The notes under the pieces are model-generated. The model was not told the DNA's origin. It was given only the letters and a program-made list of their open reading frames with translations, and did not search any database. Below, one piece after another: positions 1-64,000 of a stretch of 64,000 nt of DNA (the stretch's first letter is position 1; each line of letters starts with the position of its first letter). The position numbers were made by a program, and so were the translations under genes. Source of the DNA: Chloroflexota bacterium (GTDB taxonomy: Bacteria > Chloroflexota > Dehalococcoidia > Lucifugimonadales > UBA3495); the NCBI GenBank assembly GCA_027623675.1, contig JAQBVF010000003.1:1-64000 (forward strand), written 5' to 3'.

Positions 1-210
1 GTCCGGCGATCCTACTTGGGTCCGGCGTCAACCGAATATTCCTAGGACTCTATCGCCGCCCGCATCAGGAAAGCTCTGGCCTATCTACTCCCGGAGCACC
101 TGATGCTGGCTCCCGACTGCGGAATGAAATACCTGCCCAAGGACGTGGCGTTCGGCAAACTACAGGCCATGACCCAAGGAGTGGAGTTGGTGCTGGCCGG
201 ACTCCGGTAA
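1..210 (+). pseudogene. metE: C-terminal remnant of cobalamin-independent methionine synthase (MetE-type)
   Basis: Frame 1 reads DSIAARIRKALAYLLPEHLMLAPDCGMKYLPKDVAFGKLQAM...*, including the PDCG Zn-ligand motif. An in-frame TAG at 43-45 precedes it. Confidence 0.65.
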
Positions 211-510
211 TTAATAAATGATATTTCGCGCCCGCAATGTTTTCAGGAGGTCGATGAAGGAAACCATCGAATGGGCCACGAGTATAAAGCCCATCACGTT
301 AATGAAGAGAGCCCGTCCGTCTAACCCCAGAATAGTATTCGTACCACTAACCGGGATGTAAATCAGATAAAAAATCGAGATACCGGCAATTCCAAATGGC
401 CACAGCACCACTTTAGAAAAGATTTCTACAATGCCCTCAATGCCCAAACGCATCAGAATCTCTTTAACTGACATGTTGAATTTCCTTTTTGAATTTTGGT
501 GAATATGCAT
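211..510 (-). CDS. small hypothetical membrane protein (two hydrophobic segments, AT-rich)
   Basis: 99-aa ORF with two TM-like stretches; the true start may be the MSVKEIL ATG. No family recognised. Confidence 0.5.
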   Translation of the reverse strand: MHIHQNSKRKFNMSVKEILMRLGIEGIVEIFSKVVLWPFGIAGISIFYLIYIPVSGTNTILGLDGRALFINVMGFILVAHSMVSFIDLLKTLRARNIIY

Positions 511-536
511 GCGGCCCCAATCGGGGCCGCATGCAT
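505..536. terminator. perfect 14-bp stem-loop downstream of the YjzC-like gene
   Basis: ATGCATGCGGCCCC-AATC-GGGGCCGCATGCAT; no clear U-tract. Confidence 0.5.
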
Positions 537-548
537 CGCTAACCCGAC

Positions 549-731
549 TTAGCTCTTGTGCTTTGTCGAATCGGGCTTTCCGTAGCCCATTCCAGGCTTC
601 GGAGTTGGGGGAAAAGGCTCCCCCTTTACAACGGTGACCTCTCGGCCCTGGTCTCCACCCTTTGGTCCTACCAAAGGATATTGGCCCGAACGTTTAGCGG
701 TTTCACCTGGCTTATGTGCCGGTTTAGCCAT
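549..731 (-). CDS. YjzC family protein
   Basis: MAKPAHKPGETAKRSGQYPLVGPKGG..GREVTVVKGEPFPPTPKPG matches the KPG..SG.Y..VGPRGG...G.PFPPT pattern of YjzC-like proteins. Confidence 0.8.
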   Translation of the reverse strand: MAKPAHKPGETAKRSGQYPLVGPKGGDQGREVTVVKGEPFPPTPKPGMGYGKPDSTKHKS

Positions 732-883
732 CTTGGCACCTACCACAGATTATCTCGCCGAGAGAGGAGGGCAATCGAAGCGTACAAAGACGCGTTACCC
801 GGGCTTGACCCCAAGTACCACCAGAGGTTACCCTCCGGTTTGTCTACGGCAAATGGGAGTCCCTGTCTCGACGGGGAACCCCG

Positions 884-919
884 AAAAAAAGACCCCGCCT
901 GATTTATGGCGGGGTCTTT
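884..919 (-). terminator. intrinsic terminator
   Basis: Minus strand AAAGACCCCGCC-ATAAATCA-GGCGGGGTC-TTTTTTT. Confidence 0.75.
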
Positions 920-1261
920 GCTCATACTGTATAGTACGGGCCGCATCGGTTGATTGAAACCCCGCCGATGCAAGAGCCATGGAAGTTACTAGCTTCTGTG
1001 GCTCTATCTATTTAAACTTTAACTCACCAGGTTAGGTTGTCATAACGTTTCGGGCTAAGTCAATAGAATATTGGGGAATATTGCGGACTGAAATTTATGA
1101 ATCCCAACCGCTGGTTTGTTATCCCACTTAAGCACCCGGTGCCACCGAAACATAGAGTTCAACGCCGAGCTCGGAAGGAAGATAGCAGACTCTCGTTCCA
1201 GCAAGAAAGCCCCAGTGCTTCAGGGAGCGGGCGGGGTTTCGTTTGCGGTGTCCTCGTTGGC

Positions 1262-3067
1262 TTAAAGCCCTATGGCGTAACAGGCGCGGCGGGGGTCGCC
1301 ACCGGTGGCCAGGTGGCCCGTCTGCGGGTCTCTTGCCGAGACGGTGGCGCCCAGGCCGCAGTTGGCGGCCCAGCCGATCTGATGGCCCAAGGCCCTCAGG
1401 GCGTCGGCCGTGCTCTCCGGGATGCCCGGCTCAAGGTCCAGGCGTCCGGGCAGGTAGGTGTGGGGGTAGAACGAGTTCTCCACGCTCTGGCTGGCGAACC
1501 GTGGCGCCTCCACCGCCTGCTGCGGGTCCATGCCGAAGAGCAGCACGTTCAAAACCAACTGCACGTTGGCTTGCGCCTGGTTGTCGCCGCCGGGACAACC
1601 GATGGTCATCACCGGTTGGCCGTCCTTGCGGGCCATGTAGTTGATCAAGGTGGTGCGGGGGCGCTTCCCCGGCTCGACCACGTTGGGGTGGCCCTCCTCG
1701 CAGTTGAACATCTCGATGCGGGTGCTGAGGCAGCAGCCCAGCTCCGGGAAGAACACCGACTTGGCGAAGGCCCCGCCGCTGATGGTGCCGCAGACCATGT
1801 TGCCCTGGGCGTCCAGCACCGACACGTGGGTGGTGCCTTCATGGGACGACGGGTCGGATGCGCCGTTGGACGCGCCGGTGGCGGCGGGCTTTCCGGTGGG
1901 GACCGCGCCGTTCCGCTTGGAGTGCTTCCAGGGGTCGCCGGGGGCGGGCTGCTCCGGGTAGGCGCGCTCCGGGTCGATCAGGCCGGCACGTTCGGCGGCG
2001 TATTCCTTGGACAGCAGGCCGTCGATGGGAATCTCGGCGTAATCCGGGTCGGCGTAGTATGCTTCGCGGTCGCCGAAGACCTGCTTCAACGCCTCGCAGA
2101 CGGTGTGGATATAGGTGGGCGAGTTGTGTCCCATGGCCTTCAGGTCAAAGTTCTCCAGGATGTTCAGCGTCTGCTGGAGCATGGGCCCCTGGCTCCAGGT
2201 GTCGTGGCCCAGGATCTCGTGTCCGGCGAAGGTGCTGGAGACCGGCTCGCCGAACTGACTCTTATAGTTTGCCAGGTCGTCCATGGACAGTATCCCGCCG
2301 ACTTTCGCCGACGACTCGACGATGGTCTTGGCCACCGAGCCTTTGTAGAAGACGTCCCGCGCGGCTTGGAGTCCGGCCTTCCTGTCGCCGGAGACGGCCG
2401 CGGCGGACATGGCTTTGAGGGTGTTCGCCAAGCCGGGCTGCACCAGAAGGTCGCCGGGCTGGGGCACCTGCCTGTCGTTGAAGAACACGTCCCAGCCGCC
2501 GGGCGGGTAGTTGTCGAACTGGACCGGCGTGCTCTTGGACTTGAGCCGCTCCAGCATGTATTCGTAGTGGGGGATGCCGTTCTCCGCGTAGTCGATGGCC
2601 GGCGCCAGCACCTGGTCGATGGGCAGGCTGCCATACCGCTCCAGAAGGGATATGAACGCCTCGACGACGCCCGGCACGGTGAACGAGAAGTGGGCCTTGT
2701 CACCAGGGCCGGTGGGGATGCGGTCCATGCCCTGGGACTTGTAGAAGTCGGCCGTGGCCTTGCCGGGAGCGCCGCCCTGGCCGCTCAGAGAGAGCATCTC
2801 ATCGCTGGCCGCGTCGTAGACCATGAACACGCCCTCCGCCGCCAGGGAGTACGACGCGATGGGTTCGATGACCGCGGCAGCGAAACCGGCGGCGGCCATG
2901 GCGTCGAAGGCGTTGCCGCCGTTCATCAGCATCCGCATGCCGGCCATGGACGTCAGGTAGTGTCCGCTGGAGATCACGCCCTTGGTGGACCGGACCACCG
3001 GACGCCCGGTCTCGGGCAGCTTAAGGTCTCCCTGTTCCAGTTCATGATGCGGTGTCTGGATGGCCAT
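1262..3067 (-). CDS. ggt: gamma-glutamyltransferase family protein (Ntn hydrolase)
   Basis: GGNAFDA, TVPG and FYKG motifs, the catalytic TTHVSVLD segment, and PGKRPRTTL/GCPGGD/GDPRR; GGAG RBS. Confidence 0.9.
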   Translation of the reverse strand: MAIQTPHHELEQGDLKLPETGRPVVRSTKGVISSGHYLTSMAGMRMLMNGGNAFDAMAAAGFAAAVIEPIASYSLAAEGVFMVYDAASDEMLSLSGQGGAPGKATADFYKSQGMDRIPTGPGDKAHFSFTVPGVVEAFISLLERYGSLPIDQVLAPAIDYAENGIPHYEYMLERLKSKSTPVQFDNYPPGGWDVFFNDRQVPQPGDLLVQPGLANTLKAMSAAAVSGDRKAGLQAARDVFYKGSVAKTIVESSAKVGGILSMDDLANYKSQFGEPVSSTFAGHEILGHDTWSQGPMLQQTLNILENFDLKAMGHNSPTYIHTVCEALKQVFGDREAYYADPDYAEIPIDGLLSKEYAAERAGLIDPERAYPEQPAPGDPWKHSKRNGAVPTGKPAATGASNGASDPSSHEGTTHVSVLDAQGNMVCGTISGGAFAKSVFFPELGCCLSTRIEMFNCEEGHPNVVEPGKRPRTTLINYMARKDGQPVMTIGCPGGDNQAQANVQLVLNVLLFGMDPQQAVEAPRFASQSVENSFYPHTYLPGRLDLEPGIPESTADALRALGHQIGWAANCGLGATVSARDPQTGHLATGGDPRRACYAIGL

Positions 3068-3337
3068 GCTTTACTCCTGAGGTGTTCGGTTTGTAGGGGG
3101 TGGTTTGCGACAAATGATACCAGGCGTGCGGGTGTGGGGGTAGATGCTCGGGGCTAGAGAACCTGATCAACCGGCCATCGGGTCCTCTAATCCCGGCCTC
3201 GTGAAGCCGAACGAAACCCCAGTCACTCGCCACGAAAAATCGGTCATGGCCCTCCCGCCGTGGGAGTTGTTGGGGCCGATGGGTACCTGTCTGTCGCCCG
3301 CCGCGTACTTGGTGAGCCGATGTTGGCAGACCGGGAG

Positions 3338-4315
3338 CTAGATACTAACCGGCAATCCGGTCTGGGCCGATTCGTAGGCCTTCAACACCAGCGCAAGGTC
3401 GTTAAGTCCTTCTTCACCGGTCATCGCCGGCTCCGATGACTCTAAGATGCTCCTCCGGAACTCCAACACCATGGGTAAGATACCAAGGTGGTCATCGTCA
3501 AAACGCCTCGTTTCTTGGGAGTTGTCGTAGTCAATCTTGAGCAGGGAACCGCCCAACTCAAAAGACACGTTCGCAAGCGTGCCGGCCACCCTGACCCACG
3601 GACGCTCGGTTGCCTTGGCCACACTCCAAGAATGGTTGATGATGCCCACCGCCCCGCGCGCCGAGCGGGTGGTTACGACGATCCCGTCCTCGGCTTCCAG
3701 TCCCGGCGTCCCCTGTGGGACTTGAGCGGCATACAGCTGGTCTGGCCGCCCGGCTAGGTAGGCCAGGACACTGGCTTTGTGGATCCCGCCGTCAATGAAC
3801 ACTCCGCCCCCATTCCGTTCCCGGTCGTTGCGCCAGGAACCTGGATTGAAGGGGAATTCTTCCTGTAGCTGCACGAGGCGCACTTGGCCTAATGCTCCCG
3901 ACTCAATCAGCCGCTTCGTTTCCTGTACCGGCGCCAGGAACCTGTAGTTCTCGGCAACCATCAGATTAACCTGGGCATCAGCTGCGGCGGAAATGATTAA
4001 GCGGGCTTCTTCCAGGCTTCGGGCTATCGGTTTTTCCACGAGGATGTGTTTCTTCCCAGTTGCCGCCAGCCGGGCGTGCTCCAAGTGAAGGTCATGGGGA
4101 GTGCAGATGTAGAGGGCGTCTATCCTAGGGTCGCCGGCGGCGTCTTCATAAGAGCCGAAAGCCCCCGCGCCGCCGAACCTTTGGGAGTAGGCGATGGCTC
4201 GGCCAGGGTCTCGGCTGGCGAAGTAGAGGTCCACGCGGTCCCGCGCGGTCGCCAGCGATTCGGCAAATGTGCGCGCGAACCCGCCACAACCTATCACGCA
4301 GAGCGCCAGCTTCAT
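3338..4315 (-). CDS. Gfo/Idh/MocA family oxidoreductase
   Basis: VIGCGGFA Rossmann start, ICTPHDLH, HILVEKP, GGGVFIDGGIH; start set at MKLALC (ATG 4315). Confidence 0.9.
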   Translation of the reverse strand: MKLALCVIGCGGFARTFAESLATARDRVDLYFASRDPGRAIAYSQRFGGAGAFGSYEDAAGDPRIDALYICTPHDLHLEHARLAATGKKHILVEKPIARSLEEARLIISAAADAQVNLMVAENYRFLAPVQETKRLIESGALGQVRLVQLQEEFPFNPGSWRNDRERNGGGVFIDGGIHKASVLAYLAGRPDQLYAAQVPQGTPGLEAEDGIVVTTRSARGAVGIINHSWSVAKATERPWVRVAGTLANVSFELGGSLLKIDYDNSQETRRFDDDHLGILPMVLEFRRSILESSEPAMTGEEGLNDLALVLKAYESAQTGLPVSI

Positions 4316-4712
4316 TCTCTGTCCTTGACCATTGATTGGCCCACTGTACACCCTATCCCGCTAAGTGGGTAATCAGAACCCACATCGGCGTTGTTCCCGC
4401 CGACGAGCGGGGTTAGACCGGCGACCCAGGTTTTTATCAGCAGACCCGTCCTGCCTATTTCTGGCGAGCGGGCGACTGTTCCAGATATACTCATTCTAAT
4501 AAAGAGGGTGGGCCATACCCGTGTCCGTGAATTGTAAAGTTTCCAGGTCATGCGGGCACCCAGGCAGAGTGGTTTGCCTGAAGCGTCGGGGTTGCCAGGC
4601 TTCAACACAACTGGCCGAACTGCTGTTCGGCCAAATTTGAGTGTTCGCCCAACCCCACCGCCAAGGGCTAGCAATAGCTGAGGAGTCAATAATAGTCTGA
4701 AGGAGAAAACCG

Positions 4713-5428
4713 ATGGTCAACCCAATCGCACATTTTCAAAATCCCAGACTGGTCAACGCCATATTCGGTGCGACTGAACTCTCATGGATCTGGCTGATTG
4801 CCCGAGTCTACATCGGCTGGAATTGGCTGGAGGCTGGCTGGCACAAAGTAACCGATGACGCTTGGATGGATGGGGGGCAGCCCTTGAAGGCTTCTGGCAG
4901 CGCGCCATCTCTATTCCGGAGCAAGGCAGGCCCCCGATCTCTTATGACTGGTACCGGGAATTCCTAGAATACATGCTCAACCATGGCTGGGCGGTTTGGT
5001 TCAGTCCCCTGATCGCAGTGGGAGAAGTCATGGTGGGCCTAGGGTTGCTCCTGGGCGCTTTCACCGGCGTCGCCGCATTATTTGGCGCCGTCATGAACTG
5101 GAACTTCATGTTGGCAGGCACGGCCAGCACCAACCCAGTCCTAGGATTGATCGGGATCGGCGTGATGCTTGCTTGGAAAACATCGGGCTGGTGGGGTGTC
5201 GACCGGTTCCTCCTCCCCCGGGTGGGCGCTCCGTGGCAATCTGGCACGCTGTTTGGGCGCGCCAGCCTCCTCTCCCGCCCAACTAGCCGGCAGGAATTCC
5301 TCAGGGCGATGGAGGAGTGGACCAGGATGCTGATCGGGGTCGGCTTGGGGCTCTTCGCCCTTATCCCATATGCCCAGGATGGATGGCATGGAGACCGCTC
5401 TACGCCTCAAGAACACATTCCCCATTAA
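4713..5428 (+). pseudogene. DoxX/DoxD-like membrane protein, frameshifted in a G6 run (4872-4877)
   Basis: ORF 4713 (WLIARVYIGWNWLEAGWHKV) continues in another frame (AALEGFWQRA..WYREFL..GEVMVGLGLLLGAFT..MNWNFMLAGTASTNP); one more G restores WMDGGAALEGFW. Confidence 0.75.
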
Positions 5429-5874
5429 CCGGGTGCGCCGTAAGCATCCTGAACTATATGGGTTAAACAGTATAATACGAGTACGAACAGAGTGATGGCT
5501 TTGAGGAGGTGACGACGAGCCATCCCACGCGATCGGGGTTCTGTTTTTAGCATATTGTCCTTTACTGTGTTACGAAATGTTGATATCTCTGTACGAATGC
5601 CAGCTGTTGATAGGCATACTTGGAATACGGCGGGTCGATTCGATGCGCCAGATAGTAGATTCAACTGGGTATTTTGTCAAGATGTTTTGGATGTTCGGCC
5701 ATACGGATTATCATGCTGAACGGTTGCGCAGTAGGTATTTAGCGCCGTGCCAACCGCAGACAGGTTCGGGCTTGAGGGTCGGACCGCCGCCACCGTCTTG
5801 GTGGCCGCCAGGCGGGCATTCTCCGCGCCTCCGCCGGTGTGAAGCACTCGCCTACGAATCAAGCTTAGATTCCG

Positions 5875-5904
5875 TTGACTATGAATGGCATAAATTTCTA
5901 TGAT
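5875..5904 (+). promoter_or_regulatory. sigma70-like promoter upstream of heliorhodopsin
   Basis: TTGACT-N18-TATGAT. Confidence 0.55.
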
Positions 5905-6030
5905 ATCGGCTGAATCACGTATCTATACCGATCAGTTTGGACCAATCAAAGCTTGGTGTTTATTTCTTAGGTGGTGGATTCGAAAAGATACTTCGAATAC
6001 GGCTCTAAGGCTGATGTTGTGAGAGGGCAG

Positions 6031-6870
6031 ATGGAAGAAACCTCGAGAGGTCCGCTGCCTGCCGGCGGCGATGCGCCAACCCCCGGCGGGCCGGATGACG
6101 GCGGAAATGCCAGCACATTAGCAGGACTGCGCCGGTTCAACGCGATCATGGCCGTGTTCCACCTGGCCCAGGGAATCGTACTGATCTTGCTGAGCACCGA
6201 TTTCAGCCTGCCGGTAACTTCGTCATTCCTGAAGTTTGACGCAGTCGCCAACAAGCTGGTCGCGGCGCCCGACGAGATCGCCAGCCTTCCTTTGGCCCCA
6301 ATGATCGCCGGGTTCCTCTTTATCTCGGCGGCGGCGCATGCCGCGGTGTCGTCCCCCTGGTTCTTCCCGTGGTACGCGAGGAATCTCCGCAAGGGCGTCA
6401 ACTACGCGCGGTGGATCGAGTATTCCGTGAGCGCCTCGGTGATGATCGTGGTCATCGCCATGCTGGTGGGGATCTACGACATCGCCAGCCTCATCCTGAT
6501 CTTTGCGGTGAACGCGTCCATGATCCTGTTCGGTTGGCTGATGGAGCTGCACAATCAGACCACGGGAGAAACCGATTGGACCTCTTTTTGGTTCGGCACA
6601 TTCGCAGGGACCATCCCGTGGGTGGTGATCGCGGTATACCTGATCGGCTCCGGCAGCGGCGAAGGGGGGCCGCCAGGTTTTGTTTACGGGATCTTCGGCT
6701 CGATCTTCGTATTCTTCAACGTCTTCGCCATCAACATGGTCCTCCAATACAAGAAGATCGGCCCTTGGCGCGACTACCTATTCGGTGAACGGGCCTACAT
6801 CATATTGAGCCTGACGTCCAAGTCCATCCTGGCCTGGCAGGTGTTTGCCGGCACCCTGCGGCCGGTCTGA
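6031..6870 (+). CDS. heR: heliorhodopsin (HeR)
   Basis: LRRFN..FHLAQG, LPVT, RWIEYSVSASVM, NASMILFGWLME, YLFGERAYIILSLTSKSILAW (retinal-binding SLxxK in TM7). ATG 6031 follows GAGAGGG; an upstream GTG at 5971 is possible. Confidence 0.95.
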   Translation: MEETSRGPLPAGGDAPTPGGPDDGGNASTLAGLRRFNAIMAVFHLAQGIVLILLSTDFSLPVTSSFLKFDAVANKLVAAPDEIASLPLAPMIAGFLFISAAAHAAVSSPWFFPWYARNLRKGVNYARWIEYSVSASVMIVVIAMLVGIYDIASLILIFAVNASMILFGWLMELHNQTTGETDWTSFWFGTFAGTIPWVVIAVYLIGSGSGEGGPPGFVYGIFGSIFVFFNVFAINMVLQYKKIGPWRDYLFGERAYIILSLTSKSILAWQVFAGTLRPV

Positions 6871-6961
6871 TCTTTTGGCGCGGGTCCGCTGTCTTGTGAC
6901 GCCAAGGCCCCAAGCGGCCGCGCTCGGGTCCTGGAGCGGACTTGTGATGGATTGAGGTTCG

Positions 6962-8005
6962 TTGGCAGCACAAGAAGACCTAAGATTTAACTGGTCACAT
7001 CTGCCGCCGGTGGCGTCTCACCTGGCGTCGACCGGAGGTGAGATACGGTCGCGCCTGGAAGATTTCGTGGTTACCGAGATCCCCAAGTACCTGCCCAATG
7101 GCCAGGGACTGCACGCCTACGCTTTCATTGAGAAGAGGGGCCTCACCACCCACGACGTGATCTCCCACCTGCGGTCTCAGGGCGTGGCGATGAAAGATGT
7201 TGGCGTGGCCGGCCGGAAGGACAAATACGCAGTAACACGCCAATGGATCAGCGTGCCCGCAGAGTCAGAGAACGCCCTCGCGTCTCTGGACGGATTGGAT
7301 GGGGTAACGGTGCTCGAAACCTCCCGCCACCGAAACAAACTGGGCGTGGGGCACCTTGCCGCCAACCGGTTCGAGATCACGGTCCGCGGCCCGGTGGACG
7401 ACTGGCAGACCCGAGCTCAGGCCATCTTGGGCCACCTGGAGCGGCAAGGATTGCCCAATTACTTCGGTCCTCAGCGGTTTGGCCGGTTCAATAGCAATGT
7501 TATCGACGCCATGCGGCTGCTCAAAGGCGCCGATGTCCCTGGGGGGCGCAGACTCCAGATGTTCTTTCTCTCTTCGCTGCAGTCCCATCTATTCAATTGG
7601 AACCTGAAACGGCGGATGGAGTCGGGCTTCTACCAGCAGGTGCTGGAGGGTGACAGGGCACAGAAGCACGACACGGGCGGCGTGTTCGTGGTGGAAGACG
7701 CGGCCAGAGAAAGCGAACGGGCGGCCAGGTTGGAGATCAGTGCGTCCCTGCCTTTGCACGGGCACAAGGTGCGTTACAGCGCTGGGCATGCTGGGAGATT
7801 GGAACAGGAGATCTTGGACCACTTCGGTTTTTCCCGCGGCGACCTGCGATTCTTGGGGCTGGGTTCATGGAGGATCAGCCGGGTGCGGGTAGACGAGATA
7901 TCCCTAAAGACGGTGGACGGTGGGTATACGGTCGGGTTTACCCTTCCCAGTGGCGCCTATGCCACCTGTCTGCTGCGTGAGTTGGTCGGCCCAGAAGCTC
8001 GATAA
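6962..8005 (+). CDS. truD: tRNA pseudouridine(13) synthase
   Basis: EDFVVTEI, AGRKDKYAVTRQW, NRFEI, PNYFGPQRFG, FTLPSGAYAT. Confidence 0.93.
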   Translation: MAAQEDLRFNWSHLPPVASHLASTGGEIRSRLEDFVVTEIPKYLPNGQGLHAYAFIEKRGLTTHDVISHLRSQGVAMKDVGVAGRKDKYAVTRQWISVPAESENALASLDGLDGVTVLETSRHRNKLGVGHLAANRFEITVRGPVDDWQTRAQAILGHLERQGLPNYFGPQRFGRFNSNVIDAMRLLKGADVPGGRRLQMFFLSSLQSHLFNWNLKRRMESGFYQQVLEGDRAQKHDTGGVFVVEDAARESERAARLEISASLPLHGHKVRYSAGHAGRLEQEILDHFGFSRGDLRFLGLGSWRISRVRVDEISLKTVDGGYTVGFTLPSGAYATCLLRELVGPEAR

Positions 8006-8155
8006 CGCCGCAATGGCCCGCAGGCACCGGCGCTAAATCATTTGCCTAATCTGGAGATCGAAGCTCCCGTGGGATTCATTTTGATCGGGCCTGGGCGTGA
8101 TTTTATATCTGATTAAGTGAGAGATCGTGCGTATTCCCGCTGATTCGGTATCGCT

Positions 8156-8231
8156 GAAACACATACGTAACATCTCAGCAACATTTATTTAACCTAGGCG
8201 AAATTCAACCGAAACAGGTCTCGCTTAGTCT
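8156..8231 (+). promoter_or_regulatory. six 11-bp-phased GlnR-box-like sites plus candidate -10 (TAGTCT 8226-8231) upstream of the urease/urt/glnA cluster
   Basis: GAAAC(8156)-n6-GTAAC(8167)-n6-GCAAC(8178)-n6-TTAAC(8189)-n6-GAAAT(8200)-n6-GAAAC(8211). Confidence 0.7.
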
Positions 8232-8381
8232 CAATAAGGTTTCGTAGCGATACGTGCGCTCTGATCAAGCCCGGTAGCGGCGAAACCTGTGGGGGAAGTC
8301 AGACGCTCTAGGTATCCCGGCGGTGCGGTAGCGCCGTTGAGAGCACAAGGGCATTTGACCAAACATCGTGGAATCATTGAA

Positions 8382-8684
8382 TTGTTTCTAGCACCAAGAG
8401 ACCAGGAAAAGTTGTTGATCTTCATGGCCGCGGAACTGGCAAGACGCCGGCGTGACCGGGGATTGAAACTTAACCACCCAGAGGCAACTGCCCTTATCAC
8501 CTTCGAGATTCTTGAAGGGATCAGAGACGGACGCTCTGTGTCGGAACTCATGGCATTTGGGGCGACCATCCTCACTCGAGACGACGTGATGGAAGGCGTT
8601 CCCGAGATGCTGGCTGAGGTCCAGGTCGAAGGCACGTTTCCTGACGGAACGAAGCTGGTGACCGTTCATAACCCCATTCGATAA
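8382..8684 (+). CDS. ureA: urease gamma subunit
   Basis: (M)[48 protein letters not shown]; a TTG start at 8382 gives the canonical 100 aa. Confidence 0.95.
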
Positions 8685-8937
8685 ACCCTCCCAACGGAAC
8701 TTGCGAGACGCTTCCGCCGCTTCCGTAAGGACGACCGGCGACGGTTGGCGCCCCTTTAAGTAACACGTGTTAGCTTTCTTCGTGCACAAGACGGCTGGCG
8801 CAAAACTCGGGGAGGCCGGCCATAGGCGACTTGTCGGTTGGCACATGGATAGTTTGGCGGGCAGCCGTTGAGCTTCAAATCAAATTCATTCAATCCCGGC
8901 TTTCACGTCTGCCGCGATTAACTCAAGGAGAACCCAG

Positions 8938-10221
8938 GTGACTTTTCTTAAAAGTGTCATAAACATTCCGCGCGGGGCACTGGCCATATTCGCCATGTTG
9001 GTTCTGGCCGCGGCGGTCGCTTGCGGCGGATCTGATCCTACTTCAGCTCCGGCAACCGCCGCGCCTGATTCTGGCGGTGGGTCCGGCTCGGGTAGCGGCT
9101 CCGCGGAAACCATCAAGGTCGGCGTCCTCCATTCCCTGTCTGGCACCATGGCGATCAGCGAGACGGCGGTACGCGATGCCACGCTGTTGGCGATTGACGA
9201 GATCAACGCCTCCGGCGGCGTGCTAGGCAAACAACTTGAACCCGTCGTGGAAGACGGCGCGTCCGATTGGCCGACCTTTGCTGAAAAAGCGCGGAAGTTG
9301 ATTCAATCTGACGATGTTGCCGTGGTCTTTGGAGGCTGGACCAGCGCGAGCCGAAAGGCCATGCTTCCCGTTTTCGAAGGTCTCAACGGTCTTCTGTTTT
9401 ACCCGGTCCAGTACGAAGGTTTGGAAGCATCGCCCAATATCTTCTACACCGGCGCAACGACGAACCAGCAGATAGTCCCAGCCGTGGAATCGTTGCTGGA
9501 AGACGGCAAGACCCGGTTCTTCCTGCTTGGCTCCGACTATGTTTTCCCCCGCACTTCCAATCTGATCATCAACGCTCAACTCAAGGCCGCCGGCCTAGAG
9601 GCGGTTGGTGAGGAGTACACACCTTTGGGCCACGTGGAATACTCCACCGTGATCAGCAAGATCATCGCCGCCGACCCGGACGTGGTGTTCAACACTTTGA
9701 ACGGTGACTCCAATGTGGCTTTCTTCAAGCAATTGAAGGACGCGGGTATCGGAGCAGAGGACATCGTCACCCTGTCGGTCAGTGTTGCCGAGGAAGAGAT
9801 CGTTGGCATCGGGGCCGAAAACATCAAGGACCACTTGGTCGCCTGGAACTATTTCCAGACCACCGATACGCCCGAAAACGAGAAATTCGTCGCGGCCTTT
9901 AAAGCCAAGTATGGTAGCGACCGTGTGACTGACGACCCGATTGAAGCCGGATATTTCGGGGTTTACCTCTGGGCCGCCGCCGCTGAGAAAGCCGGCAGCA
10001 CAGACGTCGCCGCCGTAAAGGCTGCCGCGCCCGGAATCTCCTTCCAAGCGCCAGGCGGATTGGTTACCATCAACGGCGATAACCAGCACGTTTCCAAGAC
10101 TGTTCGCGTTGGTAGAGCCCTTGGCGACGGACAGATCGAAGAGATATGGAACTCGGGTGGACCAGTTAGCCCTGACCCGTATCTGGAAACATACGAGTGG
10201 GCTTCCCAGTTCCACCGGTAA
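8938..10221 (+). CDS. urtA: urea ABC transporter substrate-binding lipoprotein
   Basis: Lipobox [59 protein letters not shown]. Confidence 0.95.
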
Positions 10222-10289
10222 CCAGCACTTGGTCCAGATATAGGTAAACGACTGTCCCTAAATAGCGTTGTTTACTATCTCGCAGGCGA

Positions 10290-10324
10290 ACGGAATGGTA
10301 CCCGGCTAACGGGTACCATTCCGT
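10290..10324 (+). terminator. perfect 15-bp intercistronic stem-loop between urtA and urtB
   Basis: ACGGAATGGTACCCG-GCTAA-CGGGTACCATTCCGT; no U-tract, so an mRNA-stabilising or partial terminator role is likely. Confidence 0.6.
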
Positions 10325-10435
10325 GCATCGGCTGCATTGGCAAGGAAGATCACTGGATGCTGCTGGCAGACCAGATCAGCCGGTTTCCGGACGGAATATC
10401 TTGAACGACGGACCGCTTAACATGGACATCCGGAA

Positions 10436-11341
10436 ATGACAGATCCAGCAACGTTTGCTCTGCTTTTATTCAACGGCCTAAGCATGGGTTCGATCCTGCT
10501 GCTGGTTGCTCTTGGCCTGGCCCTCTCTTTCGGTTTGATGAACATCATAAATCTCGCCCACGGCGAGTTTATTATGATTGGCGCCTACACCGCTTATTCC
10601 ATTCAGCAGTCAGCGATATCCCTCACCGGAGACGCGTCGCCCGCGATCACCTACCTAATCTCGATTCCGGCCTCCTTCCTGGTGGCCGGGATCATGGGTT
10701 TTGCGACTGAACGACTGATCATCAGACACCTTTATGGCCGTTCGCTGGACACGCTCCTGGCTACTTGGGGCGTCGGCCTCGCCCTGCAGCAACTGGCCCG
10801 AAGCATCTTCGGAGCGCCAAACGTACAGGTTGTTTCGCCGGGGTGGCTCGCAGGAAGCCTTCATGTCACGGATGTTTTAGTTTTCCCGATCAAACGGATC
10901 TTTATCATAGTATTGGCGTTCGTTTGCGTTGGGGGTCTCTTCTGGTACATGTACAAGACTCATTGGGGTCGCAGGACCAGGGCGGTGATGCAAAACCGGC
11001 AAATGGCCTCCAGCTTAGGCGTGGCCGCCAATCAGGTTGACGGTCTCACGTTTGCACTGGGTTCCGGTTTGGCCGGAGTTGCTGGTTGCACCCTAGCCCT
11101 GATCGGACCCATCGGCCCTTCGATGGGAACGTTCCACATCGTCGACGCATTCATGGTTGTTATTTTGGGGGGTATGGGGCAAATAACCGGCGCGATCGTC
11201 GCAGCCCTGACCATCGGGATGCTGAATAGCATCTTCGAATTCTCCACCAACGCGGTGCTGGGCAAAGTAATGGTATTTGCGATGATTATCTTGTTCCTGC
11301 AGTGGAAACCGAACGGTCTGATGCAGCTGAGTAAACGATAG
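10436..11341 (+). CDS. urtB: urea ABC transporter permease
   Basis: [54 protein letters not shown]. Confidence 0.92.
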
Positions 11342-11375
11342 ATCAAATGAGATATTCGCCCATCTCGGACTGTGT

Positions 11376-12509
11376 ATGTTAGACAGATTGATCGAGAATA
11401 TTCCAACCGGCGTCCGGACCCAGCTGATTCGTTTCGGTCCGCTACTGCTGCTCGCCATTTTCCTATTCGCGGCCCCGCTGGTGTTGTCTGACTTCCGTGT
11501 GAACCTCATCGGCAAGATCCTCACCTTTGCCATATTGGCTTTGTCACTGGACCTGATATGGGGTTACGCCGGGATGCTCAGTCTTGGTCACGGTGTTTTC
11601 TTTGGCCTGGGCGCCTACGCGTTCGCAATGTTCTTAAAGCTCGAGGCATCCGCAGGCAAGCTTCCGGATTTCATGTTCTGGAGTGGACTCGAAGAGTTGC
11701 CCTTTTTCTGGTCACCCTTCCAGCATGCCTGGTTCGCCCTCCCCATGGTAATCATCATGCCGGGCGTGCTGGCCGGCGCCATCGGCTACCTGGTCTTTAG
11801 AAGCCGCATCACCGGTGTTTACTTTGCGTTGATAACCCAGGCGTTGGCCTTGATGGTCAGCATCCTGTTCATCGGCCAACAAGCCTACACCGGCGGGACC
11901 AATGGACTGACCAATCTTACTGCGGTCTTCGGCCACTCGATCTACAGCACCAGTACCCAGCAGACCTTGTATTACATCACTGTGGTATCCCTTTTGGCCG
12001 CCTACCTGTTGTGTATGGGAATCGTGGCCTCGCCATTTGGACGGTTGCTGGTGGCGATCCGCGACGACGAGAACCGGGTGCGATTTTCGGGATATGACCC
12101 GGCGATAATCAAGTCGGTGATATTTTTTGTCTCGGCTAGCCTGGCCGGGATCGGTGGCGCTTTGTATGCCCCGCAGGTGGGTATCGTGTCTCCATCGATC
12201 ATGGGGATCGTCCCTTCGATCGAGGTGGCCGTGTGGGTGGCGATCGGCGGTCGAGGAACTCTGATCGGAGCGATAATCGGGGCGATCATCGTGAACTACG
12301 CCAAGAGTTTGCTCAGCGAATCCTTCCCGGATTTTTGGACTTATTTCTTGGCGGTATTATTCATCGGCGCCGTGCTATTGTTCCCCCGGGGTATCATCGG
12401 ACTATTGCGGCGGGAAGGATGGCACTGGCCCCAATGGGTAAGTGTCGCCCGCGCTCGGATCAGCTTCCTCACCAACTTCGCGAATACCATGAGGCGGACG
12501 GCCAGATAA
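11376..12509 (+). CDS. urtC: urea ABC transporter permease
   Basis: [54 protein letters not shown]. Confidence 0.92.
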
Positions 12510-13441
12510 TGGAACAGAATGGACATATTGGAGGAGCCGATATCAGCAACGGCCATCAGGACGACGGCACTCAAAATATCCTTTCCGTTTCTGACGTAAC
12601 CATCAGTTTCGATGGGTTCACGGTCTTGGACAATCTGGGATTTTTCATTAACCGGGGCGAGATGCGTTTTCTCATCGGCCCTAACGGCGCGGGAAAGACG
12701 ACCCTTCTTGACGTGATAACCGGTAAGTCAAAACCGGACCGTGGAATTGTCACATTTGATGGCGAAGTGAACCTGTCACGCCGCTCGGAACATGCCGTGG
12801 TGAAGCTTGGCATCAGCCGTAAATTCCAAGCACCGACAGTGTTCAACAGTTTGTCGATCCTCCAAAACCTGGAAACATCCGTCCGCTTTCGAAATCGGGT
12901 CATCGGGATGTTCAGATCGCTTTCGGCCACACAATCACAGATCGTTCAACAAACGTTGGAACTGATCGGGTTTGAGGGCCGCGCTCATCGGAATGCTGGG
13001 GTGCTATCCCACGGGGAGCGTCAATGGCTGGAGATTGGGATGCTGTTGGTACAGGAACCCAAACTGCTGCTGCTCGATGAACCGGTGGCGGGCATGACCC
13101 GGCGAGAACGTGATCGGACCGGGGAATTACTCCAAGAGATCGCCAGAGAAAGGTCTGTTCTAGTTGTCGAGCACGACATGGAATTCGTCCGGCGGTTCGC
13201 CAAAACGGTGACTGTACTGCATCAGGGAAAGGTCTTGAGCGAAGGAACCATGGACATGGTCCAGCAAGACCCCAAAGTAGTCCATGCTTATCTGGGTCGC
13301 AGCAGAGAAGCATCGCGGCACGCAGTCCCAGCAGGTCATAAGCTATCCGCAAATGGATCTGGGGCGTTGGAGCCTGAGGGATCACCGGTGTGGGGGAACC
13401 AGCAAAACCTGGTGAAAGATGAGCGGAATGCTGTCAATTAG
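12509..13441 (+). CDS. urtD: urea ABC transporter ATP-binding protein
   Basis: GPNGAGKTT, LSHGERQWLEIGMLL, LLLDEPVAGM; ATG 12509 overlaps the urtC stop (TAATG). Confidence 0.92.
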   Translation: MEQNGHIGGADISNGHQDDGTQNILSVSDVTISFDGFTVLDNLGFFINRGEMRFLIGPNGAGKTTLLDVITGKSKPDRGIVTFDGEVNLSRRSEHAVVKLGISRKFQAPTVFNSLSILQNLETSVRFRNRVIGMFRSLSATQSQIVQQTLELIGFEGRAHRNAGVLSHGERQWLEIGMLLVQEPKLLLLDEPVAGMTRRERDRTGELLQEIARERSVLVVEHDMEFVRRFAKTVTVLHQGKVLSEGTMDMVQQDPKVVHAYLGRSREASRHAVPAGHKLSANGSGALEPEGSPVWGNQQNLVKDERNAVN

Positions 13442-14129
13442 CGGTCTGTCCGCCGGATATGGCCAAAGCACGATCCTCAAGGAGGTTAACATTGACCTCC
13501 TTTCGGGTCAGGCTATCTGTCTGATCGGGCGAAACGGAGTGGGTAAGACCACGCTGCTCAAGACAATCATGGGACACATTCGGCCCAACTTGGGAAAGAT
13601 CGTCCTAGAAGACAATGACGTGACCACCTGGGCAGCCAACAGGCGGGCTGTCGCCGGTATCGGTTACGTTCCTCAGGGTCGGGAGATATTCCCGTTTCTG
13701 ACCGTACACGAGAACTTGCTGATGGGGCTTGAAGCTCTGCCAAAGAGACAGCGTTCTATCGACGCCCTTGACGGGATGTACGATAAGTTTCCGGCCCTTA
13801 AGACATTTCGCACCAAGGCAGCAGGAACCCTCAGCGGCGGGCAGCAGCAACAGTTGGCCCTGGCCAGGGTCCTGGTCCGGAAACCCAAAGTATTATTACT
13901 AGACGAACCCACGGAGGGTTTGCAGCCCAACATAGTCCAAGAGATCGAGGACCTTCTCCACGGTATCCGCGATTCGCATGAAACTTCGATATTGCTGGTG
14001 GAGCAATTCTTAGACTTTGCCATGAGTGTCGCTGATCACTGCTACGTGATGGAAAACGGCGAGATTGTTTTGGAAGGTCAATCCAAAGACCTCGACCGAA
14101 CGTTGGTCAGAGAATATCTGGCTGTCTAA
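13419..14129 (+). CDS. urtE: urea ABC transporter ATP-binding protein
   Basis: GRNGVGKTT, YVPQGREIFP, LSGGQQQQL, LDEPTEG, LLVEQFLDFA. Confidence 0.92.
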   Translation: MSGMLSISGLSAGYGQSTILKEVNIDLLSGQAICLIGRNGVGKTTLLKTIMGHIRPNLGKIVLEDNDVTTWAANRRAVAGIGYVPQGREIFPFLTVHENLLMGLEALPKRQRSIDALDGMYDKFPALKTFRTKAAGTLSGGQQQQLALARVLVRKPKVLLLDEPTEGLQPNIVQEIEDLLHGIRDSHETSILLVEQFLDFAMSVADHCYVMENGEIVLEGQSKDLDRTLVREYLAV

Positions 14130-14195
14130 ATCTTCAACTAAGATTAACTGATTGACGTCCACTCTCAGTATTTATATCAATCAACCGATTAAAGC

Positions 14196-15548
14196 ATGAG
14201 GGATTACAAAATGGTTTCACGGAACGCCGAGGAAATAGCATTCGTGGTGCAGGCCGCCAGCGAAGCCGACGTCAAATTTGTTCGTTTATGGTTTCCGGAT
14301 ATTCTGGGGCAGCTGAAAGGGTTCGCGATCGGAGTAGACGACCTGGAGGACTCCATCCTTCACGGGGTGGGTTTCGATGGGTCGGCGATCGAAGGTTTCG
14401 CCAGGATACAAGAGAGCGATATGCGTGCCTTCCCCGATCCAACGACTTTTACATTGCTGCCGTGGCGACCGCAGCAGAACGCCGTCGCCAGGATGTTCTG
14501 CGACATCCGTGGCCCCCGGGGCGAGGTCTTCAGCGGCGACCCGCGACTCGCTTTGAAGCGCAATCTGGAAAAAGTGGCCCGGTTGGGCTACACCTACTAT
14601 GTGGGAACCGAGTTGGAATTCTTCTATCTCAAGAATTCCATCAACCCTGAACCTCTGGACAACAGCGGCTACTTCGACCAACTCTCAGGCCAACTGGCCA
14701 GCGACCTCCGCCGGGACACGGTGCTGAACCTCTCTGAGATGGGCGTGCCGGTTAAATACTCCCATCACGAGGCGGCACCCAGCCAACATGAGATTGACCT
14801 ACAGTACACCGGCGCGCTGGCTATGGCTGACAGCGTGATTACGGCCAAACTGTTGATTAAAGAGTTAGCGCAATCACGGGACGTATACGCAACTTTCATG
14901 CCCAAACCCCTCGCCGGCGTGAACGGGTCGGGCATGCACACGCATCAGTCGTTATTCAAAGGCGACAACAACGTTTTCTATGACGGGGACGACGAGCATT
15001 ACCTGTCTGATATCGGGAAGAAATTTATCTCAGGTCTGCTGTATCACGCGCCCGAGATCACGTTGGTGACGAACCAATGGATCAATTCGTACAAGCGCCT
15101 GATACCGGGGTTTGAGGCGCCGGTTTATGCGTCTTGGGCGCATGTTAACCGGTCTGACCTGATCAGGGTCCCCGCCTATAAGCCAGGATATGAAAGCTCG
15201 ATGCGCATCGAGTACCGGGCGCCCGACCCGGCCTGCAATCCCTACCTGGCATTCAGCGTCATGTTGGCCGCCGGCATGAAGGGAATCGAAGAAGATTACC
15301 CGATACAACAACAGGTGGTCGGCAACGTTGCTGAAATGACCGAGGAGCGGCGTCAGTCATTGGGCATCAAGACGCTGCCGAGCAGCCTGGGTGAAGCGAT
15401 CGCATTGGCGGAGGACAGTGAACTGCTCGAGGAAGCGCTGGGTTCCCACATCCACCGCAGTTTCATAGAGAATAAGAAGATCGAGTGGCGAGAGTACCGG
15501 GCGACGATCACCGACTATGAGATCAACCGTTACCTTTCGGTCCTGTGA
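14196..15548 (+). CDS. glnA: type I glutamine synthetase (GSI-alpha-like)
   Basis: FDGSAIEGF, ELEFF, GYFD, HHEAAPSQHEI, ATFMPKP..GSGMHTHQS, NSYKRLIPGFEAP, RIEYRAPDPACNPYL. Start may be ATG 14211. Confidence 0.92.
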   Translation: MRDYKMVSRNAEEIAFVVQAASEADVKFVRLWFPDILGQLKGFAIGVDDLEDSILHGVGFDGSAIEGFARIQESDMRAFPDPTTFTLLPWRPQQNAVARMFCDIRGPRGEVFSGDPRLALKRNLEKVARLGYTYYVGTELEFFYLKNSINPEPLDNSGYFDQLSGQLASDLRRDTVLNLSEMGVPVKYSHHEAAPSQHEIDLQYTGALAMADSVITAKLLIKELAQSRDVYATFMPKPLAGVNGSGMHTHQSLFKGDNNVFYDGDDEHYLSDIGKKFISGLLYHAPEITLVTNQWINSYKRLIPGFEAPVYASWAHVNRSDLIRVPAYKPGYESSMRIEYRAPDPACNPYLAFSVMLAAGMKGIEEDYPIQQQVVGNVAEMTEERRQSLGIKTLPSSLGEAIALAEDSELLEEALGSHIHRSFIENKKIEWREYRATITDYEINRYLSVL

Positions 15549-15599
15549 ACGAGGGGTACACCTTTTGGAACGCGAGTCTGGAAAAAACAGGAATTGCAG

Positions 15600-15974
15600 A
15601 TGATACCAGGCGAGATCGTATTGGCCGATACCCTGATTATTGCTAATGAAGGGCGTTTAACCGTGGAGCTAACGGTCGCAAACACGGGAGACCGGCCGAT
15701 TCAAGTGGGGTCGCATTTCCACTTTTTCGAAGTGAACCGTGCGTTGCGGTTCGATCGAAAACCCGCGTTCGGCATGCGCTTGAATATCCCGGCAGGTACG
15801 GCGACCCGCTTCGAGCCGGGTGATGACAAGCTTGTGACCCTGGTTGAACTTGGCGGCCGCAAAGAAGTGTACGGGCTCAACTCCCTAACAGATGGTCCAA
15901 CAACCGGGGAAACGGCCCGAGCCGCCGCGGTGGCGAAAGCCAAGGCCGCAGGTTTCTCGGTGGACGCGCGATGA
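15600..15974 (+). CDS. ureB: urease beta subunit
   Basis: [42 protein letters not shown]. Confidence 0.95.
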
Positions 15975-17689
15975 GCCTGGGAATACCTCGCCGGCAATAT
16001 TCCGACCTGTTTGGTCCGACCACCGGTGACCGTATCCGGCTGGCCGACACCAGTCTGTTCATCGAGATCGAAGAAGACTTAACTGCCCACGGAGATGAGA
16101 GCAAGTTTGGCGGCGGGAAGGTCTTGCGAGACGGCATGGGGCAATCATCTTGGGCGGCCCGGTCCGATGGGGTTCTCGACACGGTCGTGACCAACGCGGT
16201 GATTCTTGACCACTGGGGAATCATCAAAGCCGACGTGGGAATCCGCGACGGGCGAATCATCGCCATAGGCAGGGCCGGCAATCCTGACATCATGAATGAC
16301 ATATCCCCCAACATGGTTGTGGGGGCGGGGACGGAGGTCATCGCCGGCGAAGGAATGATCCTTACCCCTGGTGGGATCGATCCTCACGTCCATTTCATCT
16401 GCCCGCAACTGGCCTGGGAGGCTTTGGCGTCCGGGGTGACTACCCTGATCGGCGGGGGCACCGGACCAGCCACCGGGACCAAAGCGACGACGTGTACGCC
16501 CGGTGTTTGGAACATTCACCGGATGCTGGAGGCCGCGGAAGAGATTCCGATCAATCTTGGTTTCTTGGGTAAGGGCAACGCGTCTTATCAAGAACCCCTC
16601 GCAGAGCAGATTCTTGCCGGGGCAATGGGCCTGAAACTTCATGAAGACTGGGGCACCACCCCGGCGGCGATAGACTCGGCTTTGACTGCCGCCGAGTTGT
16701 ACGACGTTTCGGTGGCCATCCACTCGGACACGCTGAACGAGGCTGGCTATCTGGAAGATACCATCCGGGCTTTCAAAGGCCGGACGATCCATACCTACCA
16801 TACGGAAGGCGCTGGCGGTGGCCATGCACCCGATATCATCCGCGTGTGCGGTGAGGCCAACTGCCTGCCGTCGTCGACCAACCCCACCATGCCGTTCACC
16901 GTTAACACCATGGATGAGCACTTGGATATGCTCATGGTCTGTCACCATCTGAACGCGAGCGTGCCCGAAGACCTGGCTTTCGCCGAGTCACGGATCAGGG
17001 CCGAAACCATTGCCGCCGAAGACATCCTGCAGGACATGGGTGCGATCAGCATGATGTCGTCTGATTCCCAGGCGATGGGCCGAGTGGGCGAAGTTATCCT
17101 CCGTACTTGGCAGACAGCCGACAAGATGAAGGTCCAGCGGGGTCCTTTGGCCGGAGAAAAACCTGGGAACGACAATCTACGCGCTCGTCGTTACATCGCC
17201 AAATATGCCATTAACCCCGCCATAGCCAATGGCTTTGCCGATGAAGTTGGGTCTATCGAAGTCAACAAATTGGCAGACATGGTGCTTTGGCGGCCGGCAT
17301 TCTTCGGAGTAAAGCCGGAACTAGTGATCAAGGGCGGGTTTATCGCCGGGGCCGCCATGGGTGACCCTAACGCCTCGATCCCCACTCCACAGCCCGTGAT
17401 TTTCCGTCCGATGTTTGGAGCGATGGGCCGGGCGCGTTACACAACTTCCGTAACATTCCTGTCCGCCGCGGCGATAGAGGCTGGCGTACCCCAAAGTTTG
17501 GGCCTGCAGAAACGGACCGTGGCCGTTCATAACTGCAATAACTTAACCAAGGCCGACATGGTTAATAATGACGCCTTACCGAAGATCGAGGTTGATCCCG
17601 ACACCTATGAGGTGCGCGCCGACGGCGAATTGCTAAAGTGCGAACCAGCCGAGACCTTGCCGATGGCCCAGCGTTATTTTTTGTTCTGA
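15971..17689 (+). CDS. ureC: urease alpha subunit
   Basis: [72 protein letters not shown] overlap with ureB. Confidence 0.97.
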
Positions 17690-17707
17690 TCGGCTGATTC
17701 GAATCAA

Positions 17708-18421
17708 TTGAAACGGAGCAGTATCTTGGACCGAGAAGTTGCAAGTCATGTCAGCCTGCTCCAGTTTGCCGACTCGCTCTTTCCCATCGGCGGACAGGCC
17801 CATTCTTTCGGGCTTGAATACTATGTTGACCAGGGTTTGGTAACCGGCGCGAATGGCGTTCAAGAATTATTGGTCTCCCACCTGAGCGGCCGGGCTGGGC
17901 CTTGTGATGCCGTGGCCGTGGTGGTTGCCGAGCGCCTGGCACGTAAGAATGACCTGGCGGGATCTATCTCATTGGACCGAGATATGGACGCCCAGAATCA
18001 TGTTAAAGAGTCCCGGAATGCCAGCCATCAGATGGGCCACCAGACGGCCCGTCTGGCGAGCGCTCTGACCAAAGACCCGTTCATCAACTCGTACCTAGAC
18101 GCTGTCGAGTCGTCGGATACGCCAGGAAATCACTCCGTTGCTTTCGGCCTCTGCGGTGGGGTGATCGGCTGGAGCCCCGAGCAGACAGCATCGGCGTTTT
18201 TGTTCTCAACGGCCAGTCAGATGGTGGGAGCGGCGACGCGGCTGGTGCCCATCGGTCAGTTGGACGCTCAGAAGATACTGTGGGCGGTTGGTCCGCTGAT
18301 CTCCGAATTGTCAGCCGGAGTTATAGACAAGGCTCGCGACGATATCTGGAGTTTCAGTCCTGGACTAGAGATCGCGGGTATGCGGCACGCCGGTCTGGAA
18401 CAACGGCTATTTCGCTCCTGA
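17708..18421 (+). CDS. ureF: urease accessory protein
   Basis: LLQFADSLFPIGGQAHSFGLE and C-terminal HAGLEQRLFRS. Confidence 0.92.
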   Translation: MKRSSILDREVASHVSLLQFADSLFPIGGQAHSFGLEYYVDQGLVTGANGVQELLVSHLSGRAGPCDAVAVVVAERLARKNDLAGSISLDRDMDAQNHVKESRNASHQMGHQTARLASALTKDPFINSYLDAVESSDTPGNHSVAFGLCGGVIGWSPEQTASAFLFSTASQMVGAATRLVPIGQLDAQKILWAVGPLISELSAGVIDKARDDIWSFSPGLEIAGMRHAGLEQRLFRS

Positions 18422-18480
18422 CGGGGGCTTAAGATTCGGCCGAACGATCACCGGCAAGCGAGTCTTTGATCGAGGTGGAT

Positions 18481-19101
18481 ATGGCACAAAAACCAACAGT
18501 CATTGGGATCGGCGGCCCGGTTGGCTCCGGAAAAACAGCTTTGGTGGAGGCGTTGTGCCGCAAGTTAAGTGATGAGCATGAGATGGCTGTCATTACCAAC
18601 GATATCTACACCAAGGAAGACGCAGAATTCTTGGTCCGTAGAGGGGTCCTGCCAACCGGGCGGGTAATGGGCGTCGAGACCGGGTCTTGCCCCCACTCGG
18701 CGATACGGGAGGATGCGTCGGTCAACCTTGAAGCCATACGTGAATTGAACCGCCGGTTCCCCAACTTAGAGTTGATCCTGCTTGAAAGCGGAGGGGACAA
18801 CTTATCTGCCACATTCAGCCCTGAATTGGTCGACTCCGCGATCTACGTGATCGACGTGGCCGGCGGCGAAAAGATCCCGAGAAAAGGCGGCCCGGCCATA
18901 ACCCGTTCGGAACTTTTGATAATCAATAAGACCGACCTGGCATCGCAGGTAGGCGCGGACCTGGGAATCATGGAAACCGATACGATTCGGGTCAGGGAAG
19001 GCCGCCCATTTTATTTCACGAACCTCCGTGACGCCGAAGGTATTGGCGCCGTATCAGACTGGGTGCTGGAACGGTTAACTACTAGGATGACAAGCGGTTG
19101 A
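18481..19101 (+). CDS. ureG: urease accessory GTPase
   Basis: [48 protein letters not shown]. Confidence 0.95.
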
Positions 19102-19138
19102 TCCGCTTCGTTCTACGGCGCCGAGCGACGATTAAATC

Positions 19139-19957
19139 ATGAATGGCAGTATGAGCTTGGGCTTTGAGAGCCGTGGACCCAAAACCGTGATGACGCACAG
19201 CCGTTCAACCTCGCCGCTGAAAATATCGAACCCGATATATCTAGACGACAGCGACGCGCTTTGCGCCATGTTTCTAAACCCATCCGGAGGGCTGCTCGGG
19301 GGTGATCGCCTCATTACGGATATCAATCTGGCCGAGAACGCCCATGTTGTGTTTACGACTCCTTCAGCCAGCAAGGTATACCGGACGAACGCGGACCCCG
19401 CCTCACATCGGACTACCGTTCATGTAGAAGAAGGGGGGGTGTTGGAATACATACCGGACCATGTTATTCCCCACCCTGGGTCGTCCTTCAGCCAGTCCCT
19501 AACTGTGAATCTTGAGGCAGGAAGCCGGGCAATCATCTTTGATGGATTTTCTGTGGGACGCATCGCCCGGAATGAGAAATGGCGCTTCAAGGAATTCAAC
19601 ACCGAGCTTGAGGTTAATCTTCGCGACAGAGCGGTTTTCCGCGATCGAATCAAGATTCAACCGGATAACTGGACCCCGTCACAGCTCGGAGGATCGGAGT
19701 CCGCTAATTACGTGGCCACAATGGTGGTCTACGCTGATGTTGATCTAGATTGGCAAGAAATGGCTGATGGTTTTACTCGAGTGGTTTCAGACGATCGTGA
19801 TTCGGTCGGAGCGGCTTCAACTCTTTCCGATGGCGGATGCCTCGTCCGTTATTACACCGTGTCAGCCCACGGTCTAAACAAGGTCACCAGTAGGTTATGG
19901 GCGATGGCCAGACGCTCCCTCTTAGATAGACCCGCTTTAGAGTTAAGAAAATGGTAG
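19139..19957 (+). CDS. ureD: urease accessory protein
   Basis: NPSGGLLGGD, TTPSASKVYR, LEYIPDHVIP; located after ureG. Confidence 0.9.
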   Translation: MNGSMSLGFESRGPKTVMTHSRSTSPLKISNPIYLDDSDALCAMFLNPSGGLLGGDRLITDINLAENAHVVFTTPSASKVYRTNADPASHRTTVHVEEGGVLEYIPDHVIPHPGSSFSQSLTVNLEAGSRAIIFDGFSVGRIARNEKWRFKEFNTELEVNLRDRAVFRDRIKIQPDNWTPSQLGGSESANYVATMVVYADVDLDWQEMADGFTRVVSDDRDSVGAASTLSDGGCLVRYYTVSAHGLNKVTSRLWAMARRSLLDRPALELRKW

Positions 19958-20155
19958 CTCTCACTCTGGGCAAAACGCTGATCCATGACACACCGATCGG
20001 CTAATGTTTGAGCCAATTGAGGGAATCGAGATGGAGCCGGTTTTTCGGACGGGTGGCCCAGTGAGGGCTTCGTTCGTTACATAGCAACGAATAGGAACAG
20101 GCGTTGTGGTGAACAAGGAGTGGGGAGGCGGGGAAGGGTTGATTGGCGGGATAAA

Positions 20156-20222
20156 GTGACCCATCGCGGGGTCGAATCAAGAACCTACTGGTTGAGCGTC
20201 AGTTTCTGTGCTTGATGGCCTT
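20156..20222 (-). pseudogene. decayed tRNA-like remnant (resembles tRNA-Lys)
   Basis: Minus strand ..GGCCATCAAGCACAG-AAACTGACGCTCAACCAGTAGGTTCTTGATTCGACCCCGCGATGGGTCAC. The anticodon arm, TTCGA T-loop and acceptor 3' strand are recognisable but mutated; there is no CCA. Confidence 0.45.
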
Positions 20223-20294
20223 GTAGTTTTTTATCTGAAGTGGGTTGTGATTTTCCGAAGGAAATCACGATTCAGAAGTATTTCGTAGAGAAAA

Positions 20295-20369
20295 TGGTCG
20301 GGGTGAGAGGATTTGAACCTCCGGCCTCTACGTCCCGAACGTAGCGCGCTACCCCTGCGCTACACCCCG
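20295..20369 (-). tRNA. tRNA-Pro(CGG)
   Basis: CGGGGTGTAGCGCAGGGGTAGCGCGCTACGTTCGGGACGTAGAGGCCGGAGGTTCAAATCCTCTCACCCCGACCA forms a full cloverleaf with encoded CCA; TATAAT upstream (20439-20444). Confidence 0.97.
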
Positions 20370-20567
20370 ACACTGCCTGCCGCTTGGTGAGTCCGAGCCT
20401 TCTGGCGCAGGAAGCGGACTCCGGGCAGGGCTAGAAGTATTATACCGCAACACAGCCGGGATGGAACGATCTGGCCGCCACGGATGCAAAATGCACGCCG
20501 ATTCCGGCTCAGGGTAGATGCGGGCTTCCGGTAGCCGGAATCACGAGCCTGTGGATACCGGCTTTGG

Positions 20568-21143
20568 CTACTGATCAAGCATCTCCAAGGTCTTCTCCTC
20601 CAGCACTTCGCTGTTCAACGCTCCGGTCCACTTGTTGTGAATCGTGCCGTCGGCATTGATGAATATGGTGGTGGGCATACCCAAGACTTGGTATTTTTGG
20701 ACCACGTCGCTGTCCGGGGTGAAACCGGCAGGGTAGGTCAAGTCCAGTTCCCGCAACAGGTCCTTGGCATCATCCTGAGTGCCCAATCCGGTGAACTGGC
20801 CCAGGTCGATCCCCAGCAAAAGCGCCCGGTCTTTGAACTTGTCATTGAAAACTTCCAGGTCGGGCATCTCGGCCCGGCATGGGGGGCACAGTCCCGCCCA
20901 GAAGTTGAGCACGATGGGCCGTTCGCCGATCAGGTCTTGGAGAGTCACTTCCTGGCCGCCGACCACGTCATCACCCTGAAACATGGTGATGGCGAAATCG
21001 GGCGCCTGGCTACCTGCGCTGCTGCCGCAGGCGATCGCCGCCAACGTCAGCACCAACGCCAATGGGAGCAGGAACCTCACCTTGCTTTTCTTGATCGCGG
21101 CTCTCCCGCCGAGAGTCGAGTTGTCTATCGAATCGCCAGTCAA
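20568..21143 (-). CDS. TlpA/ResA-like thiol-disulfide oxidoreductase lipoprotein
   Basis: Lipobox AIAC, APDF, LNFWAGLCPPCRAEMP, GMPTTIFI. Confidence 0.88.
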   Translation of the reverse strand: MTGDSIDNSTLGGRAAIKKSKVRFLLPLALVLTLAAIACGSSAGSQAPDFAITMFQGDDVVGGQEVTLQDLIGERPIVLNFWAGLCPPCRAEMPDLEVFNDKFKDRALLLGIDLGQFTGLGTQDDAKDLLRELDLTYPAGFTPDSDVVQKYQVLGMPTTIFINADGTIHNKWTGALNSEVLEEKTLEMLDQ

Positions 21144-21338
21144 GGTTTCCTCCGCTAATTGTCATGGACCGGGCAGGCCACTGCTGCCTTCCATCTGAAC
21201 GTTCAGACTAGACGTTGTGAACTTTACGAAGGGTTAGATGTGGCCGCGCCGGTACGGGTTCATCTGTCGTTGTAGCTAATACGCCTGAATGCTAGGTGCG
21301 GTTTGCTGGGGTGCGAAAAGACCTGGCGGACGCAGGCG

Positions 21339-24300
21339 TTAGTCGGCTGACGCCTGAGTGCCCACCGCCTGCCGGAGGTTCTCCTGGAACGCGCCGAACC
21401 GCTCGAGCACCCTGGTCAGGCGGGACAGCCATTCGTCTCCCAGGCGGCGCAGGGGCATCTGCATCTGGGTGTTGCCGACCTGCACCGATGGGCCCAACGC
21501 CCGCTGCAACGGCACCCGCGCCCCACCCACCGGAACCCGCAGCGACATGACGATGGCGTCGTTGCCCTGCACCAGAGACTCCAATCCCACCGAGGCCGCC
21601 AGGGTCCGCAGGTTGGCCAGGGTCAACAGGTTCTCGACCTCTTCGGGCAGAGGGCCGAACCGGTCTCGAAGTTCCTCTCTTATCTCCGGCAAGTCGTCGG
21701 GGTCGGACAGCTTGGCCAGCCGTTGGTAGACCGCCAGCCGCGTGGGCAGATGATCGACGTAGTCCTCGGGGATGCGGGCGTTCATGGGAAGCTCGATACG
21801 GGGTAATTCGGGGGGCAGATCGCCGCCGTCCCCGCCGGATTCCTCGTCAAGTTCCCGCACGGCTTCGTTCAGCAGTTGGGTGTAGAGATCCAGGCCGACC
21901 TCTTGGATGTGGCCGCTCTGGGACGCGCCCAAGATGTTGCCAGCGCCGCGTATCTCCAGGTCGCGCATGGCGATGCGGAACCCAGCCCCCAACTCGGACG
22001 CTTCCAAGATGGCTTGGAGGCGGTGCTCGGCGCCCTCGGTGATGCGCCGGCCCCGCGGGGCCAGCAGGTAGGCGTAGGCGCGGTGTTCGCTGCGTCCCAC
22101 CCGGCCCCTCAGTTGGTAGAGCTGGGCCAGGCCGAAACGGTCGGCCCTTTCCACGATGAGAGTGTTCACATTGGGCATGTCCAGTCCGGACTCGATGATG
22201 GTGGTGCAGACCAGCACGTCGGCCTCGTGGTTGGCGAAATTCACCATCACATCTTCCAGTTCCGTCTCCGCCATCTGACCGTGGCCGACCATGACCCGCG
22301 CCTGGGGGACCATCTTGACGATCTCGGCGGCGGCTTGGTGGATGGTACGGACCCGGTTGTGCAGGTAGAAGATCTGGCCGCCCCGTTCCAGTTCCCGCAG
22401 GATGGCCTCTTTGATCACATCTTCCGAATATTCGGACACGAACGTTTTAACCGGCAGGCGGGCCTCCGGCGGCGAGTCCATGGTGCTGAGGTCGCGGATG
22501 CCGGCCAGGGCCATGTTCAACGTGCGGGGGATGGGCGTGGCGCTCAGCGTCAGCACGTCCACCTGTTGCCGCAACTGCTTCAGGCGCTCCTTATGGCTAA
22601 CCCCAAAGCGCTGCTCTTCGTCCACTACCGCCAGCCCCAGGTTCTTGAACTGCACGTCCTTCTGCAGCAGCCGGTGGGTGCCGATGACGATGTCCACCGT
22701 GCCGTCTTTCAGGCCGTTGATCACCTGTTGCTGCTCTTTGGGTGTACGGAACCGGCTCAATACCTCGACCGTGACCGGGAAGGGACTGAGCCGCTCGCTG
22801 AAGGTCGCGTAATGCTGCTGGGCCAGGACGGTGGTTGGGACCAAGATGCCCACCTGCATGCCGTCGTTCACCGACTTGAACGCCGCCCGGAGCGCGATCT
22901 CGGTCTTGCCGTAGCCCACGTCGCCGCAGATCAGCCGGTCCATTGGGCGCAGGGTCTCCATGTCGCCCTTCACGTCGATGATGGCCTTCGCCTGGTCCGG
23001 GGTCTCAACAAAGGGGAACGAATCCTCAAGCTCCTGCTGCCAGACGGTGTCCGCGCCGTGTTCGTGACCCTCCGCCAACGCCCTGGCGGCGTTGATGCGG
23101 AGCAGTTCCTGGGCCATCTCCCTGGTTGCGCCCTTGACCCGCTGCTTCACCCTGGCCCATTCGGCAGTGCTGAGGCGGGTTAAGGACGGCGGCTGGTCCT
23201 GCGCGCCAACGTAGGCCGACACCCGGTCCAGGTGGTCGGTGGGTACGTACAGCTTGTCGTTCTCCGCATATTCCAGGATGAGGTATTCCTTCTCATCCTC
23301 GTCGTCGCCGATGCGGGTGGTGCCGGCGAACCGGGCCACGCCGTGGTCGATGTGCACCACGTGGGCGCCGGGGACCAGGTCGGCTAGAACAACCTCCGGC
23401 CCGTGCTCGGCCTTGCGCCGGCGGTAGTGCCGCTGTTCCTTCACCGTGCCGAAAAGTTCCGAGTCGGTCAGCAGCACCAGACCCTTGGCAAGTACGTTGT
23501 CTGCTGCCTCGCCGTTGTCGTTCAGTTCGACGACCCAGCCGTCCCTCAATGAACCGGGCAGCAGGCAGACCTGGCCGGGCGAGGGCGCGCTGGTCAGTGC
23601 ATCCGCCTGGGTGACGCCGATGCCCTCCTGCTCCAATATCTCGGCCACCCGCCGTTGGTGCTGGGTGACGGCCACCACCGCGTAATCGGCTGACTGGTGG
23701 CGGCGCACGTCGGCGGCCAGGACTTCTAACTTGCCGAAATAAGGCGTGGCGGGCCGGAAGATCTTGTCTTCATCGTCGCCCACCCACGTTTGGAGCTGCA
23801 TCTGAGGCACGCCGCTCAGCCGGTTGGTGAACTCCTCCCAACCCATATAGGGGGGAGGGAAGTTGACCGGCAACTCGCCGCGGCCTTCACGGGCCTCACG
23901 CATGCGGTCGAAACGCTCTTCCAGCTCCTGGGCCTCGGCTTCCACCCGGCCCGAGCGTTCCAGCACCACCAGGCCGTTCGCGCCGATATATTCCATGAGG
24001 TGGGTCTGGTTGACCAGGCCGTTGTAAAAGGAGAGTGTTTCAGGGTTGGGCGACGAAGCCAGGTCTTCCAGCTCGCCGGCCATGCGGTCCTGGACCTCAT
24101 CGCCGCACTTGGCGTAGTCCATGGCCTGGATGCGGGCGGCCAGGACCTCAGGGTTGGTCATGCTGGGCAGCTGCTCCCGGGCAGGGGAGAGCCGCACCTC
24201 TTCGGCCTGCCGGATGGAGCGCTGTGACACTGGATCAAAGTAACGTATGGTGTCGATCTCGTCGTCCCAGAGTTCGATGCGCAGCGGCCACTCGGAGCCG

Positions 24301-24908
24301 GTCGGGTAGACGTCGATGATGCCGCCGCGGTGACTGAAACTGCCGGGAGCTTCCACAACGGGCTCGTTCCGGTAGCCCAGTTCCAGCCATTGGGCCAGCA
24401 GGGGGTTGATCCGGACCCGGTCGCCCTTCTTCCACAGACTCAGCTCGCCGGTGGCCGGGAAAACTCCGGCCATCAGTTCGGGAGGCAGGGTGTAGATTAG
24501 GGCGGAGCCGACCGAGCAGACGACCAGCGGCTGAACGTCGGGGGTGATGCCCGAGAACTTGCTGGCCGCCGCCAACGCCGTAAGGGCGCTGAGGCGCTGG
24601 TTGTTGGTGTTTGAGTCCACCGCCAGCCGCTCAAATGGCAGCACTTCAGGCTCGGGGAGCAGATGGATGGGTTGGTCGTCGCCCAGGTAGGTCAGCAATT
24701 GGTCGTGGAGGCTGCGCGCGTCGTCGGGACGTGGTGTGATGACCAACATGGGGCCCTGCTGGCGGCACCACAGAGAGGCCAGGAAGGCGGCCCGCGCGCC
24801 CTGACGCACGGTGACGCCCGAGGCCCCGCCCGGCTTACCGCCGACGTCCACATTGCCGCGGTGTTCGGGGTGCCGGCCCAGTAGTTCCAGGACTCCCAAA
24901 AGGGTCAT
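21339..24908 (-). CDS. mfd: transcription-repair coupling factor
   Basis: UvrB-like N-terminus, VVHIDHG RID, CGDVGYGKT, DEEQRFG, SATPIPRT, QLRGRVGRS, DLEIRGAGN, TRCF domain. Confidence 0.97.
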   Translation of the reverse strand: MTLLGVLELLGRHPEHRGNVDVGGKPGGASGVTVRQGARAAFLASLWCRQQGPMLVITPRPDDARSLHDQLLTYLGDDQPIHLLPEPEVLPFERLAVDSNTNNQRLSALTALAAASKFSGITPDVQPLVVCSVGSALIYTLPPELMAGVFPATGELSLWKKGDRVRINPLLAQWLELGYRNEPVVEAPGSFSHRGGIIDVYPTGSEWPLRIELWDDEIDTIRYFDPVSQRSIRQAEEVRLSPAREQLPSMTNPEVLAARIQAMDYAKCGDEVQDRMAGELEDLASSPNPETLSFYNGLVNQTHLMEYIGANGLVVLERSGRVEAEAQELEERFDRMREAREGRGELPVNFPPPYMGWEEFTNRLSGVPQMQLQTWVGDDEDKIFRPATPYFGKLEVLAADVRRHQSADYAVVAVTQHQRRVAEILEQEGIGVTQADALTSAPSPGQVCLLPGSLRDGWVVELNDNGEAADNVLAKGLVLLTDSELFGTVKEQRHYRRRKAEHGPEVVLADLVPGAHVVHIDHGVARFAGTTRIGDDEDEKEYLILEYAENDKLYVPTDHLDRVSAYVGAQDQPPSLTRLSTAEWARVKQRVKGATREMAQELLRINAARALAEGHEHGADTVWQQELEDSFPFVETPDQAKAIIDVKGDMETLRPMDRLICGDVGYGKTEIALRAAFKSVNDGMQVGILVPTTVLAQQHYATFSERLSPFPVTVEVLSRFRTPKEQQQVINGLKDGTVDIVIGTHRLLQKDVQFKNLGLAVVDEEQRFGVSHKERLKQLRQQVDVLTLSATPIPRTLNMALAGIRDLSTMDSPPEARLPVKTFVSEYSEDVIKEAILRELERGGQIFYLHNRVRTIHQAAAEIVKMVPQARVMVGHGQMAETELEDVMVNFANHEADVLVCTTIIESGLDMPNVNTLIVERADRFGLAQLYQLRGRVGRSEHRAYAYLLAPRGRRITEGAEHRLQAILEASELGAGFRIAMRDLEIRGAGNILGASQSGHIQEVGLDLYTQLLNEAVRELDEESGGDGGDLPPELPRIELPMNARIPEDYVDHLPTRLAVYQRLAKLSDPDDLPEIREELRDRFGPLPEEVENLLTLANLRTLAASVGLESLVQGNDAIVMSLRVPVGGARVPLQRALGPSVQVGNTQMQMPLRRLGDEWLSRLTRVLERFGAFQENLRQAVGTQASAD

Positions 24909-25101
24909 ATATTAAAGAATAGCTCCGGTAAAGTTGGAAAAAGACGCGCAGATAGGGCGTCTCGGCCACGATCTTAGGCAGACACGCCAATAAACGGAGC
25001 TGGCCAAATCACCAGCCCCTATGGATTCATTTTATGGCCTGGGGAGGTCTGTTACAAGCAAGATTCCGGCCTGGTCTAGATTCGTTGGCCGAGGGGGTGC
25101 G

Positions 25102-25110
25102 TGCTATAAT
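25102..25110 (+). promoter_or_regulatory. extended -10 promoter for proBA
   Basis: TGcTATAAT about 70 nt upstream of ATG 25180. Confidence 0.5.
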
Positions 25111-25179
25111 ATCCGGTGCGCTGGGCGGCCTCGGACCGCCCGTTTTTTTAGCCATTTTTCAGACTGGAATACCCGGACC

Positions 25180-26364
25180 ATGGTCAGAACAAGTCAGCAA
25201 TCCACATCTTCAATCACCGGCGCCGGAGGTCTCGGAACTCCCGATTCCGCCCTCAGATACCGGCGGATCGTGGTCAAAGCTGGGACCGCCGCACTTACCG
25301 GCCCCAACGGCTTGGACTCGGTCGTCATGGCCGATCTGGTCCGACAGGTCTGCCAGGTGCGCGACAGCTCAGGCGAAGTGCTGCTGGTGACCTCCGGCGC
25401 CATAGCCGCCGGCCGGGCGGCGTTGGGGCAGTCTCTAGGCGAGATGGGACCCGACATTTCATCCCGTCAGGTCTTTGCCGCCGTTGGCCAGAGCCGGTTG
25501 ATGCACACCTACGGCGAGATGTTCGCCTCCCACGGCGCCCAGATCGCCCAGACCCTTTTGACCACCACCGACCTGGCCGACCGCCAGTCTTACCTGAACG
25601 TGGGCAACACCCTCCAGCGGCTTTTGGAGCTTGGCGTGGTGCCGGTGCTGAACGAGAACGACGTGGTGGCCGTGGACGAGATCGGCGAGGTGTTCGGCGA
25701 CAACGACCGTCTATCGGCTCTGGTGGCCAACCTGGTGGATGCCGACCTGCTGTTGGTCCTGACCGACACCGAGGGCCTGTATTCGGCCGACCCACGCACC
25801 GACCCCAACGCCACCCTGATCACCGAGGTCGAGCAGGTCGACGCCGGCATCGAAAGCCTGGCGGGGGAGAACCTGCATCCCTGGGCCAGGGGCGGCATGG
25901 CCACCAAACTGGAAGCGGCCAGGCTGGTCACCACATCAGGCATACCCATGATTATGTGCCACAGCCGGGCCGCGGACGTGGTGGTCCGCGCCTCCCGTGG
26001 AGAGCCGGTGGGCACCTATTTCAAGCCTGCTGAGAGTAAGATGGAAGCCCGCAAGCGGTGGATGCTTAGCGGCATCTCCCAGCGGGGCCGGATCACGGTC
26101 GACTCTGGGGCGGCCGGAGCTCTCTTAGAGGACCACCGCAGCTTGCTGCCCGCCGGGATAAAGTCGGTGGACGGCGGGTTCAACCGTGGCGAGGCCGTAT
26201 TCGTGGTGGACCCCGCCGGCAAGAGGATCGCCTGCGGCATCGCCAACTACGCCGCCCGCGACATAGCGAAGATTCTAGGGCTGCGCTCGGACCGTATCGA
26301 GGAGACCCTGGGCTATCACTACGGCCAGGAAGTGGTGCACCGAAACAATCTGGTCCTCCTGTAA
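25180..26364 (+). CDS. proB: glutamate 5-kinase
   Basis: RIVVKAGT, VTSGAIAAG, AAVGQ, NENDVV, FGDNDRLSA, GGMATKL, C-terminal PUA domain. Confidence 0.95.
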   Translation: MVRTSQQSTSSITGAGGLGTPDSALRYRRIVVKAGTAALTGPNGLDSVVMADLVRQVCQVRDSSGEVLLVTSGAIAAGRAALGQSLGEMGPDISSRQVFAAVGQSRLMHTYGEMFASHGAQIAQTLLTTTDLADRQSYLNVGNTLQRLLELGVVPVLNENDVVAVDEIGEVFGDNDRLSALVANLVDADLLLVLTDTEGLYSADPRTDPNATLITEVEQVDAGIESLAGENLHPWARGGMATKLEAARLVTTSGIPMIMCHSRAADVVVRASRGEPVGTYFKPAESKMEARKRWMLSGISQRGRITVDSGAAGALLEDHRSLLPAGIKSVDGGFNRGEAVFVVDPAGKRIACGIANYAARDIAKILGLRSDRIEETLGYHYGQEVVHRNNLVLL

Positions 26365-26409
26365 GGCCCTTAACCAATACGACTGCCCTGTGATTGAGAC
26401 TACTACCCC

Positions 26410-27696
26410 GTGACCGAGATGACTGGAATCAAAGTTGAAGAGCTGAAAGCCCTGGGCGAGGCCGCCCGGAATGCTTCCCGCAAGCTGGCCCGGCTGTCCA
26501 CTGAAGACAAGAACCGGGCGCTGATGAACTTGGTTGGGCTGCTCCGGTCTGACCAAGCAGATGTGCTGGCGGCCAACCAAGAGGACTACCGGCAAGCCCA
26601 GGCCGACGGGCTGGACGAGTCCCTGCTGGACCGGCTGTTGTTAACCGGCGAGCGGCTGAACGGCACCGCCGACGAGCTAGAGCGGGTGGCCGAACTGCCG
26701 GACCCCATCGGTGAGGTGCTTGAGACGACCACCCTGCCCAACGGACTGGTCACCAGCCGCCGGCGGGTGCCCCTGGGCGTGGTGGGCAGCATCTACGAGT
26801 CCCGCCCCAACGTGACGGTGGACATCTTCGGCCTGTGCCTCAAGTCGGGCAACGCCTGCATCCTGCGGGGAGGCAAAGAGACCATCCGCTCCAACACGGC
26901 GCTGGTGGCGCTGCTGCGCCGGGCGCTGGCCGACGCCGGGGTGACCGAGGATGCGGTCCAGTTCATCGACAACCCCGACCGTGAGCTGGTGGACGCCATG
27001 CTCAGGATGAACGACCATATCGACCTGCTCATTCCCCGGGGCGGCGCCAGCCTGGTCAGATTCGTGGCCGAGAACGCCACCATGCCGGCGGTTACCGGCG
27101 GCATCGGCGTCTGCCATACCTACGTGGACCGGGCCGCCGACCTGAAGATGGCGGTGGCGGTCGTGCACAACGCCAAGGTCAGGCGTCCGTCCATCTGCAA
27201 CGCCCTCGACACCGTGCTGGTGCACTCGGAGATCGCCGCCCAATATCTGCCCCTCATCGCCAAAGATATGGCCGGTTCTGGGGTGGAACTCCGCTGCGAT
27301 AACCGGACCTTAAGCATATTGGGTCCAGACGCGCCGGGCTCGGCCGTCCCGGCCAACGAGGACGATTGGGGGCGGGAGTTTCTCTCGCTCACCGCCGCCG
27401 TGAAGGTGGTGGACTCCCTGGATGACGCGCTGCAGCATATCGAGACCTACGGCTCCGGGCACTCAGAGGCAATCATCACCGAGGACCAGGCGTCGGCCAA
27501 CCGGTTCCTAGACGAGGTGGACGCGGCGGCGGTCTACGTCAACGCCAGCACCCAGTTCACCGACGGCGGACAGTTCGGCCTGGGCGCCGAGGTCGGCATC
27601 AGCACCCAGAAGTTCCATGCCCGCGGACCATTGGGCCTGAAAGAGTTGACCTCTTACAAGTGGGTGATCGTCGGCAGCGGCCAAGTAAGGCCATAG
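26410..27696 (+). CDS. proA: gamma-glutamyl phosphate reductase
   Basis: VPLGVVGSIYESRPNVT, IPRGG, SICNAL, GSGHSEAI, NASTQFTDGGQFGLGAEVGISTQKFHARGP. Confidence 0.96.
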   Translation: MTEMTGIKVEELKALGEAARNASRKLARLSTEDKNRALMNLVGLLRSDQADVLAANQEDYRQAQADGLDESLLDRLLLTGERLNGTADELERVAELPDPIGEVLETTTLPNGLVTSRRRVPLGVVGSIYESRPNVTVDIFGLCLKSGNACILRGGKETIRSNTALVALLRRALADAGVTEDAVQFIDNPDRELVDAMLRMNDHIDLLIPRGGASLVRFVAENATMPAVTGGIGVCHTYVDRAADLKMAVAVVHNAKVRRPSICNALDTVLVHSEIAAQYLPLIAKDMAGSGVELRCDNRTLSILGPDAPGSAVPANEDDWGREFLSLTAAVKVVDSLDDALQHIETYGSGHSEAIITEDQASANRFLDEVDAAAVYVNASTQFTDGGQFGLGAEVGISTQKFHARGPLGLKELTSYKWVIVGSGQVRP

Positions 27697-27739
27697 CTCA
27701 GGTGTTAACCGGGGCGGCGAATCAGGGAGGGACCTATCT

Positions 27740-28048
27740 TTGGCGGATCTAAGCTTTGAACGTGAGGTACGCACACCATATTCCGAGGCGTACCTGGTCA
27801 TGGAGGCGGACCGGCAGGTGGGCCGCGTCGATATCCATTTCACCTCCGAGATGGTGCACGCCGCCGTGTCGGTGGATGAAAGCCTGACCCAGGAGACCAT
27901 CCAACAGATCATCGACACCGTGGACGAAGACATCATAGATGCGGTTGGCGTCAACCGGGGGAACTTTGTGGTCCACGTCTTCCAGGGACGTGAGACGGCG
28001 GTCTTCGGCGACGAGAACGAGTTCAGCGAAGACGGCAGCGACCACTAG
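27740..28048 (+). CDS. hypothetical acidic protein
   Basis: Strong GGGAGGG RBS and TTG start; 102 aa; no family recognised. Confidence 0.7.
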   Translation: MADLSFEREVRTPYSEAYLVMEADRQVGRVDIHFTSEMVHAAVSVDESLTQETIQQIIDTVDEDIIDAVGVNRGNFVVHVFQGRETAVFGDENEFSEDGSDH

Positions 28049-28261
28049 AGCCCATGGCGGCGAGATAACCACCCGCCCGGCGTGAAGCGGTCGCATGGGT
28101 ATTTCAATCTGATCTACATCGAGTATCGCCGTACCGGCGGGCGTAAACCGGCTCTTTTTGCTATCCAGCGCAGAATGATGCAACGATCGGTTTATTTTGG
28201 TTGTGCTTAACCACTTCTGAAGTTAAATGACTCCTATTACAAAGGTCATTTTACCCCCGAG

Positions 28262-29590
28262 TTGGTGCGCCTACTGACCGCGGTCGCCCAAAACCTAGGG
28301 GCGATGCTGGAGAACGCCCGATTGAACGAACAGGTGCGCGTTGAATTGGAGCAGCGAGAAAGGACGGAGGTGCATCTTCGTCATCGGACGGAAGACCTGG
28401 AGATCCTGTTGGGGTTCGCCCGAGCGGCCACGGGACCGGGTAGCCTGGAAGAGAAATTGGCCGGTGAGATGGAGGCGTTGCGGAAATTGTCTGGGTCCGA
28501 CCTGCTAACCCTTAGAGTCCCTGATCCGGACTCCGACGCTATGGAGCTGATAGCCCAATCCGGCACAGGAATGTTTGCCCATAGGCCTAGGGTAATGACC
28601 GGCAGTGCGGCATCGTCTGCTTTCAATTCGGGAGATGCGGTGACCGTCAACGACTACGCGGCGTCGCCCAATCGGGATGATACGATCGCCGCGCAAGGAA
28701 TCAGGTCCCTAATGGCCATGCCGGTCAAGGTCAACGACCAGATCATAGCTGTCCTCCTCGCCCTATCGGAGGAAAAAGACCACTTCACCACTGACCTGGT
28801 CACCCGACTGACCAGACTCGTCAGCGGCATTGGGGCCATCTTGGAGAATACGCGGCTCAACCAGGAGATACTGCTGGGAGAGGAACTCCAAAGGCGCCGC
28901 GATACATTTGTATCCCTGGCCTCACACGAGCTGCGTACCCCCATGACCTCAATCATGGGGTTCTCGGAGCTGTTGTTGTCGCGTGACCCATCGGCAGAGC
29001 AACGGGCCGATTGGCTTGGGCGTATCAATCGGGAGAGCAAAAGGCTCACCGGCATCATCGATGATTTATTGGACGTATCCCGCATCCAGTCGGGGAGACT
29101 CGTCGTTGACCTCCGGCCATTGGCATTGGGCTGGGTAATGCGAGACGCCGCAGATTTTGCGAGGTCTATCTCAGATATTCACGACATCGTCGTTGACATC
29201 CCAGAGGGGACCGCTTCCGTTTTGGCCGACGAAGATAAACTTGGGCAGGTCTTGACCAACCTATTGACCAACGCGGTCAAATACAGTCCTCAAGGTGGCA
29301 GGATCCAAATTCGCGCGGCAACTGCGCCCGGAGGTGAAAGGGTGGTGATCACCGTGACGGACAATGGGATCGGCATTGGCGCGGATGACCAAGCTAATCT
29401 GTTCACTCTATTCCACCGTATCGTACGCCCCGAAACTAGCCGGATACTAGGGACTGGTCTCGGACTGTACATCGTGATGGAGTTGGTCCGGATGATGAAA
29501 GGGGATGTCTGGCTGGAAAGCGAGGTGGGTAAGGGCTCCACGTTCTACGTATCCCTTCCGTCCGTCAATGCAAACCCGGTAGGGATATAA
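28262..29590 (+). CDS. GAF-domain sensor histidine kinase (N-terminus apparently truncated)
   Basis: GAF domain, SHELRTPMT H-box, NLLTNAVKYS, DNGIG, GTGLGL. Confidence 0.85.
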   Translation: MVRLLTAVAQNLGAMLENARLNEQVRVELEQRERTEVHLRHRTEDLEILLGFARAATGPGSLEEKLAGEMEALRKLSGSDLLTLRVPDPDSDAMELIAQSGTGMFAHRPRVMTGSAASSAFNSGDAVTVNDYAASPNRDDTIAAQGIRSLMAMPVKVNDQIIAVLLALSEEKDHFTTDLVTRLTRLVSGIGAILENTRLNQEILLGEELQRRRDTFVSLASHELRTPMTSIMGFSELLLSRDPSAEQRADWLGRINRESKRLTGIIDDLLDVSRIQSGRLVVDLRPLALGWVMRDAADFARSISDIHDIVVDIPEGTASVLADEDKLGQVLTNLLTNAVKYSPQGGRIQIRAATAPGGERVVITVTDNGIGIGADDQANLFTLFHRIVRPETSRILGTGLGLYIVMELVRMMKGDVWLESEVGKGSTFYVSLPSVNANPVGI

Positions 29591-29608
29591 GCTAATCGAG
29601 GTGACTGG

Positions 29609-29989
29609 ATGCCCAGAAAGATAATGTTGGCTGATGACGAAGAAGGCGTCTTGGCGCTGGTTGCAGCGACATTGGAAGACCCGGAACGGTATGAGTTGAT
29701 CCTGGTGGACAACGGCGACGACGCCCTGCACACCGCGCGGGCGGAGATGCCGGATCTACTGTTCTTGGACGTGATGATGCCCTACAAGGACGGGGTTGAA
29801 GTCTGCCGTCTCTTGAAGAATGACCCGGCGACCGCAAGCATGAAGATTGTGATGCTCACGGCCATGTCTCAATCGGTCGACCGGACCGCCGCCTCCTTGG
29901 CAGGCGCTGACGACTACTTCACCAAACCGTTCAGTCCAACCGCTCTGCTGGAGAAGGTGGATGAGGTGCTGGGGGAATCCGGTGATTAG
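29609..29989 (+). CDS. single-domain response regulator (CheY-like)
   Basis: LADDE, DLLFLDVMMP, MLTA, KPF. Confidence 0.9.
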   Translation: MPRKIMLADDEEGVLALVAATLEDPERYELILVDNGDDALHTARAEMPDLLFLDVMMPYKDGVEVCRLLKNDPATASMKIVMLTAMSQSVDRTAASLAGADDYFTKPFSPTALLEKVDEVLGESGD

Positions 29990-30061
29990 GCCAGCCCGAG
30001 TCTGGCATGCATATCCGGAACTATTCCGGGTCTAGGAATACGGTCATGGATAATTACCAGC

Positions 30062-30757
30062 GTGGATAATCACGAGGCCCACATACTTGTTGTCGATGAT
30101 GATGAGAACGAACTAGAACTCCTGAGGGTGATTCTAGAGCCGGCGGGATACCGCGTGGACTTGACTTCGGACGGGCTCGAGGGCCTCCGCGCGTTCTTTT
30201 CCGATGTGCCAGACCTGGTGTTGCTGGATGTCCACATGCCAACGATGGACGGCTGGGAACTTCTGGATAGGATCCGCCAGGTGTCTGAAGCTCCGGTGAT
30301 AATGTTGACCGGAATGACCGACGAGCGGCATAAGGTCCAGGGGTTACGGAACGGCGCCGACGATTATGTGACAAAACCATTCGGCGAGCGGGAACTCTTA
30401 GCCCGGGTCGACGCCGTTTTACGGCGGTCCAAGACCCAGCCGGAGGCCCCAGATATCTATCAAGACGCAGACCTAAGGCTGGATATTTCCCGGCGTGAGG
30501 TCTATGTGTGCGCCCAGCGGGTCGAGCTGTACCCGACGGCGTTCAACCTTCTGGTGGCCTTGGTCCAGAACCGGGGCATAGTGCTGAGCGCTGACCGGCT
30601 GCTGGAATTATGTTGGCCTGACCGTTACAGAGGGCGCGGGACCGTGCGAACGGGCATCGGGATCCTGCGCAAGAAACTGGTTGCGGCTTCGGGAGGCCGC
30701 GAACTGGTGGAAACAGTGAAGGGGTTCGGCTACCGGTACACCGGCCGGGAAGCGTGA
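30062..30757 (+). CDS. OmpR/PhoB family response regulator
   Basis: VVDDD, LLDVHMP, GADDYVTKPF, winged-helix end LRKKL..ETVKGFGY. Confidence 0.9.
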   Translation: MDNHEAHILVVDDDENELELLRVILEPAGYRVDLTSDGLEGLRAFFSDVPDLVLLDVHMPTMDGWELLDRIRQVSEAPVIMLTGMTDERHKVQGLRNGADDYVTKPFGERELLARVDAVLRRSKTQPEAPDIYQDADLRLDISRREVYVCAQRVELYPTAFNLLVALVQNRGIVLSADRLLELCWPDRYRGRGTVRTGIGILRKKLVAASGGRELVETVKGFGYRYTGREA

Positions 30758-30786
30758 CCTGAATCAAGACCGGTGGAGGTATTCAT

Positions 30787-31128
30787 ATGGCTGAAGAAGG
30801 AGCGCAAGGATCTGATTCGTTCCAAGGGATGGACCGGGCGCAGCTTGAGATATATGTCAGGGAATTTCAACAGCATTACCGTGGCGAGCGCCGCCTCCGA
30901 AGGGAATTGGAGCGGCACAACAAGGAATTGGAACAGCGGGTCCGCGAAGTGACGGCGCTGAACAAGGTGTTTCAACAACACCTTGTGGAAAGGGATGAGA
31001 TGGTGGCCGCCTACAAGGAACTGATGGCCGGCCTGGAACAAGTCTCCAGGGTCGGTTTGGCCTTGGTGGAGCGGGCCAAAGCCCAGCCGTTGCCCGACCA
31101 ACATGCCGGAGAAGAACCGGCCACCTGA
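30787..31128 (+). CDS. hypothetical coiled-coil protein
   Basis: GGAGG RBS; heptad-rich sequence (ELERHNKELEQRVREVTALN) resembling signalling-helix segments. Confidence 0.65.
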   Translation: MAEEGAQGSDSFQGMDRAQLEIYVREFQQHYRGERRLRRELERHNKELEQRVREVTALNKVFQQHLVERDEMVAAYKELMAGLEQVSRVGLALVERAKAQPLPDQHAGEEPAT

Positions 31129-31234
31129 CTCCAGGCCGAACAGTTTTGGGAGCCACGGCCGAGTAGTTTATTTCTGACCGGACCTGCCAGTGACCCGGAT
31201 CCCGGGTTAATCATGTCCGACGTCTACCCGGGGT

Positions 31235-32497
31235 TCAGGCGTTCGCGTCCGCGTAGGGCGAGCCGGCGGCATACGCCCTGGGAACCAGGATCAGCCGGCT
31301 GAACTGCTGCAGGCTGCGGTTATCGCTGTCCTTCCACCGGTCTTGCAGGGTGTAGAAGATCTTCCCGGCCGCCGTTTCCTTCCAGAACCAGTCGGTCAGC
31401 ACCGTGCCCGGCGCCGTCGCCTGGCCCGGTTGGGCCGCCACGGCCTCCAAGTAGTAGGCTTTCAGGTCCTCCACGGCCAGTTTCAGCAGGTCCAAAACCG
31501 GCATGTCGCCGCGGGGGCTAGCCGGGGAGTCATCCTCAAGGAATACCCCGATGAACCGGCCCAGCGCTTCTGGGTCCAGGCCGCTCGCGCCGACCGTTGT
31601 CCTTCCGCTGTTCTTCACCGCCAGGTCGTACCACGACCGCAATTCCCTGACCTCGTACTGCAATGTTTCGTTCAGCTGTTCCATATCGTTCAGCTCGATA
31701 TATTGAGCCGGAAAGTCGACCGGGCAGGCCAGGACCGCGGGTTGATCTGACGCCACGGGGGCATCGTCCGGGAAATCGGTCAATACCGGCCCGCTTGGGG
31801 CGTCCAGCAGTTCCAATACGGCGCGGAGCACCCGTGTCTGCCAGGCTGGGTCTCCGGGCACGCCCAGAGGTCGTCCCAGTTCGAAGGGCACCCACATCGC
31901 TCGCGGTGGCCTGATCTTCTCGGTATGTTCCCGGATCAGGCTGATATGGGTCGTCGCCAGGCCCTCTTCTTCCAGATAGTGTGACAGCCCGCCTACGGCG
32001 CGCGTGCAGGCCGGTCAAACGGGGACCAGCAATACCGTATCGACGTTGTCCTGTTTGAGCAGGGTGGCGATCCGGCGCGCCGACGGCTCCATGCGCCTTG
32101 GGTCTGCCGCGCCCATGAAGGAGTAATGGAAGTCTGCCATGCTGCCGACGACGCCCGCCTGAGCGAGTTCGCGGAGCCGGTCCAACGGGAACGCCACATT
32201 CCAGTCCTGCTGGAACCCGGTGCGGTCGAAGTTGGTTGAGATGTGGCTCATGACCAGATCTTCGGCGGCGATGTCGCCGGGTATCACTCGGTAGTCGGCG
32301 GGCCACTCCTGGGAGGTGGCGGACTGGATGGTGAAGGGGCTATCGTCCCGCCGGTGCAGGCCCGCCGTGGTGATGATGGCCACGCGGCGTTCACTGAGGG
32401 GCGGCCCCGAAACCCAAGGCTGGGTCTCGAATACTGGGCAGTCCATCCGGCGGAGAGAGGCCGCCTCGGCCTCGTCCAAAGCTTCAAGTCGGACCAT
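31235..32497 (-). CDS. glycine/sarcosine/betaine/D-proline reductase selenoprotein B-like (PrdB/GrdB family) protein with UxxC (Sec at 32015-32017) and C-terminal extension, ~420 aa
   Basis: ORFs 32015..32497 and 31235..31897 are in frame across one TGA: RRVAIITTAG..SHISTNFDRTG..NVAFPLDRLRELA..HYSFMG..VDTVLLVPV-U-PACTRAVGGLSHYLEEEGLATTHISL..RPPRAMWVPFELGRPLG. Confidence 0.88.
31985..32014 (-). promoter_or_regulatory. candidate bacterial SECIS after the PrdB-like UGA
   Basis: Minus strand UGA-C-CGGCC-tgcacgcg-CGCC-GTA-GGCG-GGCTG; the G-starting apical loop lies 18 nt after the UGA. Confidence 0.5.
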
Positions 32498-32796
32498 GTA
32501 AAACCCTCCCGAGACTCCGCCGAATGGTGATGGTTTGGGCGCTTGCTGCCAACCCATGTGGCCAGATATGACTGCACCCCAACCCGGTATGCTGTCTCGC
32601 AGTATATATGAACCGGGCGAGGCACTCCAAACCCCATCCGGGCATGTTCCAGTGTGGGCACTGCTACGGTCGCAACTCGGGTCTCGAAGCACTAGCCAAA
32701 ACGCCCGATGTATCACATGCGAGGTTGTTTATCAGTCCAAAAATAGCTACCATCTGCTCGCAAGAGGCGAGCAAGTAACCGAAAGGATGAATCCAC

Positions 32797-33558
32797 ATGC
32801 CTGAGATAGAAGTTCTTTTACCTGGTTTCAGCGTCAACACTGATCAGGGAACCCTGGGTCTTTGCACCGTGACACTGGTGCGCGGAGAAAAACTGACAGT
32901 GGTGGATGTAGGACACTTTGGGCGGCGGACCATGTTGGTTGAGACTCTGCGGAGCCATGGCATCTCGCCGGAAGACATCGGAAGGGTGATTCTGACCCAT
33001 GCCCATTGGGACCATTCCCAGAACACCGACCTATTCCCGAACGCCGAGATCGTGATCTCCAAACAGGAATTGGAGTACAGCCGGAACCCCAGGGCCAATG
33101 ATTACGCGACGGCTAAATACTTCGCCGATACATTGTCGCCCCACACCGTGATCGAAGTCTCCGGAGAAACCGAACTGGAGAAAGGGGTGGGGACGTTCGA
33201 TACACCCGGTCATACCGCCGGACACCAAAGTGTTCTCGTAGAGACTTCGAGCGGCCTGGTCTGCCTTGGCGGTGATGCGATATCAGACGCGGGCGCCCTG
33301 GGCCGCGGCCTGCCTGCCTTCGTTTTTTGGAGCGTCGAGCAAGCCCAAGCGAGCCTAAGAAAGATCTCCCAAGCCGCGGACGTGATTTACCCGGGTCACG
33401 ACCGGCCCTTCCGGATCGACGGCGACAAGGTCGAATACCTGACGGAAGCTCCAACCATCAAGATCAGCGGGTTCCTGGACAGCAGCCGAGACCTGGTTTC
33501 GGTGGAGCTAGGATTGCCGCCGAGGTTCCAGCCCAGGATCAACCCGGACGCCGTTTAG
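32797..33558 (+). CDS. MBL-fold metallo-hydrolase
   Basis: THAHWDH, TPGHTAGHQS, GGDA, YPGHD. Confidence 0.9.
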   Translation: MPEIEVLLPGFSVNTDQGTLGLCTVTLVRGEKLTVVDVGHFGRRTMLVETLRSHGISPEDIGRVILTHAHWDHSQNTDLFPNAEIVISKQELEYSRNPRANDYATAKYFADTLSPHTVIEVSGETELEKGVGTFDTPGHTAGHQSVLVETSSGLVCLGGDAISDAGALGRGLPAFVFWSVEQAQASLRKISQAADVIYPGHDRPFRIDGDKVEYLTEAPTIKISGFLDSSRDLVSVELGLPPRFQPRINPDAV

Positions 33559-33711
33559 GTCGTACCGAATGCGCCTGACGAGACCCCATGCAGGCCTCTA
33601 CTGTAACGATGCTGGGCCGCTGATTGCGGCTTGAACATCTGTTTGACCGGCGGGGCGGATCGCTCAGCCAGCCACATGCCGATGGGCTGCGAGGGTGCGA
33701 GCTTGGAACCG

Positions 33712-34311
33712 TTACCCGCCCAACTCGGCGATCAAACTGGCCACCGTTGGCCGGTCCACCGGCGTCTGGCCGCGGTGTTCGAAGATGACGATCCCATCCT
33801 CATCCAAGATGAAATCCCCGCCAAGTTGCCGCCAGTCGCTGGCCGCATGCTGGTACCTACGCCCTCTGGCGAAATGCTTCACGTAGGTCCAGATTGTCTT
33901 TAGCGAGAAGACCTTTGCCCAGGCGCCTTGTGACAGGCCGTAGGCTAGGTAAACGTCCCTTTCGGGGTCGGACAGAATGGGATAGGGCAACTGGAGCTGC
34001 CGGGTGAGCTGGAAAAGCCGGTCCCTCGGCTCAAAGGAGATGGCCACCACCTCGGCGCCTTTGGATTGAATCTCGCCGTGCCGTTGCCGCAACTGCGACA
34101 GATGCTCTCTTCAGGGCACTCAAGCGAAATGCCTCAGAAATACCAGCAGCGCCTTGCGGCCTCGCAATTCCTGGAGGGATAGATACTTGCCCTCAGGCAT
34201 GGCCAGGGTGAAATCAGGCGCGGCGAGGCCCAGCAACGCCGGTTTGAGGGCATCCGGGTTGCGGCTCATACGCCGCTCATAATTAAGAGCATCTTTTTCA
34301 TGTCGAGGCAC
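33712..34311 (-). CDS. peroxiredoxin-like (AhpC/TSA, SelL/PRXL2-like) selenoprotein with UxxU motif (Sec at 34120-34122 and 34111-34113), ~199 aa
   Basis: ORFs 34120..34311 and 33712..34092 are in frame: APDFTL..LSLQELRGRKALLVFLRHFA-U-VP-U-REHLSQLRQ..VVAIS..PYPILSDPERDVY.AYGL..QLGGDFILD..DRP. Confidence 0.85.
34085..34100 (-). promoter_or_regulatory. candidate bacterial SECIS serving the UxxU codons
   Basis: Minus strand TGTCGC-AGTT-GCGGCA; the loop is 16 nt after UGA2 and 25 nt after UGA1, with G at loop position 2. Confidence 0.55.
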
Positions 34312-34472
34312 CCCTGGTTAGCTTCTTCCGTATGGGCGACATCACGGGGGCGCCCGGTGGGCATGCCCACCAGGGAGACCCCTGGGCATCTAAGGAAATT
34401 GCGGTCTCCACCCACGATGCTATACTCGTCTTCGATGCCCAAACTGCAACTTCTGATTCTACACATTGCACC

Positions 34473-35312
34473 GTGTTAATAGACTCTCACTGCCATATCC
34501 TCCCACCGTCTTTCGTTGACCGGCGGGCCGAGATCGCCAGCCGCGACGCCACCTTTGCGGCGCTCCTGGCCACTCCCGGCGCCCGCATCGCCTCGGCGTC
34601 CGGCCTGCTTGCAGCCATGGACCGGGACGGCGTGGACCGCGCGGTGGTCATGGGGATGGGGTGGACCGACCCTGACATCGCCGCCGAGGCCAACGACTAC
34701 ATCATCCAGGCCGTGCAGGAGAATCCCGACCGTCTCTCCGGATTCTGCTCGGTGAACCCAGCTTGGGGCGGACCGTCCGTGGCTGAGGCCGGACGATGTC
34801 TCGCCGCTGGGCTTGTTGGCATCGGCGAACTCCACGCCGACACCCAGGGGTTTGACATCACCGACGCCGAGGTTATGGCCCCGCTGATGGACTTCGCCGG
34901 TTCCTACTCTCTGCCTGTATTGGTGCACGCCTCGGAGCCGGCCGGCCACCAATACCCGGGCAAGGGCGCGACCACGCCGGACAGGATATACCGGTTCATC
35001 CAGAATTTTCCGGACAACGTCATCATCTGCGCTCACTGGGGCGGCGGTCTGCCTTTCTACTCGCTGATGCCAGAGGTCCCGGAGGTCCTGAAGAACGTCT
35101 ACTTCGATTCCGCGGCATCGCCGTTCCTATACCGTCCCGAGGTTTTCGCCACGGTGGCCCGGTTGGCCGGGGCGGGAAAGGTGCTTTTCGCCAGCGATTT
35201 CCCATTGATGGAGATATCCAGGCCGCTGGAGCAGGCCCGAAACGCCGGGCTTACGCCTGAAACCGAAGCGGCCCTGCTTTCGGGCAACGCGGCCAGGCTC
35301 CTGGGCTTATGA
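34473..35312 (+). CDS. amidohydrolase family (amidohydro_2) protein
   Basis: IDSHCH, GIGELH, VLVHASEP, AHWGGG, YFDSAA, LFASDFP; GTG start at 34473. Confidence 0.9.
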   Translation: MLIDSHCHILPPSFVDRRAEIASRDATFAALLATPGARIASASGLLAAMDRDGVDRAVVMGMGWTDPDIAAEANDYIIQAVQENPDRLSGFCSVNPAWGGPSVAEAGRCLAAGLVGIGELHADTQGFDITDAEVMAPLMDFAGSYSLPVLVHASEPAGHQYPGKGATTPDRIYRFIQNFPDNVIICAHWGGGLPFYSLMPEVPEVLKNVYFDSAASPFLYRPEVFATVARLAGAGKVLFASDFPLMEISRPLEQARNAGLTPETEAALLSGNAARLLGL

Positions 35313-35860
35313 CGTCGAGCAACCGGCTTCCCGACGGGACCATCACCCTGCCGGACCACCTGCGGGAAGGCCTGGACCTGCTGTTCGTGGGCTTGAATCC
35401 CTCCCAATACTCGGCCGAGGTTGGCCATTACTTCGCCAACCCCCGAAACCGGTTCTGGGCGGCGTTCAACCTGTCGGGATTGGTGGACCGGAAATTGGAC
35501 GCGGCGAACGACGCGACTCTGCTGGCCGACGGCATCGGCTTCACCGACGTTGCCAAGCGCCCGACAGCCATGGGCTCGGGACTGCGGGCGGCCGATTTTC
35601 GCCGGTGGGCGCCCGTTCTTAGGGAAAAGATATTGAAGTTCGCCCCAAAGTTGGTCTGCTTCCACGGCATGATGGCCTACAAAGCCTATCTTCAGCATGG
35701 GGAGGGCGCTAAAGAGGACCCCCAACTTGGCCTGCAAGAGCGCTCCATCGGCGTATCCAAAGTCTTCGTAGTGCCCAATCCCTCCCCGGCCAACGCCAAG
35801 TACTCGTTGGACGACCTTGCGGCGTGGTACGGGCGGCTCAGGGAGGCCAGCAGACAGTGA
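35309..35860 (+). CDS. mug: mismatch-specific uracil-DNA glycosylase (Mug/TDG)
   Basis: LLFVGLNPS, GHYFANPRNRFW, GIGFTD, PNPSPAN; ATGA overlap. Confidence 0.92.
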   Translation: MTSSNRLPDGTITLPDHLREGLDLLFVGLNPSQYSAEVGHYFANPRNRFWAAFNLSGLVDRKLDAANDATLLADGIGFTDVAKRPTAMGSGLRAADFRRWAPVLREKILKFAPKLVCFHGMMAYKAYLQHGEGAKEDPQLGLQERSIGVSKVFVVPNPSPANAKYSLDDLAAWYGRLREASRQ

Positions 35861-36453
35861 CGACGCCATCTGGAAAAGTCCGCTCGTTCATCGCCATCCC
35901 GGCGCCCGGCGAATGGACTCTGGCCCTGGAAGAGACGGTTAAAAGACTGGATGCGAAGATCGGCAAAGACGTGCGCTGGGTGCGGCCCGAGGGCATCCAT
36001 CTGACCCTCAAGTTCATGGGCGATATCCAAGCCGAGACGGTGGAGCGGGTCCTGGCGGTCCTGCCGGAGGTCACCGCCCGGTTCTCGCCGTTCACGTTGT
36101 TCACCGCCGGGATGGGCGTGTTCCCCAACCCTCGGCGTCCCCGCGTGCTCTGGGCGGGGGTGGGCGGCGATCTGGAGACTCTTTCAGTCCTTCAAGCGGC
36201 AGTTGATGAAGCGGTGGGGCGGCTTGGGTTGCCGAAAGAGCAGCGGGCATTCTCCCCCCACCTAACCCTGGGCCGGGTCCGGCGGGACGTTCCCGACGGA
36301 CGGCTGGCCGATATCGGGCGGCTCGTGGCTGGCGGAGAACTCCCCGGTCTGCCGCCCTGGACCGCCGACACCGTCAACCTGATGCGCACCGAACTCGACC
36401 CGGCCGGCTCCCGCCATTACCTGGTGGGGTCGGCATTGATCGGCGGCGGGTGA
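35857..36453 (+). CDS. thpR: RNA 2',3'-cyclic phosphodiesterase (2H family)
   Basis: RSFIAI, HLTLKFMG and PHLTLGR (two HxT motifs), PRVLWAG; GTGA overlap. Confidence 0.92.
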   Translation: MTTPSGKVRSFIAIPAPGEWTLALEETVKRLDAKIGKDVRWVRPEGIHLTLKFMGDIQAETVERVLAVLPEVTARFSPFTLFTAGMGVFPNPRRPRVLWAGVGGDLETLSVLQAAVDEAVGRLGLPKEQRAFSPHLTLGRVRRDVPDGRLADIGRLVAGGELPGLPPWTADTVNLMRTELDPAGSRHYLVGSALIGGG

Positions 36454-37376
36454 TGGCGATGGACCGTTTGACCGCCACCATCAAGCCCGTTCCGCCCTTC
36501 AACTTCGAGCTGACGGCGGGCTACCACACCTACTTCCAGAGCCGCTACGGCACCGATACCATGGAAGACGGCGTCTACCGCAGGCTGCTGGACCTGGGCG
36601 ACAAACTGGTCCTGGCCTCCGTGCGCTCTACGGGAACCACCGATGCGCCGGAGCTTTCCCTGGAATTGCAGGGGCAGACATTGGGTCCCGCAGACGTGGA
36701 ATCGGCCAAGGGCCGGGTGTCATGGCTCCTGGGGGTTGACCAGGACCTGGCCCCGTTCTACCAGTTGGGCCGGGCGGACCGGGCGATGAGCGGTCTGGTT
36801 GACGAGTTCTACGGCCTGCATCTACCCCATACAGCCTCAGTGTTTGAGGCGTTGGTCCTGGCGGTGTTGGGGCAGCAGATATCCACCAGCGTGGCCCGGA
36901 TCATCCGCACGCTGCTCATCGAGACTTTCGGACCCAATGCCGAGTTCGATGGCGAGACCTACTACGCCTTCCCCCGGCCCGCGTCCATCTACGCATCGTC
37001 GCCGGCCGAGCTCCATACCATGAAGCTGACCCAGCGGAAGTCGGAGTATGTTCACGGTCTGGCCGGCGCTGCGCTGGATGCCGATGTGGGATTGGAGGAC
37101 CTGGGCGGGTTGTCGGATGCCCAGATTGTCGACAAGCTGGTTGCCCTTCGCGGCGTGGGTATCTGGACCGCCCAATGGGTGCTGATCCGCGCGGCCGGCC
37201 GTCCCGATGCCCTGCCTCTGGGCGACCTGGCCCTGCGGCGGGTGGTGTCCCGTCTGTTTACCGGCGGCGCTGACGTGAACGACGCTCAGGTGGAGGACAT
37301 CGCCCAGCGCTGGTCACCCTACCGCACCTATGCCACCGTCTACCTGTTCAGCGCTCTGAGAACCGGCGCCGGGTAA
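36453..37376 (+). CDS. alkA: DNA-3-methyladenine glycosylase II (AlkA-like, HhH-GPD)
   Basis: FEALVLAVLGQQIS, FP.P, LRGVGIWTA, DALPLGDLAL, WSPYRTYA. Confidence 0.9.
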   Translation: MAMDRLTATIKPVPPFNFELTAGYHTYFQSRYGTDTMEDGVYRRLLDLGDKLVLASVRSTGTTDAPELSLELQGQTLGPADVESAKGRVSWLLGVDQDLAPFYQLGRADRAMSGLVDEFYGLHLPHTASVFEALVLAVLGQQISTSVARIIRTLLIETFGPNAEFDGETYYAFPRPASIYASSPAELHTMKLTQRKSEYVHGLAGAALDADVGLEDLGGLSDAQIVDKLVALRGVGIWTAQWVLIRAAGRPDALPLGDLALRRVVSRLFTGGADVNDAQVEDIAQRWSPYRTYATVYLFSALRTGAG

Positions 37377-37395
37377 CCAGATTTAGGAGTGCCGC

Positions 37396-38388
37396 ATGCC
37401 ATTTCTAGGACTGAGGTTGGGGAACGAGCCGGAGTTGAGCGCGGCTGATAACCAGTCGCTGGCGGCGCTGGCCGAGGAGCTGGGTTACGGCGAAGTTTGG
37501 ATGACTGAAGGCTCCGGCCGAGATTCCCTGACCCAACTCACCGCCATGGCAACCGCCACCAAGCAGATCGGACTGGCCACAGGCATACTGCCCATGTTCT
37601 CCCGGACTCCGTTGATCACGGCCATGTCGGCGGCCGGACTGGCGGCGGTATCGGGAGACCGGTTCATCCTGGGACTGGGCGTGGGCAATCCGCCGGCGGT
37701 TGAGGAAGGACACGGGGTCCCCTACAAGCAGCCCCTGGAACACCTTCGAGACATGGTGCGGATAATCCGTGGCCTGCTGCAGGGCGAGGAAGTCACCCAT
37801 GATGGCAAAGCGATCAAAGTGATGGGAGCATCCCTGGGGGTGGCCGCGCCCAAGAGCAAACTTCCCATCTATGTCGCCGCCCTGCGGCCCCGTATGCTGC
37901 AACTGGCCGGCGAGGTGGCCGATGGCGTGCTGCTAAGTTGGACCGCTGCCAGCTATCTGGAGCAGGCTATCGGCATCGTCAGGGACGCCGCGGCCAAGGC
38001 TGGACGCGACCCCGATGACGTCGCAATCTCGGGGTACGTGCGCATCGCGGTGACCGACGACCTGGCGGCGGGACAGGCCAGCCTGCAGCGTCAGATCGCG
38101 GGGTACGCCAGCGGCGCCCATTACCGGGCTTTCTTCGAGAACTCGGGGTTCAGCCAAGAGATGGGCGGCGTGATACCGGCCAAGCGGCATGAGGCTGACC
38201 CAACCAGCGCGGCGGCGATCAGCCAACGGATGCAGCATGAATTGGGCGTGGTCGGGACTGCCGAGGCCTGCAATGCACGTTTGGACGAGCTGCGTCAGAT
38301 GGGGTTGACCAAACCCGTGATCGCTCCCGTGCCCGTGGGAGACCTCAAAACTTCCTACGAACGGACCGTTCGCGCTCTGGCTCCCTAG
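37396..38388 (+). CDS. LLM class flavin-dependent oxidoreductase (probably F420-dependent)
   Basis: AEELGYGEVW.TE, ATGILP..SRTP, SGDRFILGLG, PIYVAALRPRMLQLAGEVADG. Confidence 0.88.
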   Translation: MPFLGLRLGNEPELSAADNQSLAALAEELGYGEVWMTEGSGRDSLTQLTAMATATKQIGLATGILPMFSRTPLITAMSAAGLAAVSGDRFILGLGVGNPPAVEEGHGVPYKQPLEHLRDMVRIIRGLLQGEEVTHDGKAIKVMGASLGVAAPKSKLPIYVAALRPRMLQLAGEVADGVLLSWTAASYLEQAIGIVRDAAAKAGRDPDDVAISGYVRIAVTDDLAAGQASLQRQIAGYASGAHYRAFFENSGFSQEMGGVIPAKRHEADPTSAAAISQRMQHELGVVGTAEACNARLDELRQMGLTKPVIAPVPVGDLKTSYERTVRALAP

Positions 38389-38428
38389 CGCCAACACCGT
38401 ATCTCCAATCAAACAAGATTGAGGAATC

Positions 38429-39913
38429 ATGCCCTCTGTATTGGTCTTTGTTTTTGACGGACTCCAACCAGCCCAGGTCGTGCCGCGGCTCATGCCCAAT
38501 CTGGCGGCATTCAGTGCCGGCGGCGTGAAGTTTGCCAACCACCATTCGGTCTTTCCCACGGTGACCAGGGTGAACGTATCCAGCTTGGTCACCGGCCGGA
38601 ATCCGGGAGGACATGGGCTGGCGGGCAACCGGCTGGTGATCAGGGAATTCGACTCCAGCCGCGCCATACCGGCCATGGAGCCGGAGTTGGAGCAGGTTGC
38701 TAGATCAGGTATCCCGGTCCAACTGGCGCCCACCATCTCTGAGATCCTCGCACAGCACGGGCTGGAATATGTGGCCATCGGCGTCGGCACCAGCGGTAAC
38801 GCTTACCTGCAGAACCCCAAGGCGGACCAGCTGGGCGGCGATTTTGGCGGCGGCTCCGGGGGCGCCACGATTCACCCGACATTCGCGCTGCCGAGAGACC
38901 TGCACGAGTCGCTGATCGACCGGTTTGGCCGATGGCCGGAGCAGTCGCTGCCCAACACAACCAGGCTGGCCCACGCCATACGCATCTTGACCGAGTACGT
39001 TATCCCCGAGCGCGGTCCCGCAGTCACCATGATCTGGTCGTCGGAGCCGGACAAATCGCAGCACGATTCGGGGGTCGGCTCCAGCCTCTCCGATGCGGCG
39101 GTCAAAGAGGCTGACGGGCAGTTGGGCGGCCTGCTGCAATGGCTGCGGGAAACCGGACGCGCCGATGACACGGACATCATCGTGGCTTCAGACCACGGTT
39201 ATTCGACCATTGCAGGCACGGTGGATGTTGAGTCGCTGCTGCGCGAAGCCGGCTTTGCTGACGGCGGCGAGCCGGGAGGTGTGGTTGTCGCCCAGAACGG
39301 CGGCGCGGCTCTCTTTTATACCCAGCCCGGCGACAGGAACACAGCCGAGCGGCTGGCGGGTTGGCTCATGGCCCAACCCTGGTGCGGCACGGTCACGGCT
39401 TCAGATGCGGTCTTGGGGTCCGGTGGGATACCGGGCGCACTGCCCGCCTCTCTGGTGGGGAACGAAGGCCCGCGGGCGCCCGACCTGTCGATCTCTTTCC
39501 GCTGGGACTCAATGCCCAACGAGGCTGGCTACCAGGGTACGGTGTACTCGACCTCGGGTGAGGTGGGAACTGGCCAGCACGGGTCGATGAGCCGCCATGA
39601 GATTCATAACATTCTTTTTGCCAACGGTCCTAGTTTCAAGTCGGGGGCCGTCGTGGACACCCCAACCGGCAGCATCGATGTCGCGCCCACGATCTTGCGG
39701 ATATTGGGCGTCACCGACGGCCAGGATATGGACGGCCGGGTCTTGGAGGAGGCGCTGGCAGGCGGCCCAGACCCCAGCCAAGTGGGGTGGTACACGGAAC
39801 TGCATGCCGCCGAACGGGACCTGGGCGGCGAGACCTACCGCCAGCAGATCAAGGTGTCCCGAGTTGGCGGCGCCACTTACGTTGATGAGGGCAACCGCGT
39901 CGGCTCAGGCTAG
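38429..39913 (+). CDS. alkaline phosphatase superfamily protein (nucleotide pyrophosphatase/phosphodiesterase-like)
   Basis: FDGL, FPTVTRVN (Thr nucleophile), EPDKSQH, ASDHG, GQHGS, DVAPT. Confidence 0.85.
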   Translation: MPSVLVFVFDGLQPAQVVPRLMPNLAAFSAGGVKFANHHSVFPTVTRVNVSSLVTGRNPGGHGLAGNRLVIREFDSSRAIPAMEPELEQVARSGIPVQLAPTISEILAQHGLEYVAIGVGTSGNAYLQNPKADQLGGDFGGGSGGATIHPTFALPRDLHESLIDRFGRWPEQSLPNTTRLAHAIRILTEYVIPERGPAVTMIWSSEPDKSQHDSGVGSSLSDAAVKEADGQLGGLLQWLRETGRADDTDIIVASDHGYSTIAGTVDVESLLREAGFADGGEPGGVVVAQNGGAALFYTQPGDRNTAERLAGWLMAQPWCGTVTASDAVLGSGGIPGALPASLVGNEGPRAPDLSISFRWDSMPNEAGYQGTVYSTSGEVGTGQHGSMSRHEIHNILFANGPSFKSGAVVDTPTGSIDVAPTILRILGVTDGQDMDGRVLEEALAGGPDPSQVGWYTELHAAERDLGGETYRQQIKVSRVGGATYVDEGNRVGSG

Positions 39914-40410
39914 GCGTTTGTTCCGGGCCTGCCTGGGGTTGCCCGGTCTAGTGCGCGACCGCCGGCTCACCTCGCACCCGCGCCCCTCGGCAAGCGTAAG
40001 GAACGTTCAACGGGCCGGCTCGCCGTTATGCCGGCTGGGCAACCCCTATCGATGCTCCGTTGATTCTGAGGCGGACCAGCGATCTCAACCCGGACCGTGG
40101 ATCAACCTGCCGCCACGATATTGGGCGGCAGCGAGCCGGGATCTGGGTAGTGTTCGCTTGTTTTGAATAAATTCGACCCGGCCACCATCGGTTCTTTAGA
40201 TCGATAATTGGGCCGCGTTGAATACTGCCTTGCGGATTAACGGTTTCTATGTTGGCAGGAAGACCCGCCGGAATCGTGCCTGATGATGGCTCAGTCACCA
40301 CAAATGGCTAGCCATTTTATGCCCCCTCTAATCACTCGAAAAGGTGGTTCAATTGGTCGGGGTAAGGTGCATGATAGATAAGTTATAAGTCGGGAAATAA
40401 AAGGCATGCG

Positions 40411-41164
40411 ATGAAACTGCTCAAACAGATACTGAAGGGGCAACGAGGCTTCACATTGGTGGAGATGGTCGTGGTCGTCGCCATCATGGGCGTGATGGCC
40501 GCGGTTGCGGTGCCCGTGGTGACGAGTAACCTTAACAAGTCCAAGGAACGGGCCTACGCCCAGGACTTGGCCATGATCCAAACGGCGGTGGACAGCTTTT
40601 ACACCAGCGGCGACAACCCCCGGCACTTGGGCTTGCGCCAGTATCCGATCCTAGCCGCCGGGGCCGACGGCACCACCAAGATCTGGGACGGCGCTGCCAC
40701 CATCTTCGAACCTCTGGGCAACCCCCTGCTGGGGACCAAGGGCGGACAGCCCTACTGGACCGACGACGGCAACGGCACCCGGGACGCGGATGAAGAAGTG
40801 CTGTTCGGTGAGACCGTGTCTGAAGCGGGTACCGGCGAAGGCGGCTGGGCCGTGGCCAAGGTGGAGCTACAAGGCGTCTCCTACACTGTGGACACCCGCG
40901 GGTACTTCATCGACTTCAGCAAGCTGGTCTCAGCTGGTCTCAGCTGGTCTGCTGAGATCGGCCCCCGACTCGGCTTCAGTTGACAACGGCATAGCAGCCG
41001 ATAGCGCCGGTAACTACAGCTGGTTCATCGACGCCAACGGGTCCGTGAACTCGCTCCTGGCTCCATTCCCGTACAACGGACTGGACTTCGCCGGGTCCCC
41101 CATCGTGGTGGGTGGCGTAACCGCCAGCGACCTCCGGGGATTCCAGGCAGGTATCTACCCCTAG
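40411..41164 (+). pseudogene. type IV pilin / prepilin, frameshifted by an extra 10-bp repeat unit
   Basis: Class III signal GQRG|FTLVEMVVVVAIMGVMAAVAVP. Removing one AGCTGGTCTC unit joins ..FIDFSKLVSAG to LLRSAPDSASVDN..GIYP* (247 aa). Confidence 0.8.
40922..40951 (+). repeat. 10-bp tandem repeat x3
   Basis: AGCTGGTCTC-AGCTGGTCTC-AGCTGGTCTG. Confidence 0.9.
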
Positions 41165-41222
41165 GCCTAAATCAGCCTAACAACCTTTGGTGGGCCTCCT
41201 GCCACAAGGTGAACATGCCTCC

Positions 41223-41262
41223 AAGCAGAGCTCCCGGTGCGAACCGGGAGCTCTGCTTTTTT
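41223..41262 (+). terminator. intrinsic terminator after the pilin
   Basis: AAGCAGAGCTCCCGGT-GCGA-ACCGGGAGCTCTGCTT followed by a T run. Confidence 0.85.
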
Positions 41263-41615
41263 GCCACATCCGCCGCCTACCAGATCCCAGGCAACCCATC
41301 GCCACGCAGTCCAGATGCTCCTGCATATAACGCCGACCGACTTGGGCGGCCCGGCCCATCGCGGTCCTCACTCAACCGGCAGGCCAAGCGCGGCAGGCCA
41401 AGCGCAATCGACCTTTCCCCGACAAGACAAATTAAATCCGGGGTATTCGGTCTGGGGTAAAGGTTGTTGAGGTGGGCACATGCTTGGGCAGACACGTCGG
41501 AAAGTGTCGGACAACCCGGAATCGCAAGCGGGCGTCGTTGGGCGTAGAAAGGACCGGACCAGGGGAGTAAACCAGGCAACGGGTGTTCCAGTGGATGTGA
41601 ACGCGGCGGTGCCGC

Positions 41616-42950
41616 CTAGCGGAACATCTTCATCATGGACATTGGGTTGCGGGACTTGGACATCTGCTTCATCAGCTTCTGGGTCTGCTTGAACTGGTTC
41701 AGCAGTTGGTTCACGTCCTGTGGGGTGGTGCCGCTGCCCCGCGAGATGCGGCGCCGGCGGCTGCCGTTGATGATCTCCGGACGCTGACGCTCTTGGGGAG
41801 TCATGGAGCGGATTATCGCTTCGATGCGTTCGATGCGGCCGTCGTCCAGGTCGCCCATATTCATCTTCTTGCTCATCTGGCCCATCCCCGGAATCATGTC
41901 CATCACCGAGGACAGCGAGCCCATCTTCTTCACGCTCTGGATCTGACCCAAGAAGTCTTCCAGGTCGAAATTGGCCTGGCGGAACTTCTTCTCCAGGGCG
42001 GCGGCCTGTTTGTCGTCCACCGCCTCCTGAGCCTTTTCGATCAGCGTCAGAACGTCGCCCATGTCCAGGATGCGCGAGGCCAGGCGGTCCGGGTGGAACA
42101 CCTCCAAGCCATCTGGACGCTCGCCCACGCCCATGAACTTGATGGGCACTCCGGTAACGCGGGTGATGGACAGAGCAGCGCCGCCGCGGGCATCGCCGTC
42201 CATCTTAGACATGATGAGCCCGGTGAGTTGGACGCGCTCGTGGAACCCCTCGGCGGCGTTAACCGCTTCCTGACCGGTCATGGCGTCCACGACCAGCAGC
42301 ACCTCGTGGGGGTTGGTCGCTTTCTTGACCTCCGCCAGTTCTTGCATCAGCTCTTCGTCGATCTGGATGCGCCCGCCGGTGTCGATGATCGCCCAGTTGA
42401 CGCCCAGTTGCTTGGCCTTCTCCAATCCGTTCCTGGCCACCTTGACCACGGTCGAGGATTTTGGGTCCTCTGAATAGACGGGAATGTCCAACTGCTTGCC
42501 CAGGGTTTCCAACTGCTGTATGGCGGCCGGGCGGCGCAGGTCGGCGGCGATGAGCAGCGATTTGTGGTTCTGACGGCGCAGGTTCAGTGCCAGCTTGGCG
42601 GCGGTGGTGGTTTTGCCCGAGCCCTGCAGGCCCACCAGCATGATGGTGGTCACCGGCTGGCTGGAGAGAGTTAACGAATGGTCGCCGCCGCTGAGCAGCG
42701 AGGTCAACTCCTCGTTCACGATCTTGACGACCTGTTGGCCGGGGGAAAGGCTTTCCAGAACGTCCGAGCCAGTGGCCCGTTCTTTGACCGCAGCGACGAA
42801 ATCCCTGGCGACCCGGAAGTTCACGTCGGCTTCAAGCAGAGACCGGCGGACCAGGCTCAGGGCTTCGTCCACGTCGGCATCGGTCAGCCGGCCCTTGCTG
42901 GACAGTTTGTTCAGGATCCCGGTCAACCGTTCGGTCAGGTTCTCAAACAT
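41616..42950 (-). CDS. ffh: signal recognition particle protein
   Basis: LLEADVN, GLQGSGKTT, DLRRPAA, DTGGR, DAMTGQ, KMDGDARGG, M domain (SMTPQER..SRRRRI.RGSG). Confidence 0.97.
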   Translation of the reverse strand: MFENLTERLTGILNKLSSKGRLTDADVDEALSLVRRSLLEADVNFRVARDFVAAVKERATGSDVLESLSPGQQVVKIVNEELTSLLSGGDHSLTLSSQPVTTIMLVGLQGSGKTTTAAKLALNLRRQNHKSLLIAADLRRPAAIQQLETLGKQLDIPVYSEDPKSSTVVKVARNGLEKAKQLGVNWAIIDTGGRIQIDEELMQELAEVKKATNPHEVLLVVDAMTGQEAVNAAEGFHERVQLTGLIMSKMDGDARGGAALSITRVTGVPIKFMGVGERPDGLEVFHPDRLASRILDMGDVLTLIEKAQEAVDDKQAAALEKKFRQANFDLEDFLGQIQSVKKMGSLSSVMDMIPGMGQMSKKMNMGDLDDGRIERIEAIIRSMTPQERQRPEIINGSRRRRISRGSGTTPQDVNQLLNQFKQTQKLMKQMSKSRNPMSMMKMFR

Positions 42951-43129
42951 ATCTCGCTCTTTTCGTGCTTGCGGGCCGCCCCGCTCTTGCGCCGTGTGGC
43001 TTCCATCAAGTGTATGGGCGCGCCTGCGGGACGGTCAAGGATGCCTGCTAAGCTGCTACATCGGTTCATGTTAAGATTCTAATGCTTATTATCGGGTATA
43101 TCGGGTAGGCCTTCCACCCCGGAGTGGTA

Positions 43130-43369
43130 ATGAAGACATACATTTTTCGCGTTGAATTGGAGCCTGATGCAGAAGGGTGGAGGGCGTTCTATCCTCCTCT
43201 AGAAGAATCTGGCGCGTCTACCTGGGGGGAAACCAAAGAATCGGCTCTGGAGCACATCCAAGAAGTTCTGGAGATGATTATCGAAGAGCGGATCGAAGCT
43301 AAACTTTCGATCCAAGAGGAAGATGATTCCTCGATGGCTGACGGACCGCTGGTGTCGGTCACCGTATGA
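43130..43369 (+). CDS. hicB: HicB family antitoxin (short, no DNA-binding domain)
   Basis: GWRAFYPPL..GASTWGETKESALEHIQEVLEM. Confidence 0.82.
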   Translation: MKTYIFRVELEPDAEGWRAFYPPLEESGASTWGETKESALEHIQEVLEMIIEERIEAKLSIQEEDDSSMADGPLVSVTV

Positions 43370-43617
43370 GCAACATCGATTACTCCCGGTTACGTTCCCT
43401 CACTGCCAGACGTTTGGTACAAGCCCTTCTAGATGAAGGGTTTTTTCTTGTCCGGCAAAGGGGAAGTCATCGCCGTTATGCCAATTCTGATGGGCGCCGG
43501 GTGACTGTGCCATTCACCAGGTCCGGCGATACGTTTGCCCCTGGAACCCTGAGAAGCATGATTGAGACGCAAGCCCATTGGTCCGCGCAAGACCTTGAAA
43601 GATTGCGCCTGCTGTAG
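43366..43617 (+). CDS. hicA: HicA family toxin
   Basis: LVQALLDEGFFLVRQRGSHRRY..VTVP..GTLRSM; ATGA overlap with hicB. Confidence 0.85.
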   Translation: MSNIDYSRLRSLTARRLVQALLDEGFFLVRQRGSHRRYANSDGRRVTVPFTRSGDTFAPGTLRSMIETQAHWSAQDLERLRLL

Positions 43618-43638
43618 CCAAGATTGCCAGCCAACCCC

Positions 43639-44745
43639 CTACTCCCAGCGGAACAGCCGGAGGGCCACTAGGAAAGTCACCACGACCCAGGCGGTCAGAC
43701 CCAGAACGTCGGGCCACTGGGACCAGAGGGATTCTCCGTCGATCGCCACGCTGCGGATGGCGTCGACCAGGTAGCTTAGGGGCAGGTGGTCGGCGACCAG
43801 TTGTATCGATTTAGGCATGGCGTCCCTCGGGAAGAACACCCCGGAGAGGAACATCATCGGCAGTGCGATGATGTTGGCGATGGGGGCGGCCACGTCCTCG
43901 CTGCCGGCCCAGCCCGAAACCGCGAACCCCATGCTGACGAACACCCCGCCCCCCAACACGGCCAGCACTAGGACTGCCGACAGGTTGCCGACCAATTGCA
44001 CATCGAAGGCGATCACCGCCAGGCCGATCAGCACCAGGGTCTGGATGACGGACACGGTGAGCCGGGTGATCACCTGGGCGAACAGGAAGCTGGCTGGGTT
44101 CACCGGCGTGGCGAGCAGCCGTCTCAGGATCCCGCGGCTCTTCAGCTGGACGAAGGAGAAGGCCACACTGAACAGACCCATCTGCATGATGGACATGGCC
44201 ACCACGCCGGGCATGAGAAAGTCGATGAACCGAAGATTGCGGCTGTCCACCGGCTGGGCGTCGACCCGGTAGCGGACTTCCACCCCGGCATCGGCGAAGG
44301 TCATCTCGTCCAATATCTGCTGGATGATGGTCCGTCCCGACTGGGACTCTTGCTGGCGGCCCTGGTTGTAGATGACCGTCACTTCACGGTCGGCCTGGGA
44401 ACGCGAGTCGTCGAATCCTGGCTCGATGATCAGCACCAGGTTGCGGTCGCCTTCCAGAAGCGCCTGCCGTTCATCGGCCTCGGTCCCTGTGTCGGATATG
44501 TCGAAGGCGCCCAAGCCCTGGATATCGCCGACCAGCTTGCGGGACGCTTCGTTGTTGGCCTTGTCGACCACGCCCAGGTCGACGGAGCTGAACGCGCCCA
44601 CGTCCAGCAATCCAAAGATGGAGATGAGCACCAGGGGCAGAAAGAATGTCCAGAAGATCGCCTGCCGGTCCCGGAACCACATCCTCATGGAGGCGCGGGT
44701 CATGCTTAGGGTTGGGTTGGTCTGAATCAGGCGGTTCAGCATCAT
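43639..44745 (-). CDS. ABC-2 type transporter permease
   Basis: RDRQAIFWTFFLP, IDFLMPG, GILRRLLATP, FLSGVFFP, LPLSY. Confidence 0.9.
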   Translation of the reverse strand: MMLNRLIQTNPTLSMTRASMRMWFRDRQAIFWTFFLPLVLISIFGLLDVGAFSSVDLGVVDKANNEASRKLVGDIQGLGAFDISDTGTEADERQALLEGDRNLVLIIEPGFDDSRSQADREVTVIYNQGRQQESQSGRTIIQQILDEMTFADAGVEVRYRVDAQPVDSRNLRFIDFLMPGVVAMSIMQMGLFSVAFSFVQLKSRGILRRLLATPVNPASFLFAQVITRLTVSVIQTLVLIGLAVIAFDVQLVGNLSAVLVLAVLGGGVFVSMGFAVSGWAGSEDVAAPIANIIALPMMFLSGVFFPRDAMPKSIQLVADHLPLSYLVDAIRSVAIDGESLWSQWPDVLGLTAWVVVTFLVALRLFRWE

Positions 44746-45551
44746 TGGCCGTCCGTTTCTGGGCCGGCGTCTCGCAGCGCCCTTCCGGTCAGGTCCAAGA
44801 ACACGTCTTCCAGGGTCGCCAGCCTTTCTGACCGCGGCCGCTCAAACCCTTTCGCGAGCAGGGCATCAACCAGTGTGTCCGGCCGGTCCAGAGCGGCGAT
44901 CTTGCCGTGGTCCATGATTGCCACTCGGTCGCATAGCTCTTCGGCCTCCTCCATGTAGTGGGTGGTCAGGAGCACGGTGCGGCCCTCGTCCTTGAAGCGT
45001 TTCACCAGGTCCCACATATGGTGGCGCGCCTGGGGGTCCAGGCCGGTTGTTGGTTCGTCAAGGAACAGCACCAATGGATCGTTCACCAGGGTGGTCGCGA
45101 CGGAGAAACGCTGCTTCTGGCCGCCGGACAATTCTTTGAACAGGGCTTTGGCCCGATCGGCAAGCTGCACCTGGCGCAGGAACTCCATGGCGTCGATCTG
45201 GCGCCGGTAGATGCTGGCGAACACGTCCAGTATCTCCACCAGGTTCAGACGGTCGAAGAAAGATGATGATTGCAACTGGATACCGATGATCTCCTTCACC
45301 GCCTGGGGGTGCTTCTGAACATCGACCCCGTTGATCAGGGCCGAGCCCGAATCGGATGACCGCATCCCCTCCAGTATCTCCACGGTGGTCGTTTTCCCGG
45401 CCCCGTTGGGACCCAGGATGCCGAACACCTCGCCGGTTGCCACGGAGAATGAGACGCCGTCCACGGCTACGATGTCGCCGTAGCTCTTGCGCAGGTTGTT
45501 AACCTGGATGATGTCGCCGTGGTGATTTTCGCTGGTGGTCGTTTCAGTCAA
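44742..45551 (-). CDS. ABC transporter ATP-binding protein (DrrA-like)
   Basis: GPNGAGKTT, LSGGQKQR, LDEPTTGLDP, TTHYMEEAE. Confidence 0.92.
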   Translation of the reverse strand: MTETTTSENHHGDIIQVNNLRKSYGDIVAVDGVSFSVATGEVFGILGPNGAGKTTTVEILEGMRSSDSGSALINGVDVQKHPQAVKEIIGIQLQSSSFFDRLNLVEILDVFASIYRRQIDAMEFLRQVQLADRAKALFKELSGGQKQRFSVATTLVNDPLVLFLDEPTTGLDPQARHHMWDLVKRFKDEGRTVLLTTHYMEEAEELCDRVAIMDHGKIAALDRPDTLVDALLAKGFERPRSERLATLEDVFLDLTGRALRDAGPETDGQ

Positions 45552-45745
45552 ATTTGTCCGGCCGATCTAGGCCCCTCTTACTTTGGTGATTCGGCGGCTG
45601 TGCTAGAATTATTTACGCTCCGGACCCGGTAAACCTGGGCTGGAAGCAGCCTCAAAGTGCGGTGGAGGTGACAGGTGGCCTGCGGCTTATTAGGTGTTCA
45701 CCACCGGTCAGGTTATCATCACCGGACCGGCTCGAGGCCCTCACC

Positions 45746-48343
45746 ATGATACCCCTCAGGCTCACTCTCAGTAACTTCCTGTGCTACCGGGAAGGCGTCC
45801 CCACCCTCGATTTCGCCGGGATCCACGTGGCCTGCCTCAGCGGCGCCAACGGGCACGGTAAATCGGCCCTTCTGGACAGTATCACCTGGGCGCTGTGGGG
45901 CAAAGCCCGTGGCAAGGTCCAAGACGAGATGATCGCCTACGGCGCGGACGAGTGCCGGGTTGAATTGGATTTTTCCTCCCGAGACCAAGAATACCGCGTG
46001 ATCCGGTCGCACGCCCGGGCCGGAAAACGGCGGCGGGGCGGCGCGTCCGATCTACAACTCATGATCCTGGAGCCGGGAGCTGATGGACAGGCGCTCCGGC
46101 CCATCACCGGCGACCTGATCCGCGAGACACAGGCCCGCATCGACCAAACTATTGGCATGGACTATGACACGTTCATAAACTCGGCCTTTCTGGTGCAGGG
46201 CCGGGCCGACGAATTCACCAACAAAACCCCGGCGGAACGCAAGGCCGTACTCAGCAAGATACTTGGCCTGGAGACCTACGACAGGCTACAGGTGCGCGCC
46301 AGGGAGGGCGGCAGTTGGGCCGAGAATACCGCCAAGATCGCCGAGGGCAACGTGGAGCGGATGCGGCGGGAGTTGGAACTGCTGCTGGCGCCGTTGGAGG
46401 AGCTTGAGGCTCTCGAAAAGAGCCTGGCGTCCATGAACCAGGAGTTGGCGGAACAGCAGGTGAAAACCGCCGCCCTGCGAGACCAGGTTGGGGAGCTGCG
46501 CCGGCAGCAAGCCGCCCAGGAAGAGAGCGCGGCGCGGCTGCAGGCCCTGGCCGCCGAGTTGGCCCAGTTTGAGGCAGCCCACGCCGCTTCCCAACAGCAG
46601 GTGACGGCATTCGAGAAGCTGGCCGAACAAGCCCCGGTGATCCGAGAGGGCGCCGCCCGATTGGAAACCGCCCGCGCCGCTTTCGCCCGGCTCGAAGCCG
46701 CCGGCCGCAATTTCGACGAGCTGGAACGCCTGCGGACGGCCACCGCCAGGGATATCGAAGTCAAGCGGACCCGCCTTGAATCCCAGGCGCAGCAACTTGC
46801 CACCGAGATCGAGCAGCGCATCGGCCCCAAAGCCCAGGCCCTAGACCAGCTTGAAGCCGCACTGAGGCAGTTGCAGGACGAGGGTCCGGCGCTGGAAGAA
46901 CAGGAGCTGAGCCTGGCGGCGGAGCGGGCTCGGCTCAACGGCATCGCGGTCCTGGTGGGGCAACTGCAAGGCTCATTGGCGCGGTTCGCCAACGAGGGCA
47001 AGGAATTGGCCAACAAGAGGGCTCTGTTGGACGGCGCCAACGGCCAGGAGGCGGTGTGCCCTCTGTGCCAGACCCCCCTCAGTGAAGACGGCTGCCAGCG
47101 GTTGGCCGAGACGTTTGATGCGGACATCGAAGCTAAACGCGAGGAGTACCGCACCACCTCAGCCCAGGTCAACGCCCTGAAAGCGGAGACTGCCGAGTCG
47201 GAGGTCCGCCTGCCTCAGCGAGAAAGCGTGTTGAAACAGGCCCAGACCAACCGCCAGGTGGGTCTCCACCGCCTAAACCAGCAGATCGAGGAAGCGCAGC
47301 AGGCGCGGCTGGAACTGGCCGATGCAACTCCCAGATTGGATGCCATGCGCGCATCGCTGGCGGACGGTTCCTTCGCCGCCGAAGAATCGGTCCAACTTCA
47401 AAAGCTGGAAGCCCAGATCCAGGAACTGGATTACGACCCGGCGGTGCGCCAGCGCGTCTACCGAGAGACCGTCGAATTGGAAGAGTTCGGCCAGCGGGAG
47501 AGCCGGTTGAAACAGGCCGAGGCAGACCTGCCGGGCGCGAGGGAGACGGTCCAACGATACGCCGTGATGGCCCAGCGCCGCCGGGAGGAACTGGAGCAGC
47601 TTCAGGCGCGCCTGGCCGAGTCCAAGCGAGCCTTGGAAGGACTGGCCGTTCTTGAGCGCGGCTTCACCGAGGCCGAACAACGGGAGCGGGAACTGGGAGT
47701 GGGCATCAAGCGTTCCACCGAGCGTCAGGGCGCATTGCGCAATCAGGTGGAGCGCCGGGAATCGCTGGGTCAGGAGATCAGGACCGAATCGGCCCGGCTC
47801 GCGGCGCTGCGGGACGAGCAGTCCATCTACCAGGAGCTGAACACCGCGTTCGGCCGGCAGGGAGTCCAGGCCATGCTGATTGAGACCGTGGTGCCCCGGC
47901 TGGAGGATGAGACCAATGTGCTGCTGGGGCGCATGACCGACAACCGCATGAATGTGAAGCTGGAGACGCAGCGGGAACGCGCGTCGGGGCACGGCGAACC
48001 CAGGGAGACTCTAGAGATCTTGGTTAGCGACGAACTGGGCCCGCGCAGCTATGAGATGTACAGCGGAGGCGAGGCCTTCCGGGTGAACCTGGCCCTGCGC
48101 ATCGCCCTTTCCAGGGTGCTGGCCCAGCGGATGGGCGCACCCCTGCCGACCCTGTTCATCGACGAGGGCTTTGGCACCCAGGACGCCGTGGGCCGAGAGC
48201 GCATACTGGACGTCATCAGCGCCATCGGCGACGACTTCGAGAAGGTGATCGTAATAACCCACCTGGAGGACCTGAAAGAAGCGTTCCCGGTGAGCATCGA
48301 GGTCCGGAAAGATGAGAATGGCTCCACGATTTCGCTCAGTTAG
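45746..48343 (+). CDS. sbcC: SMC/Rad50-like ATPase (SbcC)
   Basis: MIPLRLTLSNF, GANGHGKS, coiled coils with CPLC zinc hook, YSGGE, FIDEGFG, ITH. Confidence 0.88.
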   Translation: MIPLRLTLSNFLCYREGVPTLDFAGIHVACLSGANGHGKSALLDSITWALWGKARGKVQDEMIAYGADECRVELDFSSRDQEYRVIRSHARAGKRRRGGASDLQLMILEPGADGQALRPITGDLIRETQARIDQTIGMDYDTFINSAFLVQGRADEFTNKTPAERKAVLSKILGLETYDRLQVRAREGGSWAENTAKIAEGNVERMRRELELLLAPLEELEALEKSLASMNQELAEQQVKTAALRDQVGELRRQQAAQEESAARLQALAAELAQFEAAHAASQQQVTAFEKLAEQAPVIREGAARLETARAAFARLEAAGRNFDELERLRTATARDIEVKRTRLESQAQQLATEIEQRIGPKAQALDQLEAALRQLQDEGPALEEQELSLAAERARLNGIAVLVGQLQGSLARFANEGKELANKRALLDGANGQEAVCPLCQTPLSEDGCQRLAETFDADIEAKREEYRTTSAQVNALKAETAESEVRLPQRESVLKQAQTNRQVGLHRLNQQIEEAQQARLELADATPRLDAMRASLADGSFAAEESVQLQKLEAQIQELDYDPAVRQRVYRETVELEEFGQRESRLKQAEADLPGARETVQRYAVMAQRRREELEQLQARLAESKRALEGLAVLERGFTEAEQRERELGVGIKRSTERQGALRNQVERRESLGQEIRTESARLAALRDEQSIYQELNTAFGRQGVQAMLIETVVPRLEDETNVLLGRMTDNRMNVKLETQRERASGHGEPRETLEILVSDELGPRSYEMYSGGEAFRVNLALRIALSRVLAQRMGAPLPTLFIDEGFGTQDAVGRERILDVISAIGDDFEKVIVITHLEDLKEAFPVSIEVRKDENGSTISLS

Positions 48344-48382
48344 GCCGAAACGGTGGGGTTGGGGCAGAACACGGAGGGATGA

Positions 48383-48874
48383 TTGACTTCCAATCCAGGA
48401 AACGAGGTACAAGTCAGGCAGGCCACGATCGTCCATCTGGACGCCATAGTGGACTTCAACGCCGCCATGGCCAGGGAGACCGAGGGCAAAATTCTGGACA
48501 TTGACCTGCTTCGGCCCGGCGTCGAGGCGGTGCTAACCCGGAACGATCGGGGTTTCTACCTGATCGCCGAGCACTCTGGCCGTCCGGCGGGTTCCCTGCT
48601 GATCACCTACGAGTGGAGCGACTGGCGGAACGCCTTTTTCTGGTGGATACAGAGCGTCTACGTTAGCCCTGAATTTCGGCGCAACGGGGTCTATAAAGCA
48701 ATGCACCTCTACGCCGCGCTGGAAGGCCGCCGCCACGATATCTGCGGTCTGCGGCTTTACGTGGACAAGGACAATGAGATCGCCCAGAGGGTCTACTCCA
48801 GCCTGAATATGCGCCCGACCAACTACGACATGTACGAGATCGAATTCAACACGCGCCGCGACTTAAAGGAGTGA
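48383..48874 (+). CDS. GNAT family N-acetyltransferase
   Basis: ITYEWSDWRN..WWIQSVYV.PEFRRNGVY, RLYVDKDN..AQ.VY. Confidence 0.88.
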   Translation: MTSNPGNEVQVRQATIVHLDAIVDFNAAMARETEGKILDIDLLRPGVEAVLTRNDRGFYLIAEHSGRPAGSLLITYEWSDWRNAFFWWIQSVYVSPEFRRNGVYKAMHLYAALEGRRHDICGLRLYVDKDNEIAQRVYSSLNMRPTNYDMYEIEFNTRRDLKE

Positions 48875-48877
48875 GAG

Positions 48878-49297
48878 ATGCTGCCGGATAACGTCAAGAA
48901 GTTCGCCACCGCCAACCATCAGGGAGTTTTGACCTGTTTCCGGAGGTACGGCATGCCCCAGGTCAGCATCGTCACCTGCGGGGCCTACGGCGACGGCGTG
49001 GCCTTCTCCACCACCGCCGACCGCGCCAAGCTGGGCAACCTGAAACGCGACCCGCGCTGCGCGCTGCTGGTGTCCAAGCGGGACTGGTGGGGTTACGTGG
49101 TGCTGGAGGGACGGGCCAGGATCCTATCCCCTGGGAACACTCCCGCCGATGAACTGCGCCTGGCCCTGCGCGACGTGTACCGCGCCGCCACCAACCAGGA
49201 ACACCCCAACTGGGAGGAATATGACCAAGCGATGGTTGACGACCGCCGCGCGGCGGTCATCGTGGTCCCCGATCACATCTACGGGACCGCAGTGTAG
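48878..49297 (+). CDS. PPOX class F420-dependent oxidoreductase
   Basis: GVLT..RR.G.PQVS, RAKLGNLKRDPR, YVVLEGRA, HPNWEEY..AM..DRR. Confidence 0.85.
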   Translation: MLPDNVKKFATANHQGVLTCFRRYGMPQVSIVTCGAYGDGVAFSTTADRAKLGNLKRDPRCALLVSKRDWWGYVVLEGRARILSPGNTPADELRLALRDVYRAATNQEHPNWEEYDQAMVDDRRAAVIVVPDHIYGTAV

Positions 49298-49864
49298 GTG
49301 AACACCGGCGGGTCTCCAACGTGGCTCTCCCATTGCATCGTTTTTATCGTCTCCGCGGCCCTGGCTGTTGCCACTTTTGCGGTGGTCCACGAATCGGGGC
49401 ATTTCCTCGTGTATTGGTCTGCGGGCGTAGACCCGTCGTTCCAATGGCTTAATGTCCTGGCCAAGAAAACGCCGTCCGACGGCGTTCAGCTCACCGCATT
49501 ATCCATGGGCCTGCTTTTCCAGTTGATTCCCGGCGCCGCCGCGCTTCTATACCTGGTCAAGAAGAACGCCGGCAGCACGATAGCTTTGGGAGTGCTTTTC
49601 GCTTCTTGGCTGTTCCGTTCCTTACCGGCTTCGATAACTTTGGCGTTCACCGATACCGGCGATGAACGGGCCATCCAGGCGATATTGGCCGAAGAATATA
49701 CGGTGGGAATAGCTTGGACGGTTGCGGTCTTGTTGGCCCTGGTTCCCGTCGTGATGTTTGTTGCTGTTCAGTTGAAACGGGGCAAACTGGCCGTCGGCTC
49801 GGAATGGTGGAATCCAGGCGTGTTGGGGGCGTTCATCGGAATCGGTGTCGCGATTAGCATCTAA
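49298..49864 (+). CDS. membrane protein with HExxH motif (M50-like peptidase?)
   Basis: Multiple TM segments, VVHESGH, later GDE. Confidence 0.55.
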   Translation: MNTGGSPTWLSHCIVFIVSAALAVATFAVVHESGHFLVYWSAGVDPSFQWLNVLAKKTPSDGVQLTALSMGLLFQLIPGAAALLYLVKKNAGSTIALGVLFASWLFRSLPASITLAFTDTGDERAIQAILAEEYTVGIAWTVAVLLALVPVVMFVAVQLKRGKLAVGSEWWNPGVLGAFIGIGVAISI

Positions 49865-50147
49865 GATTACCTGAGGCACTTTACTCTCTAATTCGGTCGT
49901 TACTACTGGATATCTCCGATGCTCTGGTTCGTTCGTGGTGAGGTCCGACCGGATTCGAGAGACTTACCGGTGCACGGGGAGACTTGTACGACCTCTGGTC
50001 ACGGCTCAGGTCCGCATCGTTTTGGGTCTGACGGAAGAAGAGACAGGTCCGGGCGGTCTATAATGGCCATAGAAACCAACCAGAATCGACTGGACCGCAC
50101 CACAGTAAGAAATGCCGAGAACAGGGAAGGTAAGAGGGAAGGTAAGC

Positions 50148-50417
50148 ATGAGTGTCTTTTGGAGAGAGGTTAAAAGGGGCCAGAACCTGGTCGTTGACGA
50201 TGTCGACGGGCGCGAAGAGATCATCGGCGGGTACCGCGAGAATAAGAGCGGCGTCGACGCCTACGCCCGGACCATGGGCTATGAACCAGAGCGCTCGCAG
50301 AAGGGTTTCTCCAGCGTTGAAGTCGCAAAATCGTTCGTGGAATCCTTCAGCCCGTGGGACCTCTTTGGCGTTCGAGACGTTACGGTGGAATCCGAAGCAA
50401 GACCAAAACTAGACTGA
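50148..50417 (+). CDS. hypothetical protein
   Basis: RBS GAAGG and ATG at 50148; 89 aa; typical codon usage. Confidence 0.65.
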   Translation: MSVFWREVKRGQNLVVDDVDGREEIIGGYRENKSGVDAYARTMGYEPERSQKGFSSVEVAKSFVESFSPWDLFGVRDVTVESEARPKLD

Positions 50418-50446
50418 ACTCGCCATAGACAGCTTAAGGAGCGTAT

Positions 50447-50962
50447 ATGTCACGCCTCCCACCCGATTTTGAACCCAGGGTCCCTTCCGAGATGCAAGGC
50501 ATCTACGAGCGGGCAACCGGGGCAGGTTCAGGTTTGCCGGACACCTACAAGGCCCTATTCGCCAAGCCTCCGGTGGCGACCGGACTGGCCGGTCTGGGTG
50601 ATCTGGTCGGCCAACTCGATCTTGAGCCTTGGGTGACCTTAACCGTGGCCCTGACCGTCGCCCACGAGCGGAATAACGAAGCCCTGTGGAACTCATTTGA
50701 GCCGATGGCCCGTGAGGCCGGGGTTAGCGACGCGGTGATCAAGGGCATCGCTGCCGGTACCGGGCCGCGCGGGTTGCTGCCCAAGGAGGGCATCTGGGTG
50801 CACTTCGCCACGGAGGTGCTGCGGGACCAGATGCGGGACTCGACCTGGCAGGCCACCACCCACCTGGTGGGCGACGACGGCGCCGTCTCTCTGGCGTTCA
50901 CCGCCTGCTACTTCGATACGATGGCGCGCCTGAATAAGACGCTGGGTCTGGGGACCGCTTAG
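50447..50962 (+). CDS. carboxymuconolactone decarboxylase/AhpD-like protein
   Basis: AAGGAG RBS; LTVAHE....LW..F...AREAGVSDAVI.GI pattern; helical. Confidence 0.65.
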   Translation: MSRLPPDFEPRVPSEMQGIYERATGAGSGLPDTYKALFAKPPVATGLAGLGDLVGQLDLEPWVTLTVALTVAHERNNEALWNSFEPMAREAGVSDAVIKGIAAGTGPRGLLPKEGIWVHFATEVLRDQMRDSTWQATTHLVGDDGAVSLAFTACYFDTMARLNKTLGLGTA

Positions 50963-51100
50963 GGCGGGATGACCACCTGGTGCTAGTCACCCTAGATTCG
51001 CTCGTACCGAGAGGTGCCTGGGCGATTTTGGGTTTGACGCTGGGCAGGGACCCAACCTCCTACCGCAGAAGTCTGGTTATTGGCTGCGAGTCCGCCGAAG

Positions 51101-51925
51101 TTACACCTGGCATTTGGGGCAGAAATAAGTGCCGCGCGCCCGGACCCTGATGGCGGCCATGTTGGTCTGGCAGTTGGGGCATTCTGCTTTTTCGTCGCGG
51201 GGATGGCTCCAGGTGGTCAGGGCCGTCGGAGCGTTCGGCCAGAGCTGGTCGCGGGCCCGGTCGTAAACGCCGTAGGCCGCGGTGAGGGCGTCGATGATTG
51301 ACTGACGCAGCCGGGCCAGTTCGCCGGTGGACAGTCCCGACGCGGGCCGCTCCGGATGGATGCCGGCCAGGAACAGGGATTCGTCGGCATACAGGTTCCC
51401 AAGCCCGCAGGCAACGGACTGTTCCAGCAGCAGCGCCTTCACCGGGGTCTTTCTGCCGTGGAATGACTCCGCCAGCGTCTCCACGGTGAAATCGTCATCG
51501 AAAGGCTCCGGGCTCATGGCGGGCAGCACCTCGTCTGGTGAGTCCACCAGCCACAGCTTGCCGAACTTGCGTCCGTCCTCAAATCGTAGTTCCCGGCCAT
51601 CGTTTAGGGGGAACGAGTGCCGGACCATCGGATGGGGCTTCTGCGATTGAGGCTGGATGTATAGTCTGCCGGTCATGCCCAGATGCACGATGAATGTGCC
51701 TGGACCGGCGCCAGAGGGCTGCGGAGACAGCGGGAAGATCAGGTATTTGCCCCGGCGTTGAATATCCTGAATCGTGCGGCCCTTGATTCCCCCGGCTAGC
51801 TCCGCCGCCGACGGCTTCTTGACCGTATTGGCCCAGGTGATGTCAGCGCCGGTGATAGTCGCTCCCAGGAATCCAGACCGGACCAGGTTGCGGCGCGTGT
51901 TCTCCACCTCGGGCAGTTCAGGCAT
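51101..51925 (-). CDS. mutM: formamidopyrimidine-DNA glycosylase
   Basis: MPELPEVE, RRGKYL, HLGMTG, GLGNLYADE, CPNC..R.TYFCPKCQ zinc finger. Confidence 0.93.
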   Translation of the reverse strand: MPELPEVENTRRNLVRSGFLGATITGADITWANTVKKPSAAELAGGIKGRTIQDIQRRGKYLIFPLSPQPSGAGPGTFIVHLGMTGRLYIQPQSQKPHPMVRHSFPLNDGRELRFEDGRKFGKLWLVDSPDEVLPAMSPEPFDDDFTVETLAESFHGRKTPVKALLLEQSVACGLGNLYADESLFLAGIHPERPASGLSTGELARLRQSIIDALTAAYGVYDRARDQLWPNAPTALTTWSHPRDEKAECPNCQTNMAAIRVRARGTYFCPKCQV

Positions 51926-52064
51926 CAGGCAGGGCCTCCGGACTCTGTTTGGATTGAGTAGGGCTTGAGAAGGGCGCTTGACCAGAGATTGGAAATACCA
52001 TTCTATACGGTGATACTCTCTACGACGAGTGAAACGAAACACCAGCCGGGATAAGGGTGACCTC

Positions 52065-53075
52065 ATGAAATTTGGCATCTATAGCTCCATCGCCAACCCT
52101 CCCCGCGGCGAGGACCTGCCCCGGTGCGTGGACGAGGTTATCGAAGAGTCGCGGTTGGCCGAGCAGGCCGGGTTCGACTCTTGCTTCTTTGGAGAACACC
52201 ATCAGGACAAAGATGGGTTCCTGCCGTCGCCGTTGATCGTGTGCACGGCGGTGGCCGCATCCACCACAACCCTCCGAGTTGGAACTTCGGTGATCTTGCT
52301 GCCGCTGCACCATCCGGTGCGTTTGGCCGAAGACGTGGTCACCCTGGACATAATCTCCAAGGGACGGGTCACGCTGGGGGTTGGGCTGGGCTACCAGGAC
52401 GCGGATTTCCGGGCTTTCGGCGTCAACATGTCCGACCGTGTCGGGCTGTTCGAGGAAAAGGTGGAGATACTGCGCCGTTGCTGGTCAGGCGAGGAGTTCT
52501 CTTACAACGGCAAGCACCACCAGATCGAGAACCTGCGTGTGCGTCCCGACCCGGTGCAAACGCCGCACCCTCCGATTTGGATAGGCGCCAGTGTGCCGGC
52601 CAGCGCGCGGCGGGCGGCCAATATCGGCGATGCCATCGTCACCACGCCCAGCACCACGCTGGATAACACCTGCCGATTGATCGACAGTTATCGAGACGCT
52701 GCCGTGGCCGCGGGAAAAACCCCTGCGCCGATCATCATGCGGGACGCCTGGGTGGCGGGCTCCAGAAAGGAGGCGGAGGAGGTCTACGGCCCGGAGGTGA
52801 TGGCGGCCTACCGGTACTATTGGCAGAACGGACTACCCGAGTTCAGGTCCATTCAGAACGAGTCGGAGCTGACCCTGGAACGGGTGGCGAAAGACCGCCT
52901 GATCATGGGCGAACCCGAGGAATGTCTCAACGAATTTCAGCGCTGGAGCGAGGCGACCGGCGCTGCGTCATGTCTGCTGCGGCTGCGGCACGCCCACTCC
53001 GGGGGCCCGTCTCACGCCCAGATCATGAAGACTATCGACCTGATCGGCGACCGGATCATCCCCTACATGGACTAG
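52065..53075 (+). CDS. LLM class flavin-dependent oxidoreductase
   Basis: AEQAGFDSCFFGEHH, LPLHHPVRLAED..TLD.IS.GR..LGVGLGY, PPIWIG. Confidence 0.9.
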   Translation: MKFGIYSSIANPPRGEDLPRCVDEVIEESRLAEQAGFDSCFFGEHHQDKDGFLPSPLIVCTAVAASTTTLRVGTSVILLPLHHPVRLAEDVVTLDIISKGRVTLGVGLGYQDADFRAFGVNMSDRVGLFEEKVEILRRCWSGEEFSYNGKHHQIENLRVRPDPVQTPHPPIWIGASVPASARRAANIGDAIVTTPSTTLDNTCRLIDSYRDAAVAAGKTPAPIIMRDAWVAGSRKEAEEVYGPEVMAAYRYYWQNGLPEFRSIQNESELTLERVAKDRLIMGEPEECLNEFQRWSEATGAASCLLRLRHAHSGGPSHAQIMKTIDLIGDRIIPYMD

Positions 53076-53260
53076 CGGAAGCTGGGCGTCACTTTTCTTG
53101 CCTCTGGCGAAATTCCCCTTAGATCCCCCGTTACGACGTGGGGCGAGGGGATTTCCGCGCCTCCCCACCCACCGCCACCGTACCCCTCACCGCAATTGCC
53201 ACAAAGCTGCAAGCTGATCGGCGAGAGCTTACCTTCTAGAGCCTGCACCCGCACCACCTC

Positions 53261-53288
53261 TTTACCGAACATTTACCCGGTTTTGACC
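53261..53288 (+). promoter_or_regulatory. 11-bp-phased direct repeats (Pho-box/OmpR-type site) upstream of the kinase
   Basis: TTTACC-n5-TTTACC-n5-TTGACC. Confidence 0.45.
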
Positions 53289-53421
53289 TTACCGACATGG
53301 ACGGTATATGAGCATGCCGCTAGCCTTTAGCGGTGGTCCAAGGGAGGCAGTGCCCGGTTCGGTGACCAGGACCAGCCCCACATCCAAGTTCGCGACGGGT
53401 CATCTCGAGGGAATAAGAGAA

Positions 53422-55401
53422 ATGTTGGAGTTTTTCAAGCAACATTCAGCCGGAAGATGCCGGACCGTCTTATTCGCGTTGGTTCTTCCTTTGATCATTG
53501 CAGGCGGCGTCTTTATCTGGCAGGACTACCAAGCACGCCGCGAAGCGATCGTTACCGAGGTTGGCCTAAAATCTGCGTTGATCAATTCTCAGCTTGAAGA
53601 TTTCGTGCACACGGTGCGCGGGGCCAGCGGCGTGTTCGCGGCCGACTGGGTGGCGGAGAACGATCCAGCAGCGATCGACGTTAGAGAGATGAATGAGCAT
53701 CTCGCGAGTTTCGCATCTGAATGGCCTAATTTTTCAAACGCCTTCATAACCGGGTCAGACGGCACGATCGTGGGGTCCTCGGACCAAGCGTTGATCGGCA
53801 GCCGAGTAGGCAGCGCAGAATTGTACGAACAGGCGCTCTCCACCCTTAGGTTCACGGTTTCAGACGTTGTCACGCACGTGTCGGAAGGACCTCCGTTCGC
53901 CCTGTTCATCCAGCCGATGATCTGGGAGGGCGCTGAGCAAGTTTCCTTCCAAGTTTCCTTCATGGTGCTTGAGACCCCGCTGGATACGATCTCCAGTTTC
54001 TTGGACATGAGCACCGGTTTCCCCGCCAGCGCCAAATCTGGGATCTTCGATAGCCAGGGCCTTATCTTGGCCGGTACGGGCTACGAGGCGCCCCACCCCG
54101 GTATGGCCGCGGGGCGAAATATAAGCGCCAGCGCGGTTTGGAAACAGGCGGCGACCCGACCCACCGGCGAGTGGTTCGGACCCGGGTTGGACAACGTTTC
54201 TCGAATAATCTTTTTCGGATATCCGGATAACACTCCTTGGGTGACAACGGTTGCCTACGCCCAGTCGGAGCTTTTCGACCCGCTTTGGCAGCGGCTCTGG
54301 ACCTTTGGCGCCGTGCTGGTGGCAACATTCCTGGGCATTATCTGGGCCGGAGAGGTATTCATACGGCGGGAGCGCCTCGAGCGAAGCAAGCTGGAGAAAG
54401 AACAACTCACTCTTGATGCGGTGATGACCGGCTCTTCGGATGGAATCATGATCATCGATTCCATGGACCGGATCGGGTTTGCCAACCGGCGGTTGGGAGA
54501 GATGTTTGGGTTGCGCTCCCAAAACCTGATCGGACAATCTTTCGATGTGGTACGTGGCGTGATGGCCGCCCAAAGCGCCACGCCCGAGACCACCGACGAC
54601 CAACTTGACCGGGCGGTCAACGCAAGCGGCAAGGTGGTCGTGGACAATCTGAAGTTGAAAGACTCGATCGGACTGGAAATGGAGATGACCTCCTACGAAT
54701 TGCGCCAGTCCAATGGAGATGCTTTGGGGCGCACCTTGGTCTTCCACGACATCACACAGTCGGCGGAGGTCCAACGCAGCCGGTCTGCTTTCATCGCCAC
54801 GGCGTCGCATCAACTTAGGACGCCCATGGCTTCGATCATGGCGACCTCAGAGCTGCTGTTGTCGCAGCAGATTCCGCCGGCCAAACAGCGGCAACTGCTG
54901 GAAATGGTCCAATCCCAATCGACCCGTATGACGGACATGATCAACACGCTCCTCAGTGTCTCTCTCATCGACGCCGGGCAGGTTGAGATCAATCTCGAGA
55001 ATTTTGACGCCGGGAAGCTGTGCCGCACGCTTGCCATGGAGTTCGAAGCCCGTTCGCCGGGCCATAAGTTCGAGGTCAATTTGGCCGTTCCTGAGATATG
55101 CGTCAGGGCCGACAGATTGCGGTTCACTCAGATACTGGAGGACCTGATCGACAACGCCGTCAAATACACGCCAGGCTCCGGCAAGATCACCATCGGCGCC
55201 GAGTTGGCCGAGCGGGGAATGGTCAGGTTCAGCGTTTCTGACACCGGGGTCGGCATCACGCCCGGTGGCTTGAAGGACATCTTCAAGCCGGAATCACCCA
55301 GATACCCGCGGCCACCTGGCAGGTCAATTACCGCGCCAAGCGGAATGAAACCGACGCAGGATTCACCTGGTTCACCAATGCCGTGGATATCAGCCTCGTA
55401 G
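53422..55401 (+). pseudogene. membrane sensor histidine kinase (Cache-PAS-HisKA-HATPase) truncated after the G1/F box
   Basis: TM-Cache-TM, PAS, SHQLRTP, DNAVKY, DTGVG..IFKP, then unrelated sequence; the G2 box (GxGLGL) is absent. Confidence 0.7.
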
Positions 55402-56591
55402 GAGGTCCAAGCTGGCAGAACATAGATCTGTCGTCCTACGTGCCGTCCACGGCTTCGGGCGCGATCGTCCTGGCCGTTAACATGGGCTCCAGCAGCGACT
55501 ACAGCGCCGTATTTCGGGGCACGGAGGATACCCGCGACTATCTGTCTAACCCCTTGTATGAAGAGATTGAGGCATACACCCAACGCTGGCAGATCGTGAA
55601 GTTGGACGGCAGCCGAGTCATCCAAGGTTTCACCGAGAGCAGCGAGGTCGATTTCAAATTGCTGGGCTACACGTCGGGCGGCGACCCGTCTTATTTCACT
55701 ACGCCGGTGGATGTAACCCCGGCCGCGGTTGCCGCGTGGACCACCGTGGATGTTTCGGCAAGCGTCGATGCCGAAGCCGACGGCGTGGTGCTGCTCGTTG
55801 ACTCGATCTCCAGCGAGGACCGTGGCTACGGGATACGGGAGACGGGCAGCACCGATTCCGCCGACCTCTTGGAACTAGAAGAATATGGCAACACGATGTA
55901 CCTGGTTGGCATCGACACCCTGAACCAGTTCAGCGCCTACATCCAGGATAGTGACGTCAGGATATACCTTGTGGCGCAGACCAAGGGGTCGGTCGTCTAC
56001 TACGTCAACAACGTGCCGGTTGCCGACCCGGCTCAGGGGTCTTGGCAGGTGTTGGATGCCGATGATTACAGCGTTGCCGCCGAAGCCAACGGCCTGATCC
56101 TGGCGGCGGAAAAGAATAAAGCCGGCGACAAACGCCTCAGTTTCAGGCGCGGTGGCTCCACAGACGATTGGGGTGTCGGCGACATTGGTCACGGCACCCA
56201 ATTGCAAGCTGGAGTGGGTTTAAACGACCAGAATGTGTGGGAAGAATATATGGAAAGCGATGCGGCCGATGTTTGGATCGCGGCCTACACCCGGTTCCTA
56301 ACCTGGGACGTCCACGCCGACATGGACATACTCGTCCGGCAGGCCAGTGGGTTAGTAAGGGCGACTTTGGCCAGTGAAACCGCCAACAGCGGAGTGATAT
56401 CTTCGGCAACATGGCAGGGTTACCTGGCAAGCCATGTGTTCCCCGCCTACACGGTGGTGGACCAGACGGACTACCTGGAGATCGACCTGTTCGCCGATTC
56501 GGTCACCAATGACTTTTCCCGAGCTATGTCCGTCGATTTCCGGATCGACGACGCCGTCTACCCGGTCAGCACTCAGACCAACATCGACTGA
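55290..56591 (+). pseudogene. 5'-truncated acidic beta-rich surface/extracellular protein with three ~100-aa repeats
   Basis: Frame reads GITQIPAATWQVNYRAKR.. from ~55290. Repeats: FTNAVDIS..SWQNIDLS..ASGAIV / FTTPVDVT..AWTTVDVS..ADGVVL / YVNNVPVA..SWQVLDAD..ANGLIL. No signal peptide. Confidence 0.6.
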
Positions 56592-56987
56592 TGAATAGGG
56601 CAAATGACCCGGGAGGTATTGATTTGCTAACAGGCTTTCCGATATGCCAAGTTTCGCTAAACAGATCGGATATGGTCACGTCCACCCGTGCGCTGGGGGC
56701 AGCTACCCAAATGATTATGGGTGAATGCCCACATGCCAATCACCGCCGGCCGTGGGAATATTGACTACACATTATCTCCTAACTCGGGGTTGCCTCTACC
56801 AGGCGTCTACTCCCGTCTGGCAGGCAACTCCGAAAGGAGAGAGTTGGGAGCGAGCTGATCGAAGCGATCGTTGGCCTTTTGGTGGGTTGGAAGTGAGGGG
56901 CGGGACCGGGCGCTTCATCTGGAACAGCTTGAAATCAACTGCACGATAATCGGGTTCCCAAAATCTACCTGGAAAAGGGTTTAGAAC

Positions 56988-57548
56988 ATGGATCGAGACT
57001 ATAAATGGGGTTCTTCTATGTTGGTTGACTCACCGGCGAACAAAGGCGTCGCGCTGGCTGGGCCCTCAGCCGAACCAGCGGGATCGTTAGGCGAAAAGAT
57101 TAACTTTCTGGGCAAGACGGAGCTGTTCAAGGAACTGCCACAGGAGGTGTTGCGCCAACTGGCTGAAGAGACCCGGATGGTGTACCACCCCAAAGGTTTC
57201 CGCATCCGGAACACGGAGAGGGCCGACGGAGAGGACACCACATTGATAGACGGGCTTTACGTGATCAAATTCGGCGCGGCCAAGGTGACCAAGGCCTCCG
57301 AGTTCGGTGACGCCGAAGCGGTGGTCGCGATCTTGGGCAATGGAAATTGGTTTGGTGAGATCGGGTTGATCGACGGCCTGCCACCGTCGGCTAACGTTAC
57401 GGCCATGAGTCCCATGGAGAGCTTCTTTCTGCCCAGGGAGAGTTTCTGGAACGCCTTGAACGAGAACCCCAAGATCGCGGTTGCCATGCTGCCCGCACTG
57501 GGGAATATGGTCCGCATGGCCGACCAATGGATCTCACAGCTGCTCTAG
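56988..57548 (+). CDS. cyclic nucleotide-binding domain protein (no HTH)
   Basis: LFKEL, GLYVIKFG.AKV, GNWFGEIGLIDGLPPSANVTA. Confidence 0.82.
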   Translation: MDRDYKWGSSMLVDSPANKGVALAGPSAEPAGSLGEKINFLGKTELFKELPQEVLRQLAEETRMVYHPKGFRIRNTERADGEDTTLIDGLYVIKFGAAKVTKASEFGDAEAVVAILGNGNWFGEIGLIDGLPPSANVTAMSPMESFFLPRESFWNALNENPKIAVAMLPALGNMVRMADQWISQLL

Positions 57549-57701
57549 GGCTGACCTTAGCCAAGGTTCTTGGTGAGCCCTGTCGGACCACTTGCGCATG
57601 TAAGCCAGGACGGCGAAGGCTCCGGTAGACCCAGGCAGCCGAAGGCCTCCATTCCGTTGTTCTTGAATGGACCAGCGAAGTGAGGAAACCACTGCCAATC
57701 A

Positions 57702-57742
57702 ACAGCCCCCTGGTTCCGATGGAATCGGAACCAGGGGGCTGT
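57702..57742. terminator. 19-bp perfect stem-loop between the convergent cNMP gene and ileS
   Basis: ACAGCCCCCTGGTTCCGAT-GGA-ATCGGAACCAGGGGGCTGT. Confidence 0.7.
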
Positions 57743-57820
57743 CATTACTGATCAGGCTGCACCTCCGGCAAGCTAAGTGTGGGCGGATCCCGGAGGTGGC
57801 TGTCTCGAAACGGTTGGGCG

Positions 57821-60800
57821 TTATACCCGCTGAACGCTTAGAGTGATCTCCATGCCGTTCACCTTGGCGGTTTCCGAGGCAGCTTCGATCACCGTGTCCG
57901 CGTCCTGAGCGCCGTCCACCAGTTTGGTGCTAAGGGTCTCGTCCCGGATGTACTCCGAGAACGAGCCTCGCATCAGATCGGCGATCGGGCCGGCCCCTTG
58001 CCCCGTGGCCTGGTAGTAAGTCACGATACGGTCGGTCACGTCGAAATCGGCTGACCGGCGCAGCCCCTGGATGCGGTGGACGATCTCCCGCGCCAGACCC
58101 TCTTCGGCCAGTTCGGGGGTGATCGCGCCGTCCACGGCCACCATGTAGCCTCCCTCTAAAGAGACGGAGTAATGGTCCGCCGAGACGATGGTCTCCGTTT
58201 GGCCGCCGGCCTGCTCCAAGACCTGCCCAACCAAGGGCGCGTCGTCGGAGATGATCTGGATGTCCTTGATGTTCAACTCCTCCAAAACCTGGGGGCGCAC
58301 TTGGGTGAGGTAGCCTTCTTCGGCGGGCTCGCGGACCTTTACCAAGACTCTGGCCAGCGGTTGGCGCACCTTCAGTCCCGCCTTGGAGCGGGCGGCGCGG
58401 CCCATGCTGGACACCTTCATGGCCAGGCGGGTGGCCTGCATCAGCGGTTCGTCCACCAGGGATTGGTCGGCTTTCGGGTAGTCGGACAGGTGAACGCTGT
58501 CTGGGGCCGATGGGTCCACCGAGCAGACCAGGTTCTGGTACATCTCCTCGGCTACGAACGGCGCCAGGGGCGCCATAACTTTGGCCACCGTGACCAGGCA
58601 GGTGTGCAGCGTGACGTAGCCCGACTGCTTGTCGGCGTCGCCCTCGCTCCTCCAGAACCGGCGGCGGCTGCGGCGCACGTACCAGTTGGAAAGCTGGTCG
58701 ATGAACTCCTGGATGCGCCGGCCGGCGTTGGTCGGCTCGTAGCCTTCCATGTAGCCGTCCACCTGGGCGACCAGCGTGTTCAATTCGGACAAGATCCAGC
58801 GGTCAAGCTCGTTCTCAGGCTTCCAGTCGACTGGGGTCTGCGAAGGGTCGAACTTGTCGATCTCGGCGTAGCCGATGAAGAACGAGTAGACGTTCCACAG
58901 CGTGAGCATCACCTTTCTGAGAGTCTCACTGACCAGCTTGGCCGAGAAACGCCGTGGCTCGCCAGGATGGGAGGCGGTGAACAGGTACCAGCGCAGGGCG
59001 TCGGCGCCGTGTTCGTCCAGCACCGACAGCGGCTCGACCACGTTACCCACCCGCTTGCTCATCTTGCGGCCCTTCTCATCCAGGATCAGACCCAGGCAGA
59101 TGACATTCTTGTAGGCCGGCTGGCCCTTGAGCAGGGTGGAGAGGGCGTGCAGGCTGTAGAACCAGCCACGGGTCTGGTCCACCGCCTCGCAGATGTAATC
59201 GGCTGGGAAGCGGCCGTCCTGCTCGATGCTGTCGTTTTCAAACGGATAATGCCACTGGGCGAAGGGCATGGCGCCCGAGTCGAACCAGGCGTCCATGACC
59301 TCGGGGATCCGGTGCATCTTGCCTGAGCAGCCCCCAGCGGCGCAATCCATCTCGATGTCATCGACGAATGGGCGGTGCAGGTCCAGTTCGCCGCCGCTTA
59401 GGCTGCCGTTGACCCCGGCCATGCCTTTAAGCTCGTCCACTCCGCCGATGCAGACCTGGTGGTTGCACGAATGGCAATACCAGATAGGTATGGGCGTGCC
59501 CCAGTAGCGCTCCCGGGAGATGGCCCAGTCGACGTTGTTGCGTAGCCATTCGCCGAAGCGCCCGTATTTGATGTACTCGGGATACCAGTTGATCGTGTCA
59601 TTACCACTTACAAGCTGGTCTTTCAACGCCGATGTCCGGATGTACCACGAGCTCTTGGCGTAGTAGAGCAGCGGCGTGTCGCAGCGCCAGCAGAAGGGGT
59701 AGGTGTGCCGGTAGATGTCCCGGTGGAAGAGCAGGCCGCGGGACTTAAGCTCCTCCATGATCTCTTCGTCGGCGGTCTTCACGAACTTGCCGGCGAAGGG
59801 GTAATTTCCGGTGATGATGCCCTGCAGGTCCACCGGCTGGACGAATGAAAGCTCCTTCTCCCGGCCCACGCCCAAGTCCTCATCACCGAAGGCCGGAGCG
59901 ATGTGGACGATGCCGGTGCCGTCGTCCAGAGACACGAACTCGGCGGAGATCACACGGGGCGCGAAATCGCTGGAGTCCTCAAGCTCGGTCACCGTCGCGC
60001 CGCCGGGGCCGGGCCGCCGCGTGAACCGGCGCACCTGGGCGCCGAATTCGTTTGGATCGTAGAGAGGAGTGTAGCCCAGGCCCACCAACTCGGAACCCTT
60101 GATGGTCCCGGCGATGGTGTGTTCCTGTTTGATGTTGGCGGCGATCAGGGCTTGGGCGAGGACCAGACGGTGTCGGCCGCCCTCGCCTTCAAGTTCAACG
60201 ATGCTGTAGTCGGCGTCTTCGGCCACGGCCAGGCCCGTGTTGCCGGGCAGGGTCCACGGCGTGGTGGTCCAGGCCAGCAGAAAAACGTCACAACCGGTAA
60301 CGCCCAGTTTTTCCAGCGTCTCTGCTTTATCCTGGGACGCGGTTGAGTCCACTTTGAACTTCACGAAGACCGACGGGTCGGGCGTGTTCTCTCGGTAGCC
60401 CAGGGCGACTTCGTGGGAGCTGAGGCTGGTTACGCAGCGGGGGCAGTGCGGAGTGCCGCGCATGGTCTGGTAGAGGAGGTCCTTGTCCCACAGGGTTTTC
60501 AGCATCCACCAGCCAGACTCGATATAGTCATTGTCCAGGGTGACGTAGGGATCTTCCATGTCGACCCAATAGCCGATGCGGTCGGTCATGGTCTCCCACT
60601 CTTTCACGTAGCGGAAAACGCTGTCCCGGCACTTCCGGTTGAACTCCTCGATGCCGTACTCTTCGATGTCGCGTTTGCTCTTCAGGCCCAGCTCTTTCTC
60701 GACCTCAAGCTCCACCGGCAGGCCGTGGGTGTCCCAACCGCCCTTGCGCTGCACCCGGTAGCCCTTCATGGTGCGGTAGCGGCAGATGACGTCTTTGAAG

Positions 60801-60988
60801 ACGCGGGCCAGCACGTGGTGGATGCCGGGGCTTCCGTTGGCCGTGGGCGGGCCCTCGTACATCATGAAGAGCGGCGCGTCGGGGCGTTCCGACTCGGTGC
60901 GCCGGAAGACGTTTTTGTCCTTCCAATGCTTCAGGACATCGGCGTCCAGGTTGGGGAAGCTGACGCGGCTTGATACGGACTTAAACAT
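57821..60988 (-). CDS. ileS: isoleucine--tRNA ligase, type 2 (IleRS2)
   Basis: EGPPTANGSPGIHH, GWDTHGLPVE, WTTTPWTLP, GTGIVH, DWAISRERYWGTP, DQTRGWF, KMSKR, type-2 C-terminus. Confidence 0.97.
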   Translation of the reverse strand: MFKSVSSRVSFPNLDADVLKHWKDKNVFRRTESERPDAPLFMMYEGPPTANGSPGIHHVLARVFKDVICRYRTMKGYRVQRKGGWDTHGLPVELEVEKELGLKSKRDIEEYGIEEFNRKCRDSVFRYVKEWETMTDRIGYWVDMEDPYVTLDNDYIESGWWMLKTLWDKDLLYQTMRGTPHCPRCVTSLSSHEVALGYRENTPDPSVFVKFKVDSTASQDKAETLEKLGVTGCDVFLLAWTTTPWTLPGNTGLAVAEDADYSIVELEGEGGRHRLVLAQALIAANIKQEHTIAGTIKGSELVGLGYTPLYDPNEFGAQVRRFTRRPGPGGATVTELEDSSDFAPRVISAEFVSLDDGTGIVHIAPAFGDEDLGVGREKELSFVQPVDLQGIITGNYPFAGKFVKTADEEIMEELKSRGLLFHRDIYRHTYPFCWRCDTPLLYYAKSSWYIRTSALKDQLVSGNDTINWYPEYIKYGRFGEWLRNNVDWAISRERYWGTPIPIWYCHSCNHQVCIGGVDELKGMAGVNGSLSGGELDLHRPFVDDIEMDCAAGGCSGKMHRIPEVMDAWFDSGAMPFAQWHYPFENDSIEQDGRFPADYICEAVDQTRGWFYSLHALSTLLKGQPAYKNVICLGLILDEKGRKMSKRVGNVVEPLSVLDEHGADALRWYLFTASHPGEPRRFSAKLVSETLRKVMLTLWNVYSFFIGYAEIDKFDPSQTPVDWKPENELDRWILSELNTLVAQVDGYMEGYEPTNAGRRIQEFIDQLSNWYVRRSRRRFWRSEGDADKQSGYVTLHTCLVTVAKVMAPLAPFVAEEMYQNLVCSVDPSAPDSVHLSDYPKADQSLVDEPLMQATRLAMKVSSMGRAARSKAGLKVRQPLARVLVKVREPAEEGYLTQVRPQVLEELNIKDIQIISDDAPLVGQVLEQAGGQTETIVSADHYSVSLEGGYMVAVDGAITPELAEEGLAREIVHRIQGLRRSADFDVTDRIVTYYQATGQGAGPIADLMRGSFSEYIRDETLSTKLVDGAQDADTVIEAASETAKVNGMEITLSVQRV

Positions 60989-61150
60989 TTCGAAGGGATT
61001 TCCTTTTCAAAGGGGTTCGTCAAGACCGGCGAGAGCAGCCGATCGAAAGATCTATGGTCGATTTACTAATCGAGCATTATAGCGCAGGCGGCGGCGGCCA
61101 GACACGCTGGCGGCCGGGGCATGTGAAGAGGCCGGAGAAGAAAGCGCGGC

Positions 61151-61519
61151 CTAAGTTAAGAACATATCCGCTTGTATCAGCTTCTGTGCTTCGTGGTCGG
61201 CGGCCAGGCCGAACGCGGCCAGGGTGTGGCGACCCAAGGTCGGCTCGCTGCCGGCCTTGCCGTAGACGCAGATGGTGGTGCGCTCCTGCCCGCCGATGCG
61301 CATGCGGACCTCGGCCATTGGCAGCATCTCCCAGCCGCCGCCGGGCAGGGTGAACCGGGACTCCCATTCGGTGTCCACGCCCAGCATCTCCAGCAGGGTG
61401 GACGGCAGCACCGAGTAGATGTTGTCCGAACCGGCGACCACGATGACCCTCTGGAAGCGGACGCCGTTCCGTGGGCCGATCTCGACGGGGCAGTGGAATG
61501 TTTGGGTTGGCGTGGTCAT
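61151..61519 (-). CDS. clan AA aspartic-protease-like (retropepsin fold) protein, catalytic DTG absent
   Basis: VVAGSDNIYSVLP..LL..LGV..RFTLPGG..LGRHTLAAFGL..D...KL pattern. Confidence 0.6.
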   Translation of the reverse strand: MTTPTQTFHCPVEIGPRNGVRFQRVIVVAGSDNIYSVLPSTLLEMLGVDTEWESRFTLPGGGWEMLPMAEVRMRIGGQERTTICVYGKAGSEPTLGRHTLAAFGLAADHEAQKLIQADMFLT

Positions 61520-61535
61520 GTGAACTGAGTACCCC

Positions 61536-62366
61536 CTACTGCTGCGGCGTTTCCGGCCACAGTTCATGGAAGTGGTTGAGGGGTCCGTGGCCCTGCCCGA
61601 TGGGGAAAGAGCGGCGGATGGCCTCGGTGACAAACCCTTTGGCCCGTCCCACTGCTTCCTCCGTTTGGAGTCCCTTGGCCAGTCCCGCGGCCACGGCTGA
61701 GGCGAACGTGCAGCCGGTCCCGTGGGTGTTGGCCGTTTCGAACCGGGGCGATGTGAACTCCCGAAAGCTACTACCATCATAGTACAGATCGGTGGCGGGG
61801 CCTTCGCGGTGGCCCCCTTTGACCACGACCGACGCCGCGCCCATGCCGACGATGGCGATGGCGGCGTTCCGAATGTCGCCGTCGGTGACGATCGTCCGGC
61901 CGGTCAGGGTCTCGGCCTCGGGGATGTTGGGGGTGACCACCGCGGCCATGGGAAGCAGCAATTCCCGGAGGGCGCCAACGGCTTCCTCCCGCAGCAGGGA
62001 ATCGCCGCTCTTGGCGACCATCACCGGGTCGACCACCAGCCGCCTCACGCCGGGCACTCCGGAATATCTCTTGAGGGAGGCGGTGACACATTCGATGATG
62101 GCGGAGCTGGACAGCATGCCGGTCTTGACGGCGTCGGCCCCGATGTCGGTCACCACGGCATCGATCTGGGCTGAGATCATGTCAACGGGAATCTCGTGCA
62201 CGGCGGTCACGGCCACCGTGTTCTGGGCCGTGATGGCAGTCAAAACCGAGGTGCCGTACACGCCCAGAGCGGCAAAGGTCTTGAGATCGGCCTGCACGCC
62301 CGCGCCGCCGCCCGAGTCGGACCCCGCGATGGTCATGGCGGCGGGCGTGTGTCTCACTCCGGCCAT
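61536..62366 (-). CDS. thiD: hydroxymethylpyrimidine/phosphomethylpyrimidine kinase
   Basis: TIAGSDSGGGAGVQADLK, TAQNT, KTGML, VDPVM, TPNIPEA, KGGH, HGTGCT. Confidence 0.95.
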   Translation of the reverse strand: MAGVRHTPAAMTIAGSDSGGGAGVQADLKTFAALGVYGTSVLTAITAQNTVAVTAVHEIPVDMISAQIDAVVTDIGADAVKTGMLSSSAIIECVTASLKRYSGVPGVRRLVVDPVMVAKSGDSLLREEAVGALRELLLPMAAVVTPNIPEAETLTGRTIVTDGDIRNAAIAIVGMGAASVVVKGGHREGPATDLYYDGSSFREFTSPRFETANTHGTGCTFASAVAAGLAKGLQTEEAVGRAKGFVTEAIRRSFPIGQGHGPLNHFHELWPETPQQ

Positions 62367-63016
62367 GTCTCGTACCGGTAGGCCATGTCGAAGAACTGAT
62401 ATTCGTAGCGGAGCACGTCCAGGAAGATGCGCTCCAGCTTCTTGCGTTGCTCCGGGGTTGGCGATGACTCGTCCACCACGCTGCGGAGCCAGGCGACGAA
62501 CCCGGACATGCCGGGACTGGTGTGGATGTCGATCCAGGTCTGGTAGTAGTGGTTGCCGGGTTTTAGGCCCGCCTGTTCGGCGCGTTGGGCCCAGTCCAGG
62601 TAGGGCCACTCCACGGCCAGCAGCGTCGCTATCACCTCGGTGAACGTGCCCTCGTGGGCCAACGCCCGCAGGTAGCCGCTGTAATGCTGAGTGGTGGGTA
62701 GATAATCAAGCCCTTTGACCTCTTCCGGGGAGAGGCCCCGTTCCCGGAAGGCTTCTTGGAACAAGCCCTCTTCGCCGCCCAGGCCCAGGTGCAGGAACCC
62801 GACCAGCTCACGGGCCGCGTCGAAATCGGGCGCTTTGGCGGTGGCGAGGCTGAGCAGGATAGCCCAGTCCTTCAGGAATAGATAGTCCTGGTCGAAGTAG
62901 ATGTCGAAGGTCTTACGGTCCAGGGAACCGTCGGCCATGGCGGCGACGAAGGGGTGGGTTACCACCTTCTCCCATAGTGGGCCGACGCAAGCCTGGAGTT
63001 CGTCGCTTAAAGCCAA
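62354..63016 (-). CDS. tenA: TenA family protein (TenA_E-like aminopyrimidine aminohydrolase)
   Basis: HPFV...DGSL....F..Y..QDYLFL, LLAVEWPYLDWA (Glu in place of catalytic Cys), WIDIH, EYQFFDMAY. Confidence 0.88.
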   Translation of the reverse strand: MALSDELQACVGPLWEKVVTHPFVAAMADGSLDRKTFDIYFDQDYLFLKDWAILLSLATAKAPDFDAARELVGFLHLGLGGEEGLFQEAFRERGLSPEEVKGLDYLPTTQHYSGYLRALAHEGTFTEVIATLLAVEWPYLDWAQRAEQAGLKPGNHYYQTWIDIHTSPGMSGFVAWLRSVVDESSPTPEQRKKLERIFLDVLRYEYQFFDMAYRYETWPE

Positions 63017-63060
63017 TTCCGATTTGTCCTCAATATCGGCGGTGCGAGCCCGGCGAAGGG

Positions 63061-63420
63061 TTATTCGTCGCCGGGTCCGCCCTCCTGGGTAAAGTCAGGG
63101 GTGCGGCGGACCGACTCCGCCAGGTCCGAGGGGTCGGGTGGTGACCCATCATTCATGAAACCGACGGGGATGGCCGGGAGCGTTTCCAGATGGAGACCGG
63201 TGCGCATGCCCAGTTCCAGAGAGAGTCTGGCAACCGCATCGTTGTCGTCGGCTTCCACCATCATCACAAAGTCGTACCGTCCTAAGACCGCGTATTGGCC
63301 CAGTATCTCCGCGCCGGGAACGGCCAGGTCTCTGGTGCGGTCACCGATCAGGTTTGGATTGCCATGGAGCATCCGCTGGCCGTCATGGGTCAGCGACCCC
63401 AGAAAGAAATAGAGCGACAT
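63061..63420 (-). CDS. GYD domain protein
   Basis: YAVLGRYDFVMMVEADD..VARLSLELG....LETLPA. Confidence 0.8.
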   Translation of the reverse strand: MSLYFFLGSLTHDGQRMLHGNPNLIGDRTRDLAVPGAEILGQYAVLGRYDFVMMVEADDNDAVARLSLELGMRTGLHLETLPAIPVGFMNDGSPPDPSDLAESVRRTPDFTQEGGPGDE

Positions 63421-63549
63421 CGGCTATCCCCCAAATAATTAAGCCCAAGACCTAGGCTCGCCATTCTGGGGCAAGTATATCAGTCGGGAGCGCCGGTTTC
63501 CTGCCCCGGCGCCCCCGGTCCGTCGGGTACTGGTTCAAGAGGCGGCCGC

Positions 63550-64000
63550 CTAGTTGGCGTTCTCGACAAAGCTGTTGTCGAAGGCCGCGTTGGCGTCATC
63601 CGCCGAAGTCAGGCGGCCCGATGCCACCATCCAGTCGGCGAAATCCTGCCAGCGTTGCTGCTCCTGCCAGCCGAAGACCCCGTTGTCGGTCGCCCACAGG
63701 GGCGCCAACAGCACGACTCCGGGATTCTCGATCGCCAGGTCGGTCTCCGGTTTAAGTTCCTTAAGCAGGGCCACGGCGTCTAGGGGGTCGGCGATGGCGT
63801 CTTGGTATCCACGGGTGACCCCACGGACGAAGGCTTGGACGATTTCCGGGTTGTTGGCGATCTTGTCTTCGCTGGCCACCATCACCAACTCATAGAAGTC
63901 GGGGACGCCGTTCTCCTCCATGCGCATGATGTTCAGGTCGAAGCCCAGGTTATTGGCCGAGATGGACTCGTGCACCCAGTAGGCCCCGACGATGGCGTCC
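63550..64000 (-). CDS. NMT1/THI5 (ThiY-like) ABC substrate-binding protein, 3' part only
   Basis: DAIVGAYWVHE, GVPDFYELVMVASE, FVRGVTRGY, FG.Q...W..FADWM; runs off the window end. Confidence 0.8.
   Translation of the reverse strand, partial: DAIVGAYWVHESISANNLGFDLNIMRMEENGVPDFYELVMVASEDKIANNPEIVQAFVRGVTRGYQDAIADPLDAVALLKELKPETDLAIENPGVVLLAPLWATDNGVFGWQEQQRWQDFADWMVASGRLTSADDANAAFDNSFVENAN

Follow-up and report, generated by a model that had tools for sequence, protein, structure and literature searches.

A hidden SelL-related gene of marine Dehalococcoidia with two in-frame UGA codons and one probably shared SECIS-type hairpin

Described proteins with paired selenocysteines

Selenoprotein L (SelL), which has been found in fish, invertebrates, and marine bacteria, forms a diselenide, a bond that is hard to reduce (PMC2397514), and its two selenocysteine (Sec) residues share one eukaryotic SECIS (PMC3316567, PMC4989117). 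An archaeal peroxiredoxin-like protein with two Sec residues has also been reported (PMC4989117). In bacteria, a 'Prx-like thiol:disulfide oxidoreductase' of PF00578, with one or two Sec residues in a UxxC or UxxU motif, is listed together with other UxxU families (PMC9312934, PMC13188914), and a single downstream SECIS has been proposed, without experiment, for UXXU-type Group 4 [NiFeSe] hydrogenases (PMC13582414). The literature comparison also took in PMC7539508 and PMC2874816.

The gene described in the present study lies in a window of 64,000 nucleotides (the whole stretch of DNA that was analysed; contig JAQBVF010000003.1, positions 1 to 64,000, of the Chloroflexota assembly GCA_027623675.1) and is a member of an already described kind, namely, SelL and its bacterial relatives. 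The NCBIfam model NF040769, 'SelL-related redox protein', matches its product at 160.9 bits (cut-off 120) over profile positions 3-172 of 173, and there is no family-level difference from this family, most of the sampled Chloroflexota members of which are UxxC (40/65 loci). The original SelL paper is reportedly that of Shchedrina et al. in 2007, and this description may already cover the present clade and its SECIS. As in SelL, two predicted Sec residues are placed two residues apart on a thioredoxin/peroxiredoxin-like fold (PMC2397514, PMC3316567, PMC4989117, PMC3473315). The novelty implied by an earlier reading, made from the sequence alone, was too high, given that this protein belongs among the relatives of SelL and that SelL has already been reported from marine bacteria (PMC2397514). 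The locus does not represent a new kind of system, and its value is that of a test case for bacterial double-UGA decoding. The analysis adds a corrected gene model, a host group, and comparative evidence for one fixed in-frame SECIS covering both codons while the second of the two positions alternates between residues; bacterial SelL-type proteins gain named hosts and a defined RNA element.

The bacterial gene differs from SelL in that its predicted SECIS lies within the reading frame, at two different distances from the UGAs. A metagenome search with a pattern of UxxU codons, from which the hairpin was left out, returned at least 119 stretches; the matches listed comprised at least 30 bacterial-type and at least 33 eukaryote-type genes, one stretch that was too short, and 55 chance matches, which were discarded because BLASTP returned nothing for them at E 1e-7 or below. 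Genes were regarded as eukaryote-type when they had a long N-terminal extension or an intron-like break, and L184 was assigned to the bacterial-type set by hand. The eukaryote-type set (loci L099-L216, at least 33 metagenome loci) shares the motif RHxxULPURxH, and two of the three members tested pass NF040769. These copies are extended at the N-terminus by about 130-200 codons or contain introns, some being broken by an intron-like GT just after the motif, and carry no in-frame hairpin, whereas the bacterial gene has a predicted in-frame SECIS. Rfam SECIS_1 was detected in the 3' UTR of one of the ten eukaryote-type loci tested, the flanks of which are short (L149, 989-1053). On the tree, the eukaryote-type clade, which is our own grouping and not a set of named SelL sequences, is not the sister of the present gene, and its only database match was an uncharacterised snail protein.

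Regarding the other bacterial families, the 'Prx-like thiol:disulfide oxidoreductase' has the same PF00578 fold and a UxxU motif, but the category is broad. The two sequences displayed in the supplement on the GOS 'Prx-like 2' with UxxU (PMC2398784) have different motifs and suggest a separate family, and the motif strings of the present gene gave no hits in four supplement files of that paper. The UXXU hydrogenases (PMC13582414) are unrelated metal-binding proteins with CXXU as their single-Sec form, in contrast to UxxC here, and tRNA-ReC, which is frequent in their genomes, was not found in the present 91% complete genome. The open-access literature yielded no paper showing experimentally either SelB reloading on one hairpin or a bacterial diselenide reductase, and no paper containing both 'SAR202' and 'selenoprotein'.

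Gene model and decoding of the two UGA codons

The coding strand is the minus strand, on which 34311-33712 contains no TAA or TAG when TGA is read as U and gives ...LRHFA-U-V-P-U-REHLSQLR.... This translation bears out the two in-frame UGAs of the sequence-only reading (F-A-U-V-P-U-R-E-H), which had named no strand, and both UGAs align, as it had also proposed, with the conserved Cys residues of homologues at the CxxC of the family. The plus-strand reading of 33712..34311 is interrupted by stops and is not the gene. The features are as follows.

33712..34269, minus strand: predicted coding sequence of the SelL-related thioredoxin-fold selenoprotein, 185 aa, with U50 and U53 (translation with TGA as U; NF040769; dN/dS)
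34120..34122, minus strand: UGA1, predicted Sec50, at the first Cys of the family CxxC; predicted attacking residue
34111..34113, minus strand: UGA2, predicted Sec53, at the second Cys of the family CxxC; predicted resolving residue
33714-33712, minus strand: stop codon TAA
34085..34100, minus strand: putative bacterial SECIS-type hairpin, 6-bp stem, loop AGUU at 34094-34091 (covariation; RNAalifold)
34279..34306, minus strand: sigma-70-like promoter match, weak (9/12 consensus; 0.3 expected by chance)
33712..34092, minus strand: 126-aa fragment as reported by gene callers, with a TTG start within the SECIS loop and without the active site
34270..34311, minus strand: 14 codons before the ATG, not coding (coding score, dN/dS, stops)

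The start is ATG 34269 and not GTG 34311, and the length of approximately 199 aa given previously is corrected to 185 aa: the 14 codons before this ATG have a non-coding score and a dN/dS of 0.88, and contain in-frame stops in nine of the 13 loci checked, all 13 of which have an ATG at the matching position. The promoter-like match ends 9 nt upstream of the ATG, which suggests that the leader of the selenoprotein mRNA is very short or absent. The DNA upstream of the gene is similar in most same-genus orthologues.

Among the 1790 TGA-N6-TGA sites found genome-wide, three have coding-like in-frame flanks, and the SelL-like gene is the only one of these three that outscores the opposite strand, which is more than chance would give. 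Full-length orthologues were present in 13 of 40 related genomes at 59-80% identity, and both TGAs are kept in every one of the 13. The dN/dS values of 0.16 before the motif region and 0.11 after the hairpin (11 same-genus sequences) indicate that purifying selection acts on both flanks of the TGAs. A sequencing error, TGC or TGT having been read as TGA, had been named as a possible flaw and is excluded by the conservation in the 13 orthologues; in addition, the contigs, not the reads, of two runs of one study, one of which is possibly the source, match the gene with 0 differences.

This conserved gene of marine Dehalococcoidia is stored in databases almost only as the 126-aa fragment without the active site. 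Of the 120 database hits listed, 116 were C-terminal pieces of 110-141 aa and four were full-length, at most 42% identical, and the names on the database homologues were Chloroflexi, Dehalococcoidia, and SAR202. These records would fit a pseudogene, or a gene with the downstream fragment as its sole product. Moreover, UGA is a working, ordinary stop elsewhere in the genome (TGA terminates 287 of 1376 coding-like ORFs, and prfB is present), and one orthologue, L017 (G006), carries three additional nonsense codons together with a weakened hairpin and is apparently decaying. We nevertheless regard this explanation as very improbable: both TGAs, and no others, are common to the orthologues, the region upstream of the TGAs has the low dN/dS given above, and the 126-aa piece lacks the active site and scores only 100.1 bits, which is under the NF040769 cut-off. 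Besides L017, one further genome has a C-U-x-x-G form (L024), and the locus fetched from one more genome contains the C-terminal part only (L023).

If UGA were recoded genome-wide as Trp or Gly, the four WxxW and two WxxC homologues in the database would be accounted for, but these may stem from gene calling under code 4. Such recoding is already effectively refuted by the stop-codon counts, with many genes terminating at TGA in the presence of prfB; tRNA-Sec is the only tRNA with a UCA anticodon, the homologues have Cys in both columns, and we give the idea practically no credence.

The case made from the sequence alone depended on Sec machinery being encoded in the genome, and selA, selB, selC, and selD are all present, all above curated cut-offs. 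The tRNA-Sec is single and canonical, with an 8-bp acceptor and a 5-bp T stem, the one selB found carries winged-helix domains, and selD itself contains a TGA. tRNA-Sec was also detected in 15 of 18 other UxxU-bearing genomes, the three misses being genomes that are 78-88% complete, and selB in all five of the UxxU-bearing genomes tested. A SECIS-dependent tRNA-ReC (selC*) might instead place Cys at one or both UGAs, giving UxxC, CxxU, or CxxC. This tRNA occurs in about 56% of genomes with UxxU hydrogenases (PMC13582414), the present genome has two CysRS genes, and it is 91% complete, and therefore the missing tRNA-ReC is no proof of its absence. However, only one selC-like tRNA, the canonical one, and one ordinary tRNA-Cys were found, in an Rfam search that scored 150 of 640 candidates; three weak 'SeC' calls that appeared when the threshold was lowered lack a tRNA fold, selB is single, no RNA family adjoins either cysS, selA, or selB, and the second CysRS retains an anticodon-binding domain match. 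We consider decoding as Cys to be distinctly unlikely and conclude that the gene product is very probably a selenoprotein with Sec at both UGAs.

Two separate observations were made on the genes of this machinery. The second cysteinyl-tRNA synthetase (G000:C2:134145-136427, plus strand, L250) has a GT2-like domain fused to its C-terminus. Near a contig end (G000:C22:6037-6091), the 3' 55 nt of tRNA-Sec recur as an 89% copy, which may be the attachment site of an element integrating at selC.

The hairpin and its probable reach to both codons

The hairpin TGTCGC-AGTT-GCGGCA at 34100-34085 has the sequence described previously, and its loop begins, also as described, 25 nt past TGA1 and 16 nt past TGA2. 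The stem is 7 bp in most orthologues and 6 bp here. The covariation analysis that had been suggested for this hairpin was positive: across 38 distinct Dehalococcoidia sequences, all seven pairs change on both sides, 89.5% of cells are paired, and none of 500 shuffles reached the observed pairing, a count that overstates the significance in that the shuffle ignores relatedness. Slid registers scored far lower, and RNAalifold returned the same helix. Synonymous change is suppressed over the hairpin codons, with a pS of 0.13 versus 0.58-0.61 elsewhere. Folding energy alone is unremarkable (z 0.10 for the 54-nt region and -2.87 for the 19-nt core), and a stem of this type arises in 4-6% of synonymous encodings of the peptide. 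The support for the hairpin as a SECIS is, thus, comparative, consisting of covariation and suppressed synonymous change.

The published bacterial consensus comprises a loop of 3-9 nt with G in the first two places, a stem of 4-16 bp, and a distance of 16-37 nt from the UGA (PMC13188914). The energy in the published model is -7.5 kcal/mol; the present stem has -7.3 kcal/mol when it stands alone and -8.3 kcal/mol in a second folding. With its AGUU loop, 6 bp, and distances of 25 and 16 nt, the hairpin falls within this consensus (PMC13188914), in which its energy is borderline and 16 nt is the lower edge.

In the metagenome matches listed, a G-loop hairpin at +25 was present in 30 of 30 bacterial-type genes (AGUU in 29 and AGGUU in one), whereas none of the 33 eukaryote-type genes had more than 2 bp around that 4-nt loop, three having other weak hairpins nearby; therefore, encoding this peptide does not of itself create the hairpin. 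The only CxxC member among the genome loci (L096) has neither the loop G nor the stem. In viral contigs, the pattern gave ten matches, none of which was homologous beyond the motif.

The 65 genome loci comprise 40 UxxC, 21 UxxU, two UxxS, one UxxG, and one CxxC; TGA occupies the UGA1 column in 64 of them and the UGA2 column in 21. No CxxU member was found among these loci, which came from the relatives, class, and phylum searches, and so there is no natural case of the hairpin serving position 53 alone. The main hairpin is at the same place, +25 from the first UGA, in 42 of 45 distinct UxxU sequences and 34 of 41 single-U relatives, and the UxxC relatives L051 and L052 have an almost identical one. 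Five of six motif variants with C-U-x-x-G, UxxS, or U-L-H-U (L024, L083, L087, L230, L233, and L238) still have 4 bp or more of stem flanking the loop at 25 nt past the first UGA, the exception being L238. A second hairpin special to UxxU was not seen in the comparison of 45 UxxU with 41 single-U sequences. Twenty further candidate Sec genes of this genome were compared: seven have their best loop starting 16-17 nt from the UGA and four 23-27 nt from it, and AGUU(A) loops occur among the single-Sec candidates at 16 nt as well as at 25 nt. Since the same hairpin accompanies UxxC and UxxU, no second one is peculiar to UxxU, and both spacings are in use, one SECIS probably serves both UGAs. Three of the 45 UxxU sequences are under the hairpin cut-off used and no hairpin below -4 kcal/mol was seen in three of those 20 candidates, so the SECIS rules of this genome are not fully captured.

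In the simplest reading of this arrangement, SelB would load twice on one hairpin: SelB-GTP-Sec-tRNA would bind the single AGUU-loop hairpin, Sec would be delivered first at UGA1, 25 nt from the loop, and then, after the ribosome has moved on by three codons but has not yet melted the stem, at UGA2, 16 nt from the loop. Both codons may alternatively be Sec with UGA2 served by another route, for which an additional or different RNA fold, a signal located upstream, or continued binding of SelB could be considered. Seven of the 45 UxxU sequences have a weak hairpin, either mutually exclusive or lying further 3', that might be taken for this, and SECIS-independent routes are mentioned in PMC13188914; however, further 3' hairpins occur at the same rate in single-U relatives (7/41), at scattered positions with none in common, and the 16-nt geometry is common in the single-Sec genes of this genome, which makes a separate route unlikely. 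The gene provides a short construct for the question of how a distance-dependent bacterial SECIS can serve two UGAs three codons apart, with the natural UxxC relatives (L051 and L052) as controls. If a single hairpin does serve both codons, the gene would be a natural system for showing that SelB reloads on one hairpin within three codons, and also for finding a bacterial diselenide reductase.

Predicted protein, position 53, and other candidate selenoproteins

A single-sequence AlphaFold model (pLDDT 35) was set aside, and a model based on an alignment of 112 sequences (pLDDT 89) was used. In this model, strand 39-44, the first core strand, is followed by helix 51-62, and the motif lies where this helix begins, which is the usual site of CxxC. 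Among solved structures, BCP/peroxiredoxins and ResA come closest, with 18-26% identity (Bcp4 3hjp, TM 0.74), and the SelL-like protein differs from the BCP/PrxQ, AhpE, and ResA/TlpA folds by a helical insert at approximately 112-145, which is modelled with lower confidence. Peroxiredoxins are defined by a PxxxT/SxxC motif and a catalytic Arg. At the place of this motif, the present protein has V-F-L-R-H-F-A-U, a Gly precedes the TFxID strand where the BCP-like L031 and L034 have Arg (read by eye), and peroxiredoxin HMMs score far below their cut-offs. The motif and the Arg are missing, so the earlier description as an AhpC/TSA peroxiredoxin-like protein is correct for the fold, as the nearest structures indicate, but not for the catalytic motif.

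The protein is most likely a cytoplasmic selenol/diselenide oxidoreductase; no signal peptide is evident by eye. The substrate attacked by U50 would be oxidised, either a disulfide or a peroxide, after which U53 would resolve the intermediate to an intramolecular diselenide, which we infer at U50/U53 by analogy with SelL and the recycling of which would need a low-potential reductant. Synteny with a divergent amidohydrolase-UDG block holds for 11 of the 14 loci of close orthologues (L010-L023), but all five distant UxxU loci lack the block, so the neighbourhood gives no functional lead.

Of the 268 proteins examined, 152 end short of the motif or otherwise miss it, 21 are represented by rows in which a fragment is spuriously aligned internally, and 95 have a true motif alignment; in 77 of these 95 the motif is CxxC. 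Full-length distant homologues, in which residues other than Cys at both positions had been expected to speak against the double-Sec reading, thus mostly have Cys at both. The sampling is biased, the TGA forms having been collected by searching DNA and the Cys forms by searching protein databases.

In trees with the motif columns masked, bacterial UxxU rows are interleaved with UxxC and CxxC rows. A single clade was rejected for the 19 bacterial UxxU rows (p-AU 8e-7) and for all 25 UxxU rows (p-AU 3e-36), both in quick trees of 59 rows selected from a larger set, and the starred branches force at least three changes at position 53. Position 53 thus appears to have switched several times under a fixed SECIS; gain and loss of U53 cannot be told apart because the trees are unrooted. 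Based on these comparisons, we somewhat favour the view that one in-frame SECIS, which keeps its distance of 25 nt from the first UGA across Chloroflexota, acts on the codon 9 nt closer as well, with Cys and Sec at the resolving position having toggled repeatedly. A fixed SECIS that reaches the closer codon would therefore allow a point change to convert the resolving residue from Cys to Sec or back, without a new RNA signal.

The genome is rich in selenoprotein candidates, with 19 of the 20 UGA read-through candidates that were fetched (L054-L073, an incomplete list) matching a Pfam family, including UGSC, DsbA, SelW-like, deiodinase-like, PrdB-like, AhpD, and rhodanese. A second hidden selenoprotein candidate lies 1.2 kb from the SelL-like gene at 31235-32497 on the minus strand; it has a PrdB/GrdB-like domain and a TGA at 32015-32017, where V-P-V-U-P-A-C joins two called ORFs into about 420 aa, and its hairpin is weak. 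A read-through candidate of approximately 310 aa with a TGA at 3046 and a hairpin at 16 nt (L056, G000:C21:2782-3747, plus strand) has no Pfam or NCBIfam match and is possibly an uncatalogued selenoprotein. In L069 (G000:C27:20494-23172, minus strand), a TGA at 21114 in the context S-S-C-G-D-I-U, either Sec or an ordinary stop, separates a repeat lipoprotein with CHRD-like domains from a DNRLRE domain. In the coding sequences of this genome, Gln-Leu is rarely encoded as CAGCTG (6.5%) despite CAG and CTG being the most frequent codons, and this rarity may reflect avoidance of a restriction site.
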